Sequence record: NC_055781.1
Length of the DNA: 64,000 nucleotides
Strand: one strand, 5' to 3'
Origin: Escherichia phage p000v
Shown: in pieces, positions 1-64,000 of the stretch
How positions within the stretch are numbered: position 1 is the first letter of the stretch
Layout of the letters: each line of letters begins with the position of its first letter
Made by a program: the position numbers and the translations under genes
Notes under the pieces: model-generated
The model's database searches: none
What the model was told of the DNA's origin: nothing
Seen by the model: only the letters and a program-made list of their open reading frames with translations

Positions 1-1044
1 ACGTTCGGAATATGTCGGAGATAACGGGTCTGAATCAATAGGGGCATTACTAGTTTTAATAAAACGAACTTTATCTCGAGCAGCAACATATACATAATCG
101 TCATTGCAAACGATAGCTTCTGCAATACGTGATACGTTAGCAGGTAATGATGCGTAGTTACCAAATATTTCTACATCAAATCCTAAATTTAGTTGGTCAC
201 CAATTTTAGCAAATGTTATATCTTGAGAACTAAATCTCACATCATCAGCAGACCAACGAACGTCAGATGATTTACGGCCGTAAAATAATTTATCATACCC
301 AAGAACATACGTGGTGTAATCTGTCTGGTAATACACTGTTCTTGATACAGGGTACCCTACACGGTCATTAAACAATTTAACCGATTTCCAGGTTTGTCCC
401 TTATCATTAGAGACTTTAACCACAGGCTGATACCGTTCAAACAAATAAAGAATTCCTTCAGATTCCATCAAATAAACACGGTTTATATCATGACACACCT
501 GTTGAATCGAACCTTGAATTTCATGATACTCATTTTCGCCAATAATGAAATTTTTAATAGATGAAATATCCGCATAAGCAGGGCTAAATTGGAACGATTC
601 ATTCATTAGAGCTGCCATTATAGTGTCGTTATTAAAATCGACATAAGCCATGTTGTTATTTGTAAATTTTTCTCTAATAAAAGTGTTAGCCAATTGCATT
701 TCAATCATATGTTGAAATGTATACGCGTTAGTCTGAAATGATTCAAATATTTCGGTATATACCCAATCGGATCTCTCGAAGCCTTCGGCGGCAGTTGATA
801 CACGAATAATATAAGAAGTTAATGGGTCTAAGCTACTTTCGAACCAGTTGCTATTAGGAGTATATCCTAAATTTATCCATCTGTAGCTGGCAGGGGGAAT
901 TATTTCCCCGTCTTCCGTTTTAGTCTCAGCGATTTCTACGAAATAGTAGAAATTAGCACCAACGTCATCCCAGCGTATTTGAACTTGGTTAGCGGACAAC
1001 TTGGATATTCTGAGACTTGTGACTGCTGGCGCTTTTACTGTCAT
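1..1044 (-). CDS. 7: baseplate wedge protein gp7, N-terminal portion (3' part of gene lies beyond window start)
   Basis: Reverse-strand ATG at 1044 overlaps gp6 stop (ATGA); translation begins MTVKAPAVTSLRIS, matching T4 gp7 N-terminus as recalled; frame open to position 1. Confidence 0.8.
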   Translation of the reverse strand, partial: MTVKAPAVTSLRISKLSANQVQIRWDDVGANFYYFVEIAETKTEDGEIIPPASYRWINLGYTPNSNWFESSLDPLTSYIIRVSTAAEGFERSDWVYTEIFESFQTNAYTFQHMIEMQLANTFIREKFTNNNMAYVDFNNDTIMAALMNESFQFSPAYADISSIKNFIIGENEYHEIQGSIQQVCHDINRVYLMESEGILYLFERYQPVVKVSNDKGQTWKSVKLFNDRVGYPVSRTVYYQTDYTTYVLGYDKLFYGRKSSDVRWSADDVRFSSQDITFAKIGDQLNLGFDVEIFGNYASLPANVSRIAEAIVCNDDYVYVAARDKVRFIKTSNAPIDSDPLSPTYSER

Positions 1045-3014
1045 TGTGAAATAGGCTCCAAATCTATAGTTAAGTACTGAGGACGTAAGTCATTTTCAAA
1101 TACGATTAAAGAACCATCCTTTGTAAAAATAATATCATCTGCAGGGTCGGAATAAAGTTCAATTGTTTGAACTTCAAAACGGTCTGAAGTGAGGTCAATT
1201 TTAGCAATGTTCCAATAAATCGAATCGGCAGGATAATTCACTTCACCAATTGAATAGTATTTGTTTCGTCCGTCAGTAACAGCAAGTTTATTAAAATCAT
1301 TACCTGTATAAGGTTGTATATTTTCGTTTTCAACAACATCGCCGTCTGCAAATGGGCCAATAATAACTTGACCTATGCCACGGTCATTACGGTCAGAAGA
1401 TACTATGCGAACACCGTATTTAATAGTTTCGTTTGCATTTTCTGGATTAGGTCTGTGCGAATCAAACGAGAATATATTAGATTCCATCGATCTATCTTTA
1501 ATCTGATTATTGTATTTAATACCGGCCTCAGGCGTTTTATAAAAGTTCTGTACTTCGCGAACCATTTGAATAGTAGCCGAAGAACCAATAATAGAAATAT
1601 CTGCATCATCGACATAAGTTAGCATTTTAGATTTTGCAAACGATGAGTTAAAAATTTCTACATCTTCAATATAATATCGGTCAATTTTATTAATAATCTG
1701 TCCTTCAAGGTATTGCTCTGATTCTTGAAGTTTATTCAACGCGTATGTAACTTTGATATTCATTTTGATAAACAAATAATCAGGCGAAATAACAACAGGT
1801 GTAATAGTCCCTAAGTTATAATCATTTAAATAGTTTTTGATGTCGTCGCGTTGAACAGAAGTCAAATACAATCCAGATTTAGGCTTAGCAGCAATATATG
1901 CGTACCCGGGTTTAGACGAATCTGTGAATGTTTGAACTGCTTGAATAATAGAACCAAACCGCTCAGAGACGAATGTGTCATAGTCGGAAGCGGTTACACA
2001 ACGTTGTTGAGTTTCACGTTTAATTGTGCCTAATTCTCGAATACGTTCAATATCTTCAGGGTCACCGCCACCATCAGCCCCGACAAAGTCTGGGTTATTG
2101 CTAGGGTTCTCGTTAATATCGATTACAGTGATATTAGCTAATGTATCAGCATAAGAAAATCCTACAGCACCGTTAGCATCTGCGCCATTAGTAGAAATAT
2201 ACTCAATTACGATTTTAGAACCCTGAACAGGCTTAAGGCCACCAATATAGTTGGATGTTAACGCGCCTTCTGATGTGTTAATAGAGATTTCGCCTTCACC
2301 AAAATAAAATTCGGTGTTCCCATCAACAGTTTCACGCATATAATAGATTGTTGACGTAGAACCAGCGTGAACCATCGACTTACGAGTCCAGTTAATCCAT
2401 TCTGCTCCGTCAACATACAACTTAACCAAATTACGGTCAATATTCTTATCACGAATAATGATAGGTTTTAATTTATCAAATGTTAATTCAGTGCGAACAA
2501 TACGACCCTGAGCTAATCGAAGACGTGGGAAATATTGATTATTTTTGTCTTTAACTACAATGACATCTTCAGTAGAAACAAAGTTATACGGGTTAACAGA
2601 AGTATCTTTAGCATATGCTAAGAAACGAGTGCCACGTGGAATGGTGATATAGTTTCTATTTAATGCATCTGTACATGTGAGCATAATTTCTGTTTGTGCC
2701 GCTGATTTAGATGAAGGCAGATATCCGTTATCTTGAGCCGCTTGTACAACAGAGCTACGCAAGTTTGCAGTGCGCATAAAACTTTCATACACTGCGCTAT
2801 TACTAAACTGTTGGATGTAAAGAGTGTTATATGCTAAAAGGTCGCACAATACGTTTAAGCGTGAACCTTCAAAATCATAATCAAGAAATTCATTCTGTCC
2901 ATGGAGCCATTCGATAATGTTTTGTTTGATTTCGGCAAATGTGCCCCCGATAAAAATCTCGGGAATAGCATTCGCTGTTCGGGTTAATTGATAATTTACA
3001 GGAGTGTTTGCCAT
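1041..3014 (-). CDS. 6: baseplate wedge protein gp6
   Basis: 657 aa; start set at MANTPVNYQLTRTANAIPE (ATG 3014, AGGA SD upstream) rather than longer track ORF; similarity to T4 gp6 along whole length. Confidence 0.92.
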   Translation of the reverse strand: MANTPVNYQLTRTANAIPEIFIGGTFAEIKQNIIEWLHGQNEFLDYDFEGSRLNVLCDLLAYNTLYIQQFSNSAVYESFMRTANLRSSVVQAAQDNGYLPSSKSAAQTEIMLTCTDALNRNYITIPRGTRFLAYAKDTSVNPYNFVSTEDVIVVKDKNNQYFPRLRLAQGRIVRTELTFDKLKPIIIRDKNIDRNLVKLYVDGAEWINWTRKSMVHAGSTSTIYYMRETVDGNTEFYFGEGEISINTSEGALTSNYIGGLKPVQGSKIVIEYISTNGADANGAVGFSYADTLANITVIDINENPSNNPDFVGADGGGDPEDIERIRELGTIKRETQQRCVTASDYDTFVSERFGSIIQAVQTFTDSSKPGYAYIAAKPKSGLYLTSVQRDDIKNYLNDYNLGTITPVVISPDYLFIKMNIKVTYALNKLQESEQYLEGQIINKIDRYYIEDVEIFNSSFAKSKMLTYVDDADISIIGSSATIQMVREVQNFYKTPEAGIKYNNQIKDRSMESNIFSFDSHRPNPENANETIKYGVRIVSSDRNDRGIGQVIIGPFADGDVVENENIQPYTGNDFNKLAVTDGRNKYYSIGEVNYPADSIYWNIAKIDLTSDRFEVQTIELYSDPADDIIFTKDGSLIVFENDLRPQYLTIDLEPISQ

Positions 3015-3022
3015 TTTAATTC

Positions 3023-3316
3023 CTATTTGATAAAGACTTTTGACGAGGCCTGAGAAACAGTATCCCCGCATGAAATTGGGTCAGCCATTTGAACGGCCTT
3101 TTTACCGGTGACGTATACTTTAGATGTACGAGGTTCAGTAACACCTCCATGAGTCTCGTATGGTTTTTTAATTTCTGTATGAGGTGTTATTTGGTCTCCT
3201 GCTACAAGAACAGGAATACCGCCGGTGAACACTTTAGATTGGGAAGCATTTATTACAGTAGGAGGCCATGCTTCATGACCTGTTGTAACGCACTTGTCGT
3301 AACTTAAGCCAGACAT
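3023..3316 (-). CDS. 5.4: PAAR-repeat spike-tip protein gp5.4
   Basis: 97 aa from [19 protein letters not shown]; matches T4 gp5.4 as recalled; track ORF N-terminal extension rejected. Confidence 0.85.
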
Positions 3317-3318
3317 TT

Positions 3319-3834
3319 TTATGGCCTCGCATAAACATAGTTTCGTAATTGTTGAGCCCATTTGCTCCAATTTCCTACTATAGTTTTTGTATAAACCTTA
3401 GTAAGAGTTTTTTGTACTGGAGCCGGTGGAGGTTCTGTACCAGAGTCACTTCTAGAGCCGCCTGATGAACTTTCTTCTTGGTAGTTATAAATCATTTCAA
3501 CCGTATAACTAAACACTTTACGAAGATTCTGAGGAGCTCTCCACAAATATAACTGTGTGGATTCATCTTTTGGTAAATCATCCCATGAAGATGCAGTTTT
3601 AAAATCATCATTTAATCGATATTTCAATGCATCCGAAGAAAAGCTAAACACACTTTCATATGTTCCATATAAATGATTACCATCAACAGTAATGCCTTGT
3701 GTCGGTTCATAATCTATTATATTTATTGACACTAAAGTTTCGGACGTTTCTAACTGTGGAGTAAAAAGGACGTCAATAGACGCCCCTTCCATGTCTTCTC
3801 CTAAGTCGGTATTTAAAGGAAGTATTTGTGCCAT
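3319..3834 (-). CDS. conserved protein between genes 5 and 5.4 (gp5.1-like)
   Basis: 171-aa ORF tightly packed between gp5 and gp5.4 on same strand; no motif recognised. Confidence 0.6.
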
Positions 3835-3837
3835 ATA

Positions 3838-5571
3838 TTACCCAATATCAATACGAGATCCGTCAACAGTGTATTGTCCTGAAGCTACTGAGCTCATTGT
3901 AGACATCGTTTCTGCCCAATCCCCGGCAACAGTCATATCAACATTACCATTAACAGTCCATTTAACGTTTCCGTTGACGGTGTAATCATGATTCCCTTCG
4001 ACCTGAGTTTTAGCATCACCTTTAACAAGAATATCTGCATTTCCGTCAACAACTATTTTGATATTACCCTTAACGTAAAGAGTTCCATCGCCTTCAACAG
4101 TTTTAGTTTGGTTACCACGAATAAAGATTGTGTCATTGCCGTCTATTTGATGGAGGCGATCTGCCATGTTATAATATATTTCATTAGCACCAACGTTAAC
4201 AAGCTTATCACCAGAAATCAAGAAGTTCCCATCGCCATTAGTGATGTCAAAAAGGTCTTCTACAGTTTTACGAGTACGACGCCCGGATGGAGAAACTTCC
4301 TCATATGACCCTGTTGGATGAACTAAGCGATAACGTTCATTACCTGGAGTGTCATCAAATTCTTGGATATGACCACTTTCTGTTTCCATAGCATGAACAT
4401 ATGGATACTCACCACGATAACTTGATTCCGGTTCTTTAAAAAGGATGCGTGAATCTAATGGAACAGGAGGACCGGCCGGGTCTTCTGAATCGGTATTTCT
4501 AGTAACTAAATCGGCACCAACTCCTGGTGAAGGTGGTGTTTTAACAGGAACACCGTACGATTCCATGTTACCAGTTAAAATAATTGTTGTTACGCGTGAA
4601 GCACGTCCTTTAGTCTGTTGGAACCATAATGAATCACGCCCGGATTTGTATGCAGTTTTCCAATCACCTGTGGCCATTGCTTTAAGCATAGTATTGAATT
4701 TTGCTACGCCACCAACGCCCATTTGGAAGCACATGTTTTCTAATGCCATTTGACGAGACCTGTTCATTTTAGCATAAACAGGACCTACTTTGGAATTAGA
4801 ACGAATGTCTTTCTGCATCTTAGCAAGGTCTTTCTCAAATAACGCTGTTGCTTCTTCTAATGTAATAGTTCCCGGATTTCCTGTTACTTCACGCCCTACT
4901 TGATCGGATAACAATTTATTAATTCGAGACATATCTCGGGTCTTTTCCATTACGATAAGGTGTCCAATACCTACTGTAGGATATCCGAGATGGTCCCAAT
5001 ACACTTTATCACGAAGTCCTTCGTCACGACGTAACATTTCCGTTATTGTAAAATTAGGGTCATCATCTTCTGGAATATTTGCTAAATCTGTATCGTCTGG
5101 GTTTATACCATAATCCAAGTTGTTATCTTGAATTACGTTAGAGTTTGAATAATAACCGGCTTCACCACCTTGGTTTAATACGTTAGTATCATTACCTAAA
5201 CGTCGTGGATATTGGCCTGTCGGGTCTGAAAAACCTTCAAGTCTATTAGGCTTTTCACGTACGATTCCGCCGTATGTACCAAGTACAATCCCGTTTGTTT
5301 TCCATTTGTCTAAGAAATGACCATATACTCGAGTTCCTTCAACAGGACCTGTAACAGAACCACCAATACCTGACATTGATGCGGACGTAATAGGTTGAAT
5401 AACAGTCATCCATGGAAGTTTTTCTGTAGGAATACCTTGCACATCACCTTGTGCTCTCTGTGCTGGATGAAGACCAACGACTCGAACTCGAACTCGCCCT
5501 TGTTTTAATGGGTCCATTCTGTCCTCGACAACACCCACGAACCAATTAAGGCTACTGCTAATCATTTCCAT
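3838..5571 (-). CDS. 5: baseplate hub / cell-puncturing protein gp5 with lysozyme domain
   Basis: 577 aa; T4-lysozyme-like segment (GIGHL...WFQQTKGRASRVTTIILTG) and C-terminal beta-helix repeats (VxGNxxxTV). Confidence 0.93.
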   Translation of the reverse strand: MEMISSSLNWFVGVVEDRMDPLKQGRVRVRVVGLHPAQRAQGDVQGIPTEKLPWMTVIQPITSASMSGIGGSVTGPVEGTRVYGHFLDKWKTNGIVLGTYGGIVREKPNRLEGFSDPTGQYPRRLGNDTNVLNQGGEAGYYSNSNVIQDNNLDYGINPDDTDLANIPEDDDPNFTITEMLRRDEGLRDKVYWDHLGYPTVGIGHLIVMEKTRDMSRINKLLSDQVGREVTGNPGTITLEEATALFEKDLAKMQKDIRSNSKVGPVYAKMNRSRQMALENMCFQMGVGGVAKFNTMLKAMATGDWKTAYKSGRDSLWFQQTKGRASRVTTIILTGNMESYGVPVKTPPSPGVGADLVTRNTDSEDPAGPPVPLDSRILFKEPESSYRGEYPYVHAMETESGHIQEFDDTPGNERYRLVHPTGSYEEVSPSGRRTRKTVEDLFDITNGDGNFLISGDKLVNVGANEIYYNMADRLHQIDGNDTIFIRGNQTKTVEGDGTLYVKGNIKIVVDGNADILVKGDAKTQVEGNHDYTVNGNVKWTVNGNVDMTVAGDWAETMSTMSSVASGQYTVDGSRIDIG

Positions 5572-6146
5572 TATGCAATCTCCATCTCACGAATCAAATC
5601 AGTAATAAACGAGTTTATATCTTCTTTTGCAACAATTTTTATTTTACGAAGTTTTTCATTATCTAATACTGCCGCTTCATAAGTATCTACTGCAGCTAAA
5701 GGTCCTTTATATTGCGGATACTTACGAGCTTCGTCACCTTTGTCATACCACACTAAAGGCTCATCCGGATATGAAACTAAATTGTAAAATTTCTCACGGT
5801 TCTCGTTAATATGGTAAAGAATTTGGTCTCCGCCAGCATTTGCATATTTCTGAATAGACGCTTGATACGCTGCTTCCTGAGATGTAATCCAACCATAATA
5901 TGGGTCATAGTTATCATTGCACATCAAAAGGACCCAGTATAATTGAGGGTTGCCATAAATTATGTTTGCTAGTTCTTCAGGACGCGGAGAGCCTTTAATA
6001 TAATAAGAACGTAATCTATAATTAGCAGCAACACGCTTAAAGTACTCTTTATAGTTACGAAATATGTCTGTCATAGGAATAGTAGGTGCATTCTTATCAA
6101 CTGTTTTAGCACTATATCCTATTGGGTCGAAGAATGTAAATAACAA
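5571..6146 (-). CDS. 53: baseplate wedge protein gp53
   Basis: 191 aa MLFTFFDPIGY...; first codon is TTG preceded by AGGAGA SD; 1-nt overlap with gp5 start. Confidence 0.85.
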   Translation of the reverse strand: MLFTFFDPIGYSAKTVDKNAPTIPMTDIFRNYKEYFKRVAANYRLRSYYIKGSPRPEELANIIYGNPQLYWVLLMCNDNYDPYYGWITSQEAAYQASIQKYANAGGDQILYHINENREKFYNLVSYPDEPLVWYDKGDEARKYPQYKGPLAAVDTYEAAVLDNEKLRKIKIVAKEDINSFITDLIREMEIA

Positions 6147-6173
6147 AATAGTCTCCTTCCAATATGAAATTGG

Positions 6174-6181
6174 TATAAATA
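6174..6181 (+). promoter_or_regulatory. T4-type late promoter TATAAATA, upstream of gene 4
   Basis: Exact TATAAATA about 27 nt upstream of gp4 ATG. Confidence 0.6.
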
Positions 6182-6188
6182 ATAATAC

Positions 6189-6196
6189 TATTTATA
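6189..6196 (-). promoter_or_regulatory. T4-type late promoter TATAAATA (reverse strand), upstream of gene 53
   Basis: Plus-strand TATTTATA is reverse complement of TATAAATA, about 43 nt upstream of gp53 start; divergent with the gene 4 promoter. Confidence 0.55.
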
Positions 6197-6207
6197 AGGA
6201 GGACAAC

Positions 6208-6657
6208 ATGGCCTACTCTGGTAAATGGGTCCCAAAAAATTTAAAAAAATACCGTGGAGACCATACCAAAATAACGTATCGTTCAAACTGGGAAAAATTC
6301 TTTTTCGAATGGTTAGATAAAAATCCAGAAATTATTGCATGGGGCAGCGAAACGGCAGTAATTCCATATTTCTGTAACGCAGAAGGTAAAAAACGTCGAT
6401 ACTTTATGGATATATGGATGAAAGATGCATCAGGTCAAGAGTTCTTTGTAGAAATAAAACCAAAGAAAGAAACTCAACCACCTATTAAGCCTGCAAATCT
6501 TACGACCGCAGCAAAGAAACGTTATATGAATGAAATCTACGTGTGGTCTGTGAACTGCGACAAATGGAAAGCTGCGTCAGCATTAGCGGCTAAAAGAAAT
6601 ATTAAATTCAGAATTCTCACAGAAGACGGTTTACGTCGTTTAGGATATAAGGGATGA
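6208..6657 (+). CDS. 4: head completion protein gp4
   Basis: 149 aa from MAYSGKWVPKNLKKYRGD with GGAGGA SD; matches T4 gp4 as recalled; track N-terminal extension rejected. Confidence 0.85.
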   Translation: MAYSGKWVPKNLKKYRGDHTKITYRSNWEKFFFEWLDKNPEIIAWGSETAVIPYFCNAEGKKRRYFMDIWMKDASGQEFFVEIKPKKETQPPIKPANLTTAAKKRYMNEIYVWSVNCDKWKAASALAAKRNIKFRILTEDGLRRLGYKG

Positions 6658-6658
6658 T

Positions 6659-7309
6659 ATGTATACTGTATATAAAATAACTAACATCGTAAATAATAAA
6701 ATTTATATAGGTGTTCATAAAACTAATAACCCGGATGATTCTTATAAAGGAACAGGTAAAATTATCTTAAAAGCCCATGCTAAATACGGATTAGATAATT
6801 TTGTAAAAGAAGTATTATATGTGTATGATACCGGTGACGAATTACTAAATGAAGAAATGGCTTTCCAAAAGGAAGCAGAATTAGTTGATCAATCTTTTGT
6901 GGATAGAGAAGATACATATAATATAGACCTAGGAGGAAAGGGAGGACGAGGCCGTTCTATTGATGTGCGAAAAAGAATAGGCGATTCATCCAGAGGTAGA
7001 AAATTAGGTCCTATTTCCGAAGAATCTAAAAAGAAAATGAGTTTAGCTAAGAAGGGTAAGAAATTATCCGAAGAGCATAAAGCTAAAATAGGTAAAGCAG
7101 GCCGAGGCAGGATAATGCCTAAAGAGATTAGAGACAAAATAAAAAATACTCTTACGGGACGAAATAGAACTCCTGAAGAAAAGGAAAACATGAGATTAGG
7201 ATACTTAAATACTCCTAATAAGATATGCCAATACTGCGGTATAGAATGTAAACCTGCGCCTTATAAACGTTGGCATGGTGATAATTGTAAAATGAGGAAA
7301 GTTGAATGA
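6659..7309 (+). CDS. GIY-YIG homing endonuclease (Seg-like)
   Basis: N-terminal [23 protein letters not shown] motif; basic C-terminal DNA-binding region; inserted between genes 4 and 2 with ATGA overlap onto gene 2. Confidence 0.85.
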
Positions 7310-8127
7310 GCATATTCCAAATTATATCTGAAGGCGTACAAGCCCCTAAGATTGCTCAGTCTATTAACGAAAGAAAATGGATTAAGGTGGGATTAGAGTA
7401 CAAGAAAGCTAAAGAGAAAGGAATCACTGCAAAAGCATTTGCAGAATCAAAAGGAATAAAATACTCGACGTTTAAGTCTGCAATGTCTAAATATGCATCG
7501 GCTATTAAAACTGAACAGAAAATTGAAACACTTGAATCTAAACCTAAAAATAAACTCAATAAGCAAGAACGTCAACTTCTGATGATAAACTCGTTTCGCA
7601 GTTCAATACGAGAAAAGATTAGAAATGAAGGCGCAGCAGTAAACAACAAATCATCTAAGTGGTTTGTTGAAACAATTAAGAAAAGTGTAAAAGGTCATAA
7701 AGTAGTCAAGCCTACGCCAGGCAAAATTTATACTTACGTGTATGATGCTAAACATAAAGATACTCTGCCATACTGGGACAGATATCCTTTGATTATTTAT
7801 TTAGGATTAGGTAAACATAATTTGTTGTATGGGTTAAACTTGCACTATATCCCACCTAAAGCACGACAACAGTTTCTTGAAGAATTGCTGAAGCAATATG
7901 CTAGCACAACTACTATTACTAATAACACAAAGTTGAAGATAGACTGGAGCAAGGTGAAAGGATTTCAAGGTGCTGACAAAATGATTAAAGCATACCTGCC
8001 AGGCCACATTAGAGGAACAATAACAGAAATCGCTCCTAAAGACTGGGCTAACATAATCATGTTACCTACTCAGCAGTTTATGTCAAAAGGAAAACGTTTC
8101 TCTGCGAATACTGTTTGGAAATCTTAA
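7306..8127 (+). CDS. 2: DNA end protector protein gp2
   Basis: 273 aa; size and position (between 4 and 3) as in T4; basic protein. Confidence 0.75.
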
Positions 8128-8229
8128 TTCTATTCTCTTCCGTTCTTCTGATATTCTGTTGAACCAGATTAATGGAAGAGACCTAAAACCATTATACTGC
8201 ATTTTTATTAAAGCGTTTTTGAGGTGCTT

Positions 8230-8814
8230 ATGACTCGTCCAACGAGACAGATTTTTAACCAAACAAATATAACAAACTTTGTTGTGGATATCCCGGATAG
8301 TACACGAACTTCAGGTTTTGTGCTCAATGCCCAAACGGCACCATTGCCAGGTGTGAGAATTCCTGTTGTTGAAACTGTGACAGGCACAATGGGGTTAGGA
8401 CGTGCAATGCGTGCAGGCACCACATTTGAATACGACCCTTTTGTTGTACGATTTATAGTTGATGAAGACATGACGTCCTGGATGAACATGTATAAATGGA
8501 TGCTCAGCACTAATAACTATATAACCGGACATAATACAGCCCACTCCGATGGTCCTGAGTTTGTTACTTTGCACATTTTAAATAACAATAAGACAGAAGT
8601 AGTTTTGACGGCAAATTTCTATAAACCATGGATTTCTGATTTGAGTGAAATTGAATTTAGTTACACTGAAGACTCTGACCCTGCCGTTACGTGCGTAGCA
8701 ACTATTCACTATGCGTATATGACGATAGAAAAGGATGGTGAAGTCATTGTATCTCAACAACCGCGTCAAGCGGTCGAATCTAAATCCATTTCTAGACACC
8801 CTTCCTTGCGTTAA
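8230..8814 (+). CDS. 3: tail completion and sheath stabilizer protein gp3
   Basis: ATG 8230 with GAGG SD; position between genes 2 and 1 as in T4. Confidence 0.7.
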   Translation: MTRPTRQIFNQTNITNFVVDIPDSTRTSGFVLNAQTAPLPGVRIPVVETVTGTMGLGRAMRAGTTFEYDPFVVRFIVDEDMTSWMNMYKWMLSTNNYITGHNTAHSDGPEFVTLHILNNNKTEVVLTANFYKPWISDLSEIEFSYTEDSDPAVTCVATIHYAYMTIEKDGEVIVSQQPRQAVESKSISRHPSLR

Positions 8815-8867
8815 TCGCTTCTAGCTCCGTATGTTATAATCACTTATAAATTATATGAGGAAAACCT

Positions 8868-9602
8868 ATGGAGCTAATCTTTTTAAGTGGCATCAAACGT
8901 AGTGGTAAAGACACTACTGCTGATTACATCAATTCAAACTTTAAATCCGTAAAATACCAATTAGCATATCCAATTAAAGACGCTCTAGCAATAGCCTGGG
9001 GACGTAGGCATGCTGAAAATCCTGATGTATTCACAGAGTTGAAATACGAATACTTTGAAGGCATTGGATACGACCGTGAAACACCATTAAATCTCAATAA
9101 GTTGGATGTTATTGAATTATTGGAAGAAGCGCTAATTTATTTGCAAAGTCAATATTTACCAATTAATAATGTTAAAGTATTATCATCGTTAGAAGGTGGA
9201 TATTCATATCTAGATATTAAACCATATGAAGCCCTGCGTGAAGCTATAAATAATATCAACGACACATGGTCAATCCGCCGTCTTATGCAAGCCCTCGGTA
9301 CGGATGTTGTCGTTAATTTATTTGACCGTATGTATTGGGTTAAGCTTTTTGCATTAAACTATATGGATTATATTGGAAGTGATTTCGATTACTATGTCGT
9401 AACCGATACACGCCAAGTCCATGAAATGGAAACCGCTAGAGCGATGGGTGCCACAGTTATTCATGTGGTTCGCTCTGGTACGGAATCCACCGATAAACAT
9501 ATTACAGAAGCTGGGTTGCCTATTGAAGAAGGTGATTTAGTTATTACAAACGACGGCTCTTTAGAAGAGCTTTATTCTAAAATTGAAACAATCTTAAGGT
9601 AA
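8868..9602 (+). CDS. 1: deoxynucleoside monophosphate kinase gp1
   Basis: 244 aa; MELIFLSGIKRSGKDTTADY P-loop and extended similarity to T4 gp1. Confidence 0.93.
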   Translation: MELIFLSGIKRSGKDTTADYINSNFKSVKYQLAYPIKDALAIAWGRRHAENPDVFTELKYEYFEGIGYDRETPLNLNKLDVIELLEEALIYLQSQYLPINNVKVLSSLEGGYSYLDIKPYEALREAINNINDTWSIRRLMQALGTDVVVNLFDRMYWVKLFALNYMDYIGSDFDYYVVTDTRQVHEMETARAMGATVIHVVRSGTESTDKHITEAGLPIEEGDLVITNDGSLEELYSKIETILR

Positions 9603-9606
9603 TAAA

Positions 9607-10292
<686 letters not shown>

Positions 10293-10304
10293 TTTCACAA
10301 AACA

Positions 10305-10340
10305 GTTTACATAAGGATGATGGTGTGTTACTATCATCCT
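10305..10340 (+). promoter_or_regulatory. early-type promoter (GTTTAC -35, TACTAT -10) with 8-bp inverted repeat AGGATGAT/ATCATCCT
   Basis: Sigma70-like spacing; inverted repeat brackets the -10; upstream of CTS protein gene. Confidence 0.6.
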
Positions 10341-10368
10341 ATCAAATAAACAACCTCAAGGAAATAAA

Positions 10369-10680
10369 ATGAAAACGTATCAAGAGTTTATCGCAGAAGC
10401 TACTAAAGCCGATAAAAATTTTATTATTAACACCACCGGTCCGTTAGATGATGAATACGCTAATGCTATTATTAAGTCAATTTCTAATCAAGGCGTTGAA
10501 GTAACAAATTTCGAATATAAGAAAAATGATACTTATATGGTAATTAGTATCAAAAAAGGTTCAAAGGCTAAAATTAAATCTGCATTTGGTGTTATGCGAG
10601 TCGACCAAATCGATAACCACGATTTTTCACAAACAGGGGTCAAACGCCAGAATACTATTTCATCTAAAGGCATAAAATAG
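10369..10680 (+). CDS. internal protein with capsid targeting sequence (IPI-locus protein)
   Basis: Starts MKTYQEFIAEA, the T4 internal-protein capsid-targeting leader; located next to 57B where T4 has ipI. Confidence 0.8.
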   Translation: MKTYQEFIAEATKADKNFIINTTGPLDDEYANAIIKSISNQGVEVTNFEYKKNDTYMVISIKKGSKAKIKSAFGVMRVDQIDNHDFSQTGVKRQNTISSKGIK

Positions 10681-10718
10681 TTTACATGCTGATAGGACTA
10701 TGTTATAGTAGTCCTATC
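10680..10718 (+). promoter_or_regulatory. early-type promoter with 10-bp inverted repeat GATAGGACTA/TAGTCCTATC around -10 (PeSL-like cassette)
   Basis: GTTTAC, 18-bp spacer, TATAGT; perfect inverted repeat flanks the -10. Confidence 0.6.
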
Positions 10719-10746
10719 AAAACAAATGAGTAAATGGAGAAATAAA

Positions 10747-10932
10747 ATGAAACGCGCTGAACTGATTCGTAATGTTGCTGTAGTAATTGCTTCAATGGCT
10801 TTTAGTTTTTCGATGTTTGTAGGATTCATTTGTGGACTACTGACAACAACTGAAAATTCTATCTCATTGGTAGTAGCATTTCTAATCGGCTTAATCGCTA
10901 TCGTTATGGATAAAATTGCAAAAGGTGAGTAA
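10747..10932 (+). CDS. small membrane protein
   Basis: Start set at second ATG (GGAGA SD); two hydrophobic helices. Confidence 0.55.
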   Translation: MKRAELIRNVAVVIASMAFSFSMFVGFICGLLTTTENSISLVVAFLIGLIAIVMDKIAKGE

Positions 10933-11295
10933 ATGAAATATCATGTATATGCGGATTTTGAAGCAAATCCTTCTAAAGACCCTGATTGTCGTTTGATACG
11001 CAGACCATTTGATTCGGCAGCTCAAGCCTGGGCCTGGATTAAATCTAAATCGCCTGGTTATATGTTCTTTGAAGTAGTCGATGACAATGGTACACTGCAT
11101 CCGGCCCCTACAGAAACTATTAATTTCCTTCTGTTTGCTGGTTATGAATATTATCCTTATGGCGGTATTGACGACTTATACGCTAAAGGAAAAACTGTTG
11201 AGGCTCTTCGCGAAATTTATAAAAACGCTGAAGAAAATTTTGACTGGTATCATATTGTTGATGCTCACACCTTTGAAGTGGTGGAACATTCATGA
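10933..11295 (+). CDS. hypothetical protein
   Basis: 120-aa ORF, tightly packed, no motif recognised. Confidence 0.55.
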   Translation: MKYHVYADFEANPSKDPDCRLIRRPFDSAAQAWAWIKSKSPGYMFFEVVDDNGTLHPAPTETINFLLFAGYEYYPYGGIDDLYAKGKTVEALREIYKNAEENFDWYHIVDAHTFEVVEHS

Positions 11296-11582
11296 TTCTT
11301 TATGCTAAAGTATCATCCGTCAAGAACGGTTATGAAAGCGACCAACGTGCAGCTAAAGCACTAGTTGATGACTACGGTATTCTGACCCTCTTTGAAGTTG
11401 AAAAGGTTTATATTGACCGTTCATCTTCACAGGTTAAATTACTCTGGGAAGACCGTAAATTTAATAGTGTGAACTTTGATTTCTTTATTGAAACAGAAAA
11501 AGGCCCTCTTGAATATGATATTTTCAAGAATCCTTTAAATCTTGAATGTATTGAGTATACTTACATTAATATGGTACGGTGA
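11292..11582 (+). CDS. hypothetical protein
   Basis: 96-aa ORF overlapping previous stop (ATGA). Confidence 0.55.
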   Translation: MILYAKVSSVKNGYESDQRAAKALVDDYGILTLFEVEKVYIDRSSSQVKLLWEDRKFNSVNFDFFIETEKGPLEYDIFKNPLNLECIEYTYINMVR

Positions 11583-11586
11583 GTAA

Positions 11587-12102
11587 ATGAATATTCGTTT
11601 AGGCAGTACAATTACTAAGGGCTACGTAATTGATGTCACTACCTATGAAAATGATGGTGACAACTATAAAACCAAAACATTGTTTGAAGTGGAAGAACAT
11701 GAGCTCCAACAGTTTAAATATCTCTTGAAGAAATTTAAGAGCCGTCATTCTAGCACCAAAGCCGAACGCTATTGCGGTAATACACCATTCAGTGATTGCT
11801 CGCTTATTATCTACGAATATCTGGTTGAAGGACTGTTCTCAGACCAACTCCAACCGGAATTTATTAAAAAGGTCTTTGGTATCGAAGTAGACCTTGGTGA
11901 TAAATCTGAAGAAGACGAAGCCCGCGTATTCGACCTGTTCTTTGTGAAAGGCGATGAGATATCTCAAGGACTTATTGATATTCTTGGCTATGCTTCTGAA
12001 TACTATGATTACGATTTCTTGCGTGTAGTTGAACGTGTCGAATTTGCTTATATTGAAAAAGAAATTGTTTTGCCAACAGTTAAAATGGTTGATTTGCTTT
12101 AA
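11587..12102 (+). CDS. hypothetical acidic protein
   Basis: 171-aa ORF with SD; no motif recognised. Confidence 0.55.
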   Translation: MNIRLGSTITKGYVIDVTTYENDGDNYKTKTLFEVEEHELQQFKYLLKKFKSRHSSTKAERYCGNTPFSDCSLIIYEYLVEGLFSDQLQPEFIKKVFGIEVDLGDKSEEDEARVFDLFFVKGDEISQGLIDILGYASEYYDYDFLRVVERVEFAYIEKEIVLPTVKMVDLL

Positions 12103-12181
12103 GAATTATGTGTTATTATTAATTCATACCCTCTATTACCAAAGGTGCTCTAAAGTGCCTTTCATAATAGAAAGTTATTAA

Positions 12182-12253
12182 GGCCCTGTAGCTCAATGGG
12201 AGAGCTGTCAGCTCATAACTGATAGGTAGCTGGATCGAAACCAGCCAGGGCCA
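12182..12253 (+). tRNA. tRNA with CAU anticodon (elongator Met or Ile2-type); CCA not encoded
   Basis: Hand-folded cloverleaf: acceptor GGCCCTG/CAGGGCC, D-stem GCTC/GAGC, anticodon stem GTCAG/CTGAT with loop CTCATAA, T-stem GCTGG/CCAGC; 1-72 pair is G-C so not an initiator. Confidence 0.8.
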
Positions 12254-12294
12254 TATTTTGGGAACATAAATACTCTTAGAAATAGGAGATATTT

Positions 12295-12963
12295 ATGTTC
12301 CATTACACTTATAAAATAACAAATAAAATTAATAATAAAATCTATATAGGCGCTCATTCTACCGAAAATTTAGATGATGGATATATGGGTTCTGGTAAAT
12401 TATTAAAAAGAGCCCAAGACAAGTATGGTATAGAAAATTTTAATAAAGAAATTTTAGAATTCTTTGACACTAAAGAGCAGATGTTTGAAGCCGAGAAAAA
12501 TATCGTAAACGAAGAATTTTTGAATCGTTCTGACGTATATAATTTAAAACTTGGTGGCGAAGGTGGTTGGGACCATTTAAATACTTACGAATTTAATTAT
12601 AAAAAGAAAGAAGCCTCTATTAAAGGAGCCAAAGCTTTTAAAGAGAGATTTGATTCTGATGAAGTGCTTCAAGAAAAATATCGTAAAATGGGTTCAGAGA
12701 AATTAAAGCATCTGTGGACTTTACCTGAATACAGAGAAAAATTCTCTAGCACTAAGTCGTTTTTAAATAAAAATCATACTTCCGAAACTATTGCTAAAAT
12801 GAAAGATACCCACGCCAGGAACAAACACCAACAAGGCGAGAAAAATTCCCAGTTTGGTACTATGTGGATTCATTCATTAGAAGAAAAGAAATCTAAGAAA
12901 ATTAAGAAAACCGATCCTATTCCGGAAGGTTGGATTAAAGGCTATAAACTAAAATTTAAGTGA
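12295..12963 (+). CDS. GIY-YIG homing endonuclease (SegB-like, tRNA region)
   Basis: YKITNKINNKIYIGAHS...GSGKL GIY-YIG motif; adjacent to tRNA as T4 segB. Confidence 0.85.
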   Translation: MFHYTYKITNKINNKIYIGAHSTENLDDGYMGSGKLLKRAQDKYGIENFNKEILEFFDTKEQMFEAEKNIVNEEFLNRSDVYNLKLGGEGGWDHLNTYEFNYKKKEASIKGAKAFKERFDSDEVLQEKYRKMGSEKLKHLWTLPEYREKFSSTKSFLNKNHTSETIAKMKDTHARNKHQQGEKNSQFGTMWIHSLEEKKSKKIKKTDPIPEGWIKGYKLKFK

Positions 12964-12970
12964 GGAAAAT

Positions 12971-13316
12971 ATGAAAGGTAATATTTATCTGGTAGTTCAT
13001 GATTTAACGTTTTATTTTAACGAACAGGATACAGTTATTTCGCGACCGGTTGATTAATTCATTATATCAACACGCTGATTACGTTTATTTCCAAAATGAA
13101 TTTGGCCATTGGAAGTTCCTTAAAAATCGTTCCGGGTTAACTAGTTTTGAATACTTTGACCGTAAAGACCTTTTAAACGAAATTCCATTGCAACATCGGT
13201 TCCAGAAACGCGAATCATTATATTATTGCCGTCATATACCAAACGCAGAATGTGCCAATGAAGCGATTAATCTATGGCGTAGACGTAGAGAACAAATTGA
13301 TGATATGCCAAAATAA
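12971..13316 (+). pseudogene. possible frameshifted gene (28-codon ORF with strong SD, then 88-codon frame lacking ATG)
   Basis: ATG 12971 with GAGGA SD opens a 28-codon frame ending 13057; an overlapping frame is open from 13008 to 13316 with no ATG; T-rich run at 13011-13020. Confidence 0.35.
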
Positions 13317-13617
13317 GAAGCCGGGTCGCTACCGGCAAGACGTCGGACTGATGTTCCCTGGGTAAGGACTGGTCTTAATAAATCTTTACGATTTGTTAAT
13401 ATCCCCTTACATCACAGCAGAAACGGCGCGCAGAATTATCGATTCGAGGAAATATCTTTGCCGTAAGCCGAGTAGCGTTTTTGACGGAACGTTCGGATAT
13501 GGTCGAGATATGGCCTTTTAAAAATATTGAGTAGCGTCAACTGCTTAATAACCGGGTTCGAATCCCGGCGTTTCGTACAAACACTTACCTAGTAGGTGGA
13601 AACCCCGACAAGGTATA
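13317..13617 (+). ncRNA. candidate stable small RNA(s) with tRNA-like 3' element (analogous to T4 RNA C/D region)
   Basis: 300-bp ORF-free stretch beside tRNA/seg locus; T-arm-like CCGGGTTCGAATCCCGG (13552-13568) plus acceptor-like pairing CGGAACG/CGTTTCG; ends at strong terminator. Confidence 0.3.
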
Positions 13618-13647
13618 AAGCCCCTTCCGAAAGGTTGGGGCTTTTTT
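13618..13647 (+). terminator. intrinsic terminator
   Basis: Stem AAGCCCC/GGGGCTT followed by TTTTTT. Confidence 0.8.
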
Positions 13648-13648
13648 G

Positions 13649-13656
13649 TATAAATA
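13649..13656 (+). promoter_or_regulatory. T4-type late promoter TATAAATA
   Basis: Exact TATAAATA 36 nt upstream of CTS protein gene at 13692. Confidence 0.6.
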
Positions 13657-13691
13657 TAGTAAACAATAAACCTACTTTCTAAGGACCATCG

Positions 13692-14318
13692 ATGTATACT
13701 TTTAATGAATTTTTAGCCGAAACGGAAGTAATCACCGAAGCCGGTGTACGTATGACAAAAGAGAAATGGCAAGCTGCTTACGATGCTATTTCTGGTACAA
13801 AAACTAGTACAGAGTTTTTCAAAAACGTTCAAGCCATGTACGGTATCGACACTTCCAGCCAAAAAGAATATTACAGAGCTTCTAAAGCATTCAAAGATAT
13901 TGTTAGTGGTGGTGTTTCTGCTAAATCTGGTTCGCCTAAAGTAAAACCTGCTCCTACCATTCCTAAACCTGCGACCCCTAAAGCAATAGCAAAACCTGAG
14001 CCTAAGCCTGAAGTAAAAGCAACTCCTAAAGCTCCTGCTCTTAAGTTTGATACTTCTAGCCTGGAAAAAAAATATAGACAACTATCTTCGCTTGTTCGTG
14101 ATATTGAATCCGATACATCTTCACTCGTTCGTGAATTCAATAGTCTTCGTAATGGCCAACATATCAACAACCTTGATACCCCAGACCTTTATCGTCTTTA
14201 TTTGACTATCGAAGGTTTGAAGTATACTCAACCACTTCATGATGAGATTAAAGAAAAACTTCGACAAGCAGGTCGTTTGGCTGCTGACGCTGCTCAGTAT
14301 GCAAAAACTCGTAAGTAA
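13692..14318 (+). CDS. capsid-targeted protein (CTS-like leader MYTFNEFLAE) with Pro/Lys-rich linker
   Basis: N-terminus resembles internal-protein leader; PKxKPAPTIPKPATPK repeat region; late promoter upstream. Confidence 0.7.
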   Translation: MYTFNEFLAETEVITEAGVRMTKEKWQAAYDAISGTKTSTEFFKNVQAMYGIDTSSQKEYYRASKAFKDIVSGGVSAKSGSPKVKPAPTIPKPATPKAIAKPEPKPEVKATPKAPALKFDTSSLEKKYRQLSSLVRDIESDTSSLVREFNSLRNGQHINNLDTPDLYRLYLTIEGLKYTQPLHDEIKEKLRQAGRLAADAAQYAKTRK

Positions 14319-14370
14319 AGAATGGGGACTTCGGTCCCCATTAGGGGGTCTATAACTTACTGAAAAAGTT

Positions 14371-14399
14371 GTTTACTTCTTCCCTAGATGTGTTACTAT
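14371..14399 (+). promoter_or_regulatory. early-type promoter (GTTTAC / TACTAT)
   Basis: 17-bp spacer; same cassette family as other early promoters in window. Confidence 0.55.
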
Positions 14400-14429
14400 A
14401 GAACCTATCAACAACATGAGGAAAATGTT

Positions 14430-14933
14430 ATGAGTCTTTACACTGAACTGAATAAAAAATCTGAAGAATCTGCTGAAACTATTTTTAAAAACGTGCAAAA
14501 GCGTATTTTAGAAAAGATGTATAACGCTGCATCTAAAGGTGAAAAATCTTGCCAGTTTCCGATGAGGTGTTCTTCTGATTTATGCGCAAATACTATTGAA
14601 TGGTTGGAAAGTGAAGGTCTTACAGTAGAGAAAAACCCGGCGACTTCTATTGACAGTGAATCATATATTAGTATTTCTTGGGATAAATCAAGGGTAGAAG
14701 AGAAAGATGGTGATTGGGTTGTAGATGTTAAAACTTCTGATGGTGGACGTTCTGTTGAAGTTTCAGCTGTAGTTAAAGGTACCCACGAACAAAGGACTTG
14801 GGGCTGGGGTGGTGAAGAAAAAGAAATTGTTCTTAGTGTGATTGCCAGGTCAACTAGTAATAAAATTGCACAAAGCATCATTGACGCTGCAATTGCTGAA
14901 GCAGAAAAAATTTGCAAAATTAAAAATAAATGA
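14430..14933 (+). CDS. hypothetical protein
   Basis: Start set at MSLYTELNKK (GAGGA SD, 7-nt spacing); 167 aa. Confidence 0.6.
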   Translation: MSLYTELNKKSEESAETIFKNVQKRILEKMYNAASKGEKSCQFPMRCSSDLCANTIEWLESEGLTVEKNPATSIDSESYISISWDKSRVEEKDGDWVVDVKTSDGGRSVEVSAVVKGTHEQRTWGWGGEEKEIVLSVIARSTSNKIAQSIIDAAIAEAEKICKIKNK

Positions 14934-14992
14934 TGTACAATCACCAAGGATGGTGATACTATAGACTTATCAACTACAGAGGAGTAAACAAA

Positions 14993-15157
14993 ATGACTAC
15001 TTTAATTATTTGGTTCGATGAAAATGAAGAAACATACTGTGTGAATATTGGTGAAAGCCCAATGCCTGAATTTGAATCCTCAGATAAAAACTCTGTTGTA
15101 TCTTGGGCTGAAGGTTATAAAGCAGCTAAAGGTGACGTTGAAATAATTTACATCTAA
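14993..15157 (+). CDS. small hypothetical protein (54 aa)
   Basis: Not in ORF track (<60 aa); GAGGAG SD 6 nt before ATG; preceded by promoter-like cassette. Confidence 0.45.
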   Translation: MTTLIIWFDENEETYCVNIGESPMPEFESSDKNSVVSWAEGYKAAKGDVEIIYI

Positions 15158-15203
15158 GTAAGTTTATGTTATAGTAGTTCTATCAAAACAAGAGGAAAAC
15201 AAA

Positions 15204-15431
15204 ATGGCTAAAGTTAGTATTGATGTCGTTGATTATGAATACACAGAAGAAGTTATTCGCAACCGTCACCCTGAAGTTCGTATCGATTCAGTACAAGATT
15301 CCAAGTTCTGGACAACTGAGCTTAATCTGAGTGGTCCTTATGAAGCTGTTAAGAAGTTCATGGTTGAAGAATACTGCGAAGGCATGCACCCCGAAGACGC
15401 CAAGTTTTATGTCAATTTGATTAAAAAATAA
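15204..15431 (+). CDS. hypothetical acidic protein
   Basis: 75-aa ORF with SD. Confidence 0.55.
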   Translation: MAKVSIDVVDYEYTEEVIRNRHPEVRIDSVQDSKFWTTELNLSGPYEAVKKFMVEEYCEGMHPEDAKFYVNLIKK

Positions 15432-15466
15432 TTTACAAACTCTTGAGAGCAGAGTATAATGCTCTC
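15432..15466 (+). promoter_or_regulatory. early-type promoter (TTTACA / TATAAT) with inverted repeat GAGAGCA/TGCTCTC; part of 45-bp exact repeat
   Basis: 17-bp spacer; inverted repeat flanks -10; sequence 15435-15479 recurs identically at 44500-44544. Confidence 0.6.
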
Positions 15467-15501
15467 GTTGGATAATAAACCACCAATTGAAAGGTAATAA
15501 T

Positions 15502-16095
15502 ATGAACACACTGAAGAAACTTGTTGAATTCATCCGCACTAAACTGGGTACTGCTATGGCTAAAAATCTGACTGTAGAAGAACAGTATAACGCAGCTGCA
15601 GATAAGTTGATTACCCAAATCAAAGAACTAAAAACGGCTTCTGTTAAATCTATTAACGAAGAAAAACGTATTCGCGAACTTGTTAATGAAAAGAACAAGC
15701 AAGCCGCTTCTAAGGAACGTGAAATTCGTAAGCTCCTGGCTGAAGGACAAGATGTTACCATGCATGCTAAGCTTGGTCTTCTGTATCGTCGAACTGCCGA
15801 ACAACTTAATACAAAAGCTGACGGTTATGCCGCTATGCGAATTGAAATTGCTCGTAAGGTGGTTGAACTTGATGATGCTCGTCAGAACCTGGCAATCAAA
15901 CTCGAATACATTCGTGAAACTCGAGCAGCCAATGCCCTTGGTATCTCTACGGCTGATGATGTGATTGAAATTGCTGCACTGACTAAGGTTGATATCGAAG
16001 ACACTCTGACTCGTGTCGAAACATTCAATGGCACTCCAGCCGGTGTCGAAACCACTTCTGCTGATGTACAAGAATATATTAACTCTTTGAAATAA
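15502..16095 (+). CDS. coiled-coil protein, possible PspA/IM30-like
   Basis: 197 aa, start MNTLKKL with AAAGG SD; long amphipathic heptad-rich helices; resemblance to PspA is architectural only. Confidence 0.55.
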
Positions 16096-16103
16096 AATAA
16101 TAC

Positions 16104-16125
16104 GGAGGACTCCGGTCCTCCTTTT
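16104..16125 (+). terminator. intrinsic terminator
   Basis: GGAGGAC-UCCG-GUCCUCC hairpin followed by TTTT. Confidence 0.75.
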
Positions 16126-16144
16126 GGATAATAAAGGAGTTAAC

Positions 16145-16747
16145 ATGCGAAACCAAAATAATGATATTGACTCAATGTTCGAAGAGTTCCGAGATAAGGT
16201 AAATCCACCTACGTCTTTAGTTGATTCATTACGATATGTTGCAACTGGGCGTAAATGGTACTGGTCGTCTTCTTATGAGACCACCGAGAAAACAGCTAGC
16301 CATAGCAGAAAATCTTTATTGGCCCCGGGTATTATGATTCATGATATCGGAGCTATTGCTAAACTAGTTGCAGACCATGATATTAGATTCACTGATTTCG
16401 TTGCTCCTACGTGGTCTGTTTGTTGTTTAAACACTGAATGGGAATATATCAGCGAACGCTCTGAAGATTATTATGGTTTTAGAGATAAGCTTCTGAGGTC
16501 TAATATGTTTTATATCGATACAGAAGTTCTAGTCGATAATAAAAAATATTACTTTACGTTAATCATCGATTCTGAAACTATGTATGAAGGCAAGCCTTTG
16601 CTTAAAAGAGTTGATGCTTTAAGTGCTATTGATGCGCTTTATGAAACTATGGTTGTTAGTCCTAATTTCACTAACAATTTAATCCTTGAGCAATTTATTA
16701 TGGAATGTAGAGAATATGTCAAAGCCAACCCTATACATGCCAAGTAA
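16145..16747 (+). CDS. hypothetical protein
   Basis: Start at ATG 16145 with AAGGAG SD; 200 aa. Confidence 0.6.
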   Translation: MRNQNNDIDSMFEEFRDKVNPPTSLVDSLRYVATGRKWYWSSSYETTEKTASHSRKSLLAPGIMIHDIGAIAKLVADHDIRFTDFVAPTWSVCCLNTEWEYISERSEDYYGFRDKLLRSNMFYIDTEVLVDNKKYYFTLIIDSETMYEGKPLLKRVDALSAIDALYETMVVSPNFTNNLILEQFIMECREYVKANPIHAK

Positions 16748-17108
16748 GCCCTGGGCGTATGAATACAAGCGTAAATTAATCCCAAATGAAGTACTATTTG
16801 GCCCTATTTTAGCTTTAGCATTTTTAATCTTTATGATTATAGGAGCTGTTTTAGATTCTAGTGAAGTTATATCGTCTGATGCAGCATTTTCATTAATGTT
16901 CGTCGCACCACTTATTATACCGTTTTTATTAATGCCTATTAACTGGATGGGATATTGGTACCAAGGACGTCATCACAGAGCCCGATTAAGAGAATGGAAA
17001 GTTCAGTGCGCAAAAGCCCAAGCTCAGTATGATGAAGCTGTTAAAAAGTATGAATATGAAGAAGCTATGGAATTCGTTAAGGAAATAAGATGCAAAAGCC
17101 TTAACTGA
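16716..17108 (+). CDS. small membrane protein with C-terminal EFVKEIRCK-type tail
   Basis: Two hydrophobic helices; overlaps previous gene end; start uncertain (16716 or 16737). Confidence 0.5.
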   Translation: MSKPTLYMPSKPWAYEYKRKLIPNEVLFGPILALAFLIFMIIGAVLDSSEVISSDAAFSLMFVAPLIIPFLLMPINWMGYWYQGRHHRARLREWKVQCAKAQAQYDEAVKKYEYEEAMEFVKEIRCKSLN

Positions 17109-17117
17109 ATTTATGCT

Positions 17118-17147
17118 GTTTACGCTTCTCAAATGATTAGTTATAAT
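17118..17147 (+). promoter_or_regulatory. early-type promoter (GTTTAC / TATAAT)
   Basis: 18-bp spacer; upstream of tandem paralog triplet. Confidence 0.55.
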
Positions 17148-17206
17148 GAACTCCTAGCTAAACGTGAAAATGAAACAATCGAAAACTTTATTAAGGAATG
17201 TAGAAA

Positions 17207-17512
17207 ATGAGTAAGATTATTGAAATTAAAGTACCAGAGTTTAATGATGCCAAATCCGCTTCAGATGCAATTTATAAACTTCTGAATCAAGCTGAACGTA
17301 TCGAAGAAGAAGCAACAAAGATCGCAGACCAATACGCTGTATCGTTTTCTGTAGGTGATTATGGTAGCGGTCGTACTTATTATCCTAAGGGTGAAATCGT
17401 ATCCCAGTGGATGAAAAATGAAATTGAAAATAATGGTGGCGACGTTAAGCGTGAAGGTAATGGTTACGTTATTACTGAAGGTGCTTGGGTTTCGTCTTCT
17501 GCGTTGTGCTAA
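17207..17512 (+). CDS. small protein, paralog 1 of tandem family with C-terminal GWVSSSxxC motif
   Basis: Ends GAWVSSSALC; first of three tandem ORFs with related tails. Confidence 0.65.
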   Translation: MSKIIEIKVPEFNDAKSASDAIYKLLNQAERIEEEATKIADQYAVSFSVGDYGSGRTYYPKGEIVSQWMKNEIENNGGDVKREGNGYVITEGAWVSSSALC

Positions 17513-17521
17513 GGAATCATT

Positions 17522-17794
17522 ATGTCTAAAGAACAAACCGAACTGGCTGAAGCCGTAGCAAAAATCTATGCAGCTATTGAGGCTGCCAAAGAAATTGCTA
17601 ATAAACAAAACACAACATTCGACTTGTATCCAGCTTATGGCATGGGTGGAACCTATCATTCACCAGGACATCTTAAAGCCGATCTTGAACGTTGTACAAA
17701 AAACGGCTATGCTGAATGGGCTGACGTTTACCAATACGACTACAACTTGAGCCTTGAAGATGGCGGTTGGGTTGCATCTTCTCACACTTGTTAA
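17522..17794 (+). CDS. small protein, paralog 2 (C-terminal GGWVASSHTC)
   Basis: 90 aa; shared C-terminal motif and SD context. Confidence 0.65.
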   Translation: MSKEQTELAEAVAKIYAAIEAAKEIANKQNTTFDLYPAYGMGGTYHSPGHLKADLERCTKNGYAEWADVYQYDYNLSLEDGGWVASSHTC

Positions 17795-17803
17795 GGAAAT
17801 CAT

Positions 17804-18001
17804 ATGTCTCGTGAATTAGATTGTGCTGTACGTACAGCAGTAGCTGCCCTAGAAAACCTGTTCCAGATTGCAACCGAAGAGCGTGAAGAAGTTACATTGT
17901 GGATTGAAGATAACGCAGGTCTGAATCTCCAGGACGCAATCTCGTTATCAAATAATAGTATTACTGTTCAAGGCTGGGTATCATCTAGTTATTCTTGCTA
18001 A
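17804..18001 (+). CDS. small protein, paralog 3 (C-terminal QGWVSSSYSC)
   Basis: 65 aa; shared C-terminal motif. Confidence 0.6.
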   Translation: MSRELDCAVRTAVAALENLFQIATEEREEVTLWIEDNAGLNLQDAISLSNNSITVQGWVSSSYSC

Positions 18002-18005
18002 AACA

Positions 18006-18043
18006 GTTTACAACAAGATAGGGCTATGTTATAGTAGTCCTAT
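18006..18043 (+). promoter_or_regulatory. early-type promoter with inverted repeat GATAGGGCTA/TAGTCCTATC (PeSL-like)
   Basis: GTTTAC, TATAGT; near-identical to cassettes at 10680 and 19298. Confidence 0.6.
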
Positions 18044-18063
18044 CAAATTAAATGGAGTCTACA

Positions 18064-18303
18064 ATGATTTATTATGAAAGTATCGGAACCGAAGTAGTTG
18101 CTAAAACTATTACTCGTGAAAAGTTTGCAAAGATATTCGATATGCGTTATAAAAAATCTGAACACAAAGGCATCCGATTCGAAGATGCGCACTGTACAAT
18201 TTGCCCTTATAATGAAGACATAAACGGTACAATCGTTCCATTGGTAGAGGCTTCACATGATGACCTCTGGGATGAATATAATATCGCATGTCGCGAAATT
18301 TAA
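18064..18303 (+). CDS. hypothetical protein
   Basis: Start set at MIYYESIG (GGAG SD 6 nt upstream); 79 aa. Confidence 0.55.
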   Translation: MIYYESIGTEVVAKTITREKFAKIFDMRYKKSEHKGIRFEDAHCTICPYNEDINGTIVPLVEASHDDLWDEYNIACREI

Positions 18304-18328
18304 GTAATCTAAATTCGAGGAAATTATT

Positions 18329-19285
18329 ATGATGTTAGTTATTGGTTCTCGTGCACTTCACTATCACGGCCTTATTGATTCTAGCGCTATCAAAAATAGT
18401 GATTGGGACTTTATTGCGGACCAAGGTTCTTGGAATGTATTCAAAAATCAAATGATGGGCGTATATGTTCACCAAGATAACCCTGATGTCCAAGTTTTCA
18501 AATGCTTCCATAATGGACGCGAAACTCATTTTGAAGCATACATTGTTCCGGCAATCACTAATGTCCGTGAATTAGTCGGTGAACTCACTCCTGAAGATTT
18601 CACGTCTTCTTATGACCTTTTAAAATACGCCAAGAAAAATTTGACTAAAGACCGTTTGAACGGGTTTTACTGGGCAACTCCTGAGATGTGTCTTGCAATT
18701 AAGATGTCTCATCGTTTCAAGAAAAATAATCCATTCTTTTTAAAGACTATGAACCATATTCAGTATCTTCGTGGTAAAGGTGTTACACTGAACGATGAAC
18801 TTACTGAAATTATGCTGAAACGCCAGAAAGAAACCTTGAATTATGCTCACCCGGTTCTTGACACTTCTAAAAGCGCATTCTTTAAAGATGACATCTACAC
18901 ATACGATCATGATACTATTCACGAAGCCATTGCACTAACAGACCGTCCAGCGTATACATTTTATATGAAAGATGGTTCTGAAGTCATGACCTCACGCGAG
19001 AAGTTCGAATCATTACCGGAAATGGTCAAATTGGCCGGCGTATACGAAGAATCATGTGTACTAGCATTAGAACGTTCTCAGATTCCTAATAACTTTGAAA
19101 TCCATCCACGTGATAGTTTTATGATAGCTCTTGAAAAGGTCTGTACTTCAATCACGTCAGGCTGGTTCCGTGAGTATGCCTGGGAGAACTATGGCAAAGT
19201 AGTAAGTATGTATCAAAGCTTAGGACATGACGATTATGTCAAACGTTTCAAACAAAATTTCCATATGGTAAAACCTTTCAAATAA
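18329..19285 (+). CDS. hypothetical protein (318 aa)
   Basis: Long ORF with GAGGA SD; no confident motif. Confidence 0.65.
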   Translation: MMLVIGSRALHYHGLIDSSAIKNSDWDFIADQGSWNVFKNQMMGVYVHQDNPDVQVFKCFHNGRETHFEAYIVPAITNVRELVGELTPEDFTSSYDLLKYAKKNLTKDRLNGFYWATPEMCLAIKMSHRFKKNNPFFLKTMNHIQYLRGKGVTLNDELTEIMLKRQKETLNYAHPVLDTSKSAFFKDDIYTYDHDTIHEAIALTDRPAYTFYMKDGSEVMTSREKFESLPEMVKLAGVYEESCVLALERSQIPNNFEIHPRDSFMIALEKVCTSITSGWFREYAWENYGKVVSMYQSLGHDDYVKRFKQNFHMVKPFK

Positions 19286-19297
19286 CTTCACAAAACT

Positions 19298-19334
19298 GTT
19301 TACAACAAGATAGGACTATGTTATAGTAGTCCTA
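19298..19334 (+). promoter_or_regulatory. early-type promoter with inverted repeat GATAGGACTA/TAGTCCTAT (PeSL-like)
   Basis: GTTTAC, TATAGT; same cassette family. Confidence 0.6.
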
Positions 19335-19355
19335 TTAAAACACGAGGAGAATATT

Positions 19356-19661
19356 ATGAAATTAGGCGAAACCAACCGAATTGGTCTTTTAACAATATTT
19401 GCATCACCTTTTTACGCAGCTCTTTCTGTTGCAGTATTACAAAAGGCTTACGATATGGATGGTGTTCCTGGTTGTATATTCTTATCACCATTTTTGTTAT
19501 TCGTTGGAGCACTGCTATTATACGCCACGACTAGTTTCGACCATAATGTCTGGGTTAATTATAAATGTAAATTGTCTGAAGAAGAACACGCAGAAGCTCG
19601 TAAAAAAGCTATTGAATCTACCAATCTAGAAAATTTCATTAAAGAATGTCGAGGAAAATAA
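19356..19661 (+). CDS. small membrane protein with C-terminal ENFIKECRGK tail
   Basis: Two hydrophobic helices; GAGGAG SD. Confidence 0.6.
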   Translation: MKLGETNRIGLLTIFASPFYAALSVAVLQKAYDMDGVPGCIFLSPFLLFVGALLLYATTSFDHNVWVNYKCKLSEEEHAEARKKAIESTNLENFIKECRGK

Positions 19662-19662
19662 T

Positions 19663-20349
19663 ATGAATAGTTCTAAAGTGTTTAATAGTCAAGCTCGTGC
19701 AGTAGGTGGTTTCGCTGGCCGTATCAGTAATGATAAAATTAAAAATGAGCCTATGTTCTTCAACTGCGACCTGAAGTTTGCTTTTGATAACGGCGGTCCT
19801 ATCACTCGTTCTTTCATCATGAATCTGCCTGATGACTGGAACACTAATGAAGTAGTATTCGATTCACGTGTTCATATGCTTATGCCTGGCTGGTATCCTG
19901 CTATTCCTGGATACCACCATGACGATGTTCCTCGCCCTGATATTCCAGTCGGCCAACACTTTATTACTGCAGGACAACCTGACTATGATAACCCTCGTTA
20001 CCATTCTGAACATATTCTTGGTCTTGTTAACGCTGACGTGTGTCCTACTCATTTTGCAACAGGAACTGCAGAGTTCAGTCAGATTCCTGATGGCGAACTT
20101 ATCTATCGCCAGTGGCACAAAGAAGTCCTCGAAAAAATCGAAAAAGGCGAACTAGAGAAATGGGAAGCTCCAGACCGTACTCTTCTTCAGTTTGATTGGC
20201 AAACATGGCACACTGGTTCTCGTGCAATTAGTAATGGATGGCGTTGGTTCGGGCGTGTATCTCGTAATACAGACCGAGTTAAAAAGATTACCAATGAAAT
20301 TCGTGTCAACGCTCAAGTTTATCTAGAATTCCCTATGGAAGGCTGGTAA
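19663..20349 (+). CDS. hypothetical protein (228 aa)
   Basis: ORF immediately following previous stop; Trp/His-rich; no motif recognised. Confidence 0.6.
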   Translation: MNSSKVFNSQARAVGGFAGRISNDKIKNEPMFFNCDLKFAFDNGGPITRSFIMNLPDDWNTNEVVFDSRVHMLMPGWYPAIPGYHHDDVPRPDIPVGQHFITAGQPDYDNPRYHSEHILGLVNADVCPTHFATGTAEFSQIPDGELIYRQWHKEVLEKIEKGELEKWEAPDRTLLQFDWQTWHTGSRAISNGWRWFGRVSRNTDRVKKITNEIRVNAQVYLEFPMEGW

Positions 20350-20840
20350 TGATTAACAAAACATATTGGTCTAATATTGACGACGGCAATGAAGGTATTT
20401 CGTACTATTCAGTGGATTGGACAGGATGTCCATCCTACTTAGTGAAACGTATTTGCCAAGAATTTAAAATCGACCAGCCAGCAGGTATTATCGTGAACAG
20501 ATACATTAATGGATATCAACCTATCGATGAAGTAATACGAACAACTCAAGCTGATCTTGAAAAGTTTTTCAATAAGTGCCAATGGATAACAGGATGGATT
20601 ATATTTGTACCGTCGGTATGGTTTTTTAGTACTAAGGTGAGTTCTTTCGGTTTTGTTGATATTATTGCTATCTTATTAGCATCTACTATCGTAAGTATAA
20701 TTGGTGGTATAATTGGTGGAGGTACTATAGGCATCATTATTAATCTTGTTAAAAGTAGTTTACAGGAACGTAAAGACAAGATAAAGGCCAAGAATAACGA
20801 AGTTGAACGTTTTATTACCGAATGCAGGAATTTGAGATGA
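20349..20840 (+). CDS. membrane protein with Gly/Ile-rich segment and C-terminal ERFITECRNLR tail
   Basis: Hydrophobic core IIGGIIGGGTIGIII; overlaps previous stop. Confidence 0.6.
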   Translation: MINKTYWSNIDDGNEGISYYSVDWTGCPSYLVKRICQEFKIDQPAGIIVNRYINGYQPIDEVIRTTQADLEKFFNKCQWITGWIIFVPSVWFFSTKVSSFGFVDIIAILLASTIVSIIGGIIGGGTIGIIINLVKSSLQERKDKIKAKNNEVERFITECRNLR

Positions 20841-21073
20841 GTATAGCAATTTACATTAAATCAGAATCATGCGATAGTTATCTGTACACGTATGATAAAG
20901 ATGTGTCAGAAGAAAAAATCAAAGACGATCTTAATATGGACCTTGATATGTTCTGTCCTATTGCAGATTACAAACTTGCGGTCTCTAATAGTGAAAGTCC
21001 ATCTAAAGAAACGCGTATTGAAGAATTTATGTCCGAATTAATGGCCAAATCATGGGACCGAGATGATGAGTAA
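20837..21073 (+). CDS. hypothetical acidic protein
   Basis: Start at ATG 20837 overlapping upstream stop (ATGA); 78 aa. Confidence 0.5.
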   Translation: MSIAIYIKSESCDSYLYTYDKDVSEEKIKDDLNMDLDMFCPIADYKLAVSNSESPSKETRIEEFMSELMAKSWDRDDE

Positions 21074-21521
21074 GAAAAATAAAGTGAAAGAACTATCAGC
21101 CGGTATTATCTTCATGACAAAAGATAAAGAATTATTCATGGGACGTGTAACTGGTTCTCGTCCTAAAGGTTCTTTAGCTCATCGGTGGGATATTCCTAAA
21201 GGACGTGTCGAGCCCGGTGAATCGCCTATTGAAGCTGCTATTCGTGAATGCGAAGAAGAAACTGGGTTTACACAATATGACCCTGCCTTCCTGAAAGACC
21301 TAGGTGAACATCATTACTCAGACAATAAGAATATTCATCTGTTCCTATATACCATCCCTGTAGAGCACGAGCAATTCAGAAACAGTGTTTGTAATTCCTA
21401 TCATACATTCCAAGACGGACGACAGATTCCTGAATTTGATGCATTCGCTTTAATTAAACCTTCTCAATGGGAATATGTGATGGGCAAATCATTATATAAG
21501 GTGCTCACTACCATCCTATAA
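21063..21521 (+). CDS. nudE: Nudix hydrolase NudE
   Basis: Nudix box GRVEPGESPIEAAIRECEEETG; located just upstream of e as T4 nudE (e.1). Confidence 0.88.
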   Translation: MMSKKNKVKELSAGIIFMTKDKELFMGRVTGSRPKGSLAHRWDIPKGRVEPGESPIEAAIRECEEETGFTQYDPAFLKDLGEHHYSDNKNIHLFLYTIPVEHEQFRNSVCNSYHTFQDGRQIPEFDAFALIKPSQWEYVMGKSLYKVLTTIL

Positions 21522-21529
21522 GTAATAAA

Positions 21530-21553
21530 TACCTCCTATAAACGTGGGAGGTA
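21530..21553 (+). promoter_or_regulatory. RBS-sequestering hairpin of lysozyme gene with late-promoter-like AATAAATA just upstream
   Basis: Stem TACCTCC/GGAGGTA pairs anti-SD with SD of gene e; AATAAATA at 21524-21531 would start late transcripts inside the hairpin. Confidence 0.5.
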
Positions 21554-21555
21554 TT

Positions 21556-22044
21556 ATGAATATATTTGAAATGCTTCGTAATGACGAAGGTCTTAGACTG
21601 ACTTTATACAAAGACACCGAAGGCTTTTGGACGATTGGCATAGGCCATTTGGTAACAAAGAACCCGTCTTTAGCCGTAGCTAAAGCTGAACTTGACAGAA
21701 TGATCGGTCGTAAATGCAACGGCACAATTACCCTTGATGAGGCTGAAAAGCTATTTAATGAAGACGTTGATAAAGCCGTTCGTGGAATCTTGGGTAATGC
21801 TAAACTTAAACCAGTGTATGATTCTTTAGACGCGGTTCGTCGATGTGCATTAGTCAATATGGTCTTCCAAATGGGTGTAGCAGGCGTCGCAGGTTTTACT
21901 AATTCTCTTCGTATGCTTCAACAGAAACGTTGGGATGAAGCGGCAGTAAATCTAGCCCAATCTAAATGGTATCGTCAGACACCTAATCGCGCGAAACGCG
22001 TAATCTCAACATTTAAAACAGGAACTTGGAAAGCGTATATATGA
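21556..22044 (+). CDS. e: endolysin (T4 lysozyme E)
   Basis: [32 protein letters not shown]...; near-colinear with T4 lysozyme; start ATG 21556 with GGGAGG SD. Confidence 0.95.
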
Positions 22045-22322
22045 AAACATATAGTGAATTTTTATCAGAATCTATTCTTAACGAAGCTACCGACACATTT
22101 GCAACTAAGCTAGGTGCAGCTTTGGTTGAAGCGGAAAGTCTATTAGCACGTATTTCTGAACTTGCCAGTAAGATAGATACTCGCAAATTTGAACGTACCA
22201 GTGATATCGTTAAGCTTGAAGCCTTGTTGCGTATGTGCGATAAACCGGAAGAAATCGCTAAGAACGGCTCGTTAATGAAACAACGTCTTGAAAAATATAT
22301 TTCAGGCGCTTCAGAAAAATAG
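22041..22322 (+). CDS. capsid-targeted internal protein (CTS leader [10 protein letters not shown])
   Basis: ATG overlaps e stop (ATGA); N-terminal leader matches internal-protein CTS. Confidence 0.7.
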
Positions 22323-22323
22323 T

Positions 22324-22377
22324 GTTTACTTCCTCCAAGGACTTTGATACTATACATTCATCAACTACTTGGAGGAA
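22324..22377 (+). promoter_or_regulatory. early-type promoter embedded in RBS-sequestering hairpin upstream of denV
   Basis: GTTTAC then 10-bp TTCCTCCAAG pairing with CTTGGAGGAA (the denV SD); TACTAT -10 lies in the loop. Confidence 0.6.
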
Positions 22378-22380
22378 ATT

Positions 22381-22794
22381 ATGACTCGTATCAATTTAAC
22401 ACTTGTTTCTGAACTGACCGACCAACATCTTATGGCTGAGTATCGTGAATTACCACGCGTATTTGGTGCAGTCCGTAAACATGTTCAAAATGGTAAACGT
22501 GTAAAGGATTTTAAAATCTCTCCAACATTTATCTTAGGCACAGGTCACGTAACATTCTTTTACGACAAACTTGAATTTTTACGTTTACGTCAAATCGAGC
22601 TAATCGTGGAATGTTTAAAACGCGGTTTCAAAATCAAGGACACGACAGTCCAGGATATTTCCGACATTCCTGTAGAATTTCGTAATAATTATGTCCCGTC
22701 CGAAGCGTCCATTGCGATAAGTCAAGCACGCTTAGATGAAAAAATTGCTCAACGTCCGACTTGGTACAAATACTATGGTAAATCAATTTACTAA
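22381..22794 (+). CDS. denV: endonuclease V (pyrimidine dimer DNA glycosylase)
   Basis: [34 protein letters not shown]...; near-colinear with T4 endonuclease V. Confidence 0.95.
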
Positions 22795-22806
22795 GGAAAA
22801 ACGAAA

Positions 22807-23061
22807 ATGTATCAAGAATTTACCGCTGAAGCAGATGCCAAAGGCCCAAAGTTTAAAGTTAAAGCTTTCATTGGTGATGCGGAAGACTTTGGCTCATTAA
22901 AATGTAATGGGTATTCTTTCTTAGGTGGCGATGGTAAAGAAATCAACACCTATGCAAAACGTAGTGAAATTGCTTATGTTGTAGCAAGTCCTAAAGTAGA
23001 TGTTGACGATATTGAATACGATTTTAACAACTTCGGAATTATTTCTGGCGGTAAAGCTTAA
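22807..23061 (+). CDS. capsid-targeted internal protein (CTS variant MYQEFTAEA)
   Basis: 84 aa; leader related to MKTYQEFIAE. Confidence 0.65.
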   Translation: MYQEFTAEADAKGPKFKVKAFIGDAEDFGSLKCNGYSFLGGDGKEINTYAKRSEIAYVVASPKVDVDDIEYDFNNFGIISGGKA

Positions 23062-23065
23062 AATT

Positions 23066-23095
23066 GTTTACGCTTAAGTATTAATATGGTATAAT
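23066..23095 (+). promoter_or_regulatory. early-type promoter (GTTTAC / TATAAT)
   Basis: 18-bp spacer; followed by CTATCAAAAC motif common to cassettes. Confidence 0.6.
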
Positions 23096-23125
23096 TACTC
23101 TATCAAAACAAACAAGGAAACAAAA

Positions 23126-23440
23126 ATGAAAACGTATAAAGAATTTATTGCAGAATCCGCCAACCAACGCGTTGAAGGTGGTTATATTTGGATTGAACAA
23201 GTTGAGCCACCGAGCCGCACTTCTACAGGTAAATGGAAAATTACCGTTGATGGTCCTGGTGGTAAACGTAGGACTCTTAAAGAAATTAACGGGTACTATG
23301 AAGAAGCTCTTTCGGATGCAGGAACTTACATGATGCAAATCATGATTAAAAACCCTGAAAACCGTTTTGCAGCTAAAGTCTTCCGCCGCATCGGTAATAA
23401 ACTTTATGATGCATACTCTAAAAACTTCCCTAAAGAATAA
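23126..23440 (+). CDS. internal protein (IPII-position, CTS leader MKTYKEFIAE)
   Basis: 104 aa basic protein with canonical CTS; position after denV as T4 ipII. Confidence 0.8.
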   Translation: MKTYKEFIAESANQRVEGGYIWIEQVEPPSRTSTGKWKITVDGPGGKRRTLKEINGYYEEALSDAGTYMMQIMIKNPENRFAAKVFRRIGNKLYDAYSKNFPKE

Positions 23441-23465
23441 CATAAATTAAAACAATAGGAACAAA

Positions 23466-24044
23466 ATGAAAACTTATAAAGAATTTATCGCCGAGGCCTT
23501 TGCAGGAAAAGCTCAAGGCATTAATAAGGACGAGTGGAATTATCGTGGCGGAAACGGCTTTGACCCTAAAACTGCTCCACTTGAACGATATCTAGCCACA
23601 AAAGCTTCTGATTTTAAAGCATTCGCTTGGGAAGGACTTCGCTGGCGTAACGATCTAAATATTGAAGTTGACGGACTCAAATTTGCTCATATTGAAGATG
23701 TTGTTGCTAGTAACTTAGATGCAGCTTTTGTTAAAGCCGACAGCGACCTTCGTCGCTGGAATTTAAAACTGTTCTCTAAACAAAAAGGCCCGAAGTTTGT
23801 GCCTAAAGCAGGTAAATGGGTTATTGATAATAAATTGGCTAAAGCTGTCAACTACGCTGGGCTTGAATTTGCCAAGCATAAATCATCATGGAAAGGTCTT
23901 GATGCAATGACTTTCCGTAAAGAATTTGCCGATGTTATGGCTAAAGGCGGCTTTAAGGCAGAAATAGATACCTCTAAAGGTACGTTTAAAGACGCTAATG
24001 TTCAGTACGCTTACGCCGTTGCTAATGCAGCCCGTGGTAATTAA
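23466..24044 (+). CDS. internal protein (IPIII-position, CTS leader MKTYKEFIAEA)
   Basis: 192 aa with canonical CTS; size and position as T4 ipIII. Confidence 0.8.
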   Translation: MKTYKEFIAEAFAGKAQGINKDEWNYRGGNGFDPKTAPLERYLATKASDFKAFAWEGLRWRNDLNIEVDGLKFAHIEDVVASNLDAAFVKADSDLRRWNLKLFSKQKGPKFVPKAGKWVIDNKLAKAVNYAGLEFAKHKSSWKGLDAMTFRKEFADVMAKGGFKAEIDTSKGTFKDANVQYAYAVANAARGN

Positions 24045-24046
24045 TA

Positions 24047-24068
24047 AGGCCTAAGTATAGGCCTATTT
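24047..24068 (+). terminator. terminator-like hairpin
   Basis: AGGCCT-aagtat-AGGCCT hairpin followed by ATTT. Confidence 0.45.
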
Positions 24069-24222
24069 ACATTTAAATAAAATGGGAACAACCTGGACCT
24101 CATGATTCTATGAGGGATTCCCGCCAACCTGTAATAAGGTCGAGCCCAAGTGCGGTAATGGGTAAATACAGAAATGGACAATTCATGCGCCACGGAATGG
24201 CCCAAACCTTAAGAGAAATAAT

Positions 24223-24762
24223 ATGAGAACATTTTTAACTGGACCTTATCTATCCCTGATGAATGCTTTTACACACCATTCTGATGCTAGAGTAGAAGAA
24301 ATTTGTAAGAACGGTTATATCCCACCGTTTGAAGACGTACTCAAGCAGTACTGTACACTTCGTTTAGACGGCGGCCGACAATCAGGTAAATCAATTGCTG
24401 TGACTAACTTTGCTGCTAATTGGCTGTATGATGGTGGAACAGTTATTGTTCTTTCTAATACTTCAGCTTATGCTAAAATTTCTGCTGGCAACATTGAAAA
24501 AGAATTTTCTCGTTATTCTAGCGACGATATTCGATTCCGTTTATTTACTGATTCTGTCCGTAGTTTTATTGGCAATGAAGGTTCTAAATTCCGTGGATTA
24601 ACGCTTTCTCGTATTCTGTACATAATTGACGAGCCTATTAAAGCTCCTGATATGGATAAGATTTACGACATACATATTAAAACAGTCCAACACTGTTGCA
24701 AAAGCAAATATTGCAACGGCGGTAATGCTCGTCCTCAATTTTTTGTGATTGGAATGCAATGA
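24223..24762 (+). CDS. P-loop NTPase-like protein
   Basis: Walker A-like GGRQSGKS and Walker B-like LYIIDE; 179 aa. Confidence 0.6.
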   Translation: MRTFLTGPYLSLMNAFTHHSDARVEEICKNGYIPPFEDVLKQYCTLRLDGGRQSGKSIAVTNFAANWLYDGGTVIVLSNTSAYAKISAGNIEKEFSRYSSDDIRFRLFTDSVRSFIGNEGSKFRGLTLSRILYIIDEPIKAPDMDKIYDIHIKTVQHCCKSKYCNGGNARPQFFVIGMQ

Positions 24763-25067
24763 TGACCACTATTGAAGTTTTTGAGTATTGTTATAACAGC
24801 TCAGTATGCAATAAAAGGGCTCTTGTAGAAAATTACGAGATTTACCATTTTAAACCTAAACGATATCGTTTGACTAAAGGTCCGTTCGCAGGGCAGCAGG
24901 TTCTTTGTACTGCTCCTAATGCACGACTGATGACTAGTATTCCGCATTTCAAAATGGAATTTATTGATGGACCATTTAAGGGATTAATCACTCAAAGTTT
25001 AATGGCGTTTAATTCTGACCCATTTTTGATTAAAGAAAAAACTTGGATAAATTTATTTTCTAATTGA
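24759..25067 (+). CDS. hypothetical protein
   Basis: 102-aa ORF overlapping upstream stop. Confidence 0.55.
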   Translation: MMTTIEVFEYCYNSSVCNKRALVENYEIYHFKPKRYRLTKGPFAGQQVLCTAPNARLMTSIPHFKMEFIDGPFKGLITQSLMAFNSDPFLIKEKTWINLFSN

Positions 25068-25073
25068 GGTTAT

Positions 25074-25436
25074 ATGAAAGCATATCAAATTCTTGAAGGT
25101 GTACATAAAGGCACTATTTATTTTGAAGACGGTACTCAAGCCCGGATTATTGTCTCTAAGACTTTTAAAGAAGACACTATTGTAGACCCTGAAATTTTCT
25201 ACGGTTTGAATGCCCGTGAAATTGAAATTGAACATCAACCTAAAGTTAAAATTGAAGGTGGTCAACATTTGAACGTTAACGTTCTGCGTCGTGAAACTCT
25301 GGAAGATGCAGTTAAGCATCCGGAAAAATATCCGCAGCTGACCATCCGTGTATCCGGTTATGCAGTTCGCTTTAACTCTCTGACTCCAGAACAGCAACGC
25401 GACGTTATCGCTCGTACCTTTACTGAGAGCCTATAA
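25074..25436 (+). CDS. grcA: autonomous glycyl radical cofactor (GrcA/YfiD-like)
   Basis: C-terminal 60 residues ([59 protein letters not shown]) match E. coli GrcA/PflB glycyl-radical tail as recalled. Confidence 0.9.
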
Positions 25437-25660
25437 TGGCTAAATTGATTATAGAAGGGTCTGAAGATGTTTTAAAATGTTTTGCCGCCTGGTTTAGTTG
25501 CTCAGGCGAGCAATCATTCATTGAAGCATTTAGAATGGGTGATATTACTGGAAGCTATCCGACAACTGATATCACTGTACGTGGATATGGTATTAATGAG
25601 CCTATCCAATTGGTCGAATATGACCTTGCCACTGATGAGGAAATTCCTTATGTCGATTGA
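25436..25660 (+). CDS. hypothetical protein
   Basis: 74-aa ORF, ATGA-coupled to grcA. Confidence 0.5.
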   Translation: MAKLIIEGSEDVLKCFAAWFSCSGEQSFIEAFRMGDITGSYPTTDITVRGYGINEPIQLVEYDLATDEEIPYVD

Positions 25661-25916
25661 AGACATCAAAGGCTACAAGCCGCATACCGATGATAAAATC
25701 GGTAAAGTGAACGCTATTAAAGATGCAGAAGTCCGTCTTGGATTGTTGTTTGATGCTCTGATTGAAGAAGCCTATATCTTGAAAGAAAATGAAACAGAGC
25801 AACAAACCAAAGAAGATATGGATGCAGTGCAGGCTCTTAAGTACGCTAAGCAACATTTAAAAGAAGCCAGCATGTGGGCCTGTCGTGCAGTATTTCGACC
25901 TGAGGAAAAATACTAA
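25650..25916 (+). CDS. hypothetical protein
   Basis: Start set at MSIEDIKGYK; overlaps previous gene end. Confidence 0.5.
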   Translation: MSIEDIKGYKPHTDDKIGKVNAIKDAEVRLGLLFDALIEEAYILKENETEQQTKEDMDAVQALKYAKQHLKEASMWACRAVFRPEEKY

Positions 25917-26131
25917 TGGCTTCTACTATTACTGGGTTATTGGACTTTCAAGAAAAGGTCAACAAAATTTGTAGTGAATACTTAAAGTATCTTGAAGAAG
26001 ACCTTGAAGATTGTAAGGAAGAAGGCGAAGAAGATTATGCTGACCAGCGTCGTCGCCAAATCGAAGAGATGAGGCATTTTGCCAATATGGTATCTAAAGA
26101 ATCTTGGGCTTTAACTCCATTTTATCAATAA
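25916..26131 (+). CDS. hypothetical acidic protein
   Basis: 71-aa ORF coupled to upstream gene. Confidence 0.5.
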   Translation: MASTITGLLDFQEKVNKICSEYLKYLEEDLEDCKEEGEEDYADQRRRQIEEMRHFANMVSKESWALTPFYQ

Positions 26132-26135
26132 AGTA

Positions 26136-26186
26136 GTTTACTTCTCCTCTAGTTGTGTTACTATAGACCTGTCAACTAGAGGAGAA
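26136..26186 (+). promoter_or_regulatory. early-type promoter embedded in 14-bp RBS-sequestering inverted repeat
   Basis: GTTTAC; TTCTCCTCTAGTTG pairs with CAACTAGAGGAGAA (SD of gene at 26193); TACTAT -10 in loop. Confidence 0.6.
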
Positions 26187-26192
26187 ATCAAA

Positions 26193-26651
26193 ATGACTAT
26201 CAATTCGGAAGTTTTTATCCGTCGCAATAAACTCCGTCGAATCTTTGAAACGGAGTTTCGTCAAATCAACGCCAGTATAAAAGATGCTGCAAAGTCTCTT
26301 GGACTACCAGGCTTTCATATAAAGTATTCTCAACATCTCTTAGATCGTGCCATCCAGAGAGAAATAGATGAGAATTACGTTTTTGAATTATTTCATAAAG
26401 TAAAAAATCATGTTAAAGAAGTTGCAGAATTTTTATCAATGCCGGCACGTCCAGATGTTGATGAAGATTTTGTCGAAGGTGTCGAATATCGCCCAGGCCG
26501 TTTAGAAATAACTGACGGAAATCTTTGGTTAGGACTTACAGTCTGTCGCGAAAATCCAGCATTCAAAATGAAGACTCTTCAATGCAGAATGGCTATTATT
26601 AACAGTAAACGACTACCAGGAAAAGCTTCTAAAGCAGTGATTAAAATCTAG
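26193..26651 (+). CDS. hypothetical protein
   Basis: 152-aa ORF with sequestered SD. Confidence 0.6.
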   Translation: MTINSEVFIRRNKLRRIFETEFRQINASIKDAAKSLGLPGFHIKYSQHLLDRAIQREIDENYVFELFHKVKNHVKEVAEFLSMPARPDVDEDFVEGVEYRPGRLEITDGNLWLGLTVCRENPAFKMKTLQCRMAIINSKRLPGKASKAVIKI

Positions 26652-26659
26652 AGGTAAAC

Positions 26660-27202
26660 ATGAGAAAAGCACTACTCGCTGGTCTATTTGCTCTTTCGTT
26701 ATCAGCACATAGCTCCGAGCATACTTTTAGTAATGTCCAACTCGATAACTTGAATTATGCTTATCAGTTTGGGGAACAGTTTTCTAAGGATGGAAAATTT
26801 AAAACGCATGAAAATATGCATAAGAAAGGACTTGGATACATAATGGCCGCAATACTATGGCAGGAATCATCTGCCGGTATTAATCTTAAAGATAAGAAAG
26901 GTCACCATGCGTATGGAATGTTCCAAAACTATCTACCAACAATGAGGGCAAGAATTAACCAGCTCGGTTATAATATGACTGATGCCCAAATTAAGAAAAT
27001 GCTATCTAAGCGGTCTAATTCAGCAAGATGGGCTTATATCGAATTTTCTTATTGGTTAAATATACATAACGGGGATATAAGAAAAGCTATATCCTCATAT
27101 AATGCGGGATGGAAGACAAGTGCTGGAAGTAAATATGCTTCTGAAGTCCTAGAAAAGGCTAATTACCTTAAATCAAATAAACTACTGGAAATAAAAGAAT
27201 GA
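26660..27202 (+). CDS. secreted lytic-transglycosylase-like (SLT domain) protein
   Basis: Signal peptide MRKALLAGLFALSLSAHS; SLT motifs QESS, YGMFQ, SSYNAG. Confidence 0.75.
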   Translation: MRKALLAGLFALSLSAHSSEHTFSNVQLDNLNYAYQFGEQFSKDGKFKTHENMHKKGLGYIMAAILWQESSAGINLKDKKGHHAYGMFQNYLPTMRARINQLGYNMTDAQIKKMLSKRSNSARWAYIEFSYWLNIHNGDIRKAISSYNAGWKTSAGSKYASEVLEKANYLKSNKLLEIKE

Positions 27203-27546
27203 CCAAAATGTTGGCTTTAATAGTTGGCTTGGTTTCATTTAACGCTCTTGCTAATACTACATATACTGATGTAACGGAGTATACAAACAGAACGGCGTCT
27301 GATTATTGTGGTAAAAGTCAAGAGTGTAAAGTAGATTTTTCACAAAAATTGTTATATGCATATAAAGACGGAGAAAAAGATGGGGCGTCTAGTAGGTTCA
27401 AGGCGTCTACCTTAATTAAAAGATACTATAAAAAATGGCAAATATTAGAATGCTCGGTGGCGGAACCTAAAGATAAGGCAGCATGCAATTCTATGGTGGA
27501 CCGTCTAGTTGACTCTTATACTAGAGGACTTGCAGCAAGTGATTAA
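27199..27546 (+). CDS. secreted small Cys-containing protein
   Basis: Signal peptide MTKMLALIVGLVSFNALA; four Cys; ATGA-coupled to SLT gene. Confidence 0.6.
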   Translation: MTKMLALIVGLVSFNALANTTYTDVTEYTNRTASDYCGKSQECKVDFSQKLLYAYKDGEKDGASSRFKASTLIKRYYKKWQILECSVAEPKDKAACNSMVDRLVDSYTRGLAASD

Positions 27547-28006
27547 AAACTATATCAAGGGCGATATTGTCGCCCTGTTTTCTGAAGGTAAAAATGTTGC
27601 TCATGGTTGTAACTGTTTCCATACAATGGGCGCAGGAGTAGCCGGGCAATTAGCGAAGGCCTTTCCAAAGATTTTAGAAGCCGATAAACTTCAAACCGAA
27701 TTCGGAGACGAGTCTAAACTTGGGTCTTATTCGGTTTATGAAAAATATTTTAAGACCCATAAAGCTTATTGCTTTAATCTTTATACACAGTTTGAGCCGG
27801 GACCTAATTTTGAGTACTCTGCTTTAATGAATTGTATAATAGAATTAAATGAATTCGGAAAAAATAAGATAACAAAGCCTGTAATTTATATGCCAAGAAT
27901 TGGTGTAGGTATAGGTGGTGGAAACTGGGATATCATTGAAGAAATTCTTGATACATATTCCACTAAACTAGAAATTGTGATTGTTGATTGGGAACCATTG
28001 CTATGA
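27539..28006 (+). CDS. macrodomain protein (TARG1/OARD1-DarG-like), non-ATG start
   Basis: GDIVALF...VAHGCNCFHTMGAGVAGQLAKAF and MPRIGVGIGGGNW motifs; no in-frame ATG before the GDI strand; GTG 27539 proposed (TTG 27509/27530 alternatives). Confidence 0.65.
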   Translation: MIKNYIKGDIVALFSEGKNVAHGCNCFHTMGAGVAGQLAKAFPKILEADKLQTEFGDESKLGSYSVYEKYFKTHKAYCFNLYTQFEPGPNFEYSALMNCIIELNEFGKNKITKPVIYMPRIGVGIGGGNWDIIEEILDTYSTKLEIVIVDWEPLL

Positions 28007-28215
28007 AAGTACATTACCCACATCCGTTTGATCCTAAAAATAAAGCAGTAATTATTCGTCAATGGGAACGCATTTGTCGTACTAAATGTCCAATTAATAG
28101 TCCACATGACGTAGATAAAGACTACATCGGAACATTCGTTGAATATACCTTTATTGATAAGAAAGGTCGTAAACAACATGTAGAAGAATATTGCTTAAAG
28201 GTGACATGGTTATGA
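28003..28215 (+). CDS. hypothetical protein
   Basis: Start at MKVHYPH, ATGA overlap with macrodomain stop. Confidence 0.5.
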   Translation: MKVHYPHPFDPKNKAVIIRQWERICRTKCPINSPHDVDKDYIGTFVEYTFIDKKGRKQHVEEYCLKVTWL

Positions 28216-28243
28216 GTCAAACAAAAATTCTTACAGGTGCTAA

Positions 28244-28426
28244 ATGAAATTGACTAAAGAAGAGAAAACTAAACTGTTCGAACTTATCCATGACCTATTG
28301 GATGAGCAAGCAGCCACCAATGCGTACGATGAATATGCTCCTTTAACAGATGAAGAATATCAAGCATTGTTGGAATCATTTGACAGGAAAGAACAAGAAC
28401 TCATTGACTACGTGAATTCACTATAA
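28244..28426 (+). CDS. hypothetical acidic protein
   Basis: 60-aa ORF. Confidence 0.45.
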   Translation: MKLTKEEKTKLFELIHDLLDEQAATNAYDEYAPLTDEEYQALLESFDRKEQELIDYVNSL

Positions 28427-28435
28427 GGGACTCTT

Positions 28436-29017
28436 ATGGCTAGTTTAATTTTTACCTATGCCGCTATGAACGCTGGTAAGTCTGCTTCATTACTTACTGC
28501 CGCACATAACTATAAAGAACGTGGCATGGGTGTATTAGTTCTTAAACCGGCTATTGATACTCGCGATTCAAAAGGTGAAATAGTCTCTCGTATCGGTATT
28601 CGTCAGGATGCCAATATAATTACAAAAGACATGGATATCTTTGAATTTTATAAATGGGCAGCAGCACAAAAGGATATTCATTGTGTATTTGTTGACGAAG
28701 CTCAGTTCTTAACTACTGAAAAGGTGTATCAACTTAGTCGTATTGTTGACGTATACAATGTGCCAGTAATGGCATATGGACTACGAACAGATTTTAAAGG
28801 TAATCTATTTGAAGGTTCTCAAGCATTAATGGCTATTGCCGATAAGCTTGTTGAACTTAAAGGTGTCTGTCATTGCGGTAAAAAAGCCACAATGGTAGCT
28901 AGAGTCACGGAAGACGGACTTCCAATTACAGATGGCAGTCAAATTGAAATTGGTGATACCGATAGATACGTGTCATTATGCCGGAAGCATTGGAATGATT
29001 TGACAGGGTTGTTATAA
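28436..29017 (+). CDS. tk: thymidine kinase
   Basis: MASLIFTYAAMNAGKSASLL P-loop; colinear with T4 Tk including CHCGKKA zinc motif. Confidence 0.95.
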   Translation: MASLIFTYAAMNAGKSASLLTAAHNYKERGMGVLVLKPAIDTRDSKGEIVSRIGIRQDANIITKDMDIFEFYKWAAAQKDIHCVFVDEAQFLTTEKVYQLSRIVDVYNVPVMAYGLRTDFKGNLFEGSQALMAIADKLVELKGVCHCGKKATMVARVTEDGLPITDGSQIEIGDTDRYVSLCRKHWNDLTGLL

Positions 29018-29044
29018 ATACTAATATCTAACCAAGAGGTATAT

Positions 29045-29257
29045 ATGCAGCAATTAAACGAAAGACAACTTCGTAATCTTACTGTAACCCAATTGGATGA
29101 AATCCGAAGAGAATTAGGACATTCTATTTCTCATTTAAACGAGGATATCCGTCAAACTGGTTCTAAAGCTGATTATACACGCAAGCGCAAGCTGGAAAAA
29201 TACCTCACAGATGTTAAGGCCGTCCAAAGGCGAAAAATAAATACTGGCCAAAATTAA
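29045..29257 (+). CDS. hypothetical basic protein
   Basis: 70-aa ORF with SD. Confidence 0.5.
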
Positions 29258-29269
29258 CAGGAGGCCTAT

Positions 29270-29572
29270 ATGGCCTTAAGAGCGATAGCTGTCATGGCGA
29301 TGCTGGGTTTTTTTGCAGCAACAACTCCTATCGTTGGTACTGCACGTATTGACCCATATTTTGATAACTTTATGGAATCAGGGATTAAAAACGTATATAC
29401 TTTGTTCGAAATTCAAAATGTTGAGAATTCTGAAAAATTCTATAAGTATATGGCAAAGCATTACAAAAATAGCCCCTGTGATGATGCATTTGAATGTCAT
29501 GAACAAGGCATAAAAACTGCCAGACAATTTGCTGAGTTCATGAAAATAAAATTAGAGCCTACATCTATCTAA
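29270..29572 (+). CDS. rI: lysis inhibition regulator RI (antiholin)
   Basis: MALRAIAVMAMLGFFAA signal-anchor then IDPYFDNFMESGIKNVYTLFE...; matches T4 RI as recalled. Confidence 0.85.
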   Translation: MALRAIAVMAMLGFFAATTPIVGTARIDPYFDNFMESGIKNVYTLFEIQNVENSEKFYKYMAKHYKNSPCDDAFECHEQGIKTARQFAEFMKIKLEPTSI

Positions 29573-29578
29573 TTTACT

Positions 29579-29607
29579 AGCCCCTTCCTTATGGTTGGGG
29601 CTTTTTT
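29579..29607 (+). terminator. intrinsic terminator
   Basis: AGCCCC/GGGGCT stem followed by TTTTTT; near-duplicate of terminator at 13618. Confidence 0.8.
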
Positions 29608-29617
29608 GTATCTATCA

Positions 29618-29669
29618 GTTTACTTCTCCGCAGGTTGTGTTATAGTAGTCTTTACTTACTAGAGGAGAA
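29618..29669 (+). promoter_or_regulatory. early-type promoter with anti-SD (TTCTCC) in spacer pairing to downstream SD
   Basis: GTTTAC, 17-bp spacer, TATAGT; TTCTCC 29625-29630 complementary to GGAGAA 29664-29669. Confidence 0.55.
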
Positions 29670-29673
29670 CGTT

Positions 29674-29853
29674 ATGTCACGTAAAGAAAAAATTTCTAAG
29701 TTAATGTTTTTGATTGAAGAGTACGCTAATGCCGTATCTGATTGGGAGAATGCCCACGGGTGCGAAGATGGCGATATTGATATCAATAAGGCAATGAAAA
29801 AGATGGCTGACGCCCACACCGAATTGCAAATGTATGTTAACGAGATTATGTGA
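29674..29853 (+). CDS. hypothetical protein
   Basis: Start at MSRKEK (AGAGGAG SD); 59 aa. Confidence 0.5.
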   Translation: MSRKEKISKLMFLIEEYANAVSDWENAHGCEDGDIDINKAMKKMADAHTELQMYVNEIM

Positions 29854-29860
29854 GGACATT

Positions 29861-30067
29861 ATGCTTTACGATTATACTGGAAAATCTGAAGACGGTGTAC
29901 TTGAACTTTTACCTGAAAGCGCTGAAGATGATGATACGGTGGTGATGTTTTGTAAAAATGGTCCTGGGGATAAGGGATGGATTTATCTTCGTCAAGAAAA
30001 TGATCTAATTGTTTTGGACCCAAAACAAGTTGAAGAACTTTATCAACATTTAAAACATAATCGGTAG
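29861..30067 (+). CDS. hypothetical acidic protein
   Basis: Start at MLYDYTGK; 68 aa. Confidence 0.5.
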   Translation: MLYDYTGKSEDGVLELLPESAEDDDTVVMFCKNGPGDKGWIYLRQENDLIVLDPKQVEELYQHLKHNR

Positions 30068-30105
30068 TTTACATCTTGGTAGGATTATGTTATAGTAGTC
30101 CTACC
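30067..30105 (+). promoter_or_regulatory. early-type promoter with inverted repeat GGTAGGATTA/TAGTCCTACC (PeSL-like)
   Basis: GTTTAC, TATAGT; same cassette family. Confidence 0.6.
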
Positions 30106-30124
30106 AAAACGAACGGAGAACAAA

Positions 30125-30235
30125 ATGAAACTTTTGCTTATCGCTTATGTTGTAGTACAATACAATTATCCGATGTTTACTTATAACATGGTAAACGGCA
30201 TAGTGAATCTTATTGAAACGAGTATGGTAAAATGA
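30125..30235 (+). CDS. small hydrophobic peptide (36 aa)
   Basis: Not in track; GGAGA SD; MKLLLIAYVVVQYNYPMF...; ATGA-coupled to next ORF. Confidence 0.4.
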   Translation: MKLLLIAYVVVQYNYPMFTYNMVNGIVNLIETSMVK

Positions 30236-30411
30236 CCCGTGAACAAGCTATTAAATTGATGGAACTTATCCGTAACTTACGTGAAGCCGATTCAGATTTG
30301 AATGATGTAGCTTATCATGCAGTAAATGATAACGAAGACTTTTATGAAAAACAGGTTGATGCTTGTCTGAATGATTTGGTGAATTTTGTTGAAACTTTAA
30401 TTGGTGAATAA
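30232..30411 (+). CDS. small acidic protein (59 aa)
   Basis: Not in track (<60 aa); open frame ending 2 nt before next gene. Confidence 0.4.
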   Translation: MTREQAIKLMELIRNLREADSDLNDVAYHAVNDNEDFYEKQVDACLNDLVNFVETLIGE

Positions 30412-30412
30412 T

Positions 30413-30943
30413 ATGAAAATTGTAATTGAAACAACCGAGTTGTTTGGTGATTTATGTATCGAAAAACGTGGTTATGTGTATGTTCTGACACAAGAAGATG
30501 ATTCTGTTACTATTCTTCCTATGGAACTGGACAAGATTTTGAAACTCAATCCGCCTGGCCATGCATCTGTAATTAACATCGATGAAGACCTTCAAGTTCG
30601 TTTTTATCACGGTCTTTATAGTGGGGTTAATATCGAAACAGAAGATGAATGCCTTTCTATTAATAATTGGAAAACATTCGTCACTAAGGTGAAAGAATTA
30701 ATGGAATCTGAAACAGCCAAAAAGGCCAAACTTCAATGGGCTAAATGCCGTAATGCTTTTATTACAAATCAGGACCGCCCTGACTATACAACAGTCCTAG
30801 GTGTTAATCCTTCTTATGAAGATGGCGATGTTGTAGTTATTCGTCAAATTGATGACCTTCGTCAGCATATCGTTACATTAGACAAAGATGAAGCAGTTGC
30901 TCTTAAAGCTTATCTCGATTCTATTATCCCAACTTTGAAATAA
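30413..30943 (+). CDS. hypothetical protein
   Basis: Start at MKIVIET; 176 aa. Confidence 0.6.
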   Translation: MKIVIETTELFGDLCIEKRGYVYVLTQEDDSVTILPMELDKILKLNPPGHASVINIDEDLQVRFYHGLYSGVNIETEDECLSINNWKTFVTKVKELMESETAKKAKLQWAKCRNAFITNQDRPDYTTVLGVNPSYEDGDVVVIRQIDDLRQHIVTLDKDEAVALKAYLDSIIPTLK

Positions 30944-30952
30944 GGAATTATT

Positions 30953-31426
30953 ATGATTATCAATGAAAACTCTTGGCACTTTAAAATTTATGCCGCGTTT
31001 AATAGTACATGGAATCGCCCGAAAACGTTGTGTGCTTATTTTTGGAAAACGTTAATCCCGGTATTGGCTGTTTCAATTATTGGATTTGCGATTTTAGCCG
31101 CAGTCACAATCATTGGCCAGGAAATTTTAACTAAATTCTTTGTTTTTAGCAGTCTATGGACATTAGTTCCAGCCTCAATTGGTGTAGGTGTTTTATTCAT
31201 TGCATTATGTGTTGGTATTTCTATAGTTTTAGTATTAGGCATACCGTGGCTAATCGACTTATACAGAGAGCGGAAGTATTATAAAGAAGTTGAGCTCATT
31301 GCACAAAACCAAGAACGAATTAAAAATGGACTTGAGCCTATTGAACGTAAGAAATCATTAATAGGTGAATACCTTAAAGCTCGTAAAGAAAAAGTCTGTC
31401 CTACTCTTGAATATAAGGCTAAATGA
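30953..31426 (+). CDS. membrane protein
   Basis: Multiple hydrophobic helices; 157 aa. Confidence 0.6.
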   Translation: MIINENSWHFKIYAAFNSTWNRPKTLCAYFWKTLIPVLAVSIIGFAILAAVTIIGQEILTKFFVFSSLWTLVPASIGVGVLFIALCVGISIVLVLGIPWLIDLYRERKYYKEVELIAQNQERIKNGLEPIERKKSLIGEYLKARKEKVCPTLEYKAK

Positions 31427-32412
31427 TGAAAACGATTGTTAAGGCTTACTTTGGTAGCCACCTTTATGGAACGTCTACTCCTGAATCTGACGTCGATTTT
31501 AAAGAAATTTATGTCCCTCATGCTCGTGATATCTTGACCGGTAACGTTAAAGAACACATGAGCAAGAACACGAATAACACATCTTCTAAGAACACAAAAG
31601 ACGACGTGGACCATGAGTTGTATAGTCTCAAATATTTCTTTAAACTAGCTGCGGATGGTGAAACCGTCGCATTAGACATGCTTCACACTCCACCAAGTCT
31701 AGTAGTTAAATCTGATTTGCCTGATGTATGGAAGTATATTCAAGATAACAGGTCTCGTTTCTATACCACTAACATGAAATCTTATTTAGGGTACGTCCGT
31801 AAGCAAGCTTCTAAATACGGTGTCAAGGGTTCTCGACTGGCTGTTCTTCGTCAAGCCCTTAAACGTTCTAATGAATGGGGACAATACTTTGATAACGGTG
31901 CAGTAATTCGTTTATCACATATGAAGAATGTTCTGCCTGTAGGTGAATTTGCTTCGTGGGTTGAAACCGAAAACGAGAAAACAGGTAAGCAAACATTCTA
32001 TAGTCTGTTAGACCGTAAATTCCAAGATACGTTAACTAACAAAGAGTTCAATGCCATCCTGGTTAAACTGGAAGAGAACTACGGTGAACGTGCTCGTAAG
32101 GCGGAAGCCAACGAAGGTATTGACTGGAAAGCATTGAGTCATGCATGTCGTGGTGGACTTCAATTATTAGAAATTTACAAAACAGGCGACCTGGTTTACC
32201 CACTTCAGGATGCTCCATTTATTCTCGATGTTAAGCTTGGTAAACATACGTTTAAAACTGTACAAGAATTCCTAGAAGATATCGTTGACCAAGTTGAACA
32301 TGCGTCAGAACAAGCTGCCAAGAACGGTATGCAACAAAAAGTAGATATGAGTTTCTGGGATGACTTCCTTGAACAAGTCTATCTCGAAAATCATAATTCT
32401 TACTATAAATAA
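31423..32412 (+). CDS. nucleotidyltransferase-fold protein (GS...DVD motif)
   Basis: N-terminal FGSHLYGTSTPESDVDF fits pol-beta-like NTase signature; 329 aa. Confidence 0.6.
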   Translation: MMKTIVKAYFGSHLYGTSTPESDVDFKEIYVPHARDILTGNVKEHMSKNTNNTSSKNTKDDVDHELYSLKYFFKLAADGETVALDMLHTPPSLVVKSDLPDVWKYIQDNRSRFYTTNMKSYLGYVRKQASKYGVKGSRLAVLRQALKRSNEWGQYFDNGAVIRLSHMKNVLPVGEFASWVETENEKTGKQTFYSLLDRKFQDTLTNKEFNAILVKLEENYGERARKAEANEGIDWKALSHACRGGLQLLEIYKTGDLVYPLQDAPFILDVKLGKHTFKTVQEFLEDIVDQVEHASEQAAKNGMQQKVDMSFWDDFLEQVYLENHNSYYK

Positions 32413-32443
32413 GTAGATAAATAACCCTTAACTTGAGGTAAAT

Positions 32444-32710
32444 ATGAAAAAATTAGTAATTGGTTTATTCGCAGTAATGATGACATTCTCTGTTGGTGCT
32501 ACCACGGGTGCAGGAGCTGGTGGTGGCCAGTCTTCTGCGCCTTCTAACGGTTCGGTAAATGCATCACATTCTCAGGGTATTGAGAACATTAAATCAAGCT
32601 ATATTAATAGCACGGCCGGACAAGCAACTGAAGCATGGTCAAAGGGTCGAGTAGTTACTCGCTCTGTATTCTGTGATATGCCTAATTATGTTGCTAAGTG
32701 TGATAAGTAA
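32444..32710 (+). CDS. secreted small protein
   Basis: Signal peptide MKKLVIGLFAVMMTFSVGA; Gly/Ser-rich; two Cys near C-terminus. Confidence 0.6.
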   Translation: MKKLVIGLFAVMMTFSVGATTGAGAGGGQSSAPSNGSVNASHSQGIENIKSSYINSTAGQATEAWSKGRVVTRSVFCDMPNYVAKCDK

Positions 32711-32761
32711 ATGTGGGGACCTTCGGGTCCCTTTAGGGGGTTAAAATATTTTTAAAAAGTA

Positions 32762-32790
32762 GTGTACATGCTTTTAGGATATGATACTAT
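32762..32790 (+). promoter_or_regulatory. early-type promoter (GTGTAC / TACTAT)
   Basis: 17-bp spacer; follows terminator-like hairpin. Confidence 0.5.
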
Positions 32791-32828
32791 AGACCTATCG
32801 AAACGAAATGAGTAAATTGGAGAATAAA

Positions 32829-33809
32829 ATGTTCAACGTTCAAATCAAAAAAGGTATCTATCGTAATAACGAAATCTCTGGTTCTTATGTTGCCACAAAG
32901 ACCTGGTTCCCGGCAAAGCTTAATCCTGAATGTTCCCACTTAGGTGACGGTAAAATTTTCGTTATGATTGATGGTTCTGAACGTGGAGTATGGGTCTTCA
33001 AATCAGACATCGTAATGGAAGGAGTTGAGACATCACCAGTTGCAGTTGTTGAAAGCACTGAAGATATGAAAACTCGTATCAACAAACGCTTTAAAGTAAT
33101 GAACATGATGACGAATGGCATTATTGATGGCAAAATTCGTTCACTCATTATTTCAGGTGCAGCTGGTATTGGTAAGACGTATTCTCTGGATAAAGCACTT
33201 AATAATGCTAATGATAATGGTTTCATCAAATACAAAAGCATTAATGGTAAAATCTCCGGTATTGGCCTTTACGAACAACTTTGGCTCAACCGTGATGCAG
33301 ACAGCGTTCTCTTAATCGATGACGTTGACGTATTCTCAGATATGGACATCCTGAACCTTCTTAAAGCCGCATTAGATACCGGCGATAAACGCAAAGTTTG
33401 CTGGAGCACTGCATCATCTTATCTTGATGATAAGGGTATCGATAAAGAATTTGAGTTTGAAGGTACTATCGTTTTCATTACAAACGTTGATATTGATAAA
33501 GAGTTAGAACGCGGTTCGAAACTTGCTCCGCACCTTCAAGCTCTAGTATCTCGTTCAGTGTATCTCGACCTTGGAGTACACTCTAATGAAGAGATTATGG
33601 TTCGAGTTGAAGATGTAATATTATCTACTGACATGATGCAGAAACGTGGCTTGACTGATGCTGAAACGTACAAAGCATTGTCCTGGATGAAGGCTAACGT
33701 ATCTCGTCTTCGCAATGTATCATTACGTACGGCTCTTTATGTAGCAGATTTTATTTCAACTGATAAAGATGGTTGGGAAGAAATCTCGGAAGTTACTTTA
33801 CTGAAATAA
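32829..33809 (+). CDS. AAA+ ATPase (initiator/DnaC-IstB-like motif pattern)
   Basis: Walker A GAAGIGKT, Walker B VLLIDDVD, sensor-1-like IVFITN; start at second ATG with GGAGA SD. Confidence 0.65.
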   Translation: MFNVQIKKGIYRNNEISGSYVATKTWFPAKLNPECSHLGDGKIFVMIDGSERGVWVFKSDIVMEGVETSPVAVVESTEDMKTRINKRFKVMNMMTNGIIDGKIRSLIISGAAGIGKTYSLDKALNNANDNGFIKYKSINGKISGIGLYEQLWLNRDADSVLLIDDVDVFSDMDILNLLKAALDTGDKRKVCWSTASSYLDDKGIDKEFEFEGTIVFITNVDIDKELERGSKLAPHLQALVSRSVYLDLGVHSNEEIMVRVEDVILSTDMMQKRGLTDAETYKALSWMKANVSRLRNVSLRTALYVADFISTDKDGWEEISEVTLLK

Positions 33810-33947
33810 GCTTATAGGAAGTTCTTAGGTAACAAAAGCCATAAAGATGAATAATCATATGGCTTACCTCAAAGAAGGACACCAGGAACCTACTGAGGGC
33901 ATAGAAATATTTAAAAATAATGATGTACAAATCAAAGAGGATATGTT

Positions 33948-34235
33948 ATGGATTTTATGCAAAAAATTAAAGCCGCAGTCGAACTCTATGCACATCGTAT
34001 GGTTAGTTCTACGATGCAATATAGCGAGGAAGTTCGCCAGGACTCTTCCTTGAAAGGAAAAACTAAAGCCTTAATTACCTTAGATCATTTGCAAAAGAAT
34101 GCCATAGAGATGCTCCAGTACGACAAGAGTGTATATAAGAAAGAACAGGAAGAGAAACTTAAATCTGAAAAATTACAAAAAATCCCGAAGTCTGTTTGGT
34201 TCAGTGGAAAAAATACCGAAAAAAGTTTCTTTTAG
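33948..34235 (+). CDS. hypothetical protein
   Basis: 95-aa ORF with AGAGGA SD. Confidence 0.5.
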   Translation: MDFMQKIKAAVELYAHRMVSSTMQYSEEVRQDSSLKGKTKALITLDHLQKNAIEMLQYDKSVYKKEQEEKLKSEKLQKIPKSVWFSGKNTEKSFF

Positions 34236-34237
34236 TT

Positions 34238-34272
34238 GTTTACAAGGTCTATGGTTATGTTATTATAGACCT
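34238..34272 (+). promoter_or_regulatory. early-type promoter with inverted repeat AGGTCTAT/ATAGACCT
   Basis: GTTTAC, 17-bp spacer, TATTAT. Confidence 0.55.
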
Positions 34273-34293
34273 ATCAACTACTGGAGGTAAAAC

Positions 34294-34821
34294 ATGAACG
34301 CTAAAGATATTTTCAACCTGGTAAATTATAACGACGGTAAATTTAAATCTGAAGCACAGAGCAAGTTCTTTAATGACGTTGCTTATGGTAACGAGATTAC
34401 CGTGGATGGAGGTCAGATTTTCAAATCTCGCTGGAATTGGATTGTTATCATCGATTCAGTTGGAATTGTGGAAGTCTACAAAAACACTAACAAAAAACGT
34501 ACATTATTCTGGTCTCGTGAAACTAACGAGCAGTACAAAAAGGATAAAGCATCTCGTTTATCCAAAGTAACCCAGGAAGATATCGAGTTCATTAAGAAAG
34601 ATATCGAGATGTATGAAAATTTAATCGCTGAAGACCAGGCAGTACTCGATAAGTTTGATGAAATTAAAGCTTCTCGTGAAATCCCTGACTTCATGAAAGA
34701 AACAGTAAACGAACGATACGCTCTCACTTCAGAACGTATTGCAAACTATACAAAACAGAAAGCAGAACGTATTAGTACTCTTCGGAAATTTGAAGAACGT
34801 TTAAAGACGGTTCACGCATAA
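34294..34821 (+). CDS. hypothetical protein
   Basis: 175-aa ORF with GGAGG SD. Confidence 0.6.
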   Translation: MNAKDIFNLVNYNDGKFKSEAQSKFFNDVAYGNEITVDGGQIFKSRWNWIVIIDSVGIVEVYKNTNKKRTLFWSRETNEQYKKDKASRLSKVTQEDIEFIKKDIEMYENLIAEDQAVLDKFDEIKASREIPDFMKETVNERYALTSERIANYTKQKAERISTLRKFEERLKTVHA

Positions 34822-34883
34822 ACGCTTTACCCAAGGACGGGTTATAATGGTTTTGAGTTCCAATTCAATCTGAGGAAATAGTT

Positions 34884-35879
34884 ATGAGCATTACATCTGA
34901 TGCGGTAAAACATGAAATTAACGGTTTATGTGCTTCACAGATTAAAGTGTGGTTTAAAGACCATAACGATCGCAGAGCACTTAATTATGAGCAAATTGCT
35001 ATCCAAGTTCATCAATTACTGACTAGTAAATTTGATTTTCATATGCCGTCTGAAATCTATACTAATCTGCCGCGAGCACTTATTAAAGCGTGTAAAGGTT
35101 ATGGAAAATCAATGGCTGACGGAATCTTCAGCGCGCTGAATAAACTTAACGTTCTGTCGATGATTAACTCTAACAATATCCTGCGTAATCTAGGACGTAC
35201 TGATTTGTTCGGTCGTGAACAGTGTAAAATGCCTTTGAAATGGATTGTTGCTCATCTTAACGAGAACCAAACACGTTTTATGGCCGTAACAGCACGTTTA
35301 CAAATGGGCCTAGATCGTCAGATGAACTTTAAAACTCATCCACGTTATTCAGGTTCAACAGACTTTTATAAATGTGAGCTTCAAAAGGTTGGTGGTAAAA
35401 CTGTCTTAGTAGTTCGTGTAACGTTTGAAGGACGACGTCAAGGATATTTTGACATAATCGGCTCTGGTCTTAAACATTGTGGATTTATCGACGAAGTTGA
35501 TATCAAGCGAGACGGCATTGGATACCGTATTGGGTATGTTTGTACTCTTAAAGAAGAGATTTCAGGACCAGCTCCAGGACTAAAAGACGTTAGATATAAA
35601 GACGAGCTCGTTGAAGAAATAAAAGAAGTTGAATATGATATCAACCAAGAAGATGCTCTTAAAGACCTTATTGATGAACTGAACCAAGATGTTATTCCTG
35701 TTCAGAAATTTGAATCAAAACATGCTGAGCAAATCAAATACTTTGAAGCTTTGATTAACGAACTTAATGTAACTATTCAACAGACTGACGATGAAATCTC
35801 ACGATTAGCAGGCTTAAACGGTAAAAATAAAACAGAACGAGCTAATCTTATTCAAGTAGTAAAACTTCTTAAGGAATGA
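34884..35879 (+). CDS. hypothetical protein with C-terminal coiled coil
   Basis: 331-aa ORF, GAGGA SD. Confidence 0.65.
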   Translation: MSITSDAVKHEINGLCASQIKVWFKDHNDRRALNYEQIAIQVHQLLTSKFDFHMPSEIYTNLPRALIKACKGYGKSMADGIFSALNKLNVLSMINSNNILRNLGRTDLFGREQCKMPLKWIVAHLNENQTRFMAVTARLQMGLDRQMNFKTHPRYSGSTDFYKCELQKVGGKTVLVVRVTFEGRRQGYFDIIGSGLKHCGFIDEVDIKRDGIGYRIGYVCTLKEEISGPAPGLKDVRYKDELVEEIKEVEYDINQEDALKDLIDELNQDVIPVQKFESKHAEQIKYFEALINELNVTIQQTDDEISRLAGLNGKNKTERANLIQVVKLLKE

Positions 35880-35908
35880 TGTACAACCAAGGATGGTTGG
35901 AGTATAAT
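35880..35908 (+). promoter_or_regulatory. promoter-like cassette (TGTACA / TATAAT) with CAACC-AAGGAT-GGTTG hairpin in spacer
   Basis: Related to cassette at 14934-14962 (TGATGTACAA...CCAAGGATGG). Confidence 0.45.
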
Positions 35909-35936
35909 GAATCTATCTTAACTAGAGGAAAATATT

Positions 35937-36887
35937 ATGACACGTTCACATTACATTGAATACTTTGCCGGTCTTATCGCTAACGTTCATGCTCAGCGCG
36001 CTTCTGGTGCACTAGGATTTGATGTTCCACACCGAGATGTAGTAAGTGGTATTCTTCGCGATTTTGGTACATACACAGGCCAAGAAAATCATATCTGTAA
36101 AGATACTCAGAATGCATATTCTCATTCATTAGGGACACTGCTTCAATGGTTCAAACGTTCTCGTTTATTATCTTCTACTGTAGCTCGCGATAACATTAAA
36201 AACTTTATGAAACCGAGCTTTATTAAATCTGTGACATCTAAAACCGATTTGGTTGAATTCACTATTGTTAATGATGTTAAAAAGACTCATTTAGCTGATT
36301 GGTTATCTACCATTCCTGAAACTAAATTTGCTGATAAATTTGCTTGTGAATTCAATAACCAAGTGAATATGCTTTTTAAACATTCTCGTAAATTATTCAC
36401 AGGCGGCGATGATCGTACAAATAAAGTTCATGTTAAAGATTGGGTTACTGCAGTATTCAAACCAACAGGTAATGGTAACGCATCATTGTCAATTGATATT
36501 CAGGTTCCTTATTACTACTCACGTAATCTCGGCACCATGAAAGCCGAAGAAATTAATAAGCGCAACAAAACCATTCGTTCGCTGTCTTATAAACTTCGCA
36601 TGATGTTAAGAATCATGGACGTGGTAGAAATGTATGATGAAACCGAAGATAATGGTTCAATGTTATACAGTTCTCGCATTCAAATTAAGTTGAAGAACCC
36701 TAACGAGTATAAGCCTAAGCCTATTAAAGAGCCTAAAGCAGAAAAAGTTGATAACTTAAGAGAAGAACGCGAATATCTCAAATCTCGTCTGAAAGAAGTC
36801 GAAGCCCAGATTAAAGAACAGACTAAATCGTTAAAAGCTCTGAATGCGAAAGCGGATGGTTTACGAAATGCCATTGAGGTGTTATAA
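35937..36887 (+). CDS. hypothetical protein with C-terminal coiled coil
   Basis: 316-aa ORF, GAGGA SD. Confidence 0.65.
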   Translation: MTRSHYIEYFAGLIANVHAQRASGALGFDVPHRDVVSGILRDFGTYTGQENHICKDTQNAYSHSLGTLLQWFKRSRLLSSTVARDNIKNFMKPSFIKSVTSKTDLVEFTIVNDVKKTHLADWLSTIPETKFADKFACEFNNQVNMLFKHSRKLFTGGDDRTNKVHVKDWVTAVFKPTGNGNASLSIDIQVPYYYSRNLGTMKAEEINKRNKTIRSLSYKLRMMLRIMDVVEMYDETEDNGSMLYSSRIQIKLKNPNEYKPKPIKEPKAEKVDNLREEREYLKSRLKEVEAQIKEQTKSLKALNAKADGLRNAIEVL

Positions 36888-37192
36888 TGAAACTACGTCT
36901 TTTAGAGGATATTGATATGAGCACTAATCATGGCTTGGTTAAGTTTATTGACGATAGTTCAAAGATTGAATTTGTTCAGCGAGATAAAATCCACGGTGAA
37001 GAAGAGTTCGTTCCTCCAGCATGGAACGAAATAATGAAAATGGTTGAACGACGTGAAAATGCCGCCAAATCGGCAGCAAAACATCCGTGTCCGGAATGTG
37101 GAACTATCCAAGTCCAACTGGTTAACTGGACCAGTGATAACTTGAAATTGAAATGCCGTAAATGCTTCCACAAATTTGAGAGAACATTATAA
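36887..37192 (+). CDS. zinc-ribbon protein
   Basis: CPEC...CRKC four-Cys motif; 101 aa. Confidence 0.6.
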   Translation: MKLRLLEDIDMSTNHGLVKFIDDSSKIEFVQRDKIHGEEEFVPPAWNEIMKMVERRENAAKSAAKHPCPECGTIQVQLVNWTSDNLKLKCRKCFHKFERTL

Positions 37193-37605
37193 TGAGATAT
37201 AGCCTTCGTTGTTTTATCGCAGCTTTAGTTTTTGCCATTATTCCATTCATTTGGAACAGCCAGAATACTTACATGGAAACTAAAGTAATTCCTGTGGAGG
37301 TAGTGGAATTAATCTCAGGCCAATCTACAGGAAAATATTCTAAATTAGAATTTATTGCAGTCTATAAAGATGAGCAAGGACGAGTTTTTGACAGGCGTGT
37401 ATCACCTTCGTTTTATACGCTTCTGAATAAAGGTGATACGATAGCTATAGAAATTCGTGAGATGGATATCAAACAAACTACTAAAGATAACTTGATTTGG
37501 TTCTTTGGTACAGTGTTGTTGGTTTCTATCTGTATCACAGGTTTTATTACATGTATTGTATTTGGCATTGCATATTTAATCGATGAAAGGAAAAATAATG
37601 TTTAA
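37192..37605 (+). CDS. membrane protein
   Basis: N- and C-terminal hydrophobic helices; 137 aa. Confidence 0.6.
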   Translation: MRYSLRCFIAALVFAIIPFIWNSQNTYMETKVIPVEVVELISGQSTGKYSKLEFIAVYKDEQGRVFDRRVSPSFYTLLNKGDTIAIEIREMDIKQTTKDNLIWFFGTVLLVSICITGFITCIVFGIAYLIDERKNNV

Positions 37606-37861
37606 AGTGTACGGGTATGACTCTACTATTCATAAATGCATTTATTGTGATAATGCGAAACGATTGCTGACTGTTAAGAAACAGCCGTTCGAATTCATTA
37701 ATGTTATGCCAGAAAAAGGTGTTTTTGATGATGAGAAAATTGCTGAGCTTCTGGTTAAGCTTGGACGTGAATCACAAGTCGGATTGACTATGCCTCAAGT
37801 GTTTGCTCCTGACGGAAGTCACATTGGTGGATTTGACCAACTACGAGAATATTTTAAATGA
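37598..37861 (+). CDS. nrdC: glutaredoxin NrdC
   Basis: MFKVYGYDSTIHKCIYCDNAKRLL...; colinear with T4 NrdC (87 aa). Confidence 0.93.
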   Translation: MFKVYGYDSTIHKCIYCDNAKRLLTVKKQPFEFINVMPEKGVFDDEKIAELLVKLGRESQVGLTMPQVFAPDGSHIGGFDQLREYFK

Positions 37862-38154
37862 GTATTGATTTAACTTTCCCTGGCCCTTATGACCAGGGTG
37901 AATTAGAAGCTTTATTATATCAAGAAATGTGCTCTCGTGCCAAGAACGATATTCAGTATGCTATCGATAATCCATGGGGCGAATTTCGAGTAATGATGGG
38001 TAATCGAATCATCGGTGTCCAATGGCGATTCGTTGGCCTTGAGCCTGAGGACTATGAAGAAAACGAGCACGGTGACTGGATTCCTGTTGGTGAATATCAC
38101 TGGGAATACGGTGGTCCTGATTTTGAAGTCTCTTGTTCATGGGTAGAACAATAA
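37858..38154 (+). CDS. hypothetical acidic protein
   Basis: 98-aa ORF coupled to nrdC. Confidence 0.55.
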   Translation: MSIDLTFPGPYDQGELEALLYQEMCSRAKNDIQYAIDNPWGEFRVMMGNRIIGVQWRFVGLEPEDYEENEHGDWIPVGEYHWEYGGPDFEVSCSWVEQ

Positions 38155-38172
38155 CCTGCGAGAAAATTTTAA

Positions 38173-38529
38173 ATGACATATTCATTAAATCTTAAAGATT
38201 TCCAGGATGTATACGAAGTTTGTGCCAACGAACTTGGTCCTGATGCTCCAACTATTATTGAAGTTTTAAATGTGCTCCCTTCATCATTAGCTTACGAAGC
38301 CAAATCATGGGGATGGAACGACACTGTCGTTCGTGATGACCTTTACGTCCTGATGAACGACATGATGGTTAAAAAGGCAGAACCGGTTGCACCAATGGTT
38401 ACCATTACCATTGAAGAATATAATCGCCTGCAAGCCATTGAAGAGCTTCTGTGGAACATTGAATGTGACCTGCCGTCAGGGCTAGAATCCTGGATTGATT
38501 ATGAAGAGCTCAATAAACTCCGGGGTTAA
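38173..38529 (+). CDS. hypothetical protein
   Basis: 118-aa ORF. Confidence 0.55.
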   Translation: MTYSLNLKDFQDVYEVCANELGPDAPTIIEVLNVLPSSLAYEAKSWGWNDTVVRDDLYVLMNDMMVKKAEPVAPMVTITIEEYNRLQAIEELLWNIECDLPSGLESWIDYEELNKLRG

Positions 38530-38657
38530 ACCGTGGTATTCTGCTCGATGGGAGACTGTCGAGCCAGACGTCGAAACAGTTTACAACGACGAAGAAACGT
38601 GTTATGATGAACCTACAGTAAACGATATGATTGATTTGGAAATGGGAAGAGATTATT

Positions 38658-38828
38658 ATGCAAGTTAAATTATTGTACCGTTTATTAAAAAGTGGCAAGC
38701 ATGATTGGTATTTGCTTATTAAAACCGATCCGAATTTTTTCTCTGGACAACCATTTACAGTTCGTCCTACTAAACGTCAGCTTCGCAAAGCTAAACGTTC
38801 TCATCGTAACTTTTATAGAGAATATTGA
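38658..38828 (+). CDS. small basic protein (56 aa)
   Basis: Start at internal ATG MQVKLLY with GGAAGAG upstream; Arg/Lys-rich. Confidence 0.4.
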   Translation: MQVKLLYRLLKSGKHDWYLLIKTDPNFFSGQPFTVRPTKRQLRKAKRSHRNFYREY

Positions 38829-38829
38829 T

Positions 38830-39243
38830 ATGAATATTTCTGAAACTCGCGGTAAATGGTTCAAGATTGTTAAAGAAGACGAAGAACTACAAGTCAAGTT
38901 TCCTGAATTAAAGAAAGGAACAATCATCAAGGTAATTGGTACTACTACCGAAGATGGTTATGGCGACCATGGCATTATCGAAGTGATGTTGAACACAGGT
39001 GAGAAACTTTGCATCTATGACCGTGATACTTCTCTTTGGTGCTTCTGGGAATCCCATTCAATAGATGAACTCGAAGAAATTGACCAAGTAGTTTGTGATG
39101 GTGGACTTGGTGAATTCGAAGGTGAACGTATTTCTTATGCTTTAGCTAAATTAGCTGGTCAAGAAAATAATGACGGTTATGAAGGTAATCTGATGCAAGC
39201 CGCAGCGGAATACATTGAATATTTAGAAAGACGTTTAAGTTAA
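38830..39243 (+). CDS. hypothetical acidic protein
   Basis: Start at MNISETRGKWF; 137 aa. Confidence 0.55.
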   Translation: MNISETRGKWFKIVKEDEELQVKFPELKKGTIIKVIGTTTEDGYGDHGIIEVMLNTGEKLCIYDRDTSLWCFWESHSIDELEEIDQVVCDGGLGEFEGERISYALAKLAGQENNDGYEGNLMQAAAEYIEYLERRLS

Positions 39244-39278
39244 TAAATACCCTTATCTATTTAAGGTAAGGGTTTATT

Positions 39279-39752
39279 ATGTTATTATCTGGCAAATTAT
39301 ACAAAGAAGAAAAACAAAAATTTTATGATGCACAGAACGGTAAGTGTCCTATTTGCCACCGTGAATTAGACCCTGATGTTCAAGGTAACCATCTTGACCA
39401 CGACCACGAGTTAAACGGGCCAAAAGCCGGTAGAGTTCGTGGATTACTCTGTAATCTGTGCAACGCAGCAGAAGGCCAAATGAAGCATAAGTTCAACCGT
39501 TCTGGTCTTAAAGGTCAAAACGTTGATTACCTCGAATGGCTTGAAGCTCTTCTTGCTTATTTGAAACAAGATTATTCTGATAATAATATCCATCCTAATT
39601 TTGTTCCAGACAAAACTAAAGAGTTCTCAAGACTAGGTAAAGAGGAAATGATGGCTGAGATGCTTCAAAGAGGATTTGAATATAATGAATCTGATACTAA
39701 AACACAATTAATAGCTTCATTCAAAAAGCAGCTTAGAAAGAGTTTAAAATGA
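39279..39752 (+). CDS. 49: recombination endonuclease VII (gp49)
   Basis: MLLSGKLYKEEKQKFYDAQNGKCPICHREL...; colinear with T4 endo VII. Confidence 0.95.
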   Translation: MLLSGKLYKEEKQKFYDAQNGKCPICHRELDPDVQGNHLDHDHELNGPKAGRVRGLLCNLCNAAEGQMKHKFNRSGLKGQNVDYLEWLEALLAYLKQDYSDNNIHPNFVPDKTKEFSRLGKEEMMAEMLQRGFEYNESDTKTQLIASFKKQLRKSLK

Positions 39753-41566
39753 AAATTGAAAAAGAAATTGAAGGATTAATTTATAAAACTAATAAAGATC
39801 TTTTGAACGAGAATGCTAATAAAGATTCTCGTGTTTTTCCAACTCAACGGGACCTTATGGCTGGTATTGTGTCTAAGCACATTGCCAAAAATATGGTCCC
39901 GTCTTTTATTATGAATGCGCATGAAAGTGGAATTATCCACATGCATGATATTGATTATTCTCCTGCTCTTCCGTTTACTAATTGTTGTTTAGTCGATTTA
40001 AAGGGGATGCTTGAGAACGGATTTAAATTAGGCAATGCTCAAATTGAAACGCCTAAATCGATTGGTGTTGCTACTGCAATTATGGCACAAATTACTGCAC
40101 AAGTTGCTTCACATCAGTATGGCGGAACTACATTTGCAAATGTCGATAAAGTTCTTTCTCCTTATGTTAAACGTACATACGCTAAACATGTTGAAGATGC
40201 AGAAAAATGGCAAATCGCTGATGCGTTGAATTATGCTCAATCTAAAACAGAAAAAGACGTATACGATGCATTCCAAGCTTATGAATATGAAGTAAATACT
40301 CTCTTTAGTTCAAACGGACAAACGCCTTTTGTAACAATTACATTTGGTACGGGAACCGATTGGACTGAACGAATGATTCAGAAGGCAATTCTGAAAAATC
40401 GGATTAAAGGTCTTGGTCGTGATGGGATAACTCCTATTTTTCCTAAACTTGTTATGTTTGTTGAAGAAGGTGTTAATCTTTATAAAGATGATCCAAACTA
40501 TGATATTAAACAACTTGCGTTAGAATGTGCAAGCAAAAGAATGTATCCTGACATTATTTCGGTTAAGAATAATAAAGCTATTACCGGTTCTTCAGTTCCT
40601 GTTTCTCCAATGGGTTGCCGTAGTTTCTTGAGCGTATGGAAAGATTCAACTGGAAATGAAATTCTTGACGGTCGTAATAATCTCGGTGTTGTAACACTGA
40701 ATCTTCCTCGCATCGCATTAGATTCTTATATTGGAACACAGTTCAATGAACAGAAATTTGTTGAATTATTCAATGAACGAATGGATTTATGTTTTGAAGC
40801 TTTGATGTGTAGAATTAGTTCCTTAAAAGGAGTTAAAGCGACTGTTGCTCCTATTCTTTACCAAGAAGGTGCATTCGGGGTTCGTCTTAAACCTGATGAC
40901 GATATAATTGAGTTATTTAAAAACGGTAGAAGTTCAGTGTCTTTAGGATACATCGGTATTCATGAATTGAATATTCTTGTTGGTCGTGATATTGGACAAG
41001 AAATTTTAACTAAAATGAATGCTCATCTTAAACAGTGGACTGAAAGAACTGGTTTTGCTTTTAGTTTGTATTCTACTCCTGCTGAAAACCTTTGTTATCG
41101 CTTCTGTAAACTCGATACAGAAAAATATGGAAGTGTAAAAGATGTTACCGATAAAGGCTGGTACACTAACAGTTTCCACGTTTCAGTAGAAGAAAATATT
41201 ACTCCGTTTGAAAAGATTTCTCGTGAAGCGCCATATCATTTCATTGCGACAGGTGGTCACATTTCTTATGTTGAACTTCCAGATATGAAAAACAATTTAA
41301 AGGGACTTGAGGCCGTCTGGGATTATGCTGCACAACATTTAGATTATTTTGGTGTTAATATGCCAGTGGATAAATGTTTTACATGTGGAAGTACCCATGA
41401 AATGACTCCTACTGAAAACGGATTTGTTTGTTCAGTTTGCGGAGAAACTGATCCTAAAAAGATGAACACCATAAGAAGAACATGCGGTTATTTGGGAAAT
41501 CCGAACGAACGCGGATTTAATCTCGGTAAAAATAAAGAAATCATGCATAGGGTTAAACACCAATGA
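39749..41566 (+). CDS. nrdD: anaerobic ribonucleoside-triphosphate reductase NrdD
   Basis: 605 aa; C-terminal glycyl radical motif RRTCGYLGN; uninterrupted ORF. Confidence 0.93.
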   Translation: MKIEKEIEGLIYKTNKDLLNENANKDSRVFPTQRDLMAGIVSKHIAKNMVPSFIMNAHESGIIHMHDIDYSPALPFTNCCLVDLKGMLENGFKLGNAQIETPKSIGVATAIMAQITAQVASHQYGGTTFANVDKVLSPYVKRTYAKHVEDAEKWQIADALNYAQSKTEKDVYDAFQAYEYEVNTLFSSNGQTPFVTITFGTGTDWTERMIQKAILKNRIKGLGRDGITPIFPKLVMFVEEGVNLYKDDPNYDIKQLALECASKRMYPDIISVKNNKAITGSSVPVSPMGCRSFLSVWKDSTGNEILDGRNNLGVVTLNLPRIALDSYIGTQFNEQKFVELFNERMDLCFEALMCRISSLKGVKATVAPILYQEGAFGVRLKPDDDIIELFKNGRSSVSLGYIGIHELNILVGRDIGQEILTKMNAHLKQWTERTGFAFSLYSTPAENLCYRFCKLDTEKYGSVKDVTDKGWYTNSFHVSVEENITPFEKISREAPYHFIATGGHISYVELPDMKNNLKGLEAVWDYAAQHLDYFGVNMPVDKCFTCGSTHEMTPTENGFVCSVCGETDPKKMNTIRRTCGYLGNPNERGFNLGKNKEIMHRVKHQ

Positions 41567-42033
41567 ATTATGATAGATTTTATCCTTGCGATTTTGTGAA
41601 TGGCCCGGGATGCAGGGTCGTTCTTTTCGTTACGGGTTGTTTGCATAAATGCGAAGGGTGTTATAATAAATCAACATGGAATGCTAGAAATGGTATTCCA
41701 TTCACTGGTGAAACACTAGAACAATTAATTGAATGTTTGAATAATGATTATATAGAAGGATTAACTATAACCGGAGGTGACCCTCTCTATCCTGATAACC
41801 GAGATGTTATTCATTGCATTGCTCAAACAGTAAAAAATCTTTATCCCAATAAAAGCATTTGGTTGTGGACAGGATATAAGTTTGAAGATATTAAACAACT
41901 AGAAATGCTTAAATATGTTGATGTTATTATTGATGGGAAGTATGAGAAAAATCTTCCGACTAAAAAGCTGTGGCGAGGATCAGATAATCAGCGACTTTGG
42001 TCAAATACCGATGGGGTGTGGAAACATGATTAA
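41563..42033 (+). CDS. nrdG: anaerobic ribonucleotide reductase activating protein NrdG
   Basis: Radical SAM CxxxCxxC (CLHKCEGCYN); follows nrdD with overlap. Confidence 0.9.
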   Translation: MNYDRFYPCDFVNGPGCRVVLFVTGCLHKCEGCYNKSTWNARNGIPFTGETLEQLIECLNNDYIEGLTITGGDPLYPDNRDVIHCIAQTVKNLYPNKSIWLWTGYKFEDIKQLEMLKYVDVIIDGKYEKNLPTKKLWRGSDNQRLWSNTDGVWKHD

Positions 42034-42143
42034 ATTGAATTACATTATGGATACTATAAATGATATGATTTTTCGTTTTGGTCCAGAATTTTATTCGCAA
42101 TATAGTTTAATGATTATCAATGCTTAGTTAATTAAGGGTAAAT

Positions 42144-42359
42144 ATGTACAAATTTCGTAAAGGTTTAGCTGATTTTCTTACAACTGTAACGTTCTTTTTG
42201 TTTATGGCAGTTGGAGCTATTTTTCTTATTCCTTTTACTGGTGTATTTTTCGTGATTAGTTTAATTTCTCCAGAAAAGGGTTTATCCTCCAGCGAATTCA
42301 ATGAACGTTTGGACAAAATTACTAATAAACTGAATTCTGTTCTTGATAAAAAGGCTTAA
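42144..42359 (+). CDS. small membrane protein
   Basis: 71 aa, two hydrophobic helices. Confidence 0.55.
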   Translation: MYKFRKGLADFLTTVTFFLFMAVGAIFLIPFTGVFFVISLISPEKGLSSSEFNERLDKITNKLNSVLDKKA

Positions 42360-42361
42360 TT

Positions 42362-42679
42362 ATGATTAGTTTTGAGCGGTATGTAGTAGAGAGTTGGAAT
42401 GGTTTTGATATGTTCGGTAATGACTATTATTTCTATGAATGTAGTCTGAACCCAAGCTTCTGGGCTGGACGTGAACAAGACCTCGAAGAAATCAACGCTC
42501 GTGCCGATTTGTTAGGTGAACTGCCTACGGTTTATTTTACCTTTGATGAATCCGGCTTCGTTATCCAGGTTTATTTTCCTGAAGAAAACTCTGGTGAGGA
42601 TTCTGTTAATCCTCCTTATTGGGCTTACCAAGGAATTATTTCTCGTGGAACAAAACTCGAACTTAAAGAACAAGATTGA
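42362..42679 (+). CDS. hypothetical protein
   Basis: 105-aa ORF. Confidence 0.55.
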   Translation: MISFERYVVESWNGFDMFGNDYYFYECSLNPSFWAGREQDLEEINARADLLGELPTVYFTFDESGFVIQVYFPEENSGEDSVNPPYWAYQGIISRGTKLELKEQD

Positions 42680-42968
42680 AATTTATGGCATCCCTGAAGA
42701 AGTTGGACGTTGTCCAGGATGTTATACTGTTACAAAACTTTTAAAGGAGCTCAATGCTCCTTATACATTTTATAAAGTCCTCACTAATAATGGTAAGATT
42801 GAATATGACCGTCCTTTAATCGTATCTCTTGCTAAACGTGCAGGATTCACTTCACTTAATATTCGTTATCCTGTCATATTTTTAAATGATAAGAAACAAA
42901 AGAATATTGCAGAGTTTAAAAAGTCCTTGATTTCATTAGGATATGACTCTGATATCATAGAAGATTGA
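42645..42968 (+). CDS. glutaredoxin-like protein (NrdH-position), probable GTG start
   Basis: KIEIYGIPEEVGRCPGCY thioredoxin-fold CxxC resembling NrdC N-terminus; no in-frame ATG near domain start; GTG 42645 with AAGGA upstream. Confidence 0.55.
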   Translation: MEQNSNLKNKIEIYGIPEEVGRCPGCYTVTKLLKELNAPYTFYKVLTNNGKIEYDRPLIVSLAKRAGFTSLNIRYPVIFLNDKKQKNIAEFKKSLISLGYDSDIIED

Positions 42969-43133
42969 CCAGGTGCCGCCTGGTCTTCTTTATCCCATTT
43001 CCAATATAATCTATTGGAATCTTCACTTCACTATCTCCTTGTGCCCCTCTCAAACCAAAAATATTTTCATAAAACAGTTTACATCCTCAATAGTTGTGTT
43101 AAGATTAAACCATCTACTATAGAGGAAAATAAA

Positions 43134-43316
43134 ATGACAATTGAAGATAAAGAAATTAAGGTTGACCAGTACTATTCTGTCAACGGTAATGCAGTACAGA
43201 TAACCAGAGTTTCAAGCCTGGATGTTTGGTACCGTTCAATCAAATATCCAGAAATTGGTGAAATGCTTTGTGACCGTGGTATCTTCTGTTCAATTGCAAA
43301 GGAAATTAAGCCATGA
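43134..43316 (+). CDS. hypothetical protein
   Basis: Start at MTIEDKEIK with GAGGA SD; 60 aa. Confidence 0.5.
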   Translation: MTIEDKEIKVDQYYSVNGNAVQITRVSSLDVWYRSIKYPEIGEMLCDRGIFCSIAKEIKP

Positions 43317-43561
43317 TTAGTTTAGACTCAAAGAAAGTTGTTCTAACCCTTAAAGTTAATGACGAGCGACTGGTATTCATTACCATTTCCGATTTACATG
43401 TTGAAATTGCTAATGGCGTCCGTACTTATCAAGCAAATAAAACTCATTGGGATTATATCCCGATGTTGACGCTTACTCAGCGTTTAGAATCAATCGGTCT
43501 TAAAGACCTTTCAGTAAGTGAAGTGAATTTTATCAAACGTGTCGTATCAATCAACCTCTGA
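43313..43561 (+). CDS. hypothetical protein
   Basis: 82-aa ORF, ATGA-coupled. Confidence 0.5.
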   Translation: MISLDSKKVVLTLKVNDERLVFITISDLHVEIANGVRTYQANKTHWDYIPMLTLTQRLESIGLKDLSVSEVNFIKRVVSINL

Positions 43562-43568
43562 GGTACTT

Positions 43569-43862
43569 ATGGGTAAAACATATCGTCGTAAAGATTTGAA
43601 AGTTCGCGATTATGACTATTTTGGTAAGCGTAAAGCTCCTGACGGTGTTAGCCACAAGGACATGGTTGAAAACATTTTCCGCTCAGATAAATGGAAACGT
43701 ATGAAAGGAGTTGATTCTGAAGTCAAGAATGAAATGAATCGACAACTCCGCAAAGAAGTTCGTAAGTTGAAAAAAGATGTTTACAGTAAAGAAGAGTATG
43801 ATTATAATACTTCTCATACTGAAGCCAAACGTAAAGCTAACGAATGTTATCGTTACAGTTGA
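43569..43862 (+). CDS. hypothetical basic protein
   Basis: Start at MGKTYRRKDL with GAGGT SD. Confidence 0.55.
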   Translation: MGKTYRRKDLKVRDYDYFGKRKAPDGVSHKDMVENIFRSDKWKRMKGVDSEVKNEMNRQLRKEVRKLKKDVYSKEEYDYNTSHTEAKRKANECYRYS

Positions 43863-43869
43863 GGAAATT

Positions 43870-44004
43870 ATGAATATCAAACGAATGCTTTTTAAGCAGG
43901 GATTATATACTTTAAATGTTAATCCAAAGGGTGATACAACTAAATGGTCTGTAAATGACTGGATTAAGTTCATCGATGAAAATGGGGCGTGGAACACAAA
44001 ATGA
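43870..44004 (+). CDS. small hypothetical protein (44 aa)
   Basis: Start MNIKRMLFK with GAGGA SD; upstream part of track ORF is in overlap with preceding gene. Confidence 0.4.
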   Translation: MNIKRMLFKQGLYTLNVNPKGDTTKWSVNDWIKFIDENGAWNTK

Positions 44005-44201
44005 ATCCTGAAAATATTGTGTCATGGCAACTTCGTGAAGAACGTGCCGAATTCTTTGCCAATATGAAACTCAACGGTGTTGAGGATGAAGACTTTTTAC
44101 GCTGGTTCTGGATTTACAAATACAAAGAATGCCAACATGCTGTGCTATTGACTTGCGCAATTATGTACGAAGGCTGGAAAGGCGCTAAAAAGTTCGGTTA
44201 A
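44001..44201 (+). CDS. hypothetical protein
   Basis: Start at MNPENIV, ATGA-coupled. Confidence 0.5.
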   Translation: MNPENIVSWQLREERAEFFANMKLNGVEDEDFLRWFWIYKYKECQHAVLLTCAIMYEGWKGAKKFG

Positions 44202-44203
44202 TA

Positions 44204-44239
44204 GTTTATGATGGTAGGAAGAAGTGTTATCTTCCTACC
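44204..44239 (+). promoter_or_regulatory. promoter-like cassette with 10-bp inverted repeat GGTAGGAAGA/TCTTCCTACC
   Basis: GTTTAT then perfect inverted repeat; upstream of gene at 44257. Confidence 0.45.
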
Positions 44240-44256
44240 AATTTGAGGAGAATATC

Positions 44257-44496
44257 ATGGAACAAGAATTAGACATTATTACATCGAAAAAACGTCTTGA
44301 AGTTGTAGTGAACGGCTCAACTATTAAGTTTGTATATGACACTTTAACTGATGCTATTACCGTTAGTTGTGGCGGAAAGGCTTTTAGTCTAGATTCTACT
44401 GAAAACAAATACCCGTTCTATAAAGGTATCTTTGATATGGGTGTTGATATCAGTGTTCGTCAAGCAAACTATTTACATTATCTTATCACGAAATAA
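44257..44496 (+). CDS. hypothetical protein
   Basis: Start at MEQELDII with GAGGAG SD. Confidence 0.55.
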   Translation: MEQELDIITSKKRLEVVVNGSTIKFVYDTLTDAITVSCGGKAFSLDSTENKYPFYKGIFDMGVDISVRQANYLHYLITK

Positions 44497-44499
44497 CGC

Positions 44500-44544
44500 A
44501 CAAACTCTTGAGAGCAGAGTATAATGCTCTCGTTGGATAATAAA
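44500..44544. repeat. 45-bp exact direct repeat of promoter cassette at 15435-15479
   Basis: ACAAACTCTTGAGAGCAGAGTATAATGCTCTCGTTGGATAATAAA present identically at both sites; contains TATAAT flanked by GAGAGCA/TGCTCTC. Confidence 0.85.
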
Positions 44545-44562
44545 ATAACAGAGGAAAATAAT

Positions 44563-44895
44563 ATGTCTACTAAAATCAAAAACGTAGTGAACTCTTTCGC
44601 TTTCGATAAAGTTGTTAGTCTTCTAGAAAAAGGTGGTATTGTTACTCCTCAAGTTCTTGACGCGTGGGAATTCCGTCTTTATGAAATCATGCAAAAACAC
44701 GACCAGAAAATTGGACGTAATTCTATTCGTGAAATTCTAGTACAATATATTCTTTCTGAATTTGACGTTGCCGCATTTGGTGTTGAATCTAAAGCTTATC
44801 AGAAACATGAAATCTCTGAAAAAACTATCCGTCGTATGAAAAATCAACGTAAGAAAAAATTCGCTGACTTGAAAATTGTTAAGGCGGTAAAATGA
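44563..44895 (+). CDS. hypothetical protein
   Basis: Start at MSTKIKNV with GAGGAAA SD; 110 aa. Confidence 0.6.
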   Translation: MSTKIKNVVNSFAFDKVVSLLEKGGIVTPQVLDAWEFRLYEIMQKHDQKIGRNSIREILVQYILSEFDVAAFGVESKAYQKHEISEKTIRRMKNQRKKKFADLKIVKAVK

Positions 44896-45119
44896 GCATA
44901 CTAACAGAAACTTTGATTAATGATCTGCGTCTAGCTGGTTACGAAGTTGGTACAAATAGTCTAGGTCTTCCTCAGATCGAAGGTCCTGGATTTATTCTAG
45001 AATACGAATTCAAACAATGGTGGTTATATGCTACGGTTGACGATGCGTTGAATATTGATTTCGTTGACCAATTTGATTCATTGGATGCTGCCTTATTTGC
45101 AGCAAAGGAACTAGAATGA
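44892..45119 (+). CDS. hypothetical acidic protein
   Basis: 75-aa ORF, ATGA-coupled. Confidence 0.55.
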   Translation: MSILTETLINDLRLAGYEVGTNSLGLPQIEGPGFILEYEFKQWWLYATVDDALNIDFVDQFDSLDAALFAAKELE

Positions 45120-45385
45120 AATTAACTCGAATCAGTATAACTGAAGAAAAGCTGGGCGAATTTTACGTCGACAACTTTATGAAAGTTACGTATTTTCCAT
45201 TTGTTAAAGGTGTCGGTTTTTGGGAAACTCATGTATCTCAATTAAACGAAGGCGACTATAACGAAACACATGAGAACTTTTTAGATTTTCTTTATGGAGC
45301 TGGATTAACCGAGCTTTATATTGATATACATGAGTTCAAACGTTTAATGGAAAAAGTATTCCAGGCGTATTGTTTGCTCCGATAG
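45116..45385 (+). CDS. hypothetical protein
   Basis: 89-aa ORF, ATGA-coupled. Confidence 0.55.
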   Translation: MKLTRISITEEKLGEFYVDNFMKVTYFPFVKGVGFWETHVSQLNEGDYNETHENFLDFLYGAGLTELYIDIHEFKRLMEKVFQAYCLLR

Positions 45386-45457
45386 TATCTCGTGCTTTAA
45401 GATAGGTCTCTAAATATTATGATATAATAGACCTATGAATTGAGCCAAGAGGTACTT

Positions 45458-46015
45458 ATGACTGAACAAAAACCTAAAAATAACTATGTGAATAATAAAG
45501 AGCTTCTCGCCGCTATAATCGAGTGGAAAAAGGAGCTCTTAAATAATAAAGACCCAAACAAAATTATTCGTCAGAATGATACCATCGGTTTAGCAATTAT
45601 GCTTATCGCCGAAGGCCTGTCCAAACGTTTCAACTTTTCAGGATATACCCAGTCTTGGAAGCAGGAGATGATTGCAGATGGGATTGAAGCCTCTATTAAG
45701 GGACTTCATAATTTCGACGAAACTAAGTACAATAACCCACATGCATACATAACTCGAGCTTGTTTTAATGCTTTTGTCCAACGTATCAAAAAAGAACGTA
45801 AGGAAGTTGCAAAGAAATATAGTTACTTCGTTCATAATGTCTACGACAGTCATGACGATGATATGGTAGCGTTGGTAGATGAAACGTTTATTCAAGACAT
45901 CTACGATAAAATGACGCATTATGAAGAATCCGCTTATAAAGCTCCTGGGGCTGAAAAGAAGGAAGTTGTTAGCGATTCGCCTAGTTTGGATTTTTTATAT
46001 GAGGATGACAATTGA
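45458..46015 (+). CDS. 55: late-transcription sigma factor gp55
   Basis: 185 aa from [26 protein letters not shown]...; near-colinear with T4 gp55; AGAGG SD. Confidence 0.95.
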
Positions 46016-46214
46016 CATCTCTAACTACTTAGAAGAACCTTTTGACGAAGCAATCCCTTATTTGGTAAAACTGTTGGGTCGTGAATTTAAAATTAATTTT
46101 GACATCGACCCTTTGAACCCACATGACGTGTCATTTTCAATAAATGGGACTCCAGTTGAGTACGAGTTCTGTATTGAAGAGGATGGACGTTTTTATTTTA
46201 ATTTAATGAGATAA
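46005..46214 (+). CDS. hypothetical protein overlapping end of gene 55
   Basis: 69-aa frame [15 protein letters not shown]...; start uncertain (45999 or 46005). Confidence 0.35.
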
Positions 46215-46215
46215 T

Positions 46216-46539
46216 ATGACTACCGAGATTATTGAAAATAAAGAAGCAGAAGATGCAGTAGCTAAAATGCTACAAGAAATCCAAAAGAAAAATGAAGCTG
46301 AAGCACGTAAAAAATCCGAAAAGATTCTTAAAAAGAATCGTTTTGAACTAAACCGTCTTTATGCACATGCTCAAGAAGCAGCAATTCAAAACAACTTCGA
46401 AGCTTACGAATATGCTATTAAGAAATCTCGGGATATTCTACGACAACCATATAATGACAAGTTAATTAAAATCCAGTGGATTACTACTCGTCAGGCTATT
46501 GAGGACATCATTAATGGCGCTAGTTCAAACAAAGTTTAA
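46216..46539 (+). CDS. hypothetical protein
   Basis: 107-aa ORF. Confidence 0.55.
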   Translation: MTTEIIENKEAEDAVAKMLQEIQKKNEAEARKKSEKILKKNRFELNRLYAHAQEAAIQNNFEAYEYAIKKSRDILRQPYNDKLIKIQWITTRQAIEDIINGASSNKV

Positions 46540-46720
46540 ACGTCTGAAGCTGAACGCAGGGTTCTCTCTTAAATTGGGAGGTCCTCTTTGTGTTAAAATT
46601 TCTGAAAAGGAATATCACGACGGTTCTATTACAGAAATTTGTCCGCCTATTGTAAAGGCAGACCCAAAACAACTCGTATGGGTCGATTCATTTCAAGTTA
46701 AGAAATGGTGGAAACGATGA
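46514..46720 (+). CDS. hypothetical protein
   Basis: Start at MALVQTKFK with GAGGA SD; overlaps previous gene end. Confidence 0.45.
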   Translation: MALVQTKFKRLKLNAGFSLKLGGPLCVKISEKEYHDGSITEICPPIVKADPKQLVWVDSFQVKKWWKR

Positions 46721-46759
46721 GAGAAATTGATTTAGGCATTTTCTGAGAGGTGCTTATGC

Positions 46760-46933
46760 ATGACGAACATCCCGACTTCTGAAAATTTCGATAAAATCCG
46801 TAAAGGCAAAGCAGAAAGAATGAGACGTTTTAAAGAGTCTTATGATAAAGCTAAAGCCGAAGGAACTATTACGTACAAGCCCATTCGATTTAAAAGTTCA
46901 AATGAGCCTTTGTACGGTGTACTATGTGGATAG
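46760..46933 (+). CDS. small basic protein (57 aa)
   Basis: Not in track; MTNIPTSENFDKIRKGKAERMRRF...; ends at terminator stem. Confidence 0.4.
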   Translation: MTNIPTSENFDKIRKGKAERMRRFKESYDKAKAEGTITYKPIRFKSSNEPLYGVLCG

Positions 46934-46956
46934 GAACTCTTCGGAGTTCCTTTTTT
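46933..46956 (+). terminator. intrinsic terminator
   Basis: GGAACUC-UUCG-GAGUUCC hairpin followed by TTTTTT. Confidence 0.8.
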
Positions 46957-46979
46957 GCTTTATAAACGGATGATAGAAT
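46956..46979 (+). promoter_or_regulatory. possible MotA-dependent middle promoter (TGCTTTA box, TAGAAT -10)
   Basis: MotA-box-like TGCTTTA 11 nt upstream of TAGAAT; upstream of gene 47. Confidence 0.4.
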
Positions 46980-47002
46980 GAATTAACTAATGAGGAAATA
47001 AT

Positions 47003-48022
47003 ATGAAAATTTTGCACTTAGGCGACTTCCATATCGGAGTCAAACAAGACGACCCATGGGTCCAAGATATTCAACGTGATGGTATTCGTCAAGCAATTGA
47101 ATACTCTAAGAAACACGGGATTAAAACTTGGATTCAGTACGGTGATTGGTTTGACGTCCGTAAAGCAATAACACATCGTACAATGGAATTCAATCGTGAA
47201 ATCGTTGATATGATTTCTAAAGCAGGCATTCACGTTCATGTCACGATAGGAAACCATGACATGGCGTTTAAGAATACAATAACACCTAACACTGTTTCTG
47301 AATTGTTAACTCAATTTGAAAACTTTACTATTTACGAACATCCAACTACTGTAGATTTTGACGGATGTCTGATTGATATCGTTCCGTGGATGTGTGAAGA
47401 AAATACAGGTGAAATCTTAGAGCACATCAAGACTTCTTCTGCTGCGTATTGCGTTGGTCACTGGGAACTGAACGGCTTTTATTTCTATAAAGGAATGAAG
47501 TCTCATGGGCTTGAACCTGATTTCTTAAAGACCTATAAACAAGTCTGGTCTGGCCACTTCCACACAATCTCTGAAGCTGCTAACGTCAAATATATTGGGA
47601 CACCATGGACCCTTACTGCAGGTGACGAGAACGACCCACGTGGATTCTGGGTATTTGACACTGATGTTGAACGTATGGAATTTATTCCTAATGAAACAAC
47701 ATGGCATCGACGAATCACTTATCCATTTAAAGGCAAAATCAATTATTCTGATTATACTAATCTAGCCGTACGTGTTATAGTATCAGAAATTGATTCAGAG
47801 TTGACTAAATTTGAATCTGAACTTGAAAAAGTAGTTCACTCTCTTCGTATGGTTTCTAAAGTTGATAACAGTGTTGAATCTGATGACGACCAGGAAATCG
47901 AGATTAAATCACTTCAAGATATCATTAAAGAATATATTGACGCGATTCCAGATATCTCAGACGAAGACAGAGAAGCGCTGGTCAAATATTCCAACGAACT
48001 TTATATTGAGGCAACACAATGA
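47003..48022 (+). CDS. 47: recombination endonuclease subunit gp47 (Mre11-like)
   Basis: MKILHLGDFHIGV...GNHD calcineurin-like phosphoesterase motifs; 339 aa as T4 gp47. Confidence 0.93.
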   Translation: MKILHLGDFHIGVKQDDPWVQDIQRDGIRQAIEYSKKHGIKTWIQYGDWFDVRKAITHRTMEFNREIVDMISKAGIHVHVTIGNHDMAFKNTITPNTVSELLTQFENFTIYEHPTTVDFDGCLIDIVPWMCEENTGEILEHIKTSSAAYCVGHWELNGFYFYKGMKSHGLEPDFLKTYKQVWSGHFHTISEAANVKYIGTPWTLTAGDENDPRGFWVFDTDVERMEFIPNETTWHRRITYPFKGKINYSDYTNLAVRVIVSEIDSELTKFESELEKVVHSLRMVSKVDNSVESDDDQEIEIKSLQDIIKEYIDAIPDISDEDREALVKYSNELYIEATQ

Positions 48023-48276
48023 CTTTAGATGAATTTAACAATGCTGGGCTAGGGCTTGAAGTTGAAATAGACGTTAAAGATGATGATGGATTCGAGAACA
48101 CTATCAAGTATTGGATTGAGCCATTACGTGTTGAAGGCAATGAAGTTAAAGCAGTTCATGTCTACACCGACTGGGCTATTGAATTTAGCTTTAATATAAT
48201 GGACAACGATACTCCTGGCTCTATTCTTAAAATGGCTGAAGCATGTATCAAGGATGCGTATAATGACGAAGACTGA
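48019..48276 (+). CDS. hypothetical acidic protein
   Basis: 85-aa ORF between 47 and 46. Confidence 0.55.
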   Translation: MTLDEFNNAGLGLEVEIDVKDDDGFENTIKYWIEPLRVEGNEVKAVHVYTDWAIEFSFNIMDNDTPGSILKMAEACIKDAYNDED

Positions 48277-48502
48277 CTATGAAATCCATCGTCACGAATT
48301 TAGTATTGGTGACGGTTATATTGGTATCGTTGAATGGACTGAGAATTACGAGGAATCAACTCCTCGTTTCTTTGGAACAATGTATGTTACCTGTGAGTAC
48401 GCACCAGGTGTTGTTATGTATGCAGAACTAGATGAATATTTTTCTGATAGGGATGACATGTTAAAATATGTAGAGGACTTCATTCGAAGAGAATACATAT
48501 GA
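48263..48502 (+). CDS. hypothetical protein
   Basis: Start at ATG 48263 with AAGGA SD. Confidence 0.5.
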   Translation: MTKTDYEIHRHEFSIGDGYIGIVEWTENYEESTPRFFGTMYVTCEYAPGVVMYAELDEYFSDRDDMLKYVEDFIRREYI

Positions 48503-50187
48503 AATCATTTAAATTAAATCGTGTTCGTTATCAAAACATCATGTCGGTAGGTGGGAATCCTATTGATATCCAATTAGATAAAGTCCAAAAGACATTAATC
48601 ACTGGTAAAAATGGTGGTGGTAAATCTACGATGTTAGAAGCCATTACTTTCGGACTTTTCGGTAAACCATTTCGTGATGTTAAGAAAGGACAAATCATTA
48701 ATAGCACGAACAAGAAAGAGCTCTTAGTTGAGCTTTGGATGGAATTCGATGATAAAAAATACTTCATTAAACGTGGCCAAAAGCCCAATATTTTCGAAAT
48801 CTCCGTTGACGGTGTTCGTCTTGATGAATCTGCCAGCAGTCGTGACTTCCAAGAAGAATTTGAACGTAGCATCGGAATGTCATACGCGTCTTTTAAACAG
48901 ATCGTTGTGCTTGGGACGGCAGGGTATACCCCTTTCATGGCTCTTAGCACCCCTGCTCGTAGAAAACTTGTCGAAGACCTTTTAGAAGTCGGCACACTCG
49001 CTGAAATGGATAAAATCAATAAGTCTCAAGTTCGAGAACTTAATTCCCAGGGGCAAGTTCTCGATGCCAAGAAAGATGGTATTATCCAACAAATTAAGAT
49101 TTATAACGAGAATATCGAACGCCAAAAGAAATTATCTGGCGATAATGTAGCACGTCTACAGAATATGTATGACGACCTAGCCAAAGAAGCTCGTTCATTA
49201 AAAGCAGAAATTGAAGAAGCTAATGAGCGTCTACTTAATATCGTTCTTGACGAAGACCCTACTGAGGCATTCAACAAGATCGGACAAGAAGCATTCTTGA
49301 TTAAATCTAAAATCGACTCATATAACAAAGTTATTAAGATGTATCATGACGGTGGCACATGTCCTACTTGTGCATCACAGTTGCACCAGGGTGATCCTAT
49401 TGTCTCTAAGATTACCGATAAGCTTCATGAATGTAATCACTCATTCGAGCAACTTACCTGTCACAGAGATAATCTGAGTGTCCTAGTGGACGAATATAGA
49501 GCTAATGTTAAGACTAAACAGGACCTTGCATCTGATATTCGTACCAAGAAACAAGCAATGATTGCCACTATTGATAAAGCTAAGAAAGTTAAAGCTGCAA
49601 TAGAACAAGCCTCGGCGGAATTTATCGACCATGCCGATGAGATAGCTTTGCTTCAAAAAGAACTTGATAAAATCATTAAAACAAAATCGGATAACGTTCT
49701 TGAAAAATACCATCGTGGTATTATAACAGATATGTTAAAAGATTCTGGTATTAAAGGTGCTATCATTAAAAAATATGTGCCTCTGTTCAACAAGCAGATT
49801 AACCATTACCTTAAAATCATGGAAGCTGATTATGTGTTTTCTATTGACGAAGAATTCAATGAATCTATAAAATCACGTGGTCGTGAAGATTTTAGTTATG
49901 CTTCATTTAGTCAAGGTGAAAAGGCACGTATCGATATCGCATTGTTGTTTACATGGCGAGATATTGCTGAAAAAGTTTCTGGTGTTAAAATCAACACGTT
50001 GATTCTTGATGAGGTTTTTGACGGCGCTGTAGATTCTGAAGCTGTTAAGGCTATAGATACCATTCTTGGAAGTTTACAAAATACTAACGTGTTCATTATC
50101 TCTCATCGAGACCATGACCCTCAACGTTATGGACAACATCTTCAGATGAGTAAAGTTGGACGATTTACTGTAATGACTGTTTCATAA
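48499..50187 (+). CDS. 46: recombination endonuclease subunit gp46 (Rad50/SbcC-like ATPase)
   Basis: Walker A GKNGGGKST, central coiled coil with CPTC zinc hook, C-terminal ABC signature region; 562 aa. Confidence 0.93.
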   Translation: MKSFKLNRVRYQNIMSVGGNPIDIQLDKVQKTLITGKNGGGKSTMLEAITFGLFGKPFRDVKKGQIINSTNKKELLVELWMEFDDKKYFIKRGQKPNIFEISVDGVRLDESASSRDFQEEFERSIGMSYASFKQIVVLGTAGYTPFMALSTPARRKLVEDLLEVGTLAEMDKINKSQVRELNSQGQVLDAKKDGIIQQIKIYNENIERQKKLSGDNVARLQNMYDDLAKEARSLKAEIEEANERLLNIVLDEDPTEAFNKIGQEAFLIKSKIDSYNKVIKMYHDGGTCPTCASQLHQGDPIVSKITDKLHECNHSFEQLTCHRDNLSVLVDEYRANVKTKQDLASDIRTKKQAMIATIDKAKKVKAAIEQASAEFIDHADEIALLQKELDKIIKTKSDNVLEKYHRGIITDMLKDSGIKGAIIKKYVPLFNKQINHYLKIMEADYVFSIDEEFNESIKSRGREDFSYASFSQGEKARIDIALLFTWRDIAEKVSGVKINTLILDEVFDGAVDSEAVKAIDTILGSLQNTNVFIISHRDHDPQRYGQHLQMSKVGRFTVMTVS

Positions 50188-50241
50188 ACGCTTTAACACG
50201 ATGTGGTTATAATGACCACATCAAATTAAATGGAGAACAAC

Positions 50242-50430
50242 ATGGAGTATTCAACCGGACAACATCTTCTTGTTGTCCCTGAAATTAAAAAATATGTTTT
50301 GACCAATACGTTTTCAGGTGAAGAACATATTGTTACTGAACAAATGCTCAAATCTGCTTTTAAAGATGAGTATAATAAAATAATGTCTAATCGCAATTCC
50401 GCATGGACAGTTACTGACTTCTACGAATAA
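50242..50430 (+). CDS. hypothetical protein
   Basis: Start at MEYSTGQ with GGAGA SD. Confidence 0.5.
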   Translation: MEYSTGQHLLVVPEIKKYVLTNTFSGEEHIVTEQMLKSAFKDEYNKIMSNRNSAWTVTDFYE

Positions 50431-50442
50431 GAGAGAAATAAT

Positions 50443-50859
50443 ATGTTTACTACTGCTAAAGGTTTCACTGCTGCTGATCTGAAAGTTACTTCTATCCGTA
50501 CTGACGCTAACCCGCATAACCATAATCGTGTTCGTAAAGCATGGGTCCTGCATTGTGATGACGCAAGTGCTAAAAAGCTTCAATCTTTGCCACAAGAAAC
50601 TCGTTTTATGATTTATGGTTTTATTGATAACGATGTATCTGATATGTGGATTCATCTGATGCGTAAGCACTATAAAGATTCTATTGAAGCAGGTGGAAAA
50701 ATCGTTCTTGATAAAGATGGTTCTGAGCGCCTGGAAGATTTCTACTGTGTTGATGCTGACGAACAACTAATTGCAGCTGGCGAAATTGTTGCTTCTAAAA
50801 TTCCAGAATATATTGAATCACTGCCTGAAGCTATTAAAAAGCAGATGGTTGCTGCATAA
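50443..50859 (+). CDS. rpbA: RNA polymerase-binding protein RpbA-like
   Basis: 138-aa ORF immediately upstream of gene 45, as rpbA in T4; assignment by position. Confidence 0.55.
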   Translation: MFTTAKGFTAADLKVTSIRTDANPHNHNRVRKAWVLHCDDASAKKLQSLPQETRFMIYGFIDNDVSDMWIHLMRKHYKDSIEAGGKIVLDKDGSERLEDFYCVDADEQLIAAGEIVASKIPEYIESLPEAIKKQMVAA

Positions 50860-50901
50860 TAAATTTGTTATAAACTTTGAATTGTCTTGAAAGGAAATAA
50901 A

Positions 50902-51588
50902 ATGAAACTGTCTAAAGATACTATCGCTATTCTGAAAAACTTTGCCTCTATTAACTCCGGTATTCTGCTGAGTCAAGGTAAATTTATTATGACCCGTGCA
51001 GTTAATGGCACCACTTATGCGGAAGCAAATATCTCTGATGAAATTGATTTTGACGTAGCACTTTATGATTTGAATAGCTTCTTAAGCATTTTGAGTCTAG
51101 TGTCTGATGATGCTGAAATTTCAATGCACACCGATGGCAATATTAAAATTGCAGATACACGTTCCACAGTTTATTGGCCTGCTGCCGACAAGAGCACCAT
51201 TGTTTTTCCTAATAAGCCAATTCAATTCCCGGTGGCTTCTGTGATTACTGAAATTAAAGCTGAAGACCTTCAACAATTGCTTCGAGTTTCACGTGGTCTT
51301 CAGATTGATACAATTGCTATTACAAATAAAGATGGTAAAATTGTTATCAACGGTTACAATAAAGTTGAAGATTCTGGCTTGACCCGTCCTAAGTATTCTT
51401 TGACTCTTACAGATTATGATGGTTCTAACAACTTTAACTTCGTAATCAATATGGCTAATATGAAAATCCAGCCAGGTAACTATAAAGTAATGTTGTGGGG
51501 AGCTGGTGATAAAGTTGCAGCCAAGTTTGAAAGCTCTCAAGTAAGTTATGTTATTGCAATGGAAGCCGATTCTACTCACGACTTCTAA
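50902..51588 (+). CDS. 45: sliding clamp gp45
   Basis: MKLSKDTIAILKNFASINSGILL...; near-colinear with T4 gp45. Confidence 0.95.
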   Translation: MKLSKDTIAILKNFASINSGILLSQGKFIMTRAVNGTTYAEANISDEIDFDVALYDLNSFLSILSLVSDDAEISMHTDGNIKIADTRSTVYWPAADKSTIVFPNKPIQFPVASVITEIKAEDLQQLLRVSRGLQIDTIAITNKDGKIVINGYNKVEDSGLTRPKYSLTLTDYDGSNNFNFVINMANMKIQPGNYKVMLWGAGDKVAAKFESSQVSYVIAMEADSTHDF

Positions 51589-51663
51589 GTCAAAGCTTTA
51601 CGTTTAATGTAGTACGATTATGGAGGAGAAATCCTCCAGTTTAATGATAATGAGGAAAATTAC

Positions 51664-52626
51664 ATGATTACTATCAATTCCAAAGAACACATTCTAGAAC
51701 AGAAATATCGTCCTTCTTCCATTGACGAATGTATTCTGCCTGCGTATGACCATGAAACATTCAAGTCTTTAGTATCTAAAGGAAAACTTCCTCATATTAT
51801 TTTGCACTCTCCTTCTCCTGGTACAGGTAAAACAACCGTAGCAAAAGCATTATGTAATGATATCAATGCCGAAATGATGTTCGTCAACGGTTCTGATTGT
51901 AAGATTGATTTTGTGCGTGGTCCGTTAACTGCATTCGCTCGTTCAGTCTCAATGGAAGGCAAGCCTAAAGTTATTGTTATTGATGAATTCGACCGTAGTG
52001 GCCTCGCCGAATCACAACGCCATCTTCGTACGTTTATGGAAGAATTCTCTAGTAACTGCTCTATTGTTATTACTGCTAACAACATCGATGGAATTATTGA
52101 ACCATTACGTAGCCGTTGTCGAGTTATCGAATTCGGTCGTCCAACCGAAGAAGATAAAATCTCGATGATGAAGAAAATGATTCATCGTATGGTTGAAATC
52201 TGTAAGAACGAAAATATCGAAATCGCTGATATGAAAGTTGTTGCAGCTCTTGTTAAAAAGAACTTCCCAGACTTTCGTCGTACAATTGGACAATTAGACC
52301 AGTACTCGTCTAAAGGTGTTCTTGATGCGGGTATTCTGTCTATCGTAACTAATGACCGTGGCACAGTCTCTGATGTTATCGAAGCAATGAAGAACAAAGA
52401 TATAAAACAGCTTCGTGCATTAGCTCCAAAATATGCTGCAGATTATTCATGGTTCATCGATAAATTAGTTTCAGAATGTTATGACCAAGTTGCACCTGGT
52501 AAAAGTATTATTTCGCTTTACGAAATTGCAGGCGAAAATAATAAGTTTCATGGATTAGCAAGTAATATTGAATTACATGTTATGTATATGCTTCTTCAAC
52601 TGACCTGCGAACTGACTTGGAAATAA
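51664..52626 (+). CDS. 44: clamp loader large subunit gp44
   Basis: AAA+ Walker [11 protein letters not shown]; colinear with T4 gp44. Confidence 0.95.
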
Positions 52627-52627
52627 T

Positions 52628-53191
52628 ATGAACTTATTCGATGATGACGTCCAGCTTAACGAGCACCAAATTGCATGGAAGTCTAATGACGCTGATGCGA
52701 TTCAAAAATGTGCTGATATGTTTAAAGAAAAACCTGAGAATGAATTCTTTAAAATCATTAATGCTATTAATGAAAAGAAATCTATGTCAATTGCTCAGGT
52801 CGACTACTCAAAATTTATGGTTGAGAACTCATTATCCCAGTTTCCAGAATGTATGCCAGCCGTTTACATGATGAACTTAGTCGGTTCTGAATTAAGTGAT
52901 GAAGCGCACTTCAACTATATGATGGCGGCAATTCCACGTGGTCGTCGATTCTCTAAATGGGCTAAACTAGTCGAAGACACTTCAGAGTTACTAGTTATCA
53001 AACTGTTGATGAAACATTACACAATCAACATGAATGATGCCACCGAGTATAAACGGCTCCTTGAAAAAAATAACAAGCTGCCAATAGTCCTTAAAGAACT
53101 GAAGGCCATGGTCACTGATGAATTTCTCAAAGAAGTTACTAAAAACGTAAAAGAACAAAAACAATTTAAAAAATTAGCATTGGAATGGTAA
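52628..53191 (+). CDS. 62: clamp loader small subunit gp62
   Basis: 187 aa directly after gene 44. Confidence 0.9.
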
Positions 53192-53193
53192 AA

Positions 53194-53562
53194 ATGATTG
53201 AAATTAAATTGAAGAACCCTGAAGATTTTCTGAAAGTCAAAGAGACTCTGACCCGTATGGGCATCGCTAATAACAAGGATAAAGTTCTTTATCAGTCCTG
53301 TCATATCCTCCAAAAGCAAGGTAAATACTACATCGTCCACTTTAAAGAAATGCTGCGTATGGACGGACGTCAGGTTGATATTGATGGTGAAGACTATCAG
53401 CGACGTGATTCGATTGCTCAGTTGCTTGAAGACTGGGGATTAATTGTTATTGAAGACTCTGCTCGTGAAGATCTATTTAGCCTGACTAATAACTTCCGAG
53501 TTATCTCTTTTAAACAGAAAGATGACTGGACTTTGAAAGCAAAATATACAATTGGTAATTAA
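53194..53562 (+). CDS. regA: translational repressor RegA
   Basis: MIEIKLKNPEDFLKVKETLTRMGIANNKDKVLYQSCHILQK...; colinear with T4 RegA. Confidence 0.93.
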   Translation: MIEIKLKNPEDFLKVKETLTRMGIANNKDKVLYQSCHILQKQGKYYIVHFKEMLRMDGRQVDIDGEDYQRRDSIAQLLEDWGLIVIEDSAREDLFSLTNNFRVISFKQKDDWTLKAKYTIGN

Positions 53563-53567
53563 AGCAA

Positions 53568-53588
53568 TGGGACTTCGGTCCCATTTGG
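53568..53588 (+). terminator. terminator-like hairpin (UUCG tetraloop)
   Basis: TGGGAC-TTCG-GTCCCA followed by TTTGG; weak U-tract. Confidence 0.5.
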
Positions 53589-53643
53589 AGTATAATAAGT
53601 TCATCAACAAACAAAAGACAATAACTCGTCTAAAGGAAATTAA

Positions 53644-56355
53644 ATGAAAGAATTTTACTTAACGGTTGAACAGATTGGTGATTCAATTTTTGAACGTTAC
53701 ATCGATTCTAATGGCCGTGAACGTACTCGTGAAGTAGAATATAAACCATCACTGTTTGCTCATTGTCCGGAAAGTCAGGCTACGAAATATTTTGATATCT
53801 ACGGTAAGCCGTGTACTCGTAAACTATTCGCTAACATGCGTGATGCGTCTCAATGGATTAAACGCATGGAAGATATCGGACTTGAAGCACTTGGCATGGA
53901 CGATTTCAAATTAGCGTATTTGTCTGACACTTATAACTATGAAATCAAATACGACCATACAAAAATTCGTGTGGCTAACTTCGACATCGAAGTAACATCT
54001 CCGGATGGGTTCCCTGAGCCGTCACAAGCAAAACATCCTATTGATGCTATCACCCATTATGACTCAATTGACGACAGGTTCTACGTATTTGATCTATTGA
54101 ATTCTCCATATGGTAATGTAGAAGAATGGTCTATTGAAATCGCTGCTAAGCTTCAAGAACAAGGTGGTGATGAAGTTCCATCTGAAATTATCGATAAAAT
54201 CATTTATATGCCGTTCGATAACGAAAAAGAATTGTTGATGGAATATCTCAACTTCTGGCAACAGAAAACTCCTGTCATTTTGACTGGATGGAACGTTGAG
54301 TCATTTGATATTCCATATGTGTATAACAGAATCAAGAATATTTTTGGCGAATCTACTGCGAAACGTTTATCACCACATCGTAAAACTCGTGTTAAAGTTA
54401 TCGAAAACATGTATGGTTCTCGTGAAATCATTACATTGTTCGGTATCTCTGTTCTTGATTACATTGACCTTTACAAAAAATTCTCTTTTACCAATCAACC
54501 GTCGTATTCTCTGGATTACATTTCAGAATTTGAATTGAACGTTGGTAAACTGAAATATGACGGCCCTATTTCTAAGCTTCGTGAAAGCAATCACCAACGA
54601 TATATTTCTTATAACATCATCGACGTGTATCGTGTATTGCAAATTGATGCTAAGCGCCAGTTCATCAACTTGAGTTTGGACATGGGTTATTATGCTAAGA
54701 TACAGATTCAATCTGTGTTCAGCCCAATTAAAACATGGGATGCTATTATTTTTAATAGCCTTAAAGAGCAGAACAAGGTGATTCCACAAGGTCGTTCTCA
54801 CCCGGTTCAACCTTATCCTGGCGCTTTTGTTAAGGAACCTATTCCAAATCGATACAAATATGTAATGAGTTTCGACCTTACATCTCTGTATCCAAGTATT
54901 ATTCGCCAAGTGAATATTAGCCCAGAAACAATAGCAGGAACGTTTAAAGTAGCTCCATTGCATGATTATATTAACGCAATCGCTGAACGTCCTTCAGATG
55001 TGTACAGCTGCTCTCCTAATGGCATGATGTATTATAAAGACCGTGATGGTGTAGTTCCAACTGAAATCACTAAGGTCTTTAATCAACGTAAAGAACATAA
55101 AGGTTACATGCTTGCAGCTCAACGTAATGGTGAAATAATTAAAGAGGCATTGCATAATCCTAATCTTTCTGTTGACGAACCATTAGATGTTGATTATCGT
55201 TTCGACTTCACTGATGAGATTAAAGAAAAGATTAAAAAGTTGTCTGCTAAATCTCTTAATGAAATGTTGTTCAGAGCTCAACGTACTGAAGTTGCAGGTA
55301 TGACTGCACAAATTAACCGTAAATTGCTTATCAACTCACTTTATGGTGCACTTGGAAACGTTTGGTTCCGTTATTACGATTTGCGTAATGCAACTGCAAT
55401 CACAACATTTGGTCAAATGGCTTTACAGTGGATTGAACGTAAAGTTAATGAATATCTGAATGAAGTTTGTGGTACAGAAGGTGAAGCTTTCGTTCTTTAT
55501 GGTGATACAGACTCTATTTACGTATCTGCAGATAAAATTATTGATAAGGTTGGTGAATCTAAATTCCGTGATACCAACCATTGGGTGGACTTTTTAGATA
55601 AGTTTGCACGTGAACGTATGGAACCGGCTATTGATAGAGGTTTCCGTGAAATGTGTGAATACATGAACAATAAACAACACTTAATGTTCATGGACCGAGA
55701 AGCTATCGCTGGTCCTCCGCTCGGTTCTAAAGGTATTGGTGGATTCTGGACTGGTAAGAAACGTTATGCATTAAACGTGTGGGATATGGAAGGTACTCGT
55801 TACGCTGAGCCTAAACTCAAAATCATGGGTCTAGAGACTCAGAAATCTTCGACCCCTAAAGCAGTACAGAAAGCTCTTAAAGAATGTATTCGTCGTATGC
55901 TTCAAGAAGGTGAAGAATCATTACAAGAATATTTTAAAGAGTTTGAAAAAGAATTCCGTCAATTGAATTATATTAGCATCGCGTCGGTATCTTCTGCGAA
56001 TAACATTGCTAAATATGACGTTGGTGGATTCCCTGGTCCTAAATGCCCGTTCCATATTCGTGGAATTCTGACATATAACAGAGCTATCAAAGGTAATATT
56101 GATGCTCCACAAGTTGTAGAAGGCGAAAAGGTATACGTTCTGCCTTTACGTGATGGAAACCCGTTCGGTGATAAATGTATCGCATGGCCTTCTGGTACTG
56201 AAATCACAGATTTAATTAAAGACGACGTACTTCATTGGATGGACTACACTGTTCTCCTTGAGAAGACATTTATTAAACCACTTGAAGGATTCACATCAGC
56301 AGCGAAACTCGATTACGAGAAGAAAGCATCTCTGTTCGATATGTTCGATTTTTGA
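53644..56355 (+). CDS. 43: DNA polymerase gp43
   Basis: 903 aa; B-family motifs (DIEV exo, SLYPS, KKRYA, YGDTDS); length as recalled for RB69-type polymerase. Confidence 0.97.
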   Translation: MKEFYLTVEQIGDSIFERYIDSNGRERTREVEYKPSLFAHCPESQATKYFDIYGKPCTRKLFANMRDASQWIKRMEDIGLEALGMDDFKLAYLSDTYNYEIKYDHTKIRVANFDIEVTSPDGFPEPSQAKHPIDAITHYDSIDDRFYVFDLLNSPYGNVEEWSIEIAAKLQEQGGDEVPSEIIDKIIYMPFDNEKELLMEYLNFWQQKTPVILTGWNVESFDIPYVYNRIKNIFGESTAKRLSPHRKTRVKVIENMYGSREIITLFGISVLDYIDLYKKFSFTNQPSYSLDYISEFELNVGKLKYDGPISKLRESNHQRYISYNIIDVYRVLQIDAKRQFINLSLDMGYYAKIQIQSVFSPIKTWDAIIFNSLKEQNKVIPQGRSHPVQPYPGAFVKEPIPNRYKYVMSFDLTSLYPSIIRQVNISPETIAGTFKVAPLHDYINAIAERPSDVYSCSPNGMMYYKDRDGVVPTEITKVFNQRKEHKGYMLAAQRNGEIIKEALHNPNLSVDEPLDVDYRFDFTDEIKEKIKKLSAKSLNEMLFRAQRTEVAGMTAQINRKLLINSLYGALGNVWFRYYDLRNATAITTFGQMALQWIERKVNEYLNEVCGTEGEAFVLYGDTDSIYVSADKIIDKVGESKFRDTNHWVDFLDKFARERMEPAIDRGFREMCEYMNNKQHLMFMDREAIAGPPLGSKGIGGFWTGKKRYALNVWDMEGTRYAEPKLKIMGLETQKSSTPKAVQKALKECIRRMLQEGEESLQEYFKEFEKEFRQLNYISIASVSSANNIAKYDVGGFPGPKCPFHIRGILTYNRAIKGNIDAPQVVEGEKVYVLPLRDGNPFGDKCIAWPSGTEITDLIKDDVLHWMDYTVLLEKTFIKPLEGFTSAAKLDYEKKASLFDMFDF

Positions 56356-56395
56356 TATAATGCCATGGACGGTAAACTAATTAAATGAGAGAAAT

Positions 56396-57031
56396 ATGAA
56401 AACTACACCAATCACTATCGCTATTGACGCAATCGTAAAACAAGCTTCATCTCTTGCCACTATGGCTAAAGTAATTAGTCAAAACTCTGCCCGATATAAT
56501 GCTATTCTTGAAACTCTTCGTCGCCCTGGACTGAGTAATTATGAAAGCCGAGTAATTATTACAGGTGTTGGTAAGAACGCTAATATCGCAACTAAAGCTT
56601 CCGAGACTTTTGCTTCACTAGGTATTCCTAGCATGTATTTGAACACCGGGCATTATTCTCATGGCGACGCAGGATTTATTGCACCTAATGATGTATTAGT
56701 TCACATCAGTCGTTCTGGTAAGACTGAAGAAATGATAGGTGTTGCTAAACATCTTCGTATGATTCGTCCTCAGGTTAAACAGATTCTGTTACATTGTAAC
56801 CCTGACATTCCGCAAGAATACGAAGCTCTTTTTGATTATACGTTCTGTACAGGCATCGCGGTAGAGGTTGATGAGAATTCTCTGGCTCCGACCATGTCCA
56901 CTACATTGTTGTTAGCGCTTATCGATACGTTTGCTATCAACCTTTCGTCTGAACGTGGATTTACCTCTAATGACTTCCTTAAGTTCCACCCTGGTGGTGC
57001 ACTAGGTGCCATGTTACGAGGCGAACAATGA
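56396..57031 (+). CDS. SIS-domain sugar-phosphate isomerase (KdsD/GutQ-like, no CBS domains)
   Basis: VIITGVGKNANIATKASETFASLGIPS, HGDAGF, ISRSGKTEE, HPGGALGAM motifs parallel arabinose-5-phosphate isomerase SIS domain. Confidence 0.8.
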   Translation: MKTTPITIAIDAIVKQASSLATMAKVISQNSARYNAILETLRRPGLSNYESRVIITGVGKNANIATKASETFASLGIPSMYLNTGHYSHGDAGFIAPNDVLVHISRSGKTEEMIGVAKHLRMIRPQVKQILLHCNPDIPQEYEALFDYTFCTGIAVEVDENSLAPTMSTTLLLALIDTFAINLSSERGFTSNDFLKFHPGGALGAMLRGEQ

Positions 57032-57171
57032 AAGCAATAACAATAGGACTTTTACTATTGATGCTTGTCATGACTATCTACTGGAGCTTAACGGCTCCAG
57101 TAATGATTCCGACTCTTATAATCGGATGGATTATGATTGGACTACAAGCAAAGTATGAATGCTTTAACTAG
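57028..57171 (+). CDS. small membrane peptide (47 aa)
   Basis: Not in track; ATGA-coupled to SIS gene; two hydrophobic segments; position recalls T4 imm. Confidence 0.4.
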   Translation: MKAITIGLLLLMLVMTIYWSLTAPVMIPTLIIGWIMIGLQAKYECFN

Positions 57172-57212
57172 AATAGTGTACAATACACCTACTTACCAAT
57201 GAGGACTTCAAC

Positions 57213-58898
57213 ATGAAAAAAGCTGTTATTCTTGGTGCTGGACTGGCAACTCGTTTGTATCCAATAACGCACCATATTCCTAAGGTGCTTGTTAACTATA
57301 AACAAGACACTATTCTGAGCAATTTGTATACAATTTATTCTGACCTTGGCGCAGATGAAATTATTGTAGTAGTTCATTCAAAATTTGCTGAAACTGTTCG
57401 AGCTTATTGCGAGCAAGAAGGGTTCAATGTGACTATTCGTACAGTTGATGAAGCGTATGGTTCTGCTTATGCTCTTGCTAAATTATACAAAGATTTAGAT
57501 GGCCATAACGTAATTGTTAACTGGTGTGATATTATTCCTGACTTTGGTTCATGGTCTTGGAATGTTAACGCAATCTATGTTAAGGGTGATGAATGTCGAT
57601 ATAATTTCGATGGTGAAAATATCACTAACGTAGGTTCAACAGGTGGTAATGTTGTAGGAATTTATCAGTTCAAAGACTGGGAATTCTACATGGGTTCTAC
57701 TGATGAGGAAATTCACGAATACTGCAAAGGTCGTGATTTCGTAGAATTCCTTTACGGCAGTGCATTCAATAAATCAGAGCTTATGAATCTAATTGATTTA
57801 GGTGATATGCCTAAACTTGAAAAGGCTCATGAAGTTCGTGAACTGAATCGTAGTTTTAATGCAGTTGAAATTGGCGAAGAAACTGTAACTAAATTCGCGT
57901 TAACCGAACAAGGTCGAGCTCTTCAAAAAGATGAGATTTCATGGTATTTGAAAGTGAAATCAGATTCAGTTCCTCAGTTAGTTTCGGTAAATGAAAATAA
58001 TTTTGAAATGGAACGTATTAAAGGTAAGCCGGCATTTGAATATATTAAATCCAAATCAAGTCTTGCTCGTCCACAAATTGTTGATGCAATTTTAGATGCA
58101 CTGAAATTCAGCACGGACACTTATTTTGTAAGTCCTGAAACTGTTCGCCGTGATTTCACTAAAGAGTTCTATACGAAAGTTATTGATCGTTGTGAAAGCA
58201 TTCAGCCATTGATTGATTCATTTGGTAAAATCACACGTGTGAACTACACTAAGATTGGACGTCTGAAGCCAATGTTGAAACAAGCTTTAGAACATCTTAT
58301 TCGTTATCATAACCGTTCTCAGGGACAGTACTCTGTTATTCATGGTGACCCGAACTTCAGTAATACTATGATTACCGATAACGGCGAAGTCAAGTTTATC
58401 GACCCTCGTGGATATTTTGGTGAAACCAAGATTTACGGGCCAAAATTGTATGATGAAGCTAAAGTGCTTTATGCTGTTTCAGGTTATGATGAATTCAATG
58501 CTAATCCGACCTGGGGTCAGTTTACTATTGATGAAACAACTTGTAATGTGACTATTAACATCAATCCATTAGTTTACAAATATGGAAAGATGAGTTCGTT
58601 TAACGAGTATCATCATTTGGCAGTAGCAATTATCTGGATTGCATTAGGTGGTTATTTCAAGAATAATCCACTTAAAGCGGTTGCCGCATATTATAAAGGT
58701 ATGGAACTTCTGACTAAGCAATTACGTAACATGGGCCGTGTACTTCAAGACGGCTCTATTAGTTATGACGTAGCAGAACCTGTAACGGCTACTCTGATTA
58801 CAAAAAATCCTGGTAAATGGGTACTAACTGATAAAGAAACTGGTGTTTCCTATCGTCCAATCGGCGGCGATATCACTCATCAATGGGAACGAATCTAA
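57213..58898 (+). CDS. bifunctional sugar-1-phosphate nucleotidyltransferase / APH-like sugar kinase
   Basis: N-terminal ILGAGLATRLYPIT (RmlA/GalU-type); C-terminal HGDPNFSNTMI...VKFIDPRG (aminoglycoside/choline-kinase fold); 561 aa. Confidence 0.8.
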   Translation: MKKAVILGAGLATRLYPITHHIPKVLVNYKQDTILSNLYTIYSDLGADEIIVVVHSKFAETVRAYCEQEGFNVTIRTVDEAYGSAYALAKLYKDLDGHNVIVNWCDIIPDFGSWSWNVNAIYVKGDECRYNFDGENITNVGSTGGNVVGIYQFKDWEFYMGSTDEEIHEYCKGRDFVEFLYGSAFNKSELMNLIDLGDMPKLEKAHEVRELNRSFNAVEIGEETVTKFALTEQGRALQKDEISWYLKVKSDSVPQLVSVNENNFEMERIKGKPAFEYIKSKSSLARPQIVDAILDALKFSTDTYFVSPETVRRDFTKEFYTKVIDRCESIQPLIDSFGKITRVNYTKIGRLKPMLKQALEHLIRYHNRSQGQYSVIHGDPNFSNTMITDNGEVKFIDPRGYFGETKIYGPKLYDEAKVLYAVSGYDEFNANPTWGQFTIDETTCNVTININPLVYKYGKMSSFNEYHHLAVAIIWIALGGYFKNNPLKAVAAYYKGMELLTKQLRNMGRVLQDGSISYDVAEPVTATLITKNPGKWVLTDKETGVSYRPIGGDITHQWERI

Positions 58899-59284
58899 TG
58901 CACCGTGTAGAAAACATGCTTAATCTTTGTTTTGATGTCGATGATTGTATAACAGAGTGGAATAACAATCGTGATTACGTGAACTTCAAACCAGACGTCG
59001 AAATGGTGTCTGCCATTAATGCCCTGTATGATGCAGGGCATACCATAACGCTTTACACTGCCCGTGGTATGAAGTCGGTAGGTCCTGGTCGTATAGCAAT
59101 TGACATTCTCCCAAGTCTGATTCAGAACTTGGAAAACATTGGTTTGAAGTACCATAATTTGCTAACACATAAACCAGTATATGATTGGATTATCGACGAC
59201 AAAGCTATGCGTCCTGACGAATTCAAAGCTCTTATGAATAAAGGCGAATTCGAAACATTTAAATCATATAAACCAAATCTATAA
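58898..59284 (+). CDS. HAD-superfamily phosphatase-like protein
   Basis: N-terminal FDVDDCIT (DxD motif I) and later K...DD; start taken at ATG overlapping upstream stop (TAATG). Confidence 0.55.
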   Translation: MHRVENMLNLCFDVDDCITEWNNNRDYVNFKPDVEMVSAINALYDAGHTITLYTARGMKSVGPGRIAIDILPSLIQNLENIGLKYHNLLTHKPVYDWIIDDKAMRPDEFKALMNKGEFETFKSYKPNL

Positions 59285-59341
59285 TAATTTAAGTAAGACC
59301 TGCAAAAACCATCGCATCAATTAACGCGAGATGCAAAAAAA

Positions 59342-60502
59342 ATGAATACTTTTAAAATCGGAACGAATTTTGATTTAGCTCTTCTTGATAAAATCGTAGA
59401 GCTCAATAAAACCTATCCTAATAGCTTGATAAACGAAGTATATGGCTCTACAAGAGAAATGGCTTTTGTAGCAGCCAGACCTGATTTTAGGCTTCCTGAC
59501 GTTGACAAAAAGATGTTAGAAGACTACGTTAAACGTTGTAACGAATTAGGTATTTGCTTTAACTATACACTCAACACGATAAATCCTGGTTCAAAAAGAG
59601 AACTAGTTGAGTGGAAGAAGAAAGCTATTCAGGATTATGTTCAGTATCTTTGGTCAATAGGCGTATGGCGTATTACTATCGCTAACCCTGTTGTTATGGA
59701 AATTGTTCGTGAAGTCAATAAAGATATTGAGATTGAAGTTTCAACAATTCTACATGTCGATGCGGTAACTCAAATCAAATACTTACATGACCAATATAAC
59801 ATCAAAAAGGTCTGTTGCGGAATTCATAAGAACCGTTCAGTTTCTTTCCTGAAGCGTGCAGCAGAGTTTTGCAATAAGAACAATATAATATTTGAAGTTC
59901 TTGTAAATGAGTTCTGTTCTAATGCTGGTAAAGGGTATACAACACATTGTAGTTATCGTGACTCTTGCTATATTTTCCATAGTACTGATGTTACCGCTGA
60001 TGATGCTAAATCCTTAAATGGATATCCTATGCAGCACTGTATTAAAGCTCGTGATACAGACCCATTTAACTGGTTGAGAACTCGTTTTGTTCGTCCTCAA
60101 GATTTGAAACTTTATAATGATATTGGTATCACTCAATTCAAAGTTTCAGGACGTACAGGTAGCACAGACTACATTTTGAAAGTTCTTGAAGCATACGCTT
60201 CTGAAAAGTTTGAAGGTAATTTGTTAGAACTGTGGAAGCCTTTAGAGACTATTTTCACTCTTGAAAATGAGACTGAGTTTTCACATACAGTAAATATTGA
60301 AACCTCTTTGTTAGATGGCTTTTTAGAAAAAAGGTGGTTCAGACATCCAGATTTTGATTGTGCTAATGAAATCTGTGGGTCAACGTGTACATATTGTGAA
60401 AGGTATTATAAACGTCAATTATCTAAAAACGGGTTAGCAGAAAACTCCATATCTATTATTGATATAACTAACTCTGATGACGCTTTGAGGTACCCGGAAT
60501 GA
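59342..60502 (+). CDS. Cys-rich protein, possible peptidase-U32-like Fe-S enzyme
   Basis: EVLVNEFCSNAGKGYTTHCSYRDSCYIF and C-terminal CANEICGSTCTYC clusters; resemblance to U32 signature is partial. Confidence 0.6.
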   Translation: MNTFKIGTNFDLALLDKIVELNKTYPNSLINEVYGSTREMAFVAARPDFRLPDVDKKMLEDYVKRCNELGICFNYTLNTINPGSKRELVEWKKKAIQDYVQYLWSIGVWRITIANPVVMEIVREVNKDIEIEVSTILHVDAVTQIKYLHDQYNIKKVCCGIHKNRSVSFLKRAAEFCNKNNIIFEVLVNEFCSNAGKGYTTHCSYRDSCYIFHSTDVTADDAKSLNGYPMQHCIKARDTDPFNWLRTRFVRPQDLKLYNDIGITQFKVSGRTGSTDYILKVLEAYASEKFEGNLLELWKPLETIFTLENETEFSHTVNIETSLLDGFLEKRWFRHPDFDCANEICGSTCTYCERYYKRQLSKNGLAENSISIIDITNSDDALRYPE

Positions 60503-60738
60503 TTTCTAGAAAAAGTTTTAATTATAAACTTAACGAAGAGATTTTGACTATGAAACTGAACACTAACGAACAAATTCTTAAAAAGGCCCTTATGGGCCTG
60601 TTTGAAACCAAAGCGGCTAAAGTGATTAAAGAACCTGTTCAATTGGAATACTACGCTGATGCATTTCTTCATAGTGTTCTTGGAAGTATCGATGCTGAAG
60701 CTTTACGTTATATCAACATTGTCAAGAAATTCAAATAA
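60499..60738 (+). CDS. hypothetical protein
   Basis: 79-aa ORF, ATGA-coupled. Confidence 0.5.
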   Translation: MISRKSFNYKLNEEILTMKLNTNEQILKKALMGLFETKAAKVIKEPVQLEYYADAFLHSVLGSIDAEALRYINIVKKFK

Positions 60739-60780
60739 GCTTTACGAATTGAGTATATAATAAATTGTATTGAGGTAAAC

Positions 60781-61497
60781 ATGGGAAAACATAACACAAT
60801 GAAATATATCAAAGCCGCAGATTTTCAAACCGCATTTAAAGCAGTCAATCGTGAAATTTTAGAAAACCCGGAATTCGTAACTGATTCTCGTATTGGACGT
60901 TGTAATGAAATTGGGTCTATGACAGTAGTTGTTGACACTCCATCATCATTCAAAATGACCGACCCACGTATTAACCGCATCTCTTATGAATATGCCGAAG
61001 ACTTCTGGAAGTTTATGATTTCTGGTGGTACCAACGCAGAAGAAGCGTTTAAGGCATATCCTAATGTCGCTAAATTTATTTCTAAACCAAAATCAGATGT
61101 TTTGCCGGCGAACTTCAACACTTTCTATGGTCCTCGCATTGCGGCCCAATTACCAACTCTTCTAAAAGAACTTAAAGAGAAGCCTAACTCCCGAAGAGTT
61201 GTGTTCCAAATTCTAGAAAGTTCTGATCAGGCTTTGCTTGATTCGGACGAAACACTTGAATATCCATGTACTGACTCAGTAACTTATTATATTCGTGATG
61301 GTAAGCTTTATACCCACTGTCATATGCGTTCTCAGAACTGTGCTGTTGTTATGCAGTTGGATTTTTATCTCCAAGGAAAATTACTTCATTATATCGCTAA
61401 CGAATGCGGTGTAGAAGTTGGTGATTATACTCATACCATGGTAAGTGCCCATGTGTTTGAACGTGATTTTGATTATGTTAAAGGATTCCTTGACTAA
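60781..61497 (+). CDS. 42: pyrimidine hydroxymethylase, dCMP hydroxymethylase gp42-like (thymidylate synthase fold)
   Basis: YPCTDSVTYYIRDGKL and HMRSQNCAVVMQLDFY align with T4 gp42 catalytic Cys region and Asp specificity residue as recalled. Confidence 0.75.
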   Translation: MGKHNTMKYIKAADFQTAFKAVNREILENPEFVTDSRIGRCNEIGSMTVVVDTPSSFKMTDPRINRISYEYAEDFWKFMISGGTNAEEAFKAYPNVAKFISKPKSDVLPANFNTFYGPRIAAQLPTLLKELKEKPNSRRVVFQILESSDQALLDSDETLEYPCTDSVTYYIRDGKLYTHCHMRSQNCAVVMQLDFYLQGKLLHYIANECGVEVGDYTHTMVSAHVFERDFDYVKGFLD

Positions 61498-62396
61498 TGG
61501 CTATTTTCCGCGTACCAATCTTGAGTATGCGGTCTTATGAAACTGGACAGTATGCTATCCTTAAGGATGGCAACTTCCAACTTCATTTGCACCGTGCTAA
61601 TCCGGGTGATGTGATTACATATCCACGTAATGCATCTGATATTAAAGAATGCGAACGTCTTTTCCCAGAATTTAAGTTTGTTCCATTATGGTATAAAGAT
61701 AACGCGTATAACACTCGTAAATATTTCTGGACTGAAAATGAATTTGTGGTTGATTCATTAATTGATTATTATGATTGTGATTTTCTAATCACAGATATCA
61801 CTGGTTATGGTGGCGCTTTTGATGTGGAATTCAATTTCAATATCACTGCAGACCCTAATAAACCACGTTTTTATATTGATGAATTCTTAAAAACCGACAT
61901 GTTGTCTGTTAATCGTTCACTTCAAACTACTGTGTTGAATGAACGTCAAAAAGAAGTGCTGGTTAACGCAGGTGCAGATGGTAATAAGATTATCGTAACG
62001 CAGAAAGTTATACGTCCTTCCATCATGCAGCGTCTTGTAGGTGATTTGGCTCCTATTCATCTAGATGGTATTTTTCATCCATTTCGAATTAGTGACCCAT
62101 GTTATCGTTTTGAACAAGTGGTTGAATGTGCAATTCAATTAGGTCAACCGCTTTATATAACCGATCCAAATAATAGCTTCGACAGAAATAAGTATCCTGA
62201 AGAAGCGCTGATTCGAATTTTTAAACCAACTAAAACTGAGTACTATCAAATTCTTAAAGGACGTCCGAAAATTCAATATTTCGAAAATCCTGAAGAAGTA
62301 TTCCATCCAGGTCTTGGTGAGTTCATCTACTTTAATGCTTTAATTTCTTCGCCGTATAATATACCTAAATACGAAGATGTCGTAATCGAGGAATAA
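61497..62396 (+). CDS. hypothetical protein in beta-glucosyltransferase position (candidate DNA glycosyltransferase)
   Basis: 299-aa ORF between gp42-like gene and uvsX; no motif recognised; function inferred from synteny only. Confidence 0.6.
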   Translation: MAIFRVPILSMRSYETGQYAILKDGNFQLHLHRANPGDVITYPRNASDIKECERLFPEFKFVPLWYKDNAYNTRKYFWTENEFVVDSLIDYYDCDFLITDITGYGGAFDVEFNFNITADPNKPRFYIDEFLKTDMLSVNRSLQTTVLNERQKEVLVNAGADGNKIIVTQKVIRPSIMQRLVGDLAPIHLDGIFHPFRISDPCYRFEQVVECAIQLGQPLYITDPNNSFDRNKYPEEALIRIFKPTKTEYYQILKGRPKIQYFENPEEVFHPGLGEFIYFNALISSPYNIPKYEDVVIEE

Positions 62397-62397
62397 A

Positions 62398-62946
62398 ATG
62401 GCTAAAATTATTTTAGTAGATGGCCCGGATAATGCCGGTAAAACAACTTTCATTAATGACATAATGGAAATTAGTGAAAGATATGTAAAGATTGATTTCC
62501 CTAAACGAACAGTTGATGGACGTTTCGATGTTAAGTCTCGAAATGAAGTTGGCTGTTTCGAAACGATGTTGAATTATTTAGACCCTACTAAGATTTATCT
62601 GTTAGACCGTGGATATATTAGTAACTGGGTTTATGGACGTATTCGACAAGATGCGGACTCGATTCTTGACGTTTATGAACAGGACTATGTTCGTCTTTGC
62701 CAAAACCATGATGTGTTCACAATTATTTTAACACGTAACGAAATGACTGAAAGTTTTGAAGACGACCTTATTACTTTGTCTTCATTCGGTTTTAATACAG
62801 TCATTTCACATTTTGAAGAGTTTGCAATTCATAACAAAATCCAAACATATCAATTACTTAATCATGATGGTGCTAACAAAGTTATAGGATTTAATGCAAG
62901 CGAACGTAATGGTTTGATTACAGAAATCATCAAATGGGCTCGTTAA
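62398..62946 (+). CDS. P-loop kinase-like protein
   Basis: Walker A GPDNAGKTT near N-terminus; 182 aa; dNK/thymidylate-kinase-like size. Confidence 0.65.
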   Translation: MAKIILVDGPDNAGKTTFINDIMEISERYVKIDFPKRTVDGRFDVKSRNEVGCFETMLNYLDPTKIYLLDRGYISNWVYGRIRQDADSILDVYEQDYVRLCQNHDVFTIILTRNEMTESFEDDLITLSSFGFNTVISHFEEFAIHNKIQTYQLLNHDGANKVIGFNASERNGLITEIIKWAR

Positions 62947-63045
62947 GAGCCTGTTTAAAGTTTTAAATGCTGTATAACCCTTAGTATATAATCGTTTTAT
63001 CTTTTAAACATGAGTAAAATATAATGATGCCTATGGAAAAATACA

Positions 63046-64000
63046 ATGTCTGATTTAAAATCTCGTCTGATTAAAGCTTCTACTTCTAAAATGACTGCAG
63101 ACTTGACTAAGTCTAAGCTGTTTAATAATCGTGATGAAGTCCCTACTCGTATTCCGATGTTGAATATTGCACTAGGTGGTGCTCTGAATGCAGGATTGCA
63201 ATCAGGCTTGACTATTTTTGCTGCACCTTCTAAACACTTTAAAACGCTGTTTGGACTAACTATGGTTGCAGCGTATATGAAGAAATATAAAGATGCAATC
63301 TGTTTGTTCTATGACTCAGAATTTGGTGCTTCAGAATCTTATTTTCGTTCAATGGGTGTTGATTTAGACCGTGTAGTTCATACACCAATTCAGTCCGTCG
63401 AACAACTTAAAGTTGATATGACTAATCAGCTTGACGCGATTGAACGCGGTGATAAAGTTATTATCTTTATCGATTCAATCGGTAATACTGCATCTAAGAA
63501 AGAAACCGAAGATGCATTGAATGAGAAAGTCGTAGGTGATATGTCTCGTGCTAAGGCACTTAAATCTCTGTTCCGTATTGTGACCCCGTATCTGACTATT
63601 AAAGATATTCCGTGTGTTGCAATCAACCATACAGCAATGGAAATCGGCGGACTATATCCTAAAGAGATTATGGGTGGTGGTACAGGTATTCTTTATTCTG
63701 CCAACACGGTATTTTTTATCTCTAAACGTCAGGTTAAAGAAGGTACAGAATTGACCGGTTATGACTTCACGTTGAAAGCAGAAAAATCTCGTACAGTTAA
63801 AGAGAAATCTACTTTCCCGATCACGGTTAATTTCGATGGTGGTATCGACCCATTCAGTGGCTTGCTAGAAATGGCAACTGAAATCGGTTTTGTGGTTAAG
63901 CCTAAAGCTGGTTGGTATGCTCGTGAATTCCTTGACGAAGAAACAGGTGAAATGATTCGTGAAGAAAAATCATGGCGTGCTAAAGCTACTGATTGTGTAG
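63046..64000 (+). CDS. uvsX: RecA-like recombinase UvsX, N-terminal portion (continues beyond window)
   Basis: MSDLKSRLIKASTSKMTADLTKSKLFNN...; colinear with T4 UvsX; Walker A GLTIFAAPSKHFKT. Confidence 0.93.
   Translation, partial: MSDLKSRLIKASTSKMTADLTKSKLFNNRDEVPTRIPMLNIALGGALNAGLQSGLTIFAAPSKHFKTLFGLTMVAAYMKKYKDAICLFYDSEFGASESYFRSMGVDLDRVVHTPIQSVEQLKVDMTNQLDAIERGDKVIIFIDSIGNTASKKETEDALNEKVVGDMSRAKALKSLFRIVTPYLTIKDIPCVAINHTAMEIGGLYPKEIMGGGTGILYSANTVFFISKRQVKEGTELTGYDFTLKAEKSRTVKEKSTFPITVNFDGGIDPFSGLLEMATEIGFVVKPKAGWYAREFLDEETGEMIREEKSWRAKATDCV

Follow-up and report, generated by a model that had tools for sequence, protein, structure and literature searches.

The window analysed in this study is a 64,000-nt stretch of the genome of Escherichia phage p000v (NC_055781.1), with positions counted from its first letter. 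Between an upstream ORF ending at 13316 and a downstream gene beginning at 13692, the plus-strand interval 13317-13647 is overlapped by just three short ORFs of 34-42 aa, which lie on both strands. None of the three (37, 42 and 34 aa) is credible as a gene, as the sequence-only reading of this DNA had held. The interval is, with a probability of about 93%, the rnaD-rnaC locus of a T4-like (Mosigvirus-type) phage, comprising the species 2 and species 1 RNAs, a trailer hairpin and a terminator. rnaD and rnaC are long-known small stable RNAs, and the feature is in this sense already known and ordinary. The locus contains the following features:

13252-13365, plus strand: ORF of 37 aa, from the ORF list
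~13313-13433, plus strand: rnaD (species 2 RNA) homologue, placed by annotation transfer from RB7 and Aplg8, ends inferred
13393-13521, plus strand: ORF of 42 aa, which begins within rnaD and extends into rnaC
13434-13438, plus strand: 5-nt spacer AAUUA between rnaD and rnaC, from the alignment
13436-13540, minus strand: ORF of 34 aa, from the ORF list
13439-13577, plus strand: rnaC (species 1 RNA) homologue of 139 nt, placed by annotation transfer from RB7, Aplg8 and T4
13582-13598, plus strand: 7-bp trailer hairpin CACUUAC-CUA-GUAGGUG between rnaC and the terminator, predicted by RNAalifold on seven phages
13619-13647, plus strand: intrinsic terminator with an 8 + 2 bp hairpin and a GAAA loop (hairpin 13619-13641, U6 13642-13647), predicted by folding

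A blastn search with positions 13300-13700 against 50,697 phage records revealed matches in 801 of them, nearly all from T4-like phages of Escherichia, Shigella, Yersinia, Salmonella, Enterobacter and Citrobacter. In the matching records that are carefully annotated (T4 GT7, RB7 and Aplg8), the region carries ncRNA features named rnaD ("species 2 RNA") and rnaC ("species 1 RNA") together with a terminator. Our coordinates were obtained from a four-way alignment with these three phages followed by annotation transfer, so that the RNA ends are inferred ones. The rnaC of the window is identical to that of RB7 and Aplg8 over all 139 positions and matches that of T4 GT7 at 137 of 139 (98.6%), while the identity of rnaD over about 115 nt is 91% with RB7, 86% with Aplg8 and 85% with T4. 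The suggestion that the interval is the counterpart of the T4 stable RNAs C and D was borne out both by this end-to-end alignment with the annotated rnaD and rnaC and by position, as the pair closes the tRNA region before the terminator in the window just as it does in T4, RB7 and Aplg8. Matches to rnaC were found in 742 phage records, in 489 of which the identity was at least 99%, and matches to rnaD in 729 records, in none of which 99% was reached. These counts agree with a published description of rnaC as well conserved and of rnaD as more degenerate (PMC12685909). Searching outward by blastn from the most divergent rnaC, that of Edwardsiella phage PEi20, gave 765 records, mostly phages of enterobacterial hosts, with a near-identical breakdown by organism and no more distant branch.

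The covariance-model search proposed in the sequence-only reading was answered differently by general and by purpose-made models. No Rfam 15 family for rnaC or rnaD was found at the gathering score in the whole 64-kb window, and a search of 11800-14000 with E values up to 10 returned chance-level matches only (asX2, NsiR1 on the terminator, and tRNA-Sec at 16.6 bits). The custom models R1 (rnaC) and R2 (rnaD) described below do match, at 159 and 105 bits, scores to be read with the window being among the seed sequences of both.

Compared with its T4 counterpart (139-140 nt), the rnaC of the window is alike in length, fold and pre-terminator position at the end of the tRNA region; the context alone differs, with a seg cassette instead of tRNA-Arg and a frameshifted ORF before rnaD. 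The rnaD of the window shares with that of T4 (~120 nt) the P1 hairpin, the CGUCG/CGGCG closing helix, the UUCCCUG motif and the location immediately 5' of rnaC. However, it reads GACGUCG where T4 has GUCGUCG, its tail is GCAG whereas that of T4 is ACCA, and it is preceded by the frameshifted ORF rather than by a tRNA, T4 rnaD being preceded by tRNA-Arg. Given these differences in 5' context and tail, 5' and 3' maturation of rnaD may differ from those in T4.

The nearest relatives of this phage are Mosigvirus-type phages, for example AV117 and Mizar. The gene order in AV117 is tRNA-Met, tRNA-Arg, a 114-aa ORF and a non-coding stretch, and in both AV117 and Mizar the same rnaD is located past the 114-aa ORF, in a gap without annotation that extends to the next ORF. 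In the window, a seg cassette with a GIY-YIG domain (12254-12951; Pfam GIY-YIG) occupies the place of the AV117 tRNA-Arg, and the 114-aa ORF is frameshifted, being split into 12971-13058 and 13050-13316. No Pfam family was found for this neighbouring ORF or for the downstream 208-aa ORF. This phage has one tRNA gene left and has kept both stable-RNA genes. In Moonvirus KM16, rnaD is flanked by tRNA-Asn and tRNA-Asp, and rnaC, which begins 5 nt past tRNA-Trp, by tRNA-Trp and tRNA-Gly; rnaC of PG7 is likewise located between tRNA-Trp and tRNA-Gly. Judged from such gene orders, rnaC and rnaD behave as cassettes of phage tRNA arrays. A 4-7-nt spacer similar to the AAUUA of the window parts rnaC from the CCA of the preceding tRNA in other phages.

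rnaC is predicted to be a tRNA-like cloverleaf, with an acceptor stem formed by its own ends, a canonical T arm, and a U followed by ACA or CCA. Its parts are as follows:

13440-13446 (CGAUUCG) with 13569-13575 (CGUUUCG), plus strand: acceptor stem of 7 bp, with two U.U mismatches
13447-13449 with 13514-13516, plus strand: 'D stem' AGG/CCU of 3 bp, closing the long hairpin
13450-13513, plus strand: long hairpin of 64 nt
13481-13486, plus strand: apical loop UUGACG of the long hairpin, complementary to the anticodon-like loop
13525-13534 with 13541-13550, plus strand: anticodon-like arm of 9 pairs with a 6-nt loop
13535-13540, plus strand: anticodon-like loop CGUCAA, the partner of 13481-13486
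13552-13568, plus strand: canonical T arm, CCGGG-TTCGAAT-CCCGG, the perfect T-arm motif reported from the sequence alone
13576, then 13577-13579, plus strand: discriminator U followed by ACA (U-ACA tail)

The 139-nt segment folds at -50.2 kcal/mol (z = -4.55), and not one of 200 shuffles was as stable. Divergent rnaC homologues were drawn from Moonvirus, Karamvirus, Klebsiella and Citrobacter phages, Edwardsiella phage PEi20 and IMG/VR contigs. RNAalifold on nine rnaC sequences, the window among them, gave a four-armed consensus fold, on which the covariance model R1 was built and with which 17 distinct homologues were realigned. In the resulting consensus 97.5% of cells are paired and 22 of the 37 pairs show compensatory changes; these pairing statistics were matched by 0 of 500 shuffles, and controls with a slid register pair at 40-49%. 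Across the 17 homologues the acceptor stem keeps two invariant U.U mismatches and shows one A-U to G-C compensatory change. The stems of the long hairpin co-vary heavily, the anticodon-like loop is CG(U/C)CAA, and the tail is U-ACA in T4 and the window and U-CCA in the Klebsiella-phage homologues. Model R1 also picks up genuine tRNA genes over their whole length, at 17-20 bits, including a tRNA-Ser (L010 354-451) and a tRNA-Ile (L014 114-194).

The statement that the element does not fold as a canonical tRNA stands: neither ARAGORN nor the Rfam tRNA model at the gathering score finds anything in 13317-13647, and in the whole 64-kb window both find only tRNA-Met at 12182-12253. The best tRNA-clan match in the region, tRNA-Sec, scores 16.6 bits against a gathering score of 47. 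Set beside canonical tRNA (RF00005), rnaC has the 7-bp acceptor stem abutting a 5-bp T stem with the 7-nt loop UUCGAAU, the single discriminator base followed by ACA or CCA, and a place in tRNA arrays with tRNA-like spacers. It differs, however, in the two conserved U.U mismatches of the acceptor stem and in the remaining arms. The D arm is replaced: where a canonical tRNA has a 3-4-bp D stem with a short D loop, the 3-bp stem of rnaC closes a 64-nt hairpin. Instead of a 7-nt anticodon loop with U33 on a 5-bp stem, rnaC has a 6-nt loop without U33 on a 9-pair stem with one unpaired position per strand.

The tRNA-like domain of tmRNA, that of bacterial YrlA/Y RNA and the 3' tRNA-like structures of plant viruses keep the acceptor/T-arm half of a tRNA, the half that tRNA enzymes recognize, and have the decoding half replaced. 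These tRNA-like structures share a design principle with rnaC, as a functional analogy only, and membership of rnaC in the tmRNA, Y RNA or plant-virus class is not supported. In the 64-kb window no tmRNA was found by ARAGORN and no Rfam tmRNA match was obtained, and rnaC has no tag reading frame. Inspection by eye revealed no Ro-binding helix in rnaC, and no Rfam family matched it.

At the tip of the long hairpin, the apical loop UUGACG is complementary over its full length to the anticodon-like loop CGUCAA, and the six Watson-Crick pairs between them are kept in 17 of 17 homologues. Five sequences from Klebsiella phages have UUGGCG in the first loop and CGCCAA in the second, a double change that turns an A-U pair into G-C; as all five belong to one clade, it counts as a single evolutionary event. 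A 6-nt match between the loops arises in 0.9% of shuffles of the loop letters. Positions 13481-13486 and 13535-13540 thus make a candidate kissing-loop pair, either intramolecular or dimer-forming, and possibly a new detail of this RNA. We grade it as a candidate rather than as established because the change concerns one clade and one event.

rnaD is predicted to adopt a separate conserved fold that is supported by covariation and is not tRNA-like. Its elements are as follows:

13320-13324 with 13332-13336, plus strand: hairpin P1, which follows an A-rich 5' leader, in the predicted fold
13341-13345 with 13424-13428, plus strand: closing helix CGUCG/CGGCG of a long irregular hairpin, in the consensus fold
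13354-13360, plus strand: conserved single-stranded motif UUCCCUG, from the alignment of homologues

When 17 distinct rnaD homologues were realigned with model R2, 91.9% of cells were paired, 15 of 20 pairs showed compensatory changes, and none of 500 shuffles did as well. The individual minimum-free-energy folds of the homologues agree on this architecture. No variation is seen in the UUCCCUG motif or in the closing helix; the apical part with the central hairpin varies between genera. Homologues of rnaD occur in Tequatrovirus, Mosigvirus, Gaprivervirus, Dhakavirus, Karamvirus, Moonvirus and Jiaodavirus, and also in one Vequintavirinae phage, LTH01, where rnaD directly follows tRNA-Met. In Dhakavirus rnaD is present and rnaC is precisely absent. 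A tRNA-like character of rnaD, which the ACCA-like 3' end in T4 might suggest, was considered and rejected: the closing helix leaves no N-CCA geometry, and the tail is not conserved (ACCA, ACCU, ACCG, ACCC, ACAG or GCAG, with none of these in Karamvirus and Moonvirus). A terminator-like call on the minus strand at 13336-13320 is the reverse complement of rnaD P1 and is regarded as chance, since no minus-strand gene is seen nearby. By a rough count, no enrichment of GGA (CsrA-type) motifs was found.

A middle promoter immediately 5' of the T4 tRNA cluster gives rise to a transcript of ~1.75 kb, which ends past the species I gene and from which the tRNAs as well as the species I and II RNAs are derived (PMC2330249). 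The two RNAs build up late, and northern blots show RNAC (PMC9697503). A comparable signal precedes the tRNA gene of the window:

12093: MotA-box-like site TTTGCTTTA, with TATTAT 12 nt later, preceding tRNA-Met

Transferring the T4 layout to this phage, transcription probably begins at the MotA-box-like promoter near 12093-12120, and the transcript would span tRNA-Met, the seg gene and the frameshifted ORF and stop at 13647, at the terminator that ends the tRNA-region transcription unit. Because rnaC combines a U-(A/C)CA tail with an acceptor stem and a T arm, a tRNA-style release is to be expected, in which RNase P would free the 5' end at ~13439/13440 and the 3' end would be trimmed, possibly with CCA repair. 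The RNase P cut at rnaC would also set the 3' side of rnaD, and the compact folds would then shield both RNAs from decay. This model agrees with the T4 processing work that the laboratories of Abelson, McClain and Apirion reportedly carried out in the 1970s-80s with RNase P, RNase III and a dimeric "p2Sp1" precursor.

Several other explanations of the locus have to be weighed against a pair of stable RNAs. Many GenBank records of related phages treat it as protein-coding, with one to three hypothetical proteins annotated across it, and three ORFs do overlap the interval here; that the locus codes for small proteins is nevertheless barely credible. The ORFs are short and overlap on opposite strands, and the nucleotide changes among homologues track base-pairing rather than codons (compensatory changes in 22/37 pairs of rnaC and 15/20 of rnaD). 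The 42-aa ORF is impossible in Moonvirus KM16, in which ~850 nt with tRNA genes part rnaD from rnaC, and in Moonvirus and Karamvirus alike the two lie apart, packed among tRNA genes, so that the ORF spanning them here could not exist. In addition, RNAC of T4 has been detected as a discrete RNA (PMC9697503). It is also very unlikely that the 3' part of the interval is a long tRNA-like gene whose acceptor stem pairs CGGAACG (13485-13491) with CGUUUCG (13569-13575; CGTTTCG in the DNA), 84 nt downstream. The sequence-only reading had noted the complementarity of these two 7-mers, and as a pairing it exists in the window, with one G.U; as a conserved helix it does not. Rfam tRNA-Sec aligns to 13484-13576, although at 16.6 bits (E = 7) it falls far under the gathering score of 47, and ARAGORN calls the equivalent segment of PG7 (L008 652-746) a tRNA-Met, although PG7 is the only one of seven rnaC-bearing loci in which it makes such a call over rnaC, and it makes none in the window. 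On the alignment the stem shows no covariation and no compensatory change, its pairing was equalled by 500 of 500 shuffles, and it is disrupted in the homologues from KaAlpha, Ursula and the Klebsiella phages. In KM16, a G-to-A and a U-to-C change convert its G.U to A.C, whereas the same changes are standard-compensatory in the acceptor stem formed with the 5' end and in an internal hairpin. The predicted partner of CGUUUCG is instead the 5' end of rnaC, CGAUUCG (13440-13446), rather than the internal CGGAACG, because this helix is 100% paired across the 17 homologues and includes a compensatory change from A-U to G-C. The 95-nt 'tRNA-Met' of PG7, given by ARAGORN and in the GenBank record, is built on the CGGAACG:CGUUUCG register and is best regarded as a false positive.

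What rnaC and rnaD do is a matter on which the literature offers little: their function is given as unknown (PMC3014915), and a search for recent functional studies of the two RNAs returned nothing beyond "function unknown". We consider it quite unlikely that they are decaying tRNA pseudogenes or spacers for processing in cis only, without function as free RNAs, elements that in the latter case would secure correct maturation and termination of the tRNA-region transcript. Both lie within tRNA arrays and have tRNA features in common, Dhakavirus and VR26 manage without rnaC, and no function in trans has been found in 50 years (PMC3014915). Against this, rnaC is at least 99% identical in 489 of the 742 phages and is more conserved than its flanks; its loops are invariant and its stems co-vary, which indicates selection on a folded RNA rather than decay. 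Moreover, both RNAs are retained in a phage with a single remaining tRNA gene, and when a T4-like phage adapted to a semi-permissive host, every line acquired a convergent SNP in rnaD (PMC12685909). It may be speculated, with low confidence, that rnaC is a non-decoding tRNA mimic that occupies or titrates a host or phage tRNA-binding factor, since it keeps the half recognized by enzymes, lacks a usable anticodon loop and survives near-total loss of tRNA genes. T4 remains viable on laboratory hosts when the whole tRNA region is deleted, and any function of rnaC or rnaD is thus expected to be conditional. A more specific version, which we regard as rather unlikely, would make rnaC a purpose-built mimic with its loop locked by the 6-bp kiss, and rnaD a second host-range RNA that reaches beyond Straboviridae. 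The anticodon-like loop (13535-13540) would then be locked to the end of a much enlarged D arm (13481-13486), leaving the acceptor/T-arm face free for a tRNA-recognising factor such as a host anticodon nuclease or a tRNA-targeting defence or processing enzyme. rnaD would be an independent array-borne RNA affecting host range, one copy of which is carried by the Vequintavirinae phage. If true, this proposal would explain the persistence of both RNAs, rnaC being nearly invariant, despite near-total loss of tRNA genes.

To our knowledge, rnaC and rnaD are among the oldest sequenced RNAs without a function. The interval deserves the labels rnaD, rnaC and terminator, and not a blank or a "hypothetical protein" CDS as in many related records. 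The refined folds leave the kind of the feature unchanged; what our analysis adds is a refined fold, a rejected stem, a candidate kissing loop, a wider distribution of rnaD, and the recognition that the locus is widely misannotated or left unannotated. The comparative folds, namely the cloverleaf with its 5'-end acceptor, the candidate kissing loop, and the rnaD consensus with its spread over genera, offer handles for mutagenesis, and the folds of both RNAs could seed covariance models for automatic annotation.

The signals at the 3' end of the locus are conserved in their own right. In the trailer hairpin, the window itself carries a compensatory change from G-C to A-U (RNAalifold, seven phages), and the hairpin is kept in Dhakavirus IME540 and in VR26, both of which are without rnaC. 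The strong terminator described from the sequence alone was confirmed at 13619-13647, where a hairpin of -17.8 kcal/mol (z = -4.0) stands directly before U6. The homologous site of Aplg8 is annotated as a terminator, and a compensatory C-G to G-C change is present in Dhakavirus. A scanner for sigma-70 promoters and terminators found nothing beyond shuffle expectation and missed this real terminator because of its internal UU/UU mismatch. One further signal lies next to it:

beginning at 13649, just after the terminator: late-promoter consensus TATAAATA

The rnaD-type RNA, homologous to species 2 RNA of T4, also occurs outside the Straboviridae, in Escherichia phage vB_EcoM-LTH01 (Vequintavirinae; locus L007, 1500-1605), where the covariance model of rnaD (R2) scores it at 109 bits directly 3′ of tRNA-Met. 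Its presence in this phage suggests that the rnaD cassette has spread horizontally. In every locus seen with both RNAs, rnaD lies upstream of rnaC, the species 1 RNA homologue; in tRNA-rich relatives ~850 nt separate the two, with tRNA genes flanking each. The placements in three further phages are as follows.

Placement of rnaD-type RNA and rnaC in other phages (locus coordinates)
Dhakavirus IME540 (L004), 1502-1705: rnaD-type RNA, with the conserved trailer hairpin and the terminator immediately 3′ of it
VR26 (L006), about 1400-1572: rnaD-type RNA, with the conserved trailer hairpin and the terminator immediately 3′ of it
Salmonella phage KM16 (L005), 554-659: rnaD, wedged between tRNA-Asn and tRNA-Asp
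Salmonella phage KM16 (L005), 1506-1652: rnaC, wedged between tRNA-Trp and tRNA-Gly

In IME540 and VR26, the latter with a very divergent copy of the rnaD-type RNA, rnaC is precisely missing between that RNA and the trailer hairpin, the pattern that a removable cassette would leave.

Within rnaC, two hairpin loops, 13481-13486 (UUGACG) and 13535-13540 (CGUCAA), are perfectly complementary, and in a Klebsiella-phage clade both co-vary, to UUGGCG with CGCCAA. We regard them as a candidate kissing loop, of which no prior description was found in the accessible literature.

Around the two RNAs, the window holds the following features.

Neighbouring features (window coordinates)
12093-12120: MotA-box-like middle-promoter motif (TTTGCTTTA, 12 nt, TATTAT), upstream of tRNA-Met
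12254-12951: GIY-YIG seg-type homing-endonuclease cassette (ORF 12295-12963)
12971-13316: 114-aa ORF, frameshift-split (pieces 12971-13058 and 13050-13316)
13649-13656: late-promoter consensus TATAAATA, immediately downstream of the terminator, before the gene at 13692

The tRNA-Met gene (12182-12253) is the sole tRNA gene kept in the window. The close relative AV117 has tRNA-Arg at the exact site held here by the seg-type cassette, and the order in Mizar differs again (tRNA-Met, tRNA-Asn, seg-like gene, tRNA-Arg). The 114-aa ORF, which has no family in Pfam, is unbroken in both relatives but frameshifted in the window, where its stop codon directly adjoins the 5′ leader of rnaD. On the minus strand, the reverse complement of P1, the 5′ hairpin of rnaD, followed by TTCTTATTTT (13336-13320), scores as terminator-like; this is probably chance, since no minus-strand gene was seen nearby.

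The Rfam scans gave no match for rnaC or rnaD, and in many related GenBank records both are left blank or overlaid by hypothetical-protein CDS features. In Enterobacter phage PG7, a 95-nt segment within rnaC (L008, 652-746) is given as 'tRNA-Met' by ARAGORN as well as in GenBank, and another record has 'tRNA-OTHER' at this place.

Follow-up and report, generated by a model that had tools for sequence, protein, structure and literature searches.

The open reading frame (ORF) that follows the stable-RNA genes in the window, as we call the whole 64-kb stretch of DNA (64,000 nucleotides) analysed here, probably encodes an internal protein of the T4 type that has not yet been annotated as such. The protein would be made late, targeted by a capsid-targeting sequence (CTS), cleaved, packaged and injected with the DNA. 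Late transcription, packaging, cleavage, injection and function are what we infer by analogy with the known internal proteins (IPs). The preliminary description had regarded late expression as fitting a virion-packaged protein. This case is strengthened by sequence comparison: leader and late-promoter core recur across 10 genera, and the leader is also found on annotated IPs.

The target gene and its predicted product

The window was assigned to Mosigvirus (RB69-like, T4-type coliphages); a 2-kb stretch around the locus is 94–98% identical to many Mosigvirus genomes, and the record of Escherichia phage p000v carries an identical 208-aa protein. The features of the locus and its surroundings are listed in Table 1. 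The ORF matches the family phrog_2280 (E = 6.6e-58), has relatives in 137 phage records as found by tblastn, and shows a pN/pS ratio of 0.20 in comparison with phage G53. By these measures it is a real gene under purifying selection. Two ORFs on the minus strand (13713–14081 and 13871–14170) were attributed to the low complexity of the linker and dismissed, protein-level conservation being found in the plus frame.

Table 1. Features of the target locus and of its gene neighbourhood (window coordinates)
Feature	Position	Strand	Remarks
Genes 4, 2, 3, 1, 57A		+	First block of T4-like order
57B	9837–10292	+	
Internal protein, ipI position	10369–10680	+	
trna.x ORFs, then tRNA-Met	12182–12253 (tRNA-Met)	+	
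segB-like GIY-YIG homing endonuclease	12260–12951	+	76% aa identity to T4 SegB
rnaD (species 2 stable RNA) homologue	13313–13429	+	blastn, 85% identity to T4 rnaD over 118 nt
rnaC (species 1 stable RNA) homologue	13439–13577	+	98.6% identity to T4 rnaC, all 139 nt
Intrinsic terminator of the tRNA/stable-RNA unit	13617–13647	+	Hairpin −17.8 kcal/mol, z = −3.5, then UUUUUU
T4-type late promoter box TATAAATA	13649–13656	+	Exact match, 35 nt before ATG
Shine-Dalgarno sequence AAGGA	13681–13685	+	6 nt before ATG; AAGGA or GGA kept there in homologous loci
Coding sequence, candidate internal head protein, phrog_2280	13692–14318	+	208 aa, 23.2 kDa precursor; stop 14316–14318
Predicted propeptide, residues 1–16	13692–13739	+	Leader MYTFNEFLAE (site LAE10/T) and TEVITE (site ITE16/A)
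N-terminal three-helix domain, residues 17–73	13740–13910	+	Conserved core G-x-RMTK-x-KW; AlphaFold2
Disordered basic Pro/Lys/Ala-rich linker, residues 74–117	13911–14042	+	pLDDT below 50
C-terminal helical bundle or hairpin domain, residues 118–208	14043–14315	+	AlphaFold2
UUCG-tetraloop hairpin (GGGGAC-UUCG-GUCCCC), directly 3′ of stop, without U-run	14321–14342	+	−15.5 kcal/mol, z = −3.0
Early-type sigma-70-like promoter, GTTTAC-N17-TACTAT, for next gene (14430)	14371–14399	+	Inferred, read from sequence
Target gene, followed by e.x genes, then lysozyme e	21556 (lysozyme e)	+	
Three further leader-bearing ORFs 3′ of lysozyme e, among them the IPIII homologue	23466–24044 (IPIII homologue)	+	

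The structure was predicted with AlphaFold2 from a 22-sequence alignment. The N-terminal domain is modelled with a pLDDT of about 83 (84.7 when modelled alone), and the C-terminal domain contains predicted helices at residues 122–153, 164–177 and 180–206 with values of about 83–94. The C-terminal helical domain of the preliminary description is thus borne out by the model. Its Pro/Lys-rich repeat linker is indeed Pro/Lys-rich and of low complexity, but there is no true tandem repeat: the stretch singled out, PKVKPAPTIPKPATPK (residues 82–97), lies within a P/K/A-rich segment of variable length, which has 44 residues here (11 Pro, 9 Lys, 8 Ala) and 33–50 in the homologs. The mature form is computed to have 192–198 residues, a mass of about 21 kDa, a pI of 9.6–9.75 and a net charge of +11 to +13. 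The IPIII homologue encoded in the window is similarly basic (pI 9.5).

A leader of the capsid-targeting type

In T4, IPII and IPIII start with MKTYQEFIAE/A and IPI with MKTFKEF...STITE/A (the slash marks the cleavage site). Dissection of the IPIII leader assigned positions 4 and 7 to targeting and positions 8 and 10 to processing; the protease motif is L/I-x-E, and Asp at position 10 prevents cleavage (PMC9026906; PMC8442874). The target leader has Phe4, Phe7, Leu8 and Glu10, a suitable residue at each of the four critical CTS positions. It had been called a divergent capsid-targeting leader, and this reading holds, as the critical residues are present and the leader is common to the annotated IPs of the window. 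Among the five leaders in the window, that of the target diverges most (MYTF versus MKTY; Thr after Glu10), the residue following Glu10 usually being Ala or Ser.

Two candidate processing sites were recognized by sequence match, L8-A9-E10 and I14-T15-E16/A17, with cleavage predicted. The second of these, ITE/A, is identical to the IPI cleavage site in both the tripeptide and the P1′ residue. The N-terminus is acidic, with a net charge of −4 over residues 1–16, and the protein has neither a signal peptide nor a transmembrane segment. The ORF thus combines the sequence features of the class: a CTS, an L/I-x-E site with Glu at P1, a late promoter and a basic mature protein.

Among the ATG-initiated ORFs of at least 40 aa in the 64-kb window, 5 out of 676 carry the leader pattern M..[FY].[ED][FIL][LIVT].E, which did not occur in any of 50 shuffled windows. 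The other four belong to phrog_2667 and phrog_3499 (internal head proteins), phrog_5341 (internal virion protein, the IPIII homologue) and phrog_3966 (unknown function). The phrog_3966 protein (23126–23440, plus strand; 104 aa) is encoded just upstream of the IPIII homologue and starts with MKTYKEFIAE/S. By its capsid-targeting leader it is a second candidate for an unannotated internal protein. In the phrog_3499 protein (22041–22322, plus strand), the leader is followed by SILNE/A, so that it has tandem protease-type sites like the target. This protein is acidic to neutral (pI 5.5), unlike the other IPs of the window.

Leader and processing site are retained in a family that exchanges its domains

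The leader is found at residue 1 in 46 of the 48 full-length members among the retrieved sequences. The family occurs in Mosig-, Dhaka-, Karam-, Winkler-, Kanagawa-, Kagamiyama-, Teguna-, Marfa- and Jiaodavirus. Overall identity drops to 30–40%, and the leader, the protease-type site and the core G-x-RMTK-x-KW are still kept. In all members the core is immediately preceded by one or more [LIV]-x-E/[AS] sites. From 0 to 8 residues separate the two sites, depending on the member, a variation that would be expected of a discarded propeptide. One of the two exceptions, P0016, has a 9-residue form of the leader, MKFKDFL.E, which is also that of the Jiaodavirus orthologs (MKFKDFLTE); a distant relative, P0053, is without leader.

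The C-terminal domain has been replaced by an unrelated one in Kanagawavirus IME523, in the Jiaodaviruses (KP179), and in P0040–44 and P0049, all of which keep leader, N-terminal domain and linker. Conversely, P0051 has leader, linker and C-terminal domain in common with the target and a different N-terminal domain. The orthologs with swapped domains are found at 2501–3127 (IME523), 392–976 (KP179) and 301–885 (ValerieMcCarty04) of the retrieved loci. The alternative C-terminal domain of about 95 residues has tblastn matches in 58 records of Klebsiella, Enterobacter and Raoultella phages.

A HMMER search over 1.84 billion representative sequences gave 13 proteins, and all 10 that were retrieved are family members or swapped-domain variants. 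From these sequences the family appears to be confined to T4-type phages. A scan of IMG/VR viral contigs for the leader pattern returned three loci, all of which were already in the set; the yield is low because the pattern matches several hundred unrelated stretches.

A conserved late-type promoter between a terminator and a putative early promoter

The preliminary description had placed an exact TATAAATA late promoter 36 nt upstream of the ORF. The box is exact, and the distance counted is 35 nt. Its frequency in the window does not exceed the chance level (6 copies versus 8.4 ± 3.3 in shuffled sequences). However, all five plus-strand copies are located 24–35 nt upstream of ORF starts, including that of the gp4 homologue, and upstream of two classic late genes, lysozyme e and rI, there are variants with one mismatch, AATAAATA. 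In all 16 homologous loci compared, which represent nine genera, the core ATAAATA is found 34–45 nt ahead of the ATG within otherwise differing sequence. The exact TATAAATA is present in eight of them; in the others the first base is G, C or A. A tenth genus is added by Jiaodavirus KP179 with an exact TATAAATA 30 nt upstream, which makes 17 of 17 loci. Judged on the sequence data, the promoter box is significant beyond chance through its position and conservation, not its count.

The terminator upstream of the box has its counterpart in phage G53, where the corresponding site is annotated as a terminator, and in T4, where the same terminator follows rnaC. Downstream of the gene, the UUCG-tetraloop hairpin is probably a stabiliser of the transcript 3′ end or an attenuator. 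The sigma-70-like element behind it scores below the threshold of the promoter scanner, and the same element precedes e.8 in T4; it may mark the downstream edge of a cassette. Gene and late promoter would form a self-contained cassette, since they are placed between a terminator and an early promoter. The boundaries of this putative cassette resemble the module boundaries described for the plastic regions of T4-type phages (PMC2839356). ‘Promoter-early stem-loop’ cassettes have been proposed to mediate gene shuffling in these phages, and the hairpin and early-type promoter at 14321–14399 resemble such elements (PMC2839356).

The locus in T4 and RB69

T4 does not have the gene: its spacer of about 190 nt from the rnaC terminator to the e.8 promoter contains neither an ORF nor TATAAATA. 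As both elements, terminator and early promoter, enclose the empty spacer in T4 as they do the gene here, the target gene is an indel relative to T4. T4 e.8 and e.7 were ruled out as homologues, their sequences being unrelated. In RB69 (NC_004928), a strongly diverged allele starting with MKTYAEFLTE/A is present at 5429–5991 of the retrieved locus on the minus strand. The RB69 record divides it into RB69ORF149c (146 aa) and the overlapping RB69ORF148c (61 aa), probably owing to a frameshift in the type genome, be it real or a sequencing error.

The locus belongs to the plastic region of IP genes, tRNA genes and e. IP genes have been described as hypervariable, and by analogy the indel and the divergent RB69 allele match this behaviour (PMC3012670; PMC9026906).

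Database searches and relation to known internal proteins

The protein is annotated as ‘hypothetical protein’ in every record examined, and phrog_2280 as ‘unknown function’. Pfam, NCBIfam and PADLOC hold no family for it, and a profile search against PDB sequences gave chance-level matches alone. Structure comparison of the C-terminal domain returned nothing beyond generic coiled-coil and helical-bundle folds. Membership in the TonB family was rejected (17.6 bits versus a cut-off of 315; E = 0.0027), as the Pro/Lys spacer alone aligns (residues 80–120). The IPIII, IPII and IPI families (phrog_5341, phrog_3499, phrog_2667) were likewise rejected: the protein is found in phrog_2280 only, and the likeness ends at the leader.

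With T4 IPII and IPIII, the target shares a 10-residue CTS (aromatic residue at position 4, Phe at 7, Ile/Leu at 8, Glu at 10) and a basic mature protein. It is similar to IPIII (193 aa) in size and, like both, is non-essential, variably present among T4-type phages and encoded in the same plastic segment between genes 57B and denV. It differs from them in its PHROG family, with no BLAST or HMM link outside the leader, in the Pro/Lys/Ala linker and two-domain layout, and in being preceded by a late promoter of its own that adjoins a terminator. T4 IPI is similar in its longer propeptide ending in ITE/A (19 residues; 16, as predicted, in the target) and in the position of its gene adjoining the tRNA cluster. 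The target is nevertheless distinct from IPI and from the protein at the ipI position of the window, in that the mature parts are unrelated and the target has no PADLOC or Pfam match.

The polymorphic IPs packaged in T-even heads form a class that is defined by a conserved CTS alone, its members being otherwise unrelated (PMC3012670; PMC9026906). The target falls under this CTS-only definition, like the polymorphic IPs that bear the leader, for example ‘Ip9’ annotated in IME08. Those cluster at the ipI locus, from 57B to the tRNA genes, whereas the target family lies beyond the tRNA/rnaC/rnaD unit. Set against the reviews consulted (PMC3012670; PMC9026906), phrog_2280 is most likely a new family within the known IP class. 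The concept of the class is unchanged, because polymorphic CTS proteins have already been described (PMC3012670, 2010; PMC9026906, 2022).

Proposed pathway and alternative explanations

In the pathway that we propose, the terminator of the stable-RNA unit would keep early and middle transcripts started upstream from reading into the gene, and the gene's own late promoter would drive it while proheads are built. The leader MYTFNEFLAE, acting as CTS, would dock the precursor on the prohead scaffolding core. A gp21-type prohead protease would then cut after Glu10 (LAE/T), after Glu16 (ITE/A) or after both, Ala17 being the more canonical new N-terminus. Genes 21 and 22, both outside this window, are part of the core genome conserved among T4-related phages (PMC9026906). 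The basic mature protein (about 21 kDa, pI about 9.7, net charge about +13) would stay with the DNA in the head and enter the host. By analogy, it would most likely bind or protect DNA there, or counteract host defences in the way T4 IPI does. The helical-domain matches and the basic Pro/Lys/Ala linker of the model hint at DNA binding, but the scores are too low for such a claim. Domain exchange between lineages is what an arms-race effector would be expected to show.

A more specific form of this proposal would be a packaged linker-histone-like family in at least 10 genera, whose three-helix globule, basic tail and oligomerising helices coat, condense or shield the entering DNA and whose modules are swapped against host defences. 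If true, it would amount to a modular ‘delivery chassis plus effector’, as opposed to the single-domain inhibitor IPI. We consider it rather unlikely. The comparison with linker histone H1 and bacterial H1-like proteins is one of analogy, not membership: there is no sequence similarity, the target linker is far less lysine-rich than the H1 tail, and the H1 likeness scores are within the range of any three-helix domain of such size.

Virion proteomics or late-transcript maps detecting the family were not found in the literature on fHe-Yen9-01, Mosigvirus, JS98, Kosakonia Kc305, RB69, p000v and AV110. For CsCl-purified virions of Jiaodavirus phages (T4-like, infecting Klebsiella), an LC-MS/MS table lists 40 proteins that exceed 15 peptide-spectrum matches, including two annotated internal proteins and Alt; hypothetical proteins are all low-count according to the authors (PMC13119998). 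The ortholog ValerieMcCarty04 gp131 (WKM80661.1) is absent from the table of these 40 proteins (PMC13119998). It differs from the target in its 9-residue leader and its C-terminal domain. As far as this table goes, the ortholog, if packaged there, would therefore be low-copy or hard to detect.

The internal-protein reading shares its leader and late-type promoter with an unlikely alternative, a transient, scaffold-associated protein of the prohead core, which would be targeted by its leader and then degraded or expelled, and so be neither present in mature virions nor injected. The T4 core proteins gp22, gp67 and gp68 are lost during maturation. A helical, coiled-coil-like C-terminal domain, resembling scaffolding proteins in general, would suit such a protein, as would the absence of the ortholog from the tabulated abundant Jiaodavirus virion proteins (PMC13119998). 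T4 core proteins, however, are cut into many fragments (PMC9026906), and the mature part of the target has just two further [LIV]-x-E motifs (VRE146 and IKE186), both in confidently predicted helices. Further, the gene is dispensable in T4, apparently frameshifted in RB69 and subject to domain swapping, which points to accessory cargo and not to an assembly component. The scarcity of protease motifs and the accessory, swappable nature of the gene thus disfavour a core protein.

The retention of the leader also bears on a quite improbable reading, namely a late protein that remains in the cytoplasm or is directed to the envelope, is never packaged, and has an idle leader inherited via the 5′ segment (e.g. 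by recombination with an IP gene). In T4-type phages, short conserved sequences do serve as recombination sites for the shuffling of cassettes (PMC2839356), the TonB-like Pro/Lys spacer could suggest an envelope-spanning role, and the tabulated Jiaodavirus virion proteins provide no support for packaging (PMC13119998). Yet the four critical positions are kept in those 46 of 48 full-length members despite 30–40% identity, a protease-type site precedes the conserved core in every member, and residues 1–16 are acidic (−4) in a protein that has no signal peptide or transmembrane segment. An idle leader is disfavoured because exactly the functional leader positions are selectively retained.

That the ORF is non-functional, either by chance or as a decaying remnant 3′ of the stable-RNA genes, would agree with its absence from T4 and the split copy in RB69, but is practically untenable and effectively refuted by the conservation data, given the orthologs across genera (137 tblastn records), the pN/pS of 0.20, the conserved Shine-Dalgarno sequence and promoter, and the confident fold prediction.

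In an infected cell no phage protein acts earlier than the internal proteins, of which IPI alone has a known function. IPI inhibits GmrSD, a type IV restriction enzyme, and serves as the model case of a protein that is injected and acts ahead of all phage gene expression. As probable CTS cargo, phrog_2280 would turn from a ‘hypothetical’ family into a testable candidate for counter-defence or DNA protection, with a reach of well over a hundred genomes of therapeutic-candidate coliphages and of Klebsiella, Enterobacter, Serratia and Yersinia phages. The family also illustrates the natural tolerance of the leader (MYTF, MLNF, MLKF and the 9-residue form), which is useful for T4 protein-packaging and delivery platforms that employ it as a tag.

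Gene neighbourhood

The gene order on the plus strand is that of T4 reversed. A position next to an RNA region, as claimed at the outset, could be confirmed by blastn against T4, which identified rnaD and rnaC homologues directly upstream of the target gene. In an Rfam scan of the neighbourhood, tRNA-Met was the sole match, and rnaC and rnaD were without Rfam family at E-values up to 1. Compared with T4, rnaC is strikingly conserved between genera (98.6%) versus the adjacent rnaD (85%) and the downstream spacer (77%). The T4 record gives rnaC no role beyond ‘small, stable RNA’. The segB-like gene stands where phage G53 and RB69 have a tRNA-Arg (4877–4952 in the G53 locus), tRNA-Met alone being left here. 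The ATG of the endonuclease gene is preceded by CATAAATA, 22 nt upstream.

Follow-up and report, generated by a model that had tools for sequence, protein, structure and literature searches.

A single conserved tail peptide, which is predicted to be cytoplasmic, links the products of the T4 genes e.2 to e.5 with that of one Mosigvirus-specific gene. In the databases, e.2 to e.5 are listed as separate families and the shared tail is unrecorded. Overall, the observations are probably best explained by a family of e-cluster proteins that share a C-terminal tail, which is under selection at the level of the peptide. It is a fairly ordinary gene-family finding and not a new kind of genetic element.

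The e cluster and its proteins

The identity of the locus was assessed by megablast, PHROG assignment of each gene and comparison with the annotation and translations of T4 and phage 55. The window, that is, the whole 64-kb stretch of DNA analysed here, matches Mosigviruses at 96-97% in megablast and is, by this match, a T4-like Mosigvirus genome; judged by gene assignment and order, the region represents the T4 e.5-e.4-e.3-(insert)-e.2-nudE-e cluster in its Mosigvirus form (Table 1). e.2 (20349) is followed by a 78-aa ORF, nudE (21063) and e (21553) and is thus located one to two genes upstream of nudE and the lysozyme gene e; the order e.2-nudE-e is the same in T4, HY01, IME08 and metagenomic contigs. 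T4 and the window share the orthologues, their order and orientation upstream of nudE and e, the transmembrane (TM) architecture, the e.5/e.4 and e.4/e.3 overlaps and the tails, which read EKFVKECR, MKFVKESR, KEFVIDCR and NNFITECR in T4. They differ in that e.3 of the window is a 25-codon stump after a deletion, that e.2 is full length in the window but interrupted in the T4 reference by a -1/+1 frameshift pair, and that about 3.1 kb of extra genes, among them an additional paralogue (19356-19661, hereafter p19), are found between e.3 and e.2.

Table 1. Features of the e cluster (positions in the window) and accessions of the T4 relatives
Feature	Position or accession	Strand	Description
T4 e.5 homologue	16145..16747	+	soluble 200-aa protein; phrog_2607, E=1.5e-95, residues 1-200
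e.5 tail EQFIMECR	16688-16711	+	start codon of the next gene follows after 4 nt
T4 e.4 homologue	16716..17108	+	130-aa 2-TM protein; phrog_2604, E=1.3e-63, residues 1-130
e.4 degenerate motif FVKEIR	17073-17090	+	Cys replaced by Ile, Cys one residue later
e.3 head remnant	17089..17103	+	ATG CAA AAG CCT TAA (M-Q-K-P-stop); from alignment with phage 55 e.3
Filler	17106-17116		eleven nt after the e.3 head remnant
Promoter-like site	17119..17147	+	TTTACG-17 nt-TATAAT, inside the retained e.3 tail; consensus scan, 10/12 matches
25-codon ORF	17133..17210	+	last 25 codons of e.3; motif ENFIKECR at 17181-17204
p19	19356..19661	+	Mosigvirus-specific paralogue; 101-aa 2-TM protein, phrog_9798
p19 motif ENFIKECR	19629-19652	+	1 nt separates the stop from the next ATG (19663)
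T4 e.2 homologue, full length	20349..20840	+	163 aa; small N-domain, 2 TM segments, helical tail
e.2 motif ERFITECR	20805-20828	+	stop overlaps the next ATG at 20837
T4 e.2, e.3, e.4, e.5	NP_049738-NP_049741		PHROGs 2203, 2330, 2604, 2607
Newer Pfam families	PF26896, PF26876		PF26896 (Phage_T4_Y06M), e.2; PF26876, e.5; UniProt-style names, e.g. Y06M

The e.5 protein of the window is homologous to T4-type e.5 over its full length (46% identity in tblastn), and PF26876 is recorded for a close relative. Hydropathy and charge analysis revealed no TM segment in window e.5, and its AlphaFold2 model was too poor to use (pLDDT 45.7). A protein homologue search with e.5 returned close relatives only; an alignment search led to Dhaka- and Gapriver-type proteins, whose BLAST-detectable similarity to window e.5 is limited to the tail. 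The latter are probably true, fast-evolving orthologues, because hhalign gives a match in the middle of the protein. e.4 combines full-length homology to its family with a 2-TM architecture: the same hydropathy and charge analysis revealed two TM segments, a central loop free of lysine and arginine, and a basic C-terminal tail. A search for related loci with a single e.4 query retrieved near-identical loci only. Window e.2 matches phrog_2203 over its full length (E=1.5e-55, residues 1-161), and phmmer matches over residues 1-160 include proteins on record as PF26896. The AlphaFold2 model of e.2 (pLDDT 73.7, pTM 0.37), which was used for secondary structure only, contains helices at residues 65-96 and 102-161. 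Residues 19-99 of p19 weakly match the same e.2 family (E=0.0011), and close relatives only were found for p19 in a database of 5.8 billion proteins. On contig L029, a p19-like gene, whose product ends in NFVKECRGQ, lies beside an e.4-like gene.

Family relationships and architecture

Profile and pairwise alignments demonstrate that e.4 and e.3 arose by tandem duplication of a gene for one small inner-membrane protein and have since diverged. They are aligned by hhalign over 117 columns (82%), and the adjacent e.4-like and e.3-like proteins of contig L029 share 34% identity over 125 aa (E=4e-19) and each begin with MRKP.K.DY.F. p19 and the C-terminal half of e.2 are probable members of the same family on weaker profile evidence: hhalign values of 87% for e.3-p19 and 80% for e.2-p19 were obtained with thin profiles (Neff about 2), and the score that ties e.2 and p19 to e.3/e.4 stems to a large part from the motif itself and from TM composition. 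These weaker links of e.2 and p19 also include a BLASTP E-value of 3e-6 in a single comparison.

Based on hydropathy and charge analysis and on the AlphaFold2 model, the family plan would comprise two TM helices with both termini inside the cell (N-in/C-in), the second of which may continue as a cytoplasmic helix of 30-55 residues. This helix would end with hydrophobic-x-x-[FW]-[IV]-x-x-C-R, followed by one to five residues. e.5 carries the same tail of about 15 residues on an unrelated soluble body; in hhalign, it shares only its last 9-15 residues with the other tail proteins, and the e.5 tail was probably acquired by fusion with a remnant of an upstream family member. The tail is found on unrelated bodies, namely the soluble e.5, the 2-TM-only proteins and e.2 with its N-domain and two TM segments, and therefore behaves as a module.

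Copies of the tail motif

An earlier note, made from the letters of this DNA, had drawn attention to similar C-termini in the ORFs ending at 17108, 17210, 19661 and 20840, and all of them were found at these positions. The ORF 16716-17108 ends in AMEFVKEIRCKSLN, and the C-termini of 17133-17210, 19356-19661 and 20349-20840 read ENFIKECRK, ENFIKECRGK and ERFITECRNLR, respectively. The proposed E-x-F consensus holds for the latter three, but the ORF ending at 17108 has the degenerate version M-E-F-V-K-E-I-R; likewise, the set of copies is real but incomplete, as the copy EQFIMECR in e.5 (ORF 16145-16747) had been overlooked. ORF 18064-18303, which ends in YNIACREI, was a candidate for a sixth copy but was discarded, as the motif is absent from its Dhaka- and Gapriver-type homologues, whose C-termini read YVAEI. 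Literature searches with the motif strings and the genes e.3, e.4 and e.5 returned nothing relevant, and no mention of the motif was found.

The window has a G+C content of 37%, and short AT-rich repeats are common, which could favour a chance resemblance. However, the pattern F-[IV]-x-[ED]-C-[RK] occurs four times in the six frames of the window, compared with 0.18 expected from shuffles, and the octapeptide pattern E.F[IV].EC[RK] also occurs four times, compared with 0.005 in shuffles. All copies lie on one strand, in frame and at the C-termini of neighbouring genes of this cluster, with a degenerate fifth copy at the end of e.4. In the whole T4 genome, F[IV].[ED]C[RK] is found three times, in e.2, e.3 and e.5. 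The motif is further kept in four genera and in metagenomic relatives. A similarity no better than chance, which the earlier note had named as the finding that would overturn it, is excluded by the shuffle counts and by the count in T4, and an origin by chance can practically be dismissed.

Conservation of the peptide and not of the DNA

The motif is present in Tequatro-, Mosig-, Dhaka- and Gaprivervirus and in all four gene families. Distant e.2 homologues with 23-36% identity all terminate with [FW]-I-x-x-C-R; I, C and R make up three of the nine invariant columns, and the corresponding residues I156, C159 and R160 of window e.2 are invariant among 13 homologues. For e.5, eight of 24 columns invariant across the four genera fall in the tail. 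The earlier note had extended this conservation to the nucleotide level, which did not hold, since all ten pairs of window copies are within the expectation from their peptides and codon usage. The high identity noted between 17133-17210 and 19620-19661 is real and far above random (20/24 in the motif, 22/33 overall); however, it equals that of two identical octapeptides under phage codon usage (20.2 +/- 1.5 expected). Across copies and genera, arginine is encoded by AGA, AGG, CGA, CGT or CGC, cysteine by TGT or TGC and isoleucine by ATT, ATC or ATA, and more than one codon is used by seven of 15 invariant motif residues, compared with 52 of 72 invariant residues elsewhere. Judged by these codon comparisons, the conserved entity is the peptide and not the DNA.

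Selection on the peptide would maintain the motif: the remainder of each protein drifts to 20-45% identity, synonymous sites within the motif are free, and the motif is found nowhere else in T4. The earlier note had suggested a shuffled module of gene end and ribosome-binding site. In this model, the junctions would be mobile or recombinogenic at the nucleotide level, short stretches of homologous DNA between genes would promote shuffling, insertion and precise deletion of genes, and the peptide likeness would be a by-product; several observations speak for it. The e.4 deletion of Dhakavirus IME08 and its relatives runs exactly from one start codon to another, and in IME08 two similar start regions, AARGAGGTTCRWAATG, are the precise limits of the loss. 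The crossover is located within an imperfect repeat of 17 nt, TAA[A/G]GAGGTTC[AA/GT]AATG, which is found at both the e.5/e.4 and the e.4/e.3 junction of Gaprivervirus TH54. Moreover, gene-content differences between genera within the e cluster map to the e.3 stop and the e.2 start, and the tail outlasts deletions, as seen for the e.3 remnant of the window and the e.2 tail of T4. However, the IME08 repeat corresponds to the Shine-Dalgarno and start region, which is located downstream of the motif in e.5, and the motif is not an endpoint of the e.3 deletion in the window. In addition, the nucleotide identity of the copies is no higher than the peptides predict, their Arg, Cys, Ile and Phe codons vary freely between copies and genera, and the motif is kept in the distant e.2 homologues, where DNA homology is gone. 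A DNA module is thus an unlikely explanation.

The e.3 remnant

The earlier note had interpreted the 25-codon ORF 17133-17210 as a remnant, which is confirmed by comparison with Escherichia phage 55. This phage carries a 119-aa e.3 (phrog_2330, E=4.5e-50) at the site, of which 240 bp are absent from the window, and positions 17117-17210 are colinear with the last 94 nt of phage 55 e.3 with one mismatch. The ATG at 17133 is not preceded by a Shine-Dalgarno sequence, and its stop codon TGA and the ATG that opens the next gene overlap at 17207. The ORF is a fragment and not a functional family member; it is a pseudogene remnant left by a 240-bp deletion that took most of e.3 and is common to several isolates, and phiE142 has the same deletion junction.

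The last ~92 nt of e.3 escaped the deletion; they contain a promoter-like site as well as the ribosome-binding site of the gene that follows. The right breakpoint lies immediately 5' of this promoter-like site, which is found at the same place in phage 55 and has the counterpart ATTACA-17-TATAAT in T4; its TATAAT coincides with a conserved Tyr-Asn codon pair of e.3.

Gene junctions

As previously described for this DNA, stop and start codons lie close together, with ATGA overlaps at 17207 and 20837 and a 1-nt gap at 19662. The start codon of e.3 (17089) lies inside the e.4 tail and overlaps its Arg codon. The genes are packed stop to start, so the motif codons also supply the Shine-Dalgarno sequence of the next gene: AAG-GAA from e.4 to e.3 and from e.3 to the next gene, CGA-GGA for p19 and AGG-AAT for e.2. 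The proposed module of gene end and ribosome-binding site survives weakly, in this double use of the motif codons and in the precise e.4 deletion of IME08, but nucleotide-level conservation does not stand. The Shine-Dalgarno role would skew synonymous choice (AAG-GAA, AGG, CGA-GGA), which is the only signal at the nucleotide level. RNA folding of the five junctions revealed no shared or unusually stable structure; four of them have z-scores between -0.7 and +1.6, and the hairpin at the e.4/e.3 junction (z=-1.9) is created by the deletion allele. Inspection by eye for MotA boxes, late promoters and RegA/RegB sites found no TATAAATA, TGCTT box or conserved GGAG in the motif.

Could the peptide itself be a side effect of ribosome-binding-site constraint, with a purine-rich gene end forcing K-E, R-K and R-N? 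The downstream Shine-Dalgarno sequences are built from motif codons, and all five Arg codons of the window motifs are AGA, AGG or CGA, although CGT accounts for 58% and CGT, CGC and CGG together for 70% of Arg codons genome-wide. Lysine at position x is encoded by AAG in seven of eight Lys-bearing gene-by-genus copies, compared with 25% genome usage; these eight copies come from four named genomes and are not independent. However, the Shine-Dalgarno sequence leaves the invariant aromatic residue, Ile/Val and Cys unexplained and occupies varying positions within the motif or lies beyond it, although the peptide does not change. E-C-R is kept even in the copies of Gapriver- and Dhakavirus, which use CGT or CGC for arginine, and the tail is absent from every other tightly packed gene pair of T4 or the window. 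This explanation is quite improbable.

The motif stops short of the C-terminus in e.5 and e.4 and directly precedes the downstream start codon; the e.5 ORF extends 11 codons past the motif and overlaps the e.4 start by 32 nt. A purely protein-level model fits this position only if a stop codon was lost later. Another reading is that the tail is a regulatory nascent peptide, which would slow or pause the ribosome from within the exit tunnel and thereby tune termination-reinitiation at the next gene; the e cluster would then work as a series of translational couplings, each tuned by a peptide. The end of the Arg codon lies -1 to +10 nt from the downstream start in all copies, including e.5 and e.4, whose ORFs extend 5-15 codons further, and +1 to +14 nt in distant e.2 homologues; conservation at the peptide level is also a property of arrest peptides. 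However, a C-terminal motif in a genome packed stop to start is trivially near the next start, and only two gene families (e.5 and e.4) tell the models apart. The tail does not resemble known arrest peptides, and it ends a long predicted helix, which is typical of a folded interaction surface. A nascent-peptide function is therefore very improbable.

Possible function and significance

For the family reading with a shared tail under peptide-level selection, our best guess is that the tail serves docking or oligomerisation. It would form a common surface at the tip of the cytoplasmic helix, at which a reduced cysteine lies beside an arginine. If the tail is a docking surface, then all family members should bind the same partner or each other. 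In a variant less radical than a nascent-peptide function, the tails of e.5, e.4, e.3, e.2 and p19 might form one helical bundle, in which a ring of cytoplasmic Cys-Arg pairs would sense metal or redox state. Individual members can be dispensed with: Dhakavirus has lost e.4, the lineage of the window has lost e.3, and the T4 reference carries a frameshifted e.2. Scans of the cluster with Pfam, NCBIfam and PADLOC returned no informative family and no link to defence or anti-defence.

e.2 to e.5 are early accessory genes in a hyperplastic region, in which anti-host functions often occur, and the shared tail provides a concrete experimental handle on them. The locus also illustrates how a gene array erodes in natural isolates, by a precise start-to-start deletion of e.4 and by reduction of e.3 to a stump that retains the expression signals of the next gene.

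Comparison with known systems

T4-type phages contain promoter-early stem-loop (PeSL) cassettes, which are intergenic, conserved at the DNA level, consist of a sigma-70-type promoter and a stem-loop, and have been proposed to target recombination, leading to gain and loss of whole genes (Arbiol et al. 2010, PMC2839356; Comeau et al. 2014, PMC4122927). Like PeSLs, the tail motifs are short, repeated and placed where one gene meets the next in the hyperplastic regions of T4-like genomes, and the deletion of e.4 between repeated start regions in IME08 has the same flavour. In contrast to PeSLs, the tail is coding, conserved only as a peptide and has no shared hairpin or promoter: all motif copies are located within coding sequence, DNA identity is as expected from peptide and codon usage for 10 of 10 pairs, and promoter-like sites fall outside all five motif sequences, the one nearby site being within the e.3 remnant, about 35 nt upstream of the motif. 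Genuine PeSL-like elements are found nearby at 18000-18067 and 19292-19359 and are a separate feature.

With SecM and TnaC, the tail has in common that a short C-terminal peptide beside the start of a downstream gene is conserved in amino acid sequence; however, the sequences show no resemblance, and the tail is carried by full-size membrane proteins and not by leader peptides. Compact phage genomes, T4 among them, commonly contain translationally coupled gene pairs with overlapping stop and start codons (ATGA, TAATG). The e cluster resembles such pairs in that the stop codon overlaps the next start or lies within 1 nt of it at four of five junctions, and in that the last codons of the upstream gene encode the downstream Shine-Dalgarno sequence. 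Ordinary junctions of this type, however, lack a conserved peptide, whereas the octapeptide described here recurs only in the e family.

A C-terminal peptide shared by small e-cluster proteins

In Escherichia phage p000v, homologues of the T4 genes e.2, e.3, e.4 and e.5 and an additional ORF, p19, encode small proteins (in e.3 a remnant) with the C-terminal motif F-[IV]-x-[ED]-C-[RK], which is degenerate in e.4. The cluster is best described as an array of tandem paralogous small phage membrane proteins and one soluble protein, which have a C-terminal peptide in common, together with one deletion stump. e.2 to e.5 are known T4 ORF families, and p19 is an extra, lineage-restricted paralogue. 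Between 16.1 and 21.1 kb, the window is 96-97% identical over the full length to Mosigvirus genomes, among them those of the Escherichia phages CCU7, Mizar and 55 and the Shigella phage Shf125875.

Features of the e cluster and its surroundings, based on the annotation of phage 55 and T4, translations and PHROG assignments; every gene lies on the plus strand
Feature	Coordinates	Strand	Remarks
Promoter-plus-hairpin element	10680-10717, 18006-18043, 19298-19335, 30067-30104		four copies
e.6	15502-16095	+	
GC-rich hairpin	16104-16121		between e.6 and e.5
e.5	16145-16747	+	
EQFIMECR motif copy	16688-16711	+	within e.5
e.4	16716-17108	+	
Broken e.3	17089-17210	+	
Promoter-like site	17119-17147		inside e.3 coding sequence
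25-codon ORF	17133-17210	+	
Three small tandem paralogues	17207-18001	+	17207-17512, 17522-17794, 17804-18001 (101, 90, 65 aa)
Promoter-hairpin repeat	18000-18067	+	
Two genes	18064-19285	+	18329-19285: 318 aa, DUF7277 and DUF7275, sizeable amid small ORFs
Second promoter-hairpin repeat	19292-19359	+	
p19	19356-19661	+	101 aa, two TM segments
One gene	19663-20349	+	228 aa, phrog_1843, sizeable amid small ORFs
e.2	20349-20840	+	full-length
ORF	20837-21073	+	78 aa
nudE	21063-21521	+	
Lysozyme e	21553-22044	+	
denV	22381-22794	+	

A six-frame scan of the 64 kb revealed four matches to E.F[IV].EC[RK]. All of them are in frame on the plus strand, with the stop 1-11 codons further on. Mononucleotide shuffles gave 0.005 matches (0.18 for the shorter F[IV].[ED]C[RK]), which excludes chance similarity in AT-rich sequence, the outcome that would have refuted the observation according to the earlier note. 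The ORFs and tails reported there were found at exactly the same positions; however, the ORF ending at 17108, e.4, departs from the E-x-F pattern assigned to it, with a degenerate version of the motif in its tail (AMEFVKEIRC), and the copy within e.5 had been overlooked. In the complete T4 genome, the shorter pattern occurs three times in six frames, namely in e.5, e.3 and the e.2 tail just upstream of nudE, and a fourth copy is the e.4 variant FVKESR. The motif is real, occurs well above chance and is confined to the e cluster.

The motif ends e.5, e.4, e.3 and e.2 in Tequatrovirus (T4, HY01), Mosigvirus (p000v, phage 55) and Gaprivervirus (TH54). In Dhakavirus (IME08 and relatives), where e.4 is absent, it ends the other three genes, e.5, e.3 and e.2. 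The remainder of these proteins is down to 21-47% identical among genera. An exhaustive phmmer search with e.2 against 1.84 billion representatives yielded 13 clusters. All ten distant homologues retrieved (23-32% identity) end in [FW]-I-x-x-C-R followed by 1-4 residues, and three of only nine invariant columns in the 13-sequence alignment are I156, C159 and R160. These distant tails reduce the core to hydrophobic-x-x-[FW]-[IV]-x-x-C-R; the glutamate preceding the cysteine is common, but not essential.

Conservation acts on the peptide

The earlier note extended the conservation to the nucleotide level, a claim that the data do not support. When synonymous codons were resampled under the window's own codon usage with the peptides fixed, the observed nucleotide identity matched the expectation in all ten pairs of window copies. 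For instance, the motifs of the e.3 remnant and p19 are identical at 20 of 24 positions (20.2 +/- 1.5 expected), and all four differences are synonymous. Among copies and genera, arginine is encoded by AGA, AGG, CGA, CGT or CGC, cysteine by TGT or TGC, isoleucine by ATT, ATC or ATA and phenylalanine by TTT or TTC. More than one codon is used in 7 of 15 genus-invariant motif columns compared to 52 of 72 invariant columns outside the motif, a modest and non-significant contrast that is explained by a strong preference for certain codons, GAA and TTT among them. Folding of the five junction RNAs revealed no shared structure. Conservation thus acts on the peptide.

Gene junctions and ribosome-binding sites

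Since the genes are packed stop-to-start, the downstream Shine-Dalgarno sequence falls in or just after the motif codons: AAGGA in the Lys-Glu codons at both the e.4 to e.3 junction and the junction of e.3 with the next gene, GAGGA in the Arg-Gly codons after p19 and AGGA in the Arg-Asn codons after e.2. In the window, the motif arginine is encoded by AGA, AGG or CGA in five of five copies, while CGT alone accounts for 58% in long ORFs, and the motif lysine codon is mostly AAG; the choice of codons is thus subject to an additional influence at the nucleotide level. That the tail is a by-product of the ribosome-binding site, shaped by the Shine-Dalgarno constraint, is nevertheless unlikely: the position of the Shine-Dalgarno sequence moves among the copies while the peptide stays constant, and the invariant aromatic, isoleucine and cysteine residues are left unexplained.

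A remote possibility is a translational role, in which the peptide acts at the gene boundary. It is sustained by a single observation: in e.5 and e.4, the motif does not form the extreme C-terminus, as the ORFs continue for 11 and 5 codons, and it ends beside the next start codon (+4 nt and -1 nt, respectively), a placement kept in T4 and Mosigvirus. The internal position is attributed to duplication of a tail-to-head junction and subsequent drift of the stop codon.

Recombination at these junctions does occur. TH54 carries a near-identical 17-nt start region, TAA[A/G]GAGGTTC[AA/GT]AATG, before e.4 and e.3, whereas just a single copy is present in IME08 and other Dhakaviruses, where e.5 is joined to e.3. 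Comparison of IME08 (L005, 6930-7040) with TH54 (L007, 1800-2260), and of the further loci L014, L017 and L019, indicates that e.4 was lost by a precise start-codon-to-start-codon deletion within this imperfect repeat. The repeat is the Shine-Dalgarno and start region and not the motif itself. Two e.3 alleles (MERPSL.. and MHKPSK..) follow one common left junction in Dhakaviruses. Of the shuffled gene-end/RBS module proposed earlier, the embedding of Shine-Dalgarno sequences in or near motif codons and the junction recombination stand, but the DNA is no more conserved than the peptides predict.

The e.3 remnant and loss of cluster members

The 25-codon ORF had been taken for a remnant, which is borne out by phage 55, where an intact e.3 of 119 aa lies between e.4 and the gene starting at 17207 in the window. 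Relative to phage 55, 240 bp are missing; a 17-nt head (ATG CAA AAG CCT TAA...) and the final ~92 nt survive, with 11 nt of filler in between. The same junction is found in phiE142, CCU7, TH12 and the LF82-series phages, and is hence an inherited natural allele. The start of the ORF is an internal methionine of e.3, and as no Shine-Dalgarno sequence precedes this ATG at 17133, the ORF is best taken as a fragment of a pseudogene. On the right, the deletion ends directly 5' of the -35 element of a promoter-like site (TTTACG-17-TATAAT). The site occurs in phage 55 as well and reads ATTACA-17-TATAAT in T4; its TATAAT is a Tyr-Asn codon pair of e.3 that is conserved in four genera. The stump may plausibly have been retained for this putative promoter and for the downstream gene's ribosome-binding site.

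Members have thus been lost from a cluster that is itself kept, e.4 in Dhakavirus and e.3 in the lineage of p000v. Furthermore, two compensating frameshifts (-1/+1) interrupt e.2 of the T4 reference (NC_000866), with the tail intact upstream of nudE: compared to the full-length e.2 of HY01 (L006, 3990-4520), T4 (L002, 2950-3480, minus strand) lacks one nucleotide of an A-run and has one extra nucleotide ~80 nt later, so that the annotated e.2 ends early. Either T4 e.2 is a pseudogene or the difference goes back to an old sequencing error. Its end, including ..NNFITECRKLK*, is unannotated and lies inside a 161-nt "gap" before nudE. The pattern of losses is more consistent with redundancy among paralogues that use a common tail than with an obligate complex to which every member belongs. 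The losses are clean examples of gene-array erosion, and the tail-bearing array is no new kind of element.

Membrane topology and family relationships

By hydropathy and charge, e.4, e.3, p19 and the C-terminal half of e.2 share a common plan: two TM segments, a short acidic loop that contains neither Lys nor Arg, and a predicted cytoplasmic tail of 32-55 residues; the basic N- and C-terminal segments predict an N-in/C-in topology. In an AlphaFold2 model of e.2 (12-sequence alignment, pLDDT 73.7), TM2 and the entire tail form a single continuous helix (102-161). The conserved hydrophobic, aromatic, Ile and Cys residues are spaced at i, i+3, i+4 and i+7 and would make one face at the tip of this long cytoplasmic helix, where the cysteine beside the arginine would be reduced. 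A shared docking or oligomerisation surface may be the most economical mechanism and is our best guess. Scans with Pfam, NCBIfam and PADLOC returned nothing informative for the tail-bearing proteins, the newer Pfam families PF26896 (Phage_T4_Y06M) and PF26876 from precomputed annotations are name-only, and the motif is unmentioned in the literature searched. The tail is a useful handle on five genes without assigned function.

Profile-profile comparisons aligned e.4 with e.3 (117 columns, 82%), e.3 with p19 (50 columns, 87%) and e.2 with p19 (62 columns, 80%), and p19 weakly matches the e.2 PHROG (E=0.0011); matches of e.5 to the other members are restricted to the last 9-15 residues. In T4 and the window, e.4 and e.3 have the N-terminus M-x-K-P-x-L in common. 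Judged by sequence, e.3 and e.4 are certainly tandem paralogues, p19 and the C-terminal half of e.2 probably belong to the same family and e.5 has the family tail alone.

Paralogy is seen most clearly in a divergent, T4-like metagenomic contig (L029, Logan SRR8048112), which carries at 56-1915 four consecutive genes for membrane proteins with the tail motif, followed by nudE: p19-like (..NFVKECRGQ*), e.4-like (..FIREVRNAKTR*), e.3-like (..FIDDCKNWR*) and e.2 (..FIKMCRNS*). It is the fullest such array seen. Its e.4-like and e.3-like proteins share 34% identity across 125 residues (E=4e-19) and both start with MRKP.K.DY.F. Since a 2-TM family member lies directly upstream of the e.4-like gene, and thus in the slot of e.5 in T4, the tail of e.5 may stem from a fusion to the stump of a family member of this kind.

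Neighbouring features and comparison with PeSL cassettes

A second, unrelated C-terminal motif family is present in the same hyperplastic region. The three tandem paralogues, the first-scanned of which matches phrog_899, all end in G-W-V-(S/A)-S-S-x-x-C with cysteine as the final residue, an unusual Ser-rich tail. T4 has no such genes, whereas IME08 and TH54 have three, and at the same place two further divergent genes ending in W-(F/Y)-x-S-S-...-C. The 228-aa gene is highly conserved directly upstream of e.2, including in distant metagenomic relatives, and its products all end in ..VNAQVYLEFPMEGW*. The hairpin between e.6 and e.5 is a perfect 7-bp GC-rich stem (GGAGGAC TCCG GTCCTCC) that includes two GGAG motifs; a consensus scan called it on both strands, and a T-run follows the plus copy only.

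Promoter-hairpin repeats known as PeSL (promoter-early stem-loop) cassettes have been described in T4-type phages (Arbiol et al. 2010, PMC2839356; Comeau et al. 2014, PMC4122927). The promoter-plus-hairpin element of the window consists of GTTTACA..17..TATAGT and a hairpin, ATAGGACTA..TAGTCCTAT, which overlaps the -10 hexamer. In phage 55, one such element lies just downstream (L001, 5206) of an extra 66-aa ORF (L001, 5005-5205), which is absent from the window and located between the DUF7275 gene and p19. The two 68-nt repeats beside neighbouring genes are 82% identical and PeSL-like, resembling the published cassettes. The tail motif, in contrast, is coding, conserved as a peptide only and has no common promoter or hairpin, which rules it out as a PeSL.
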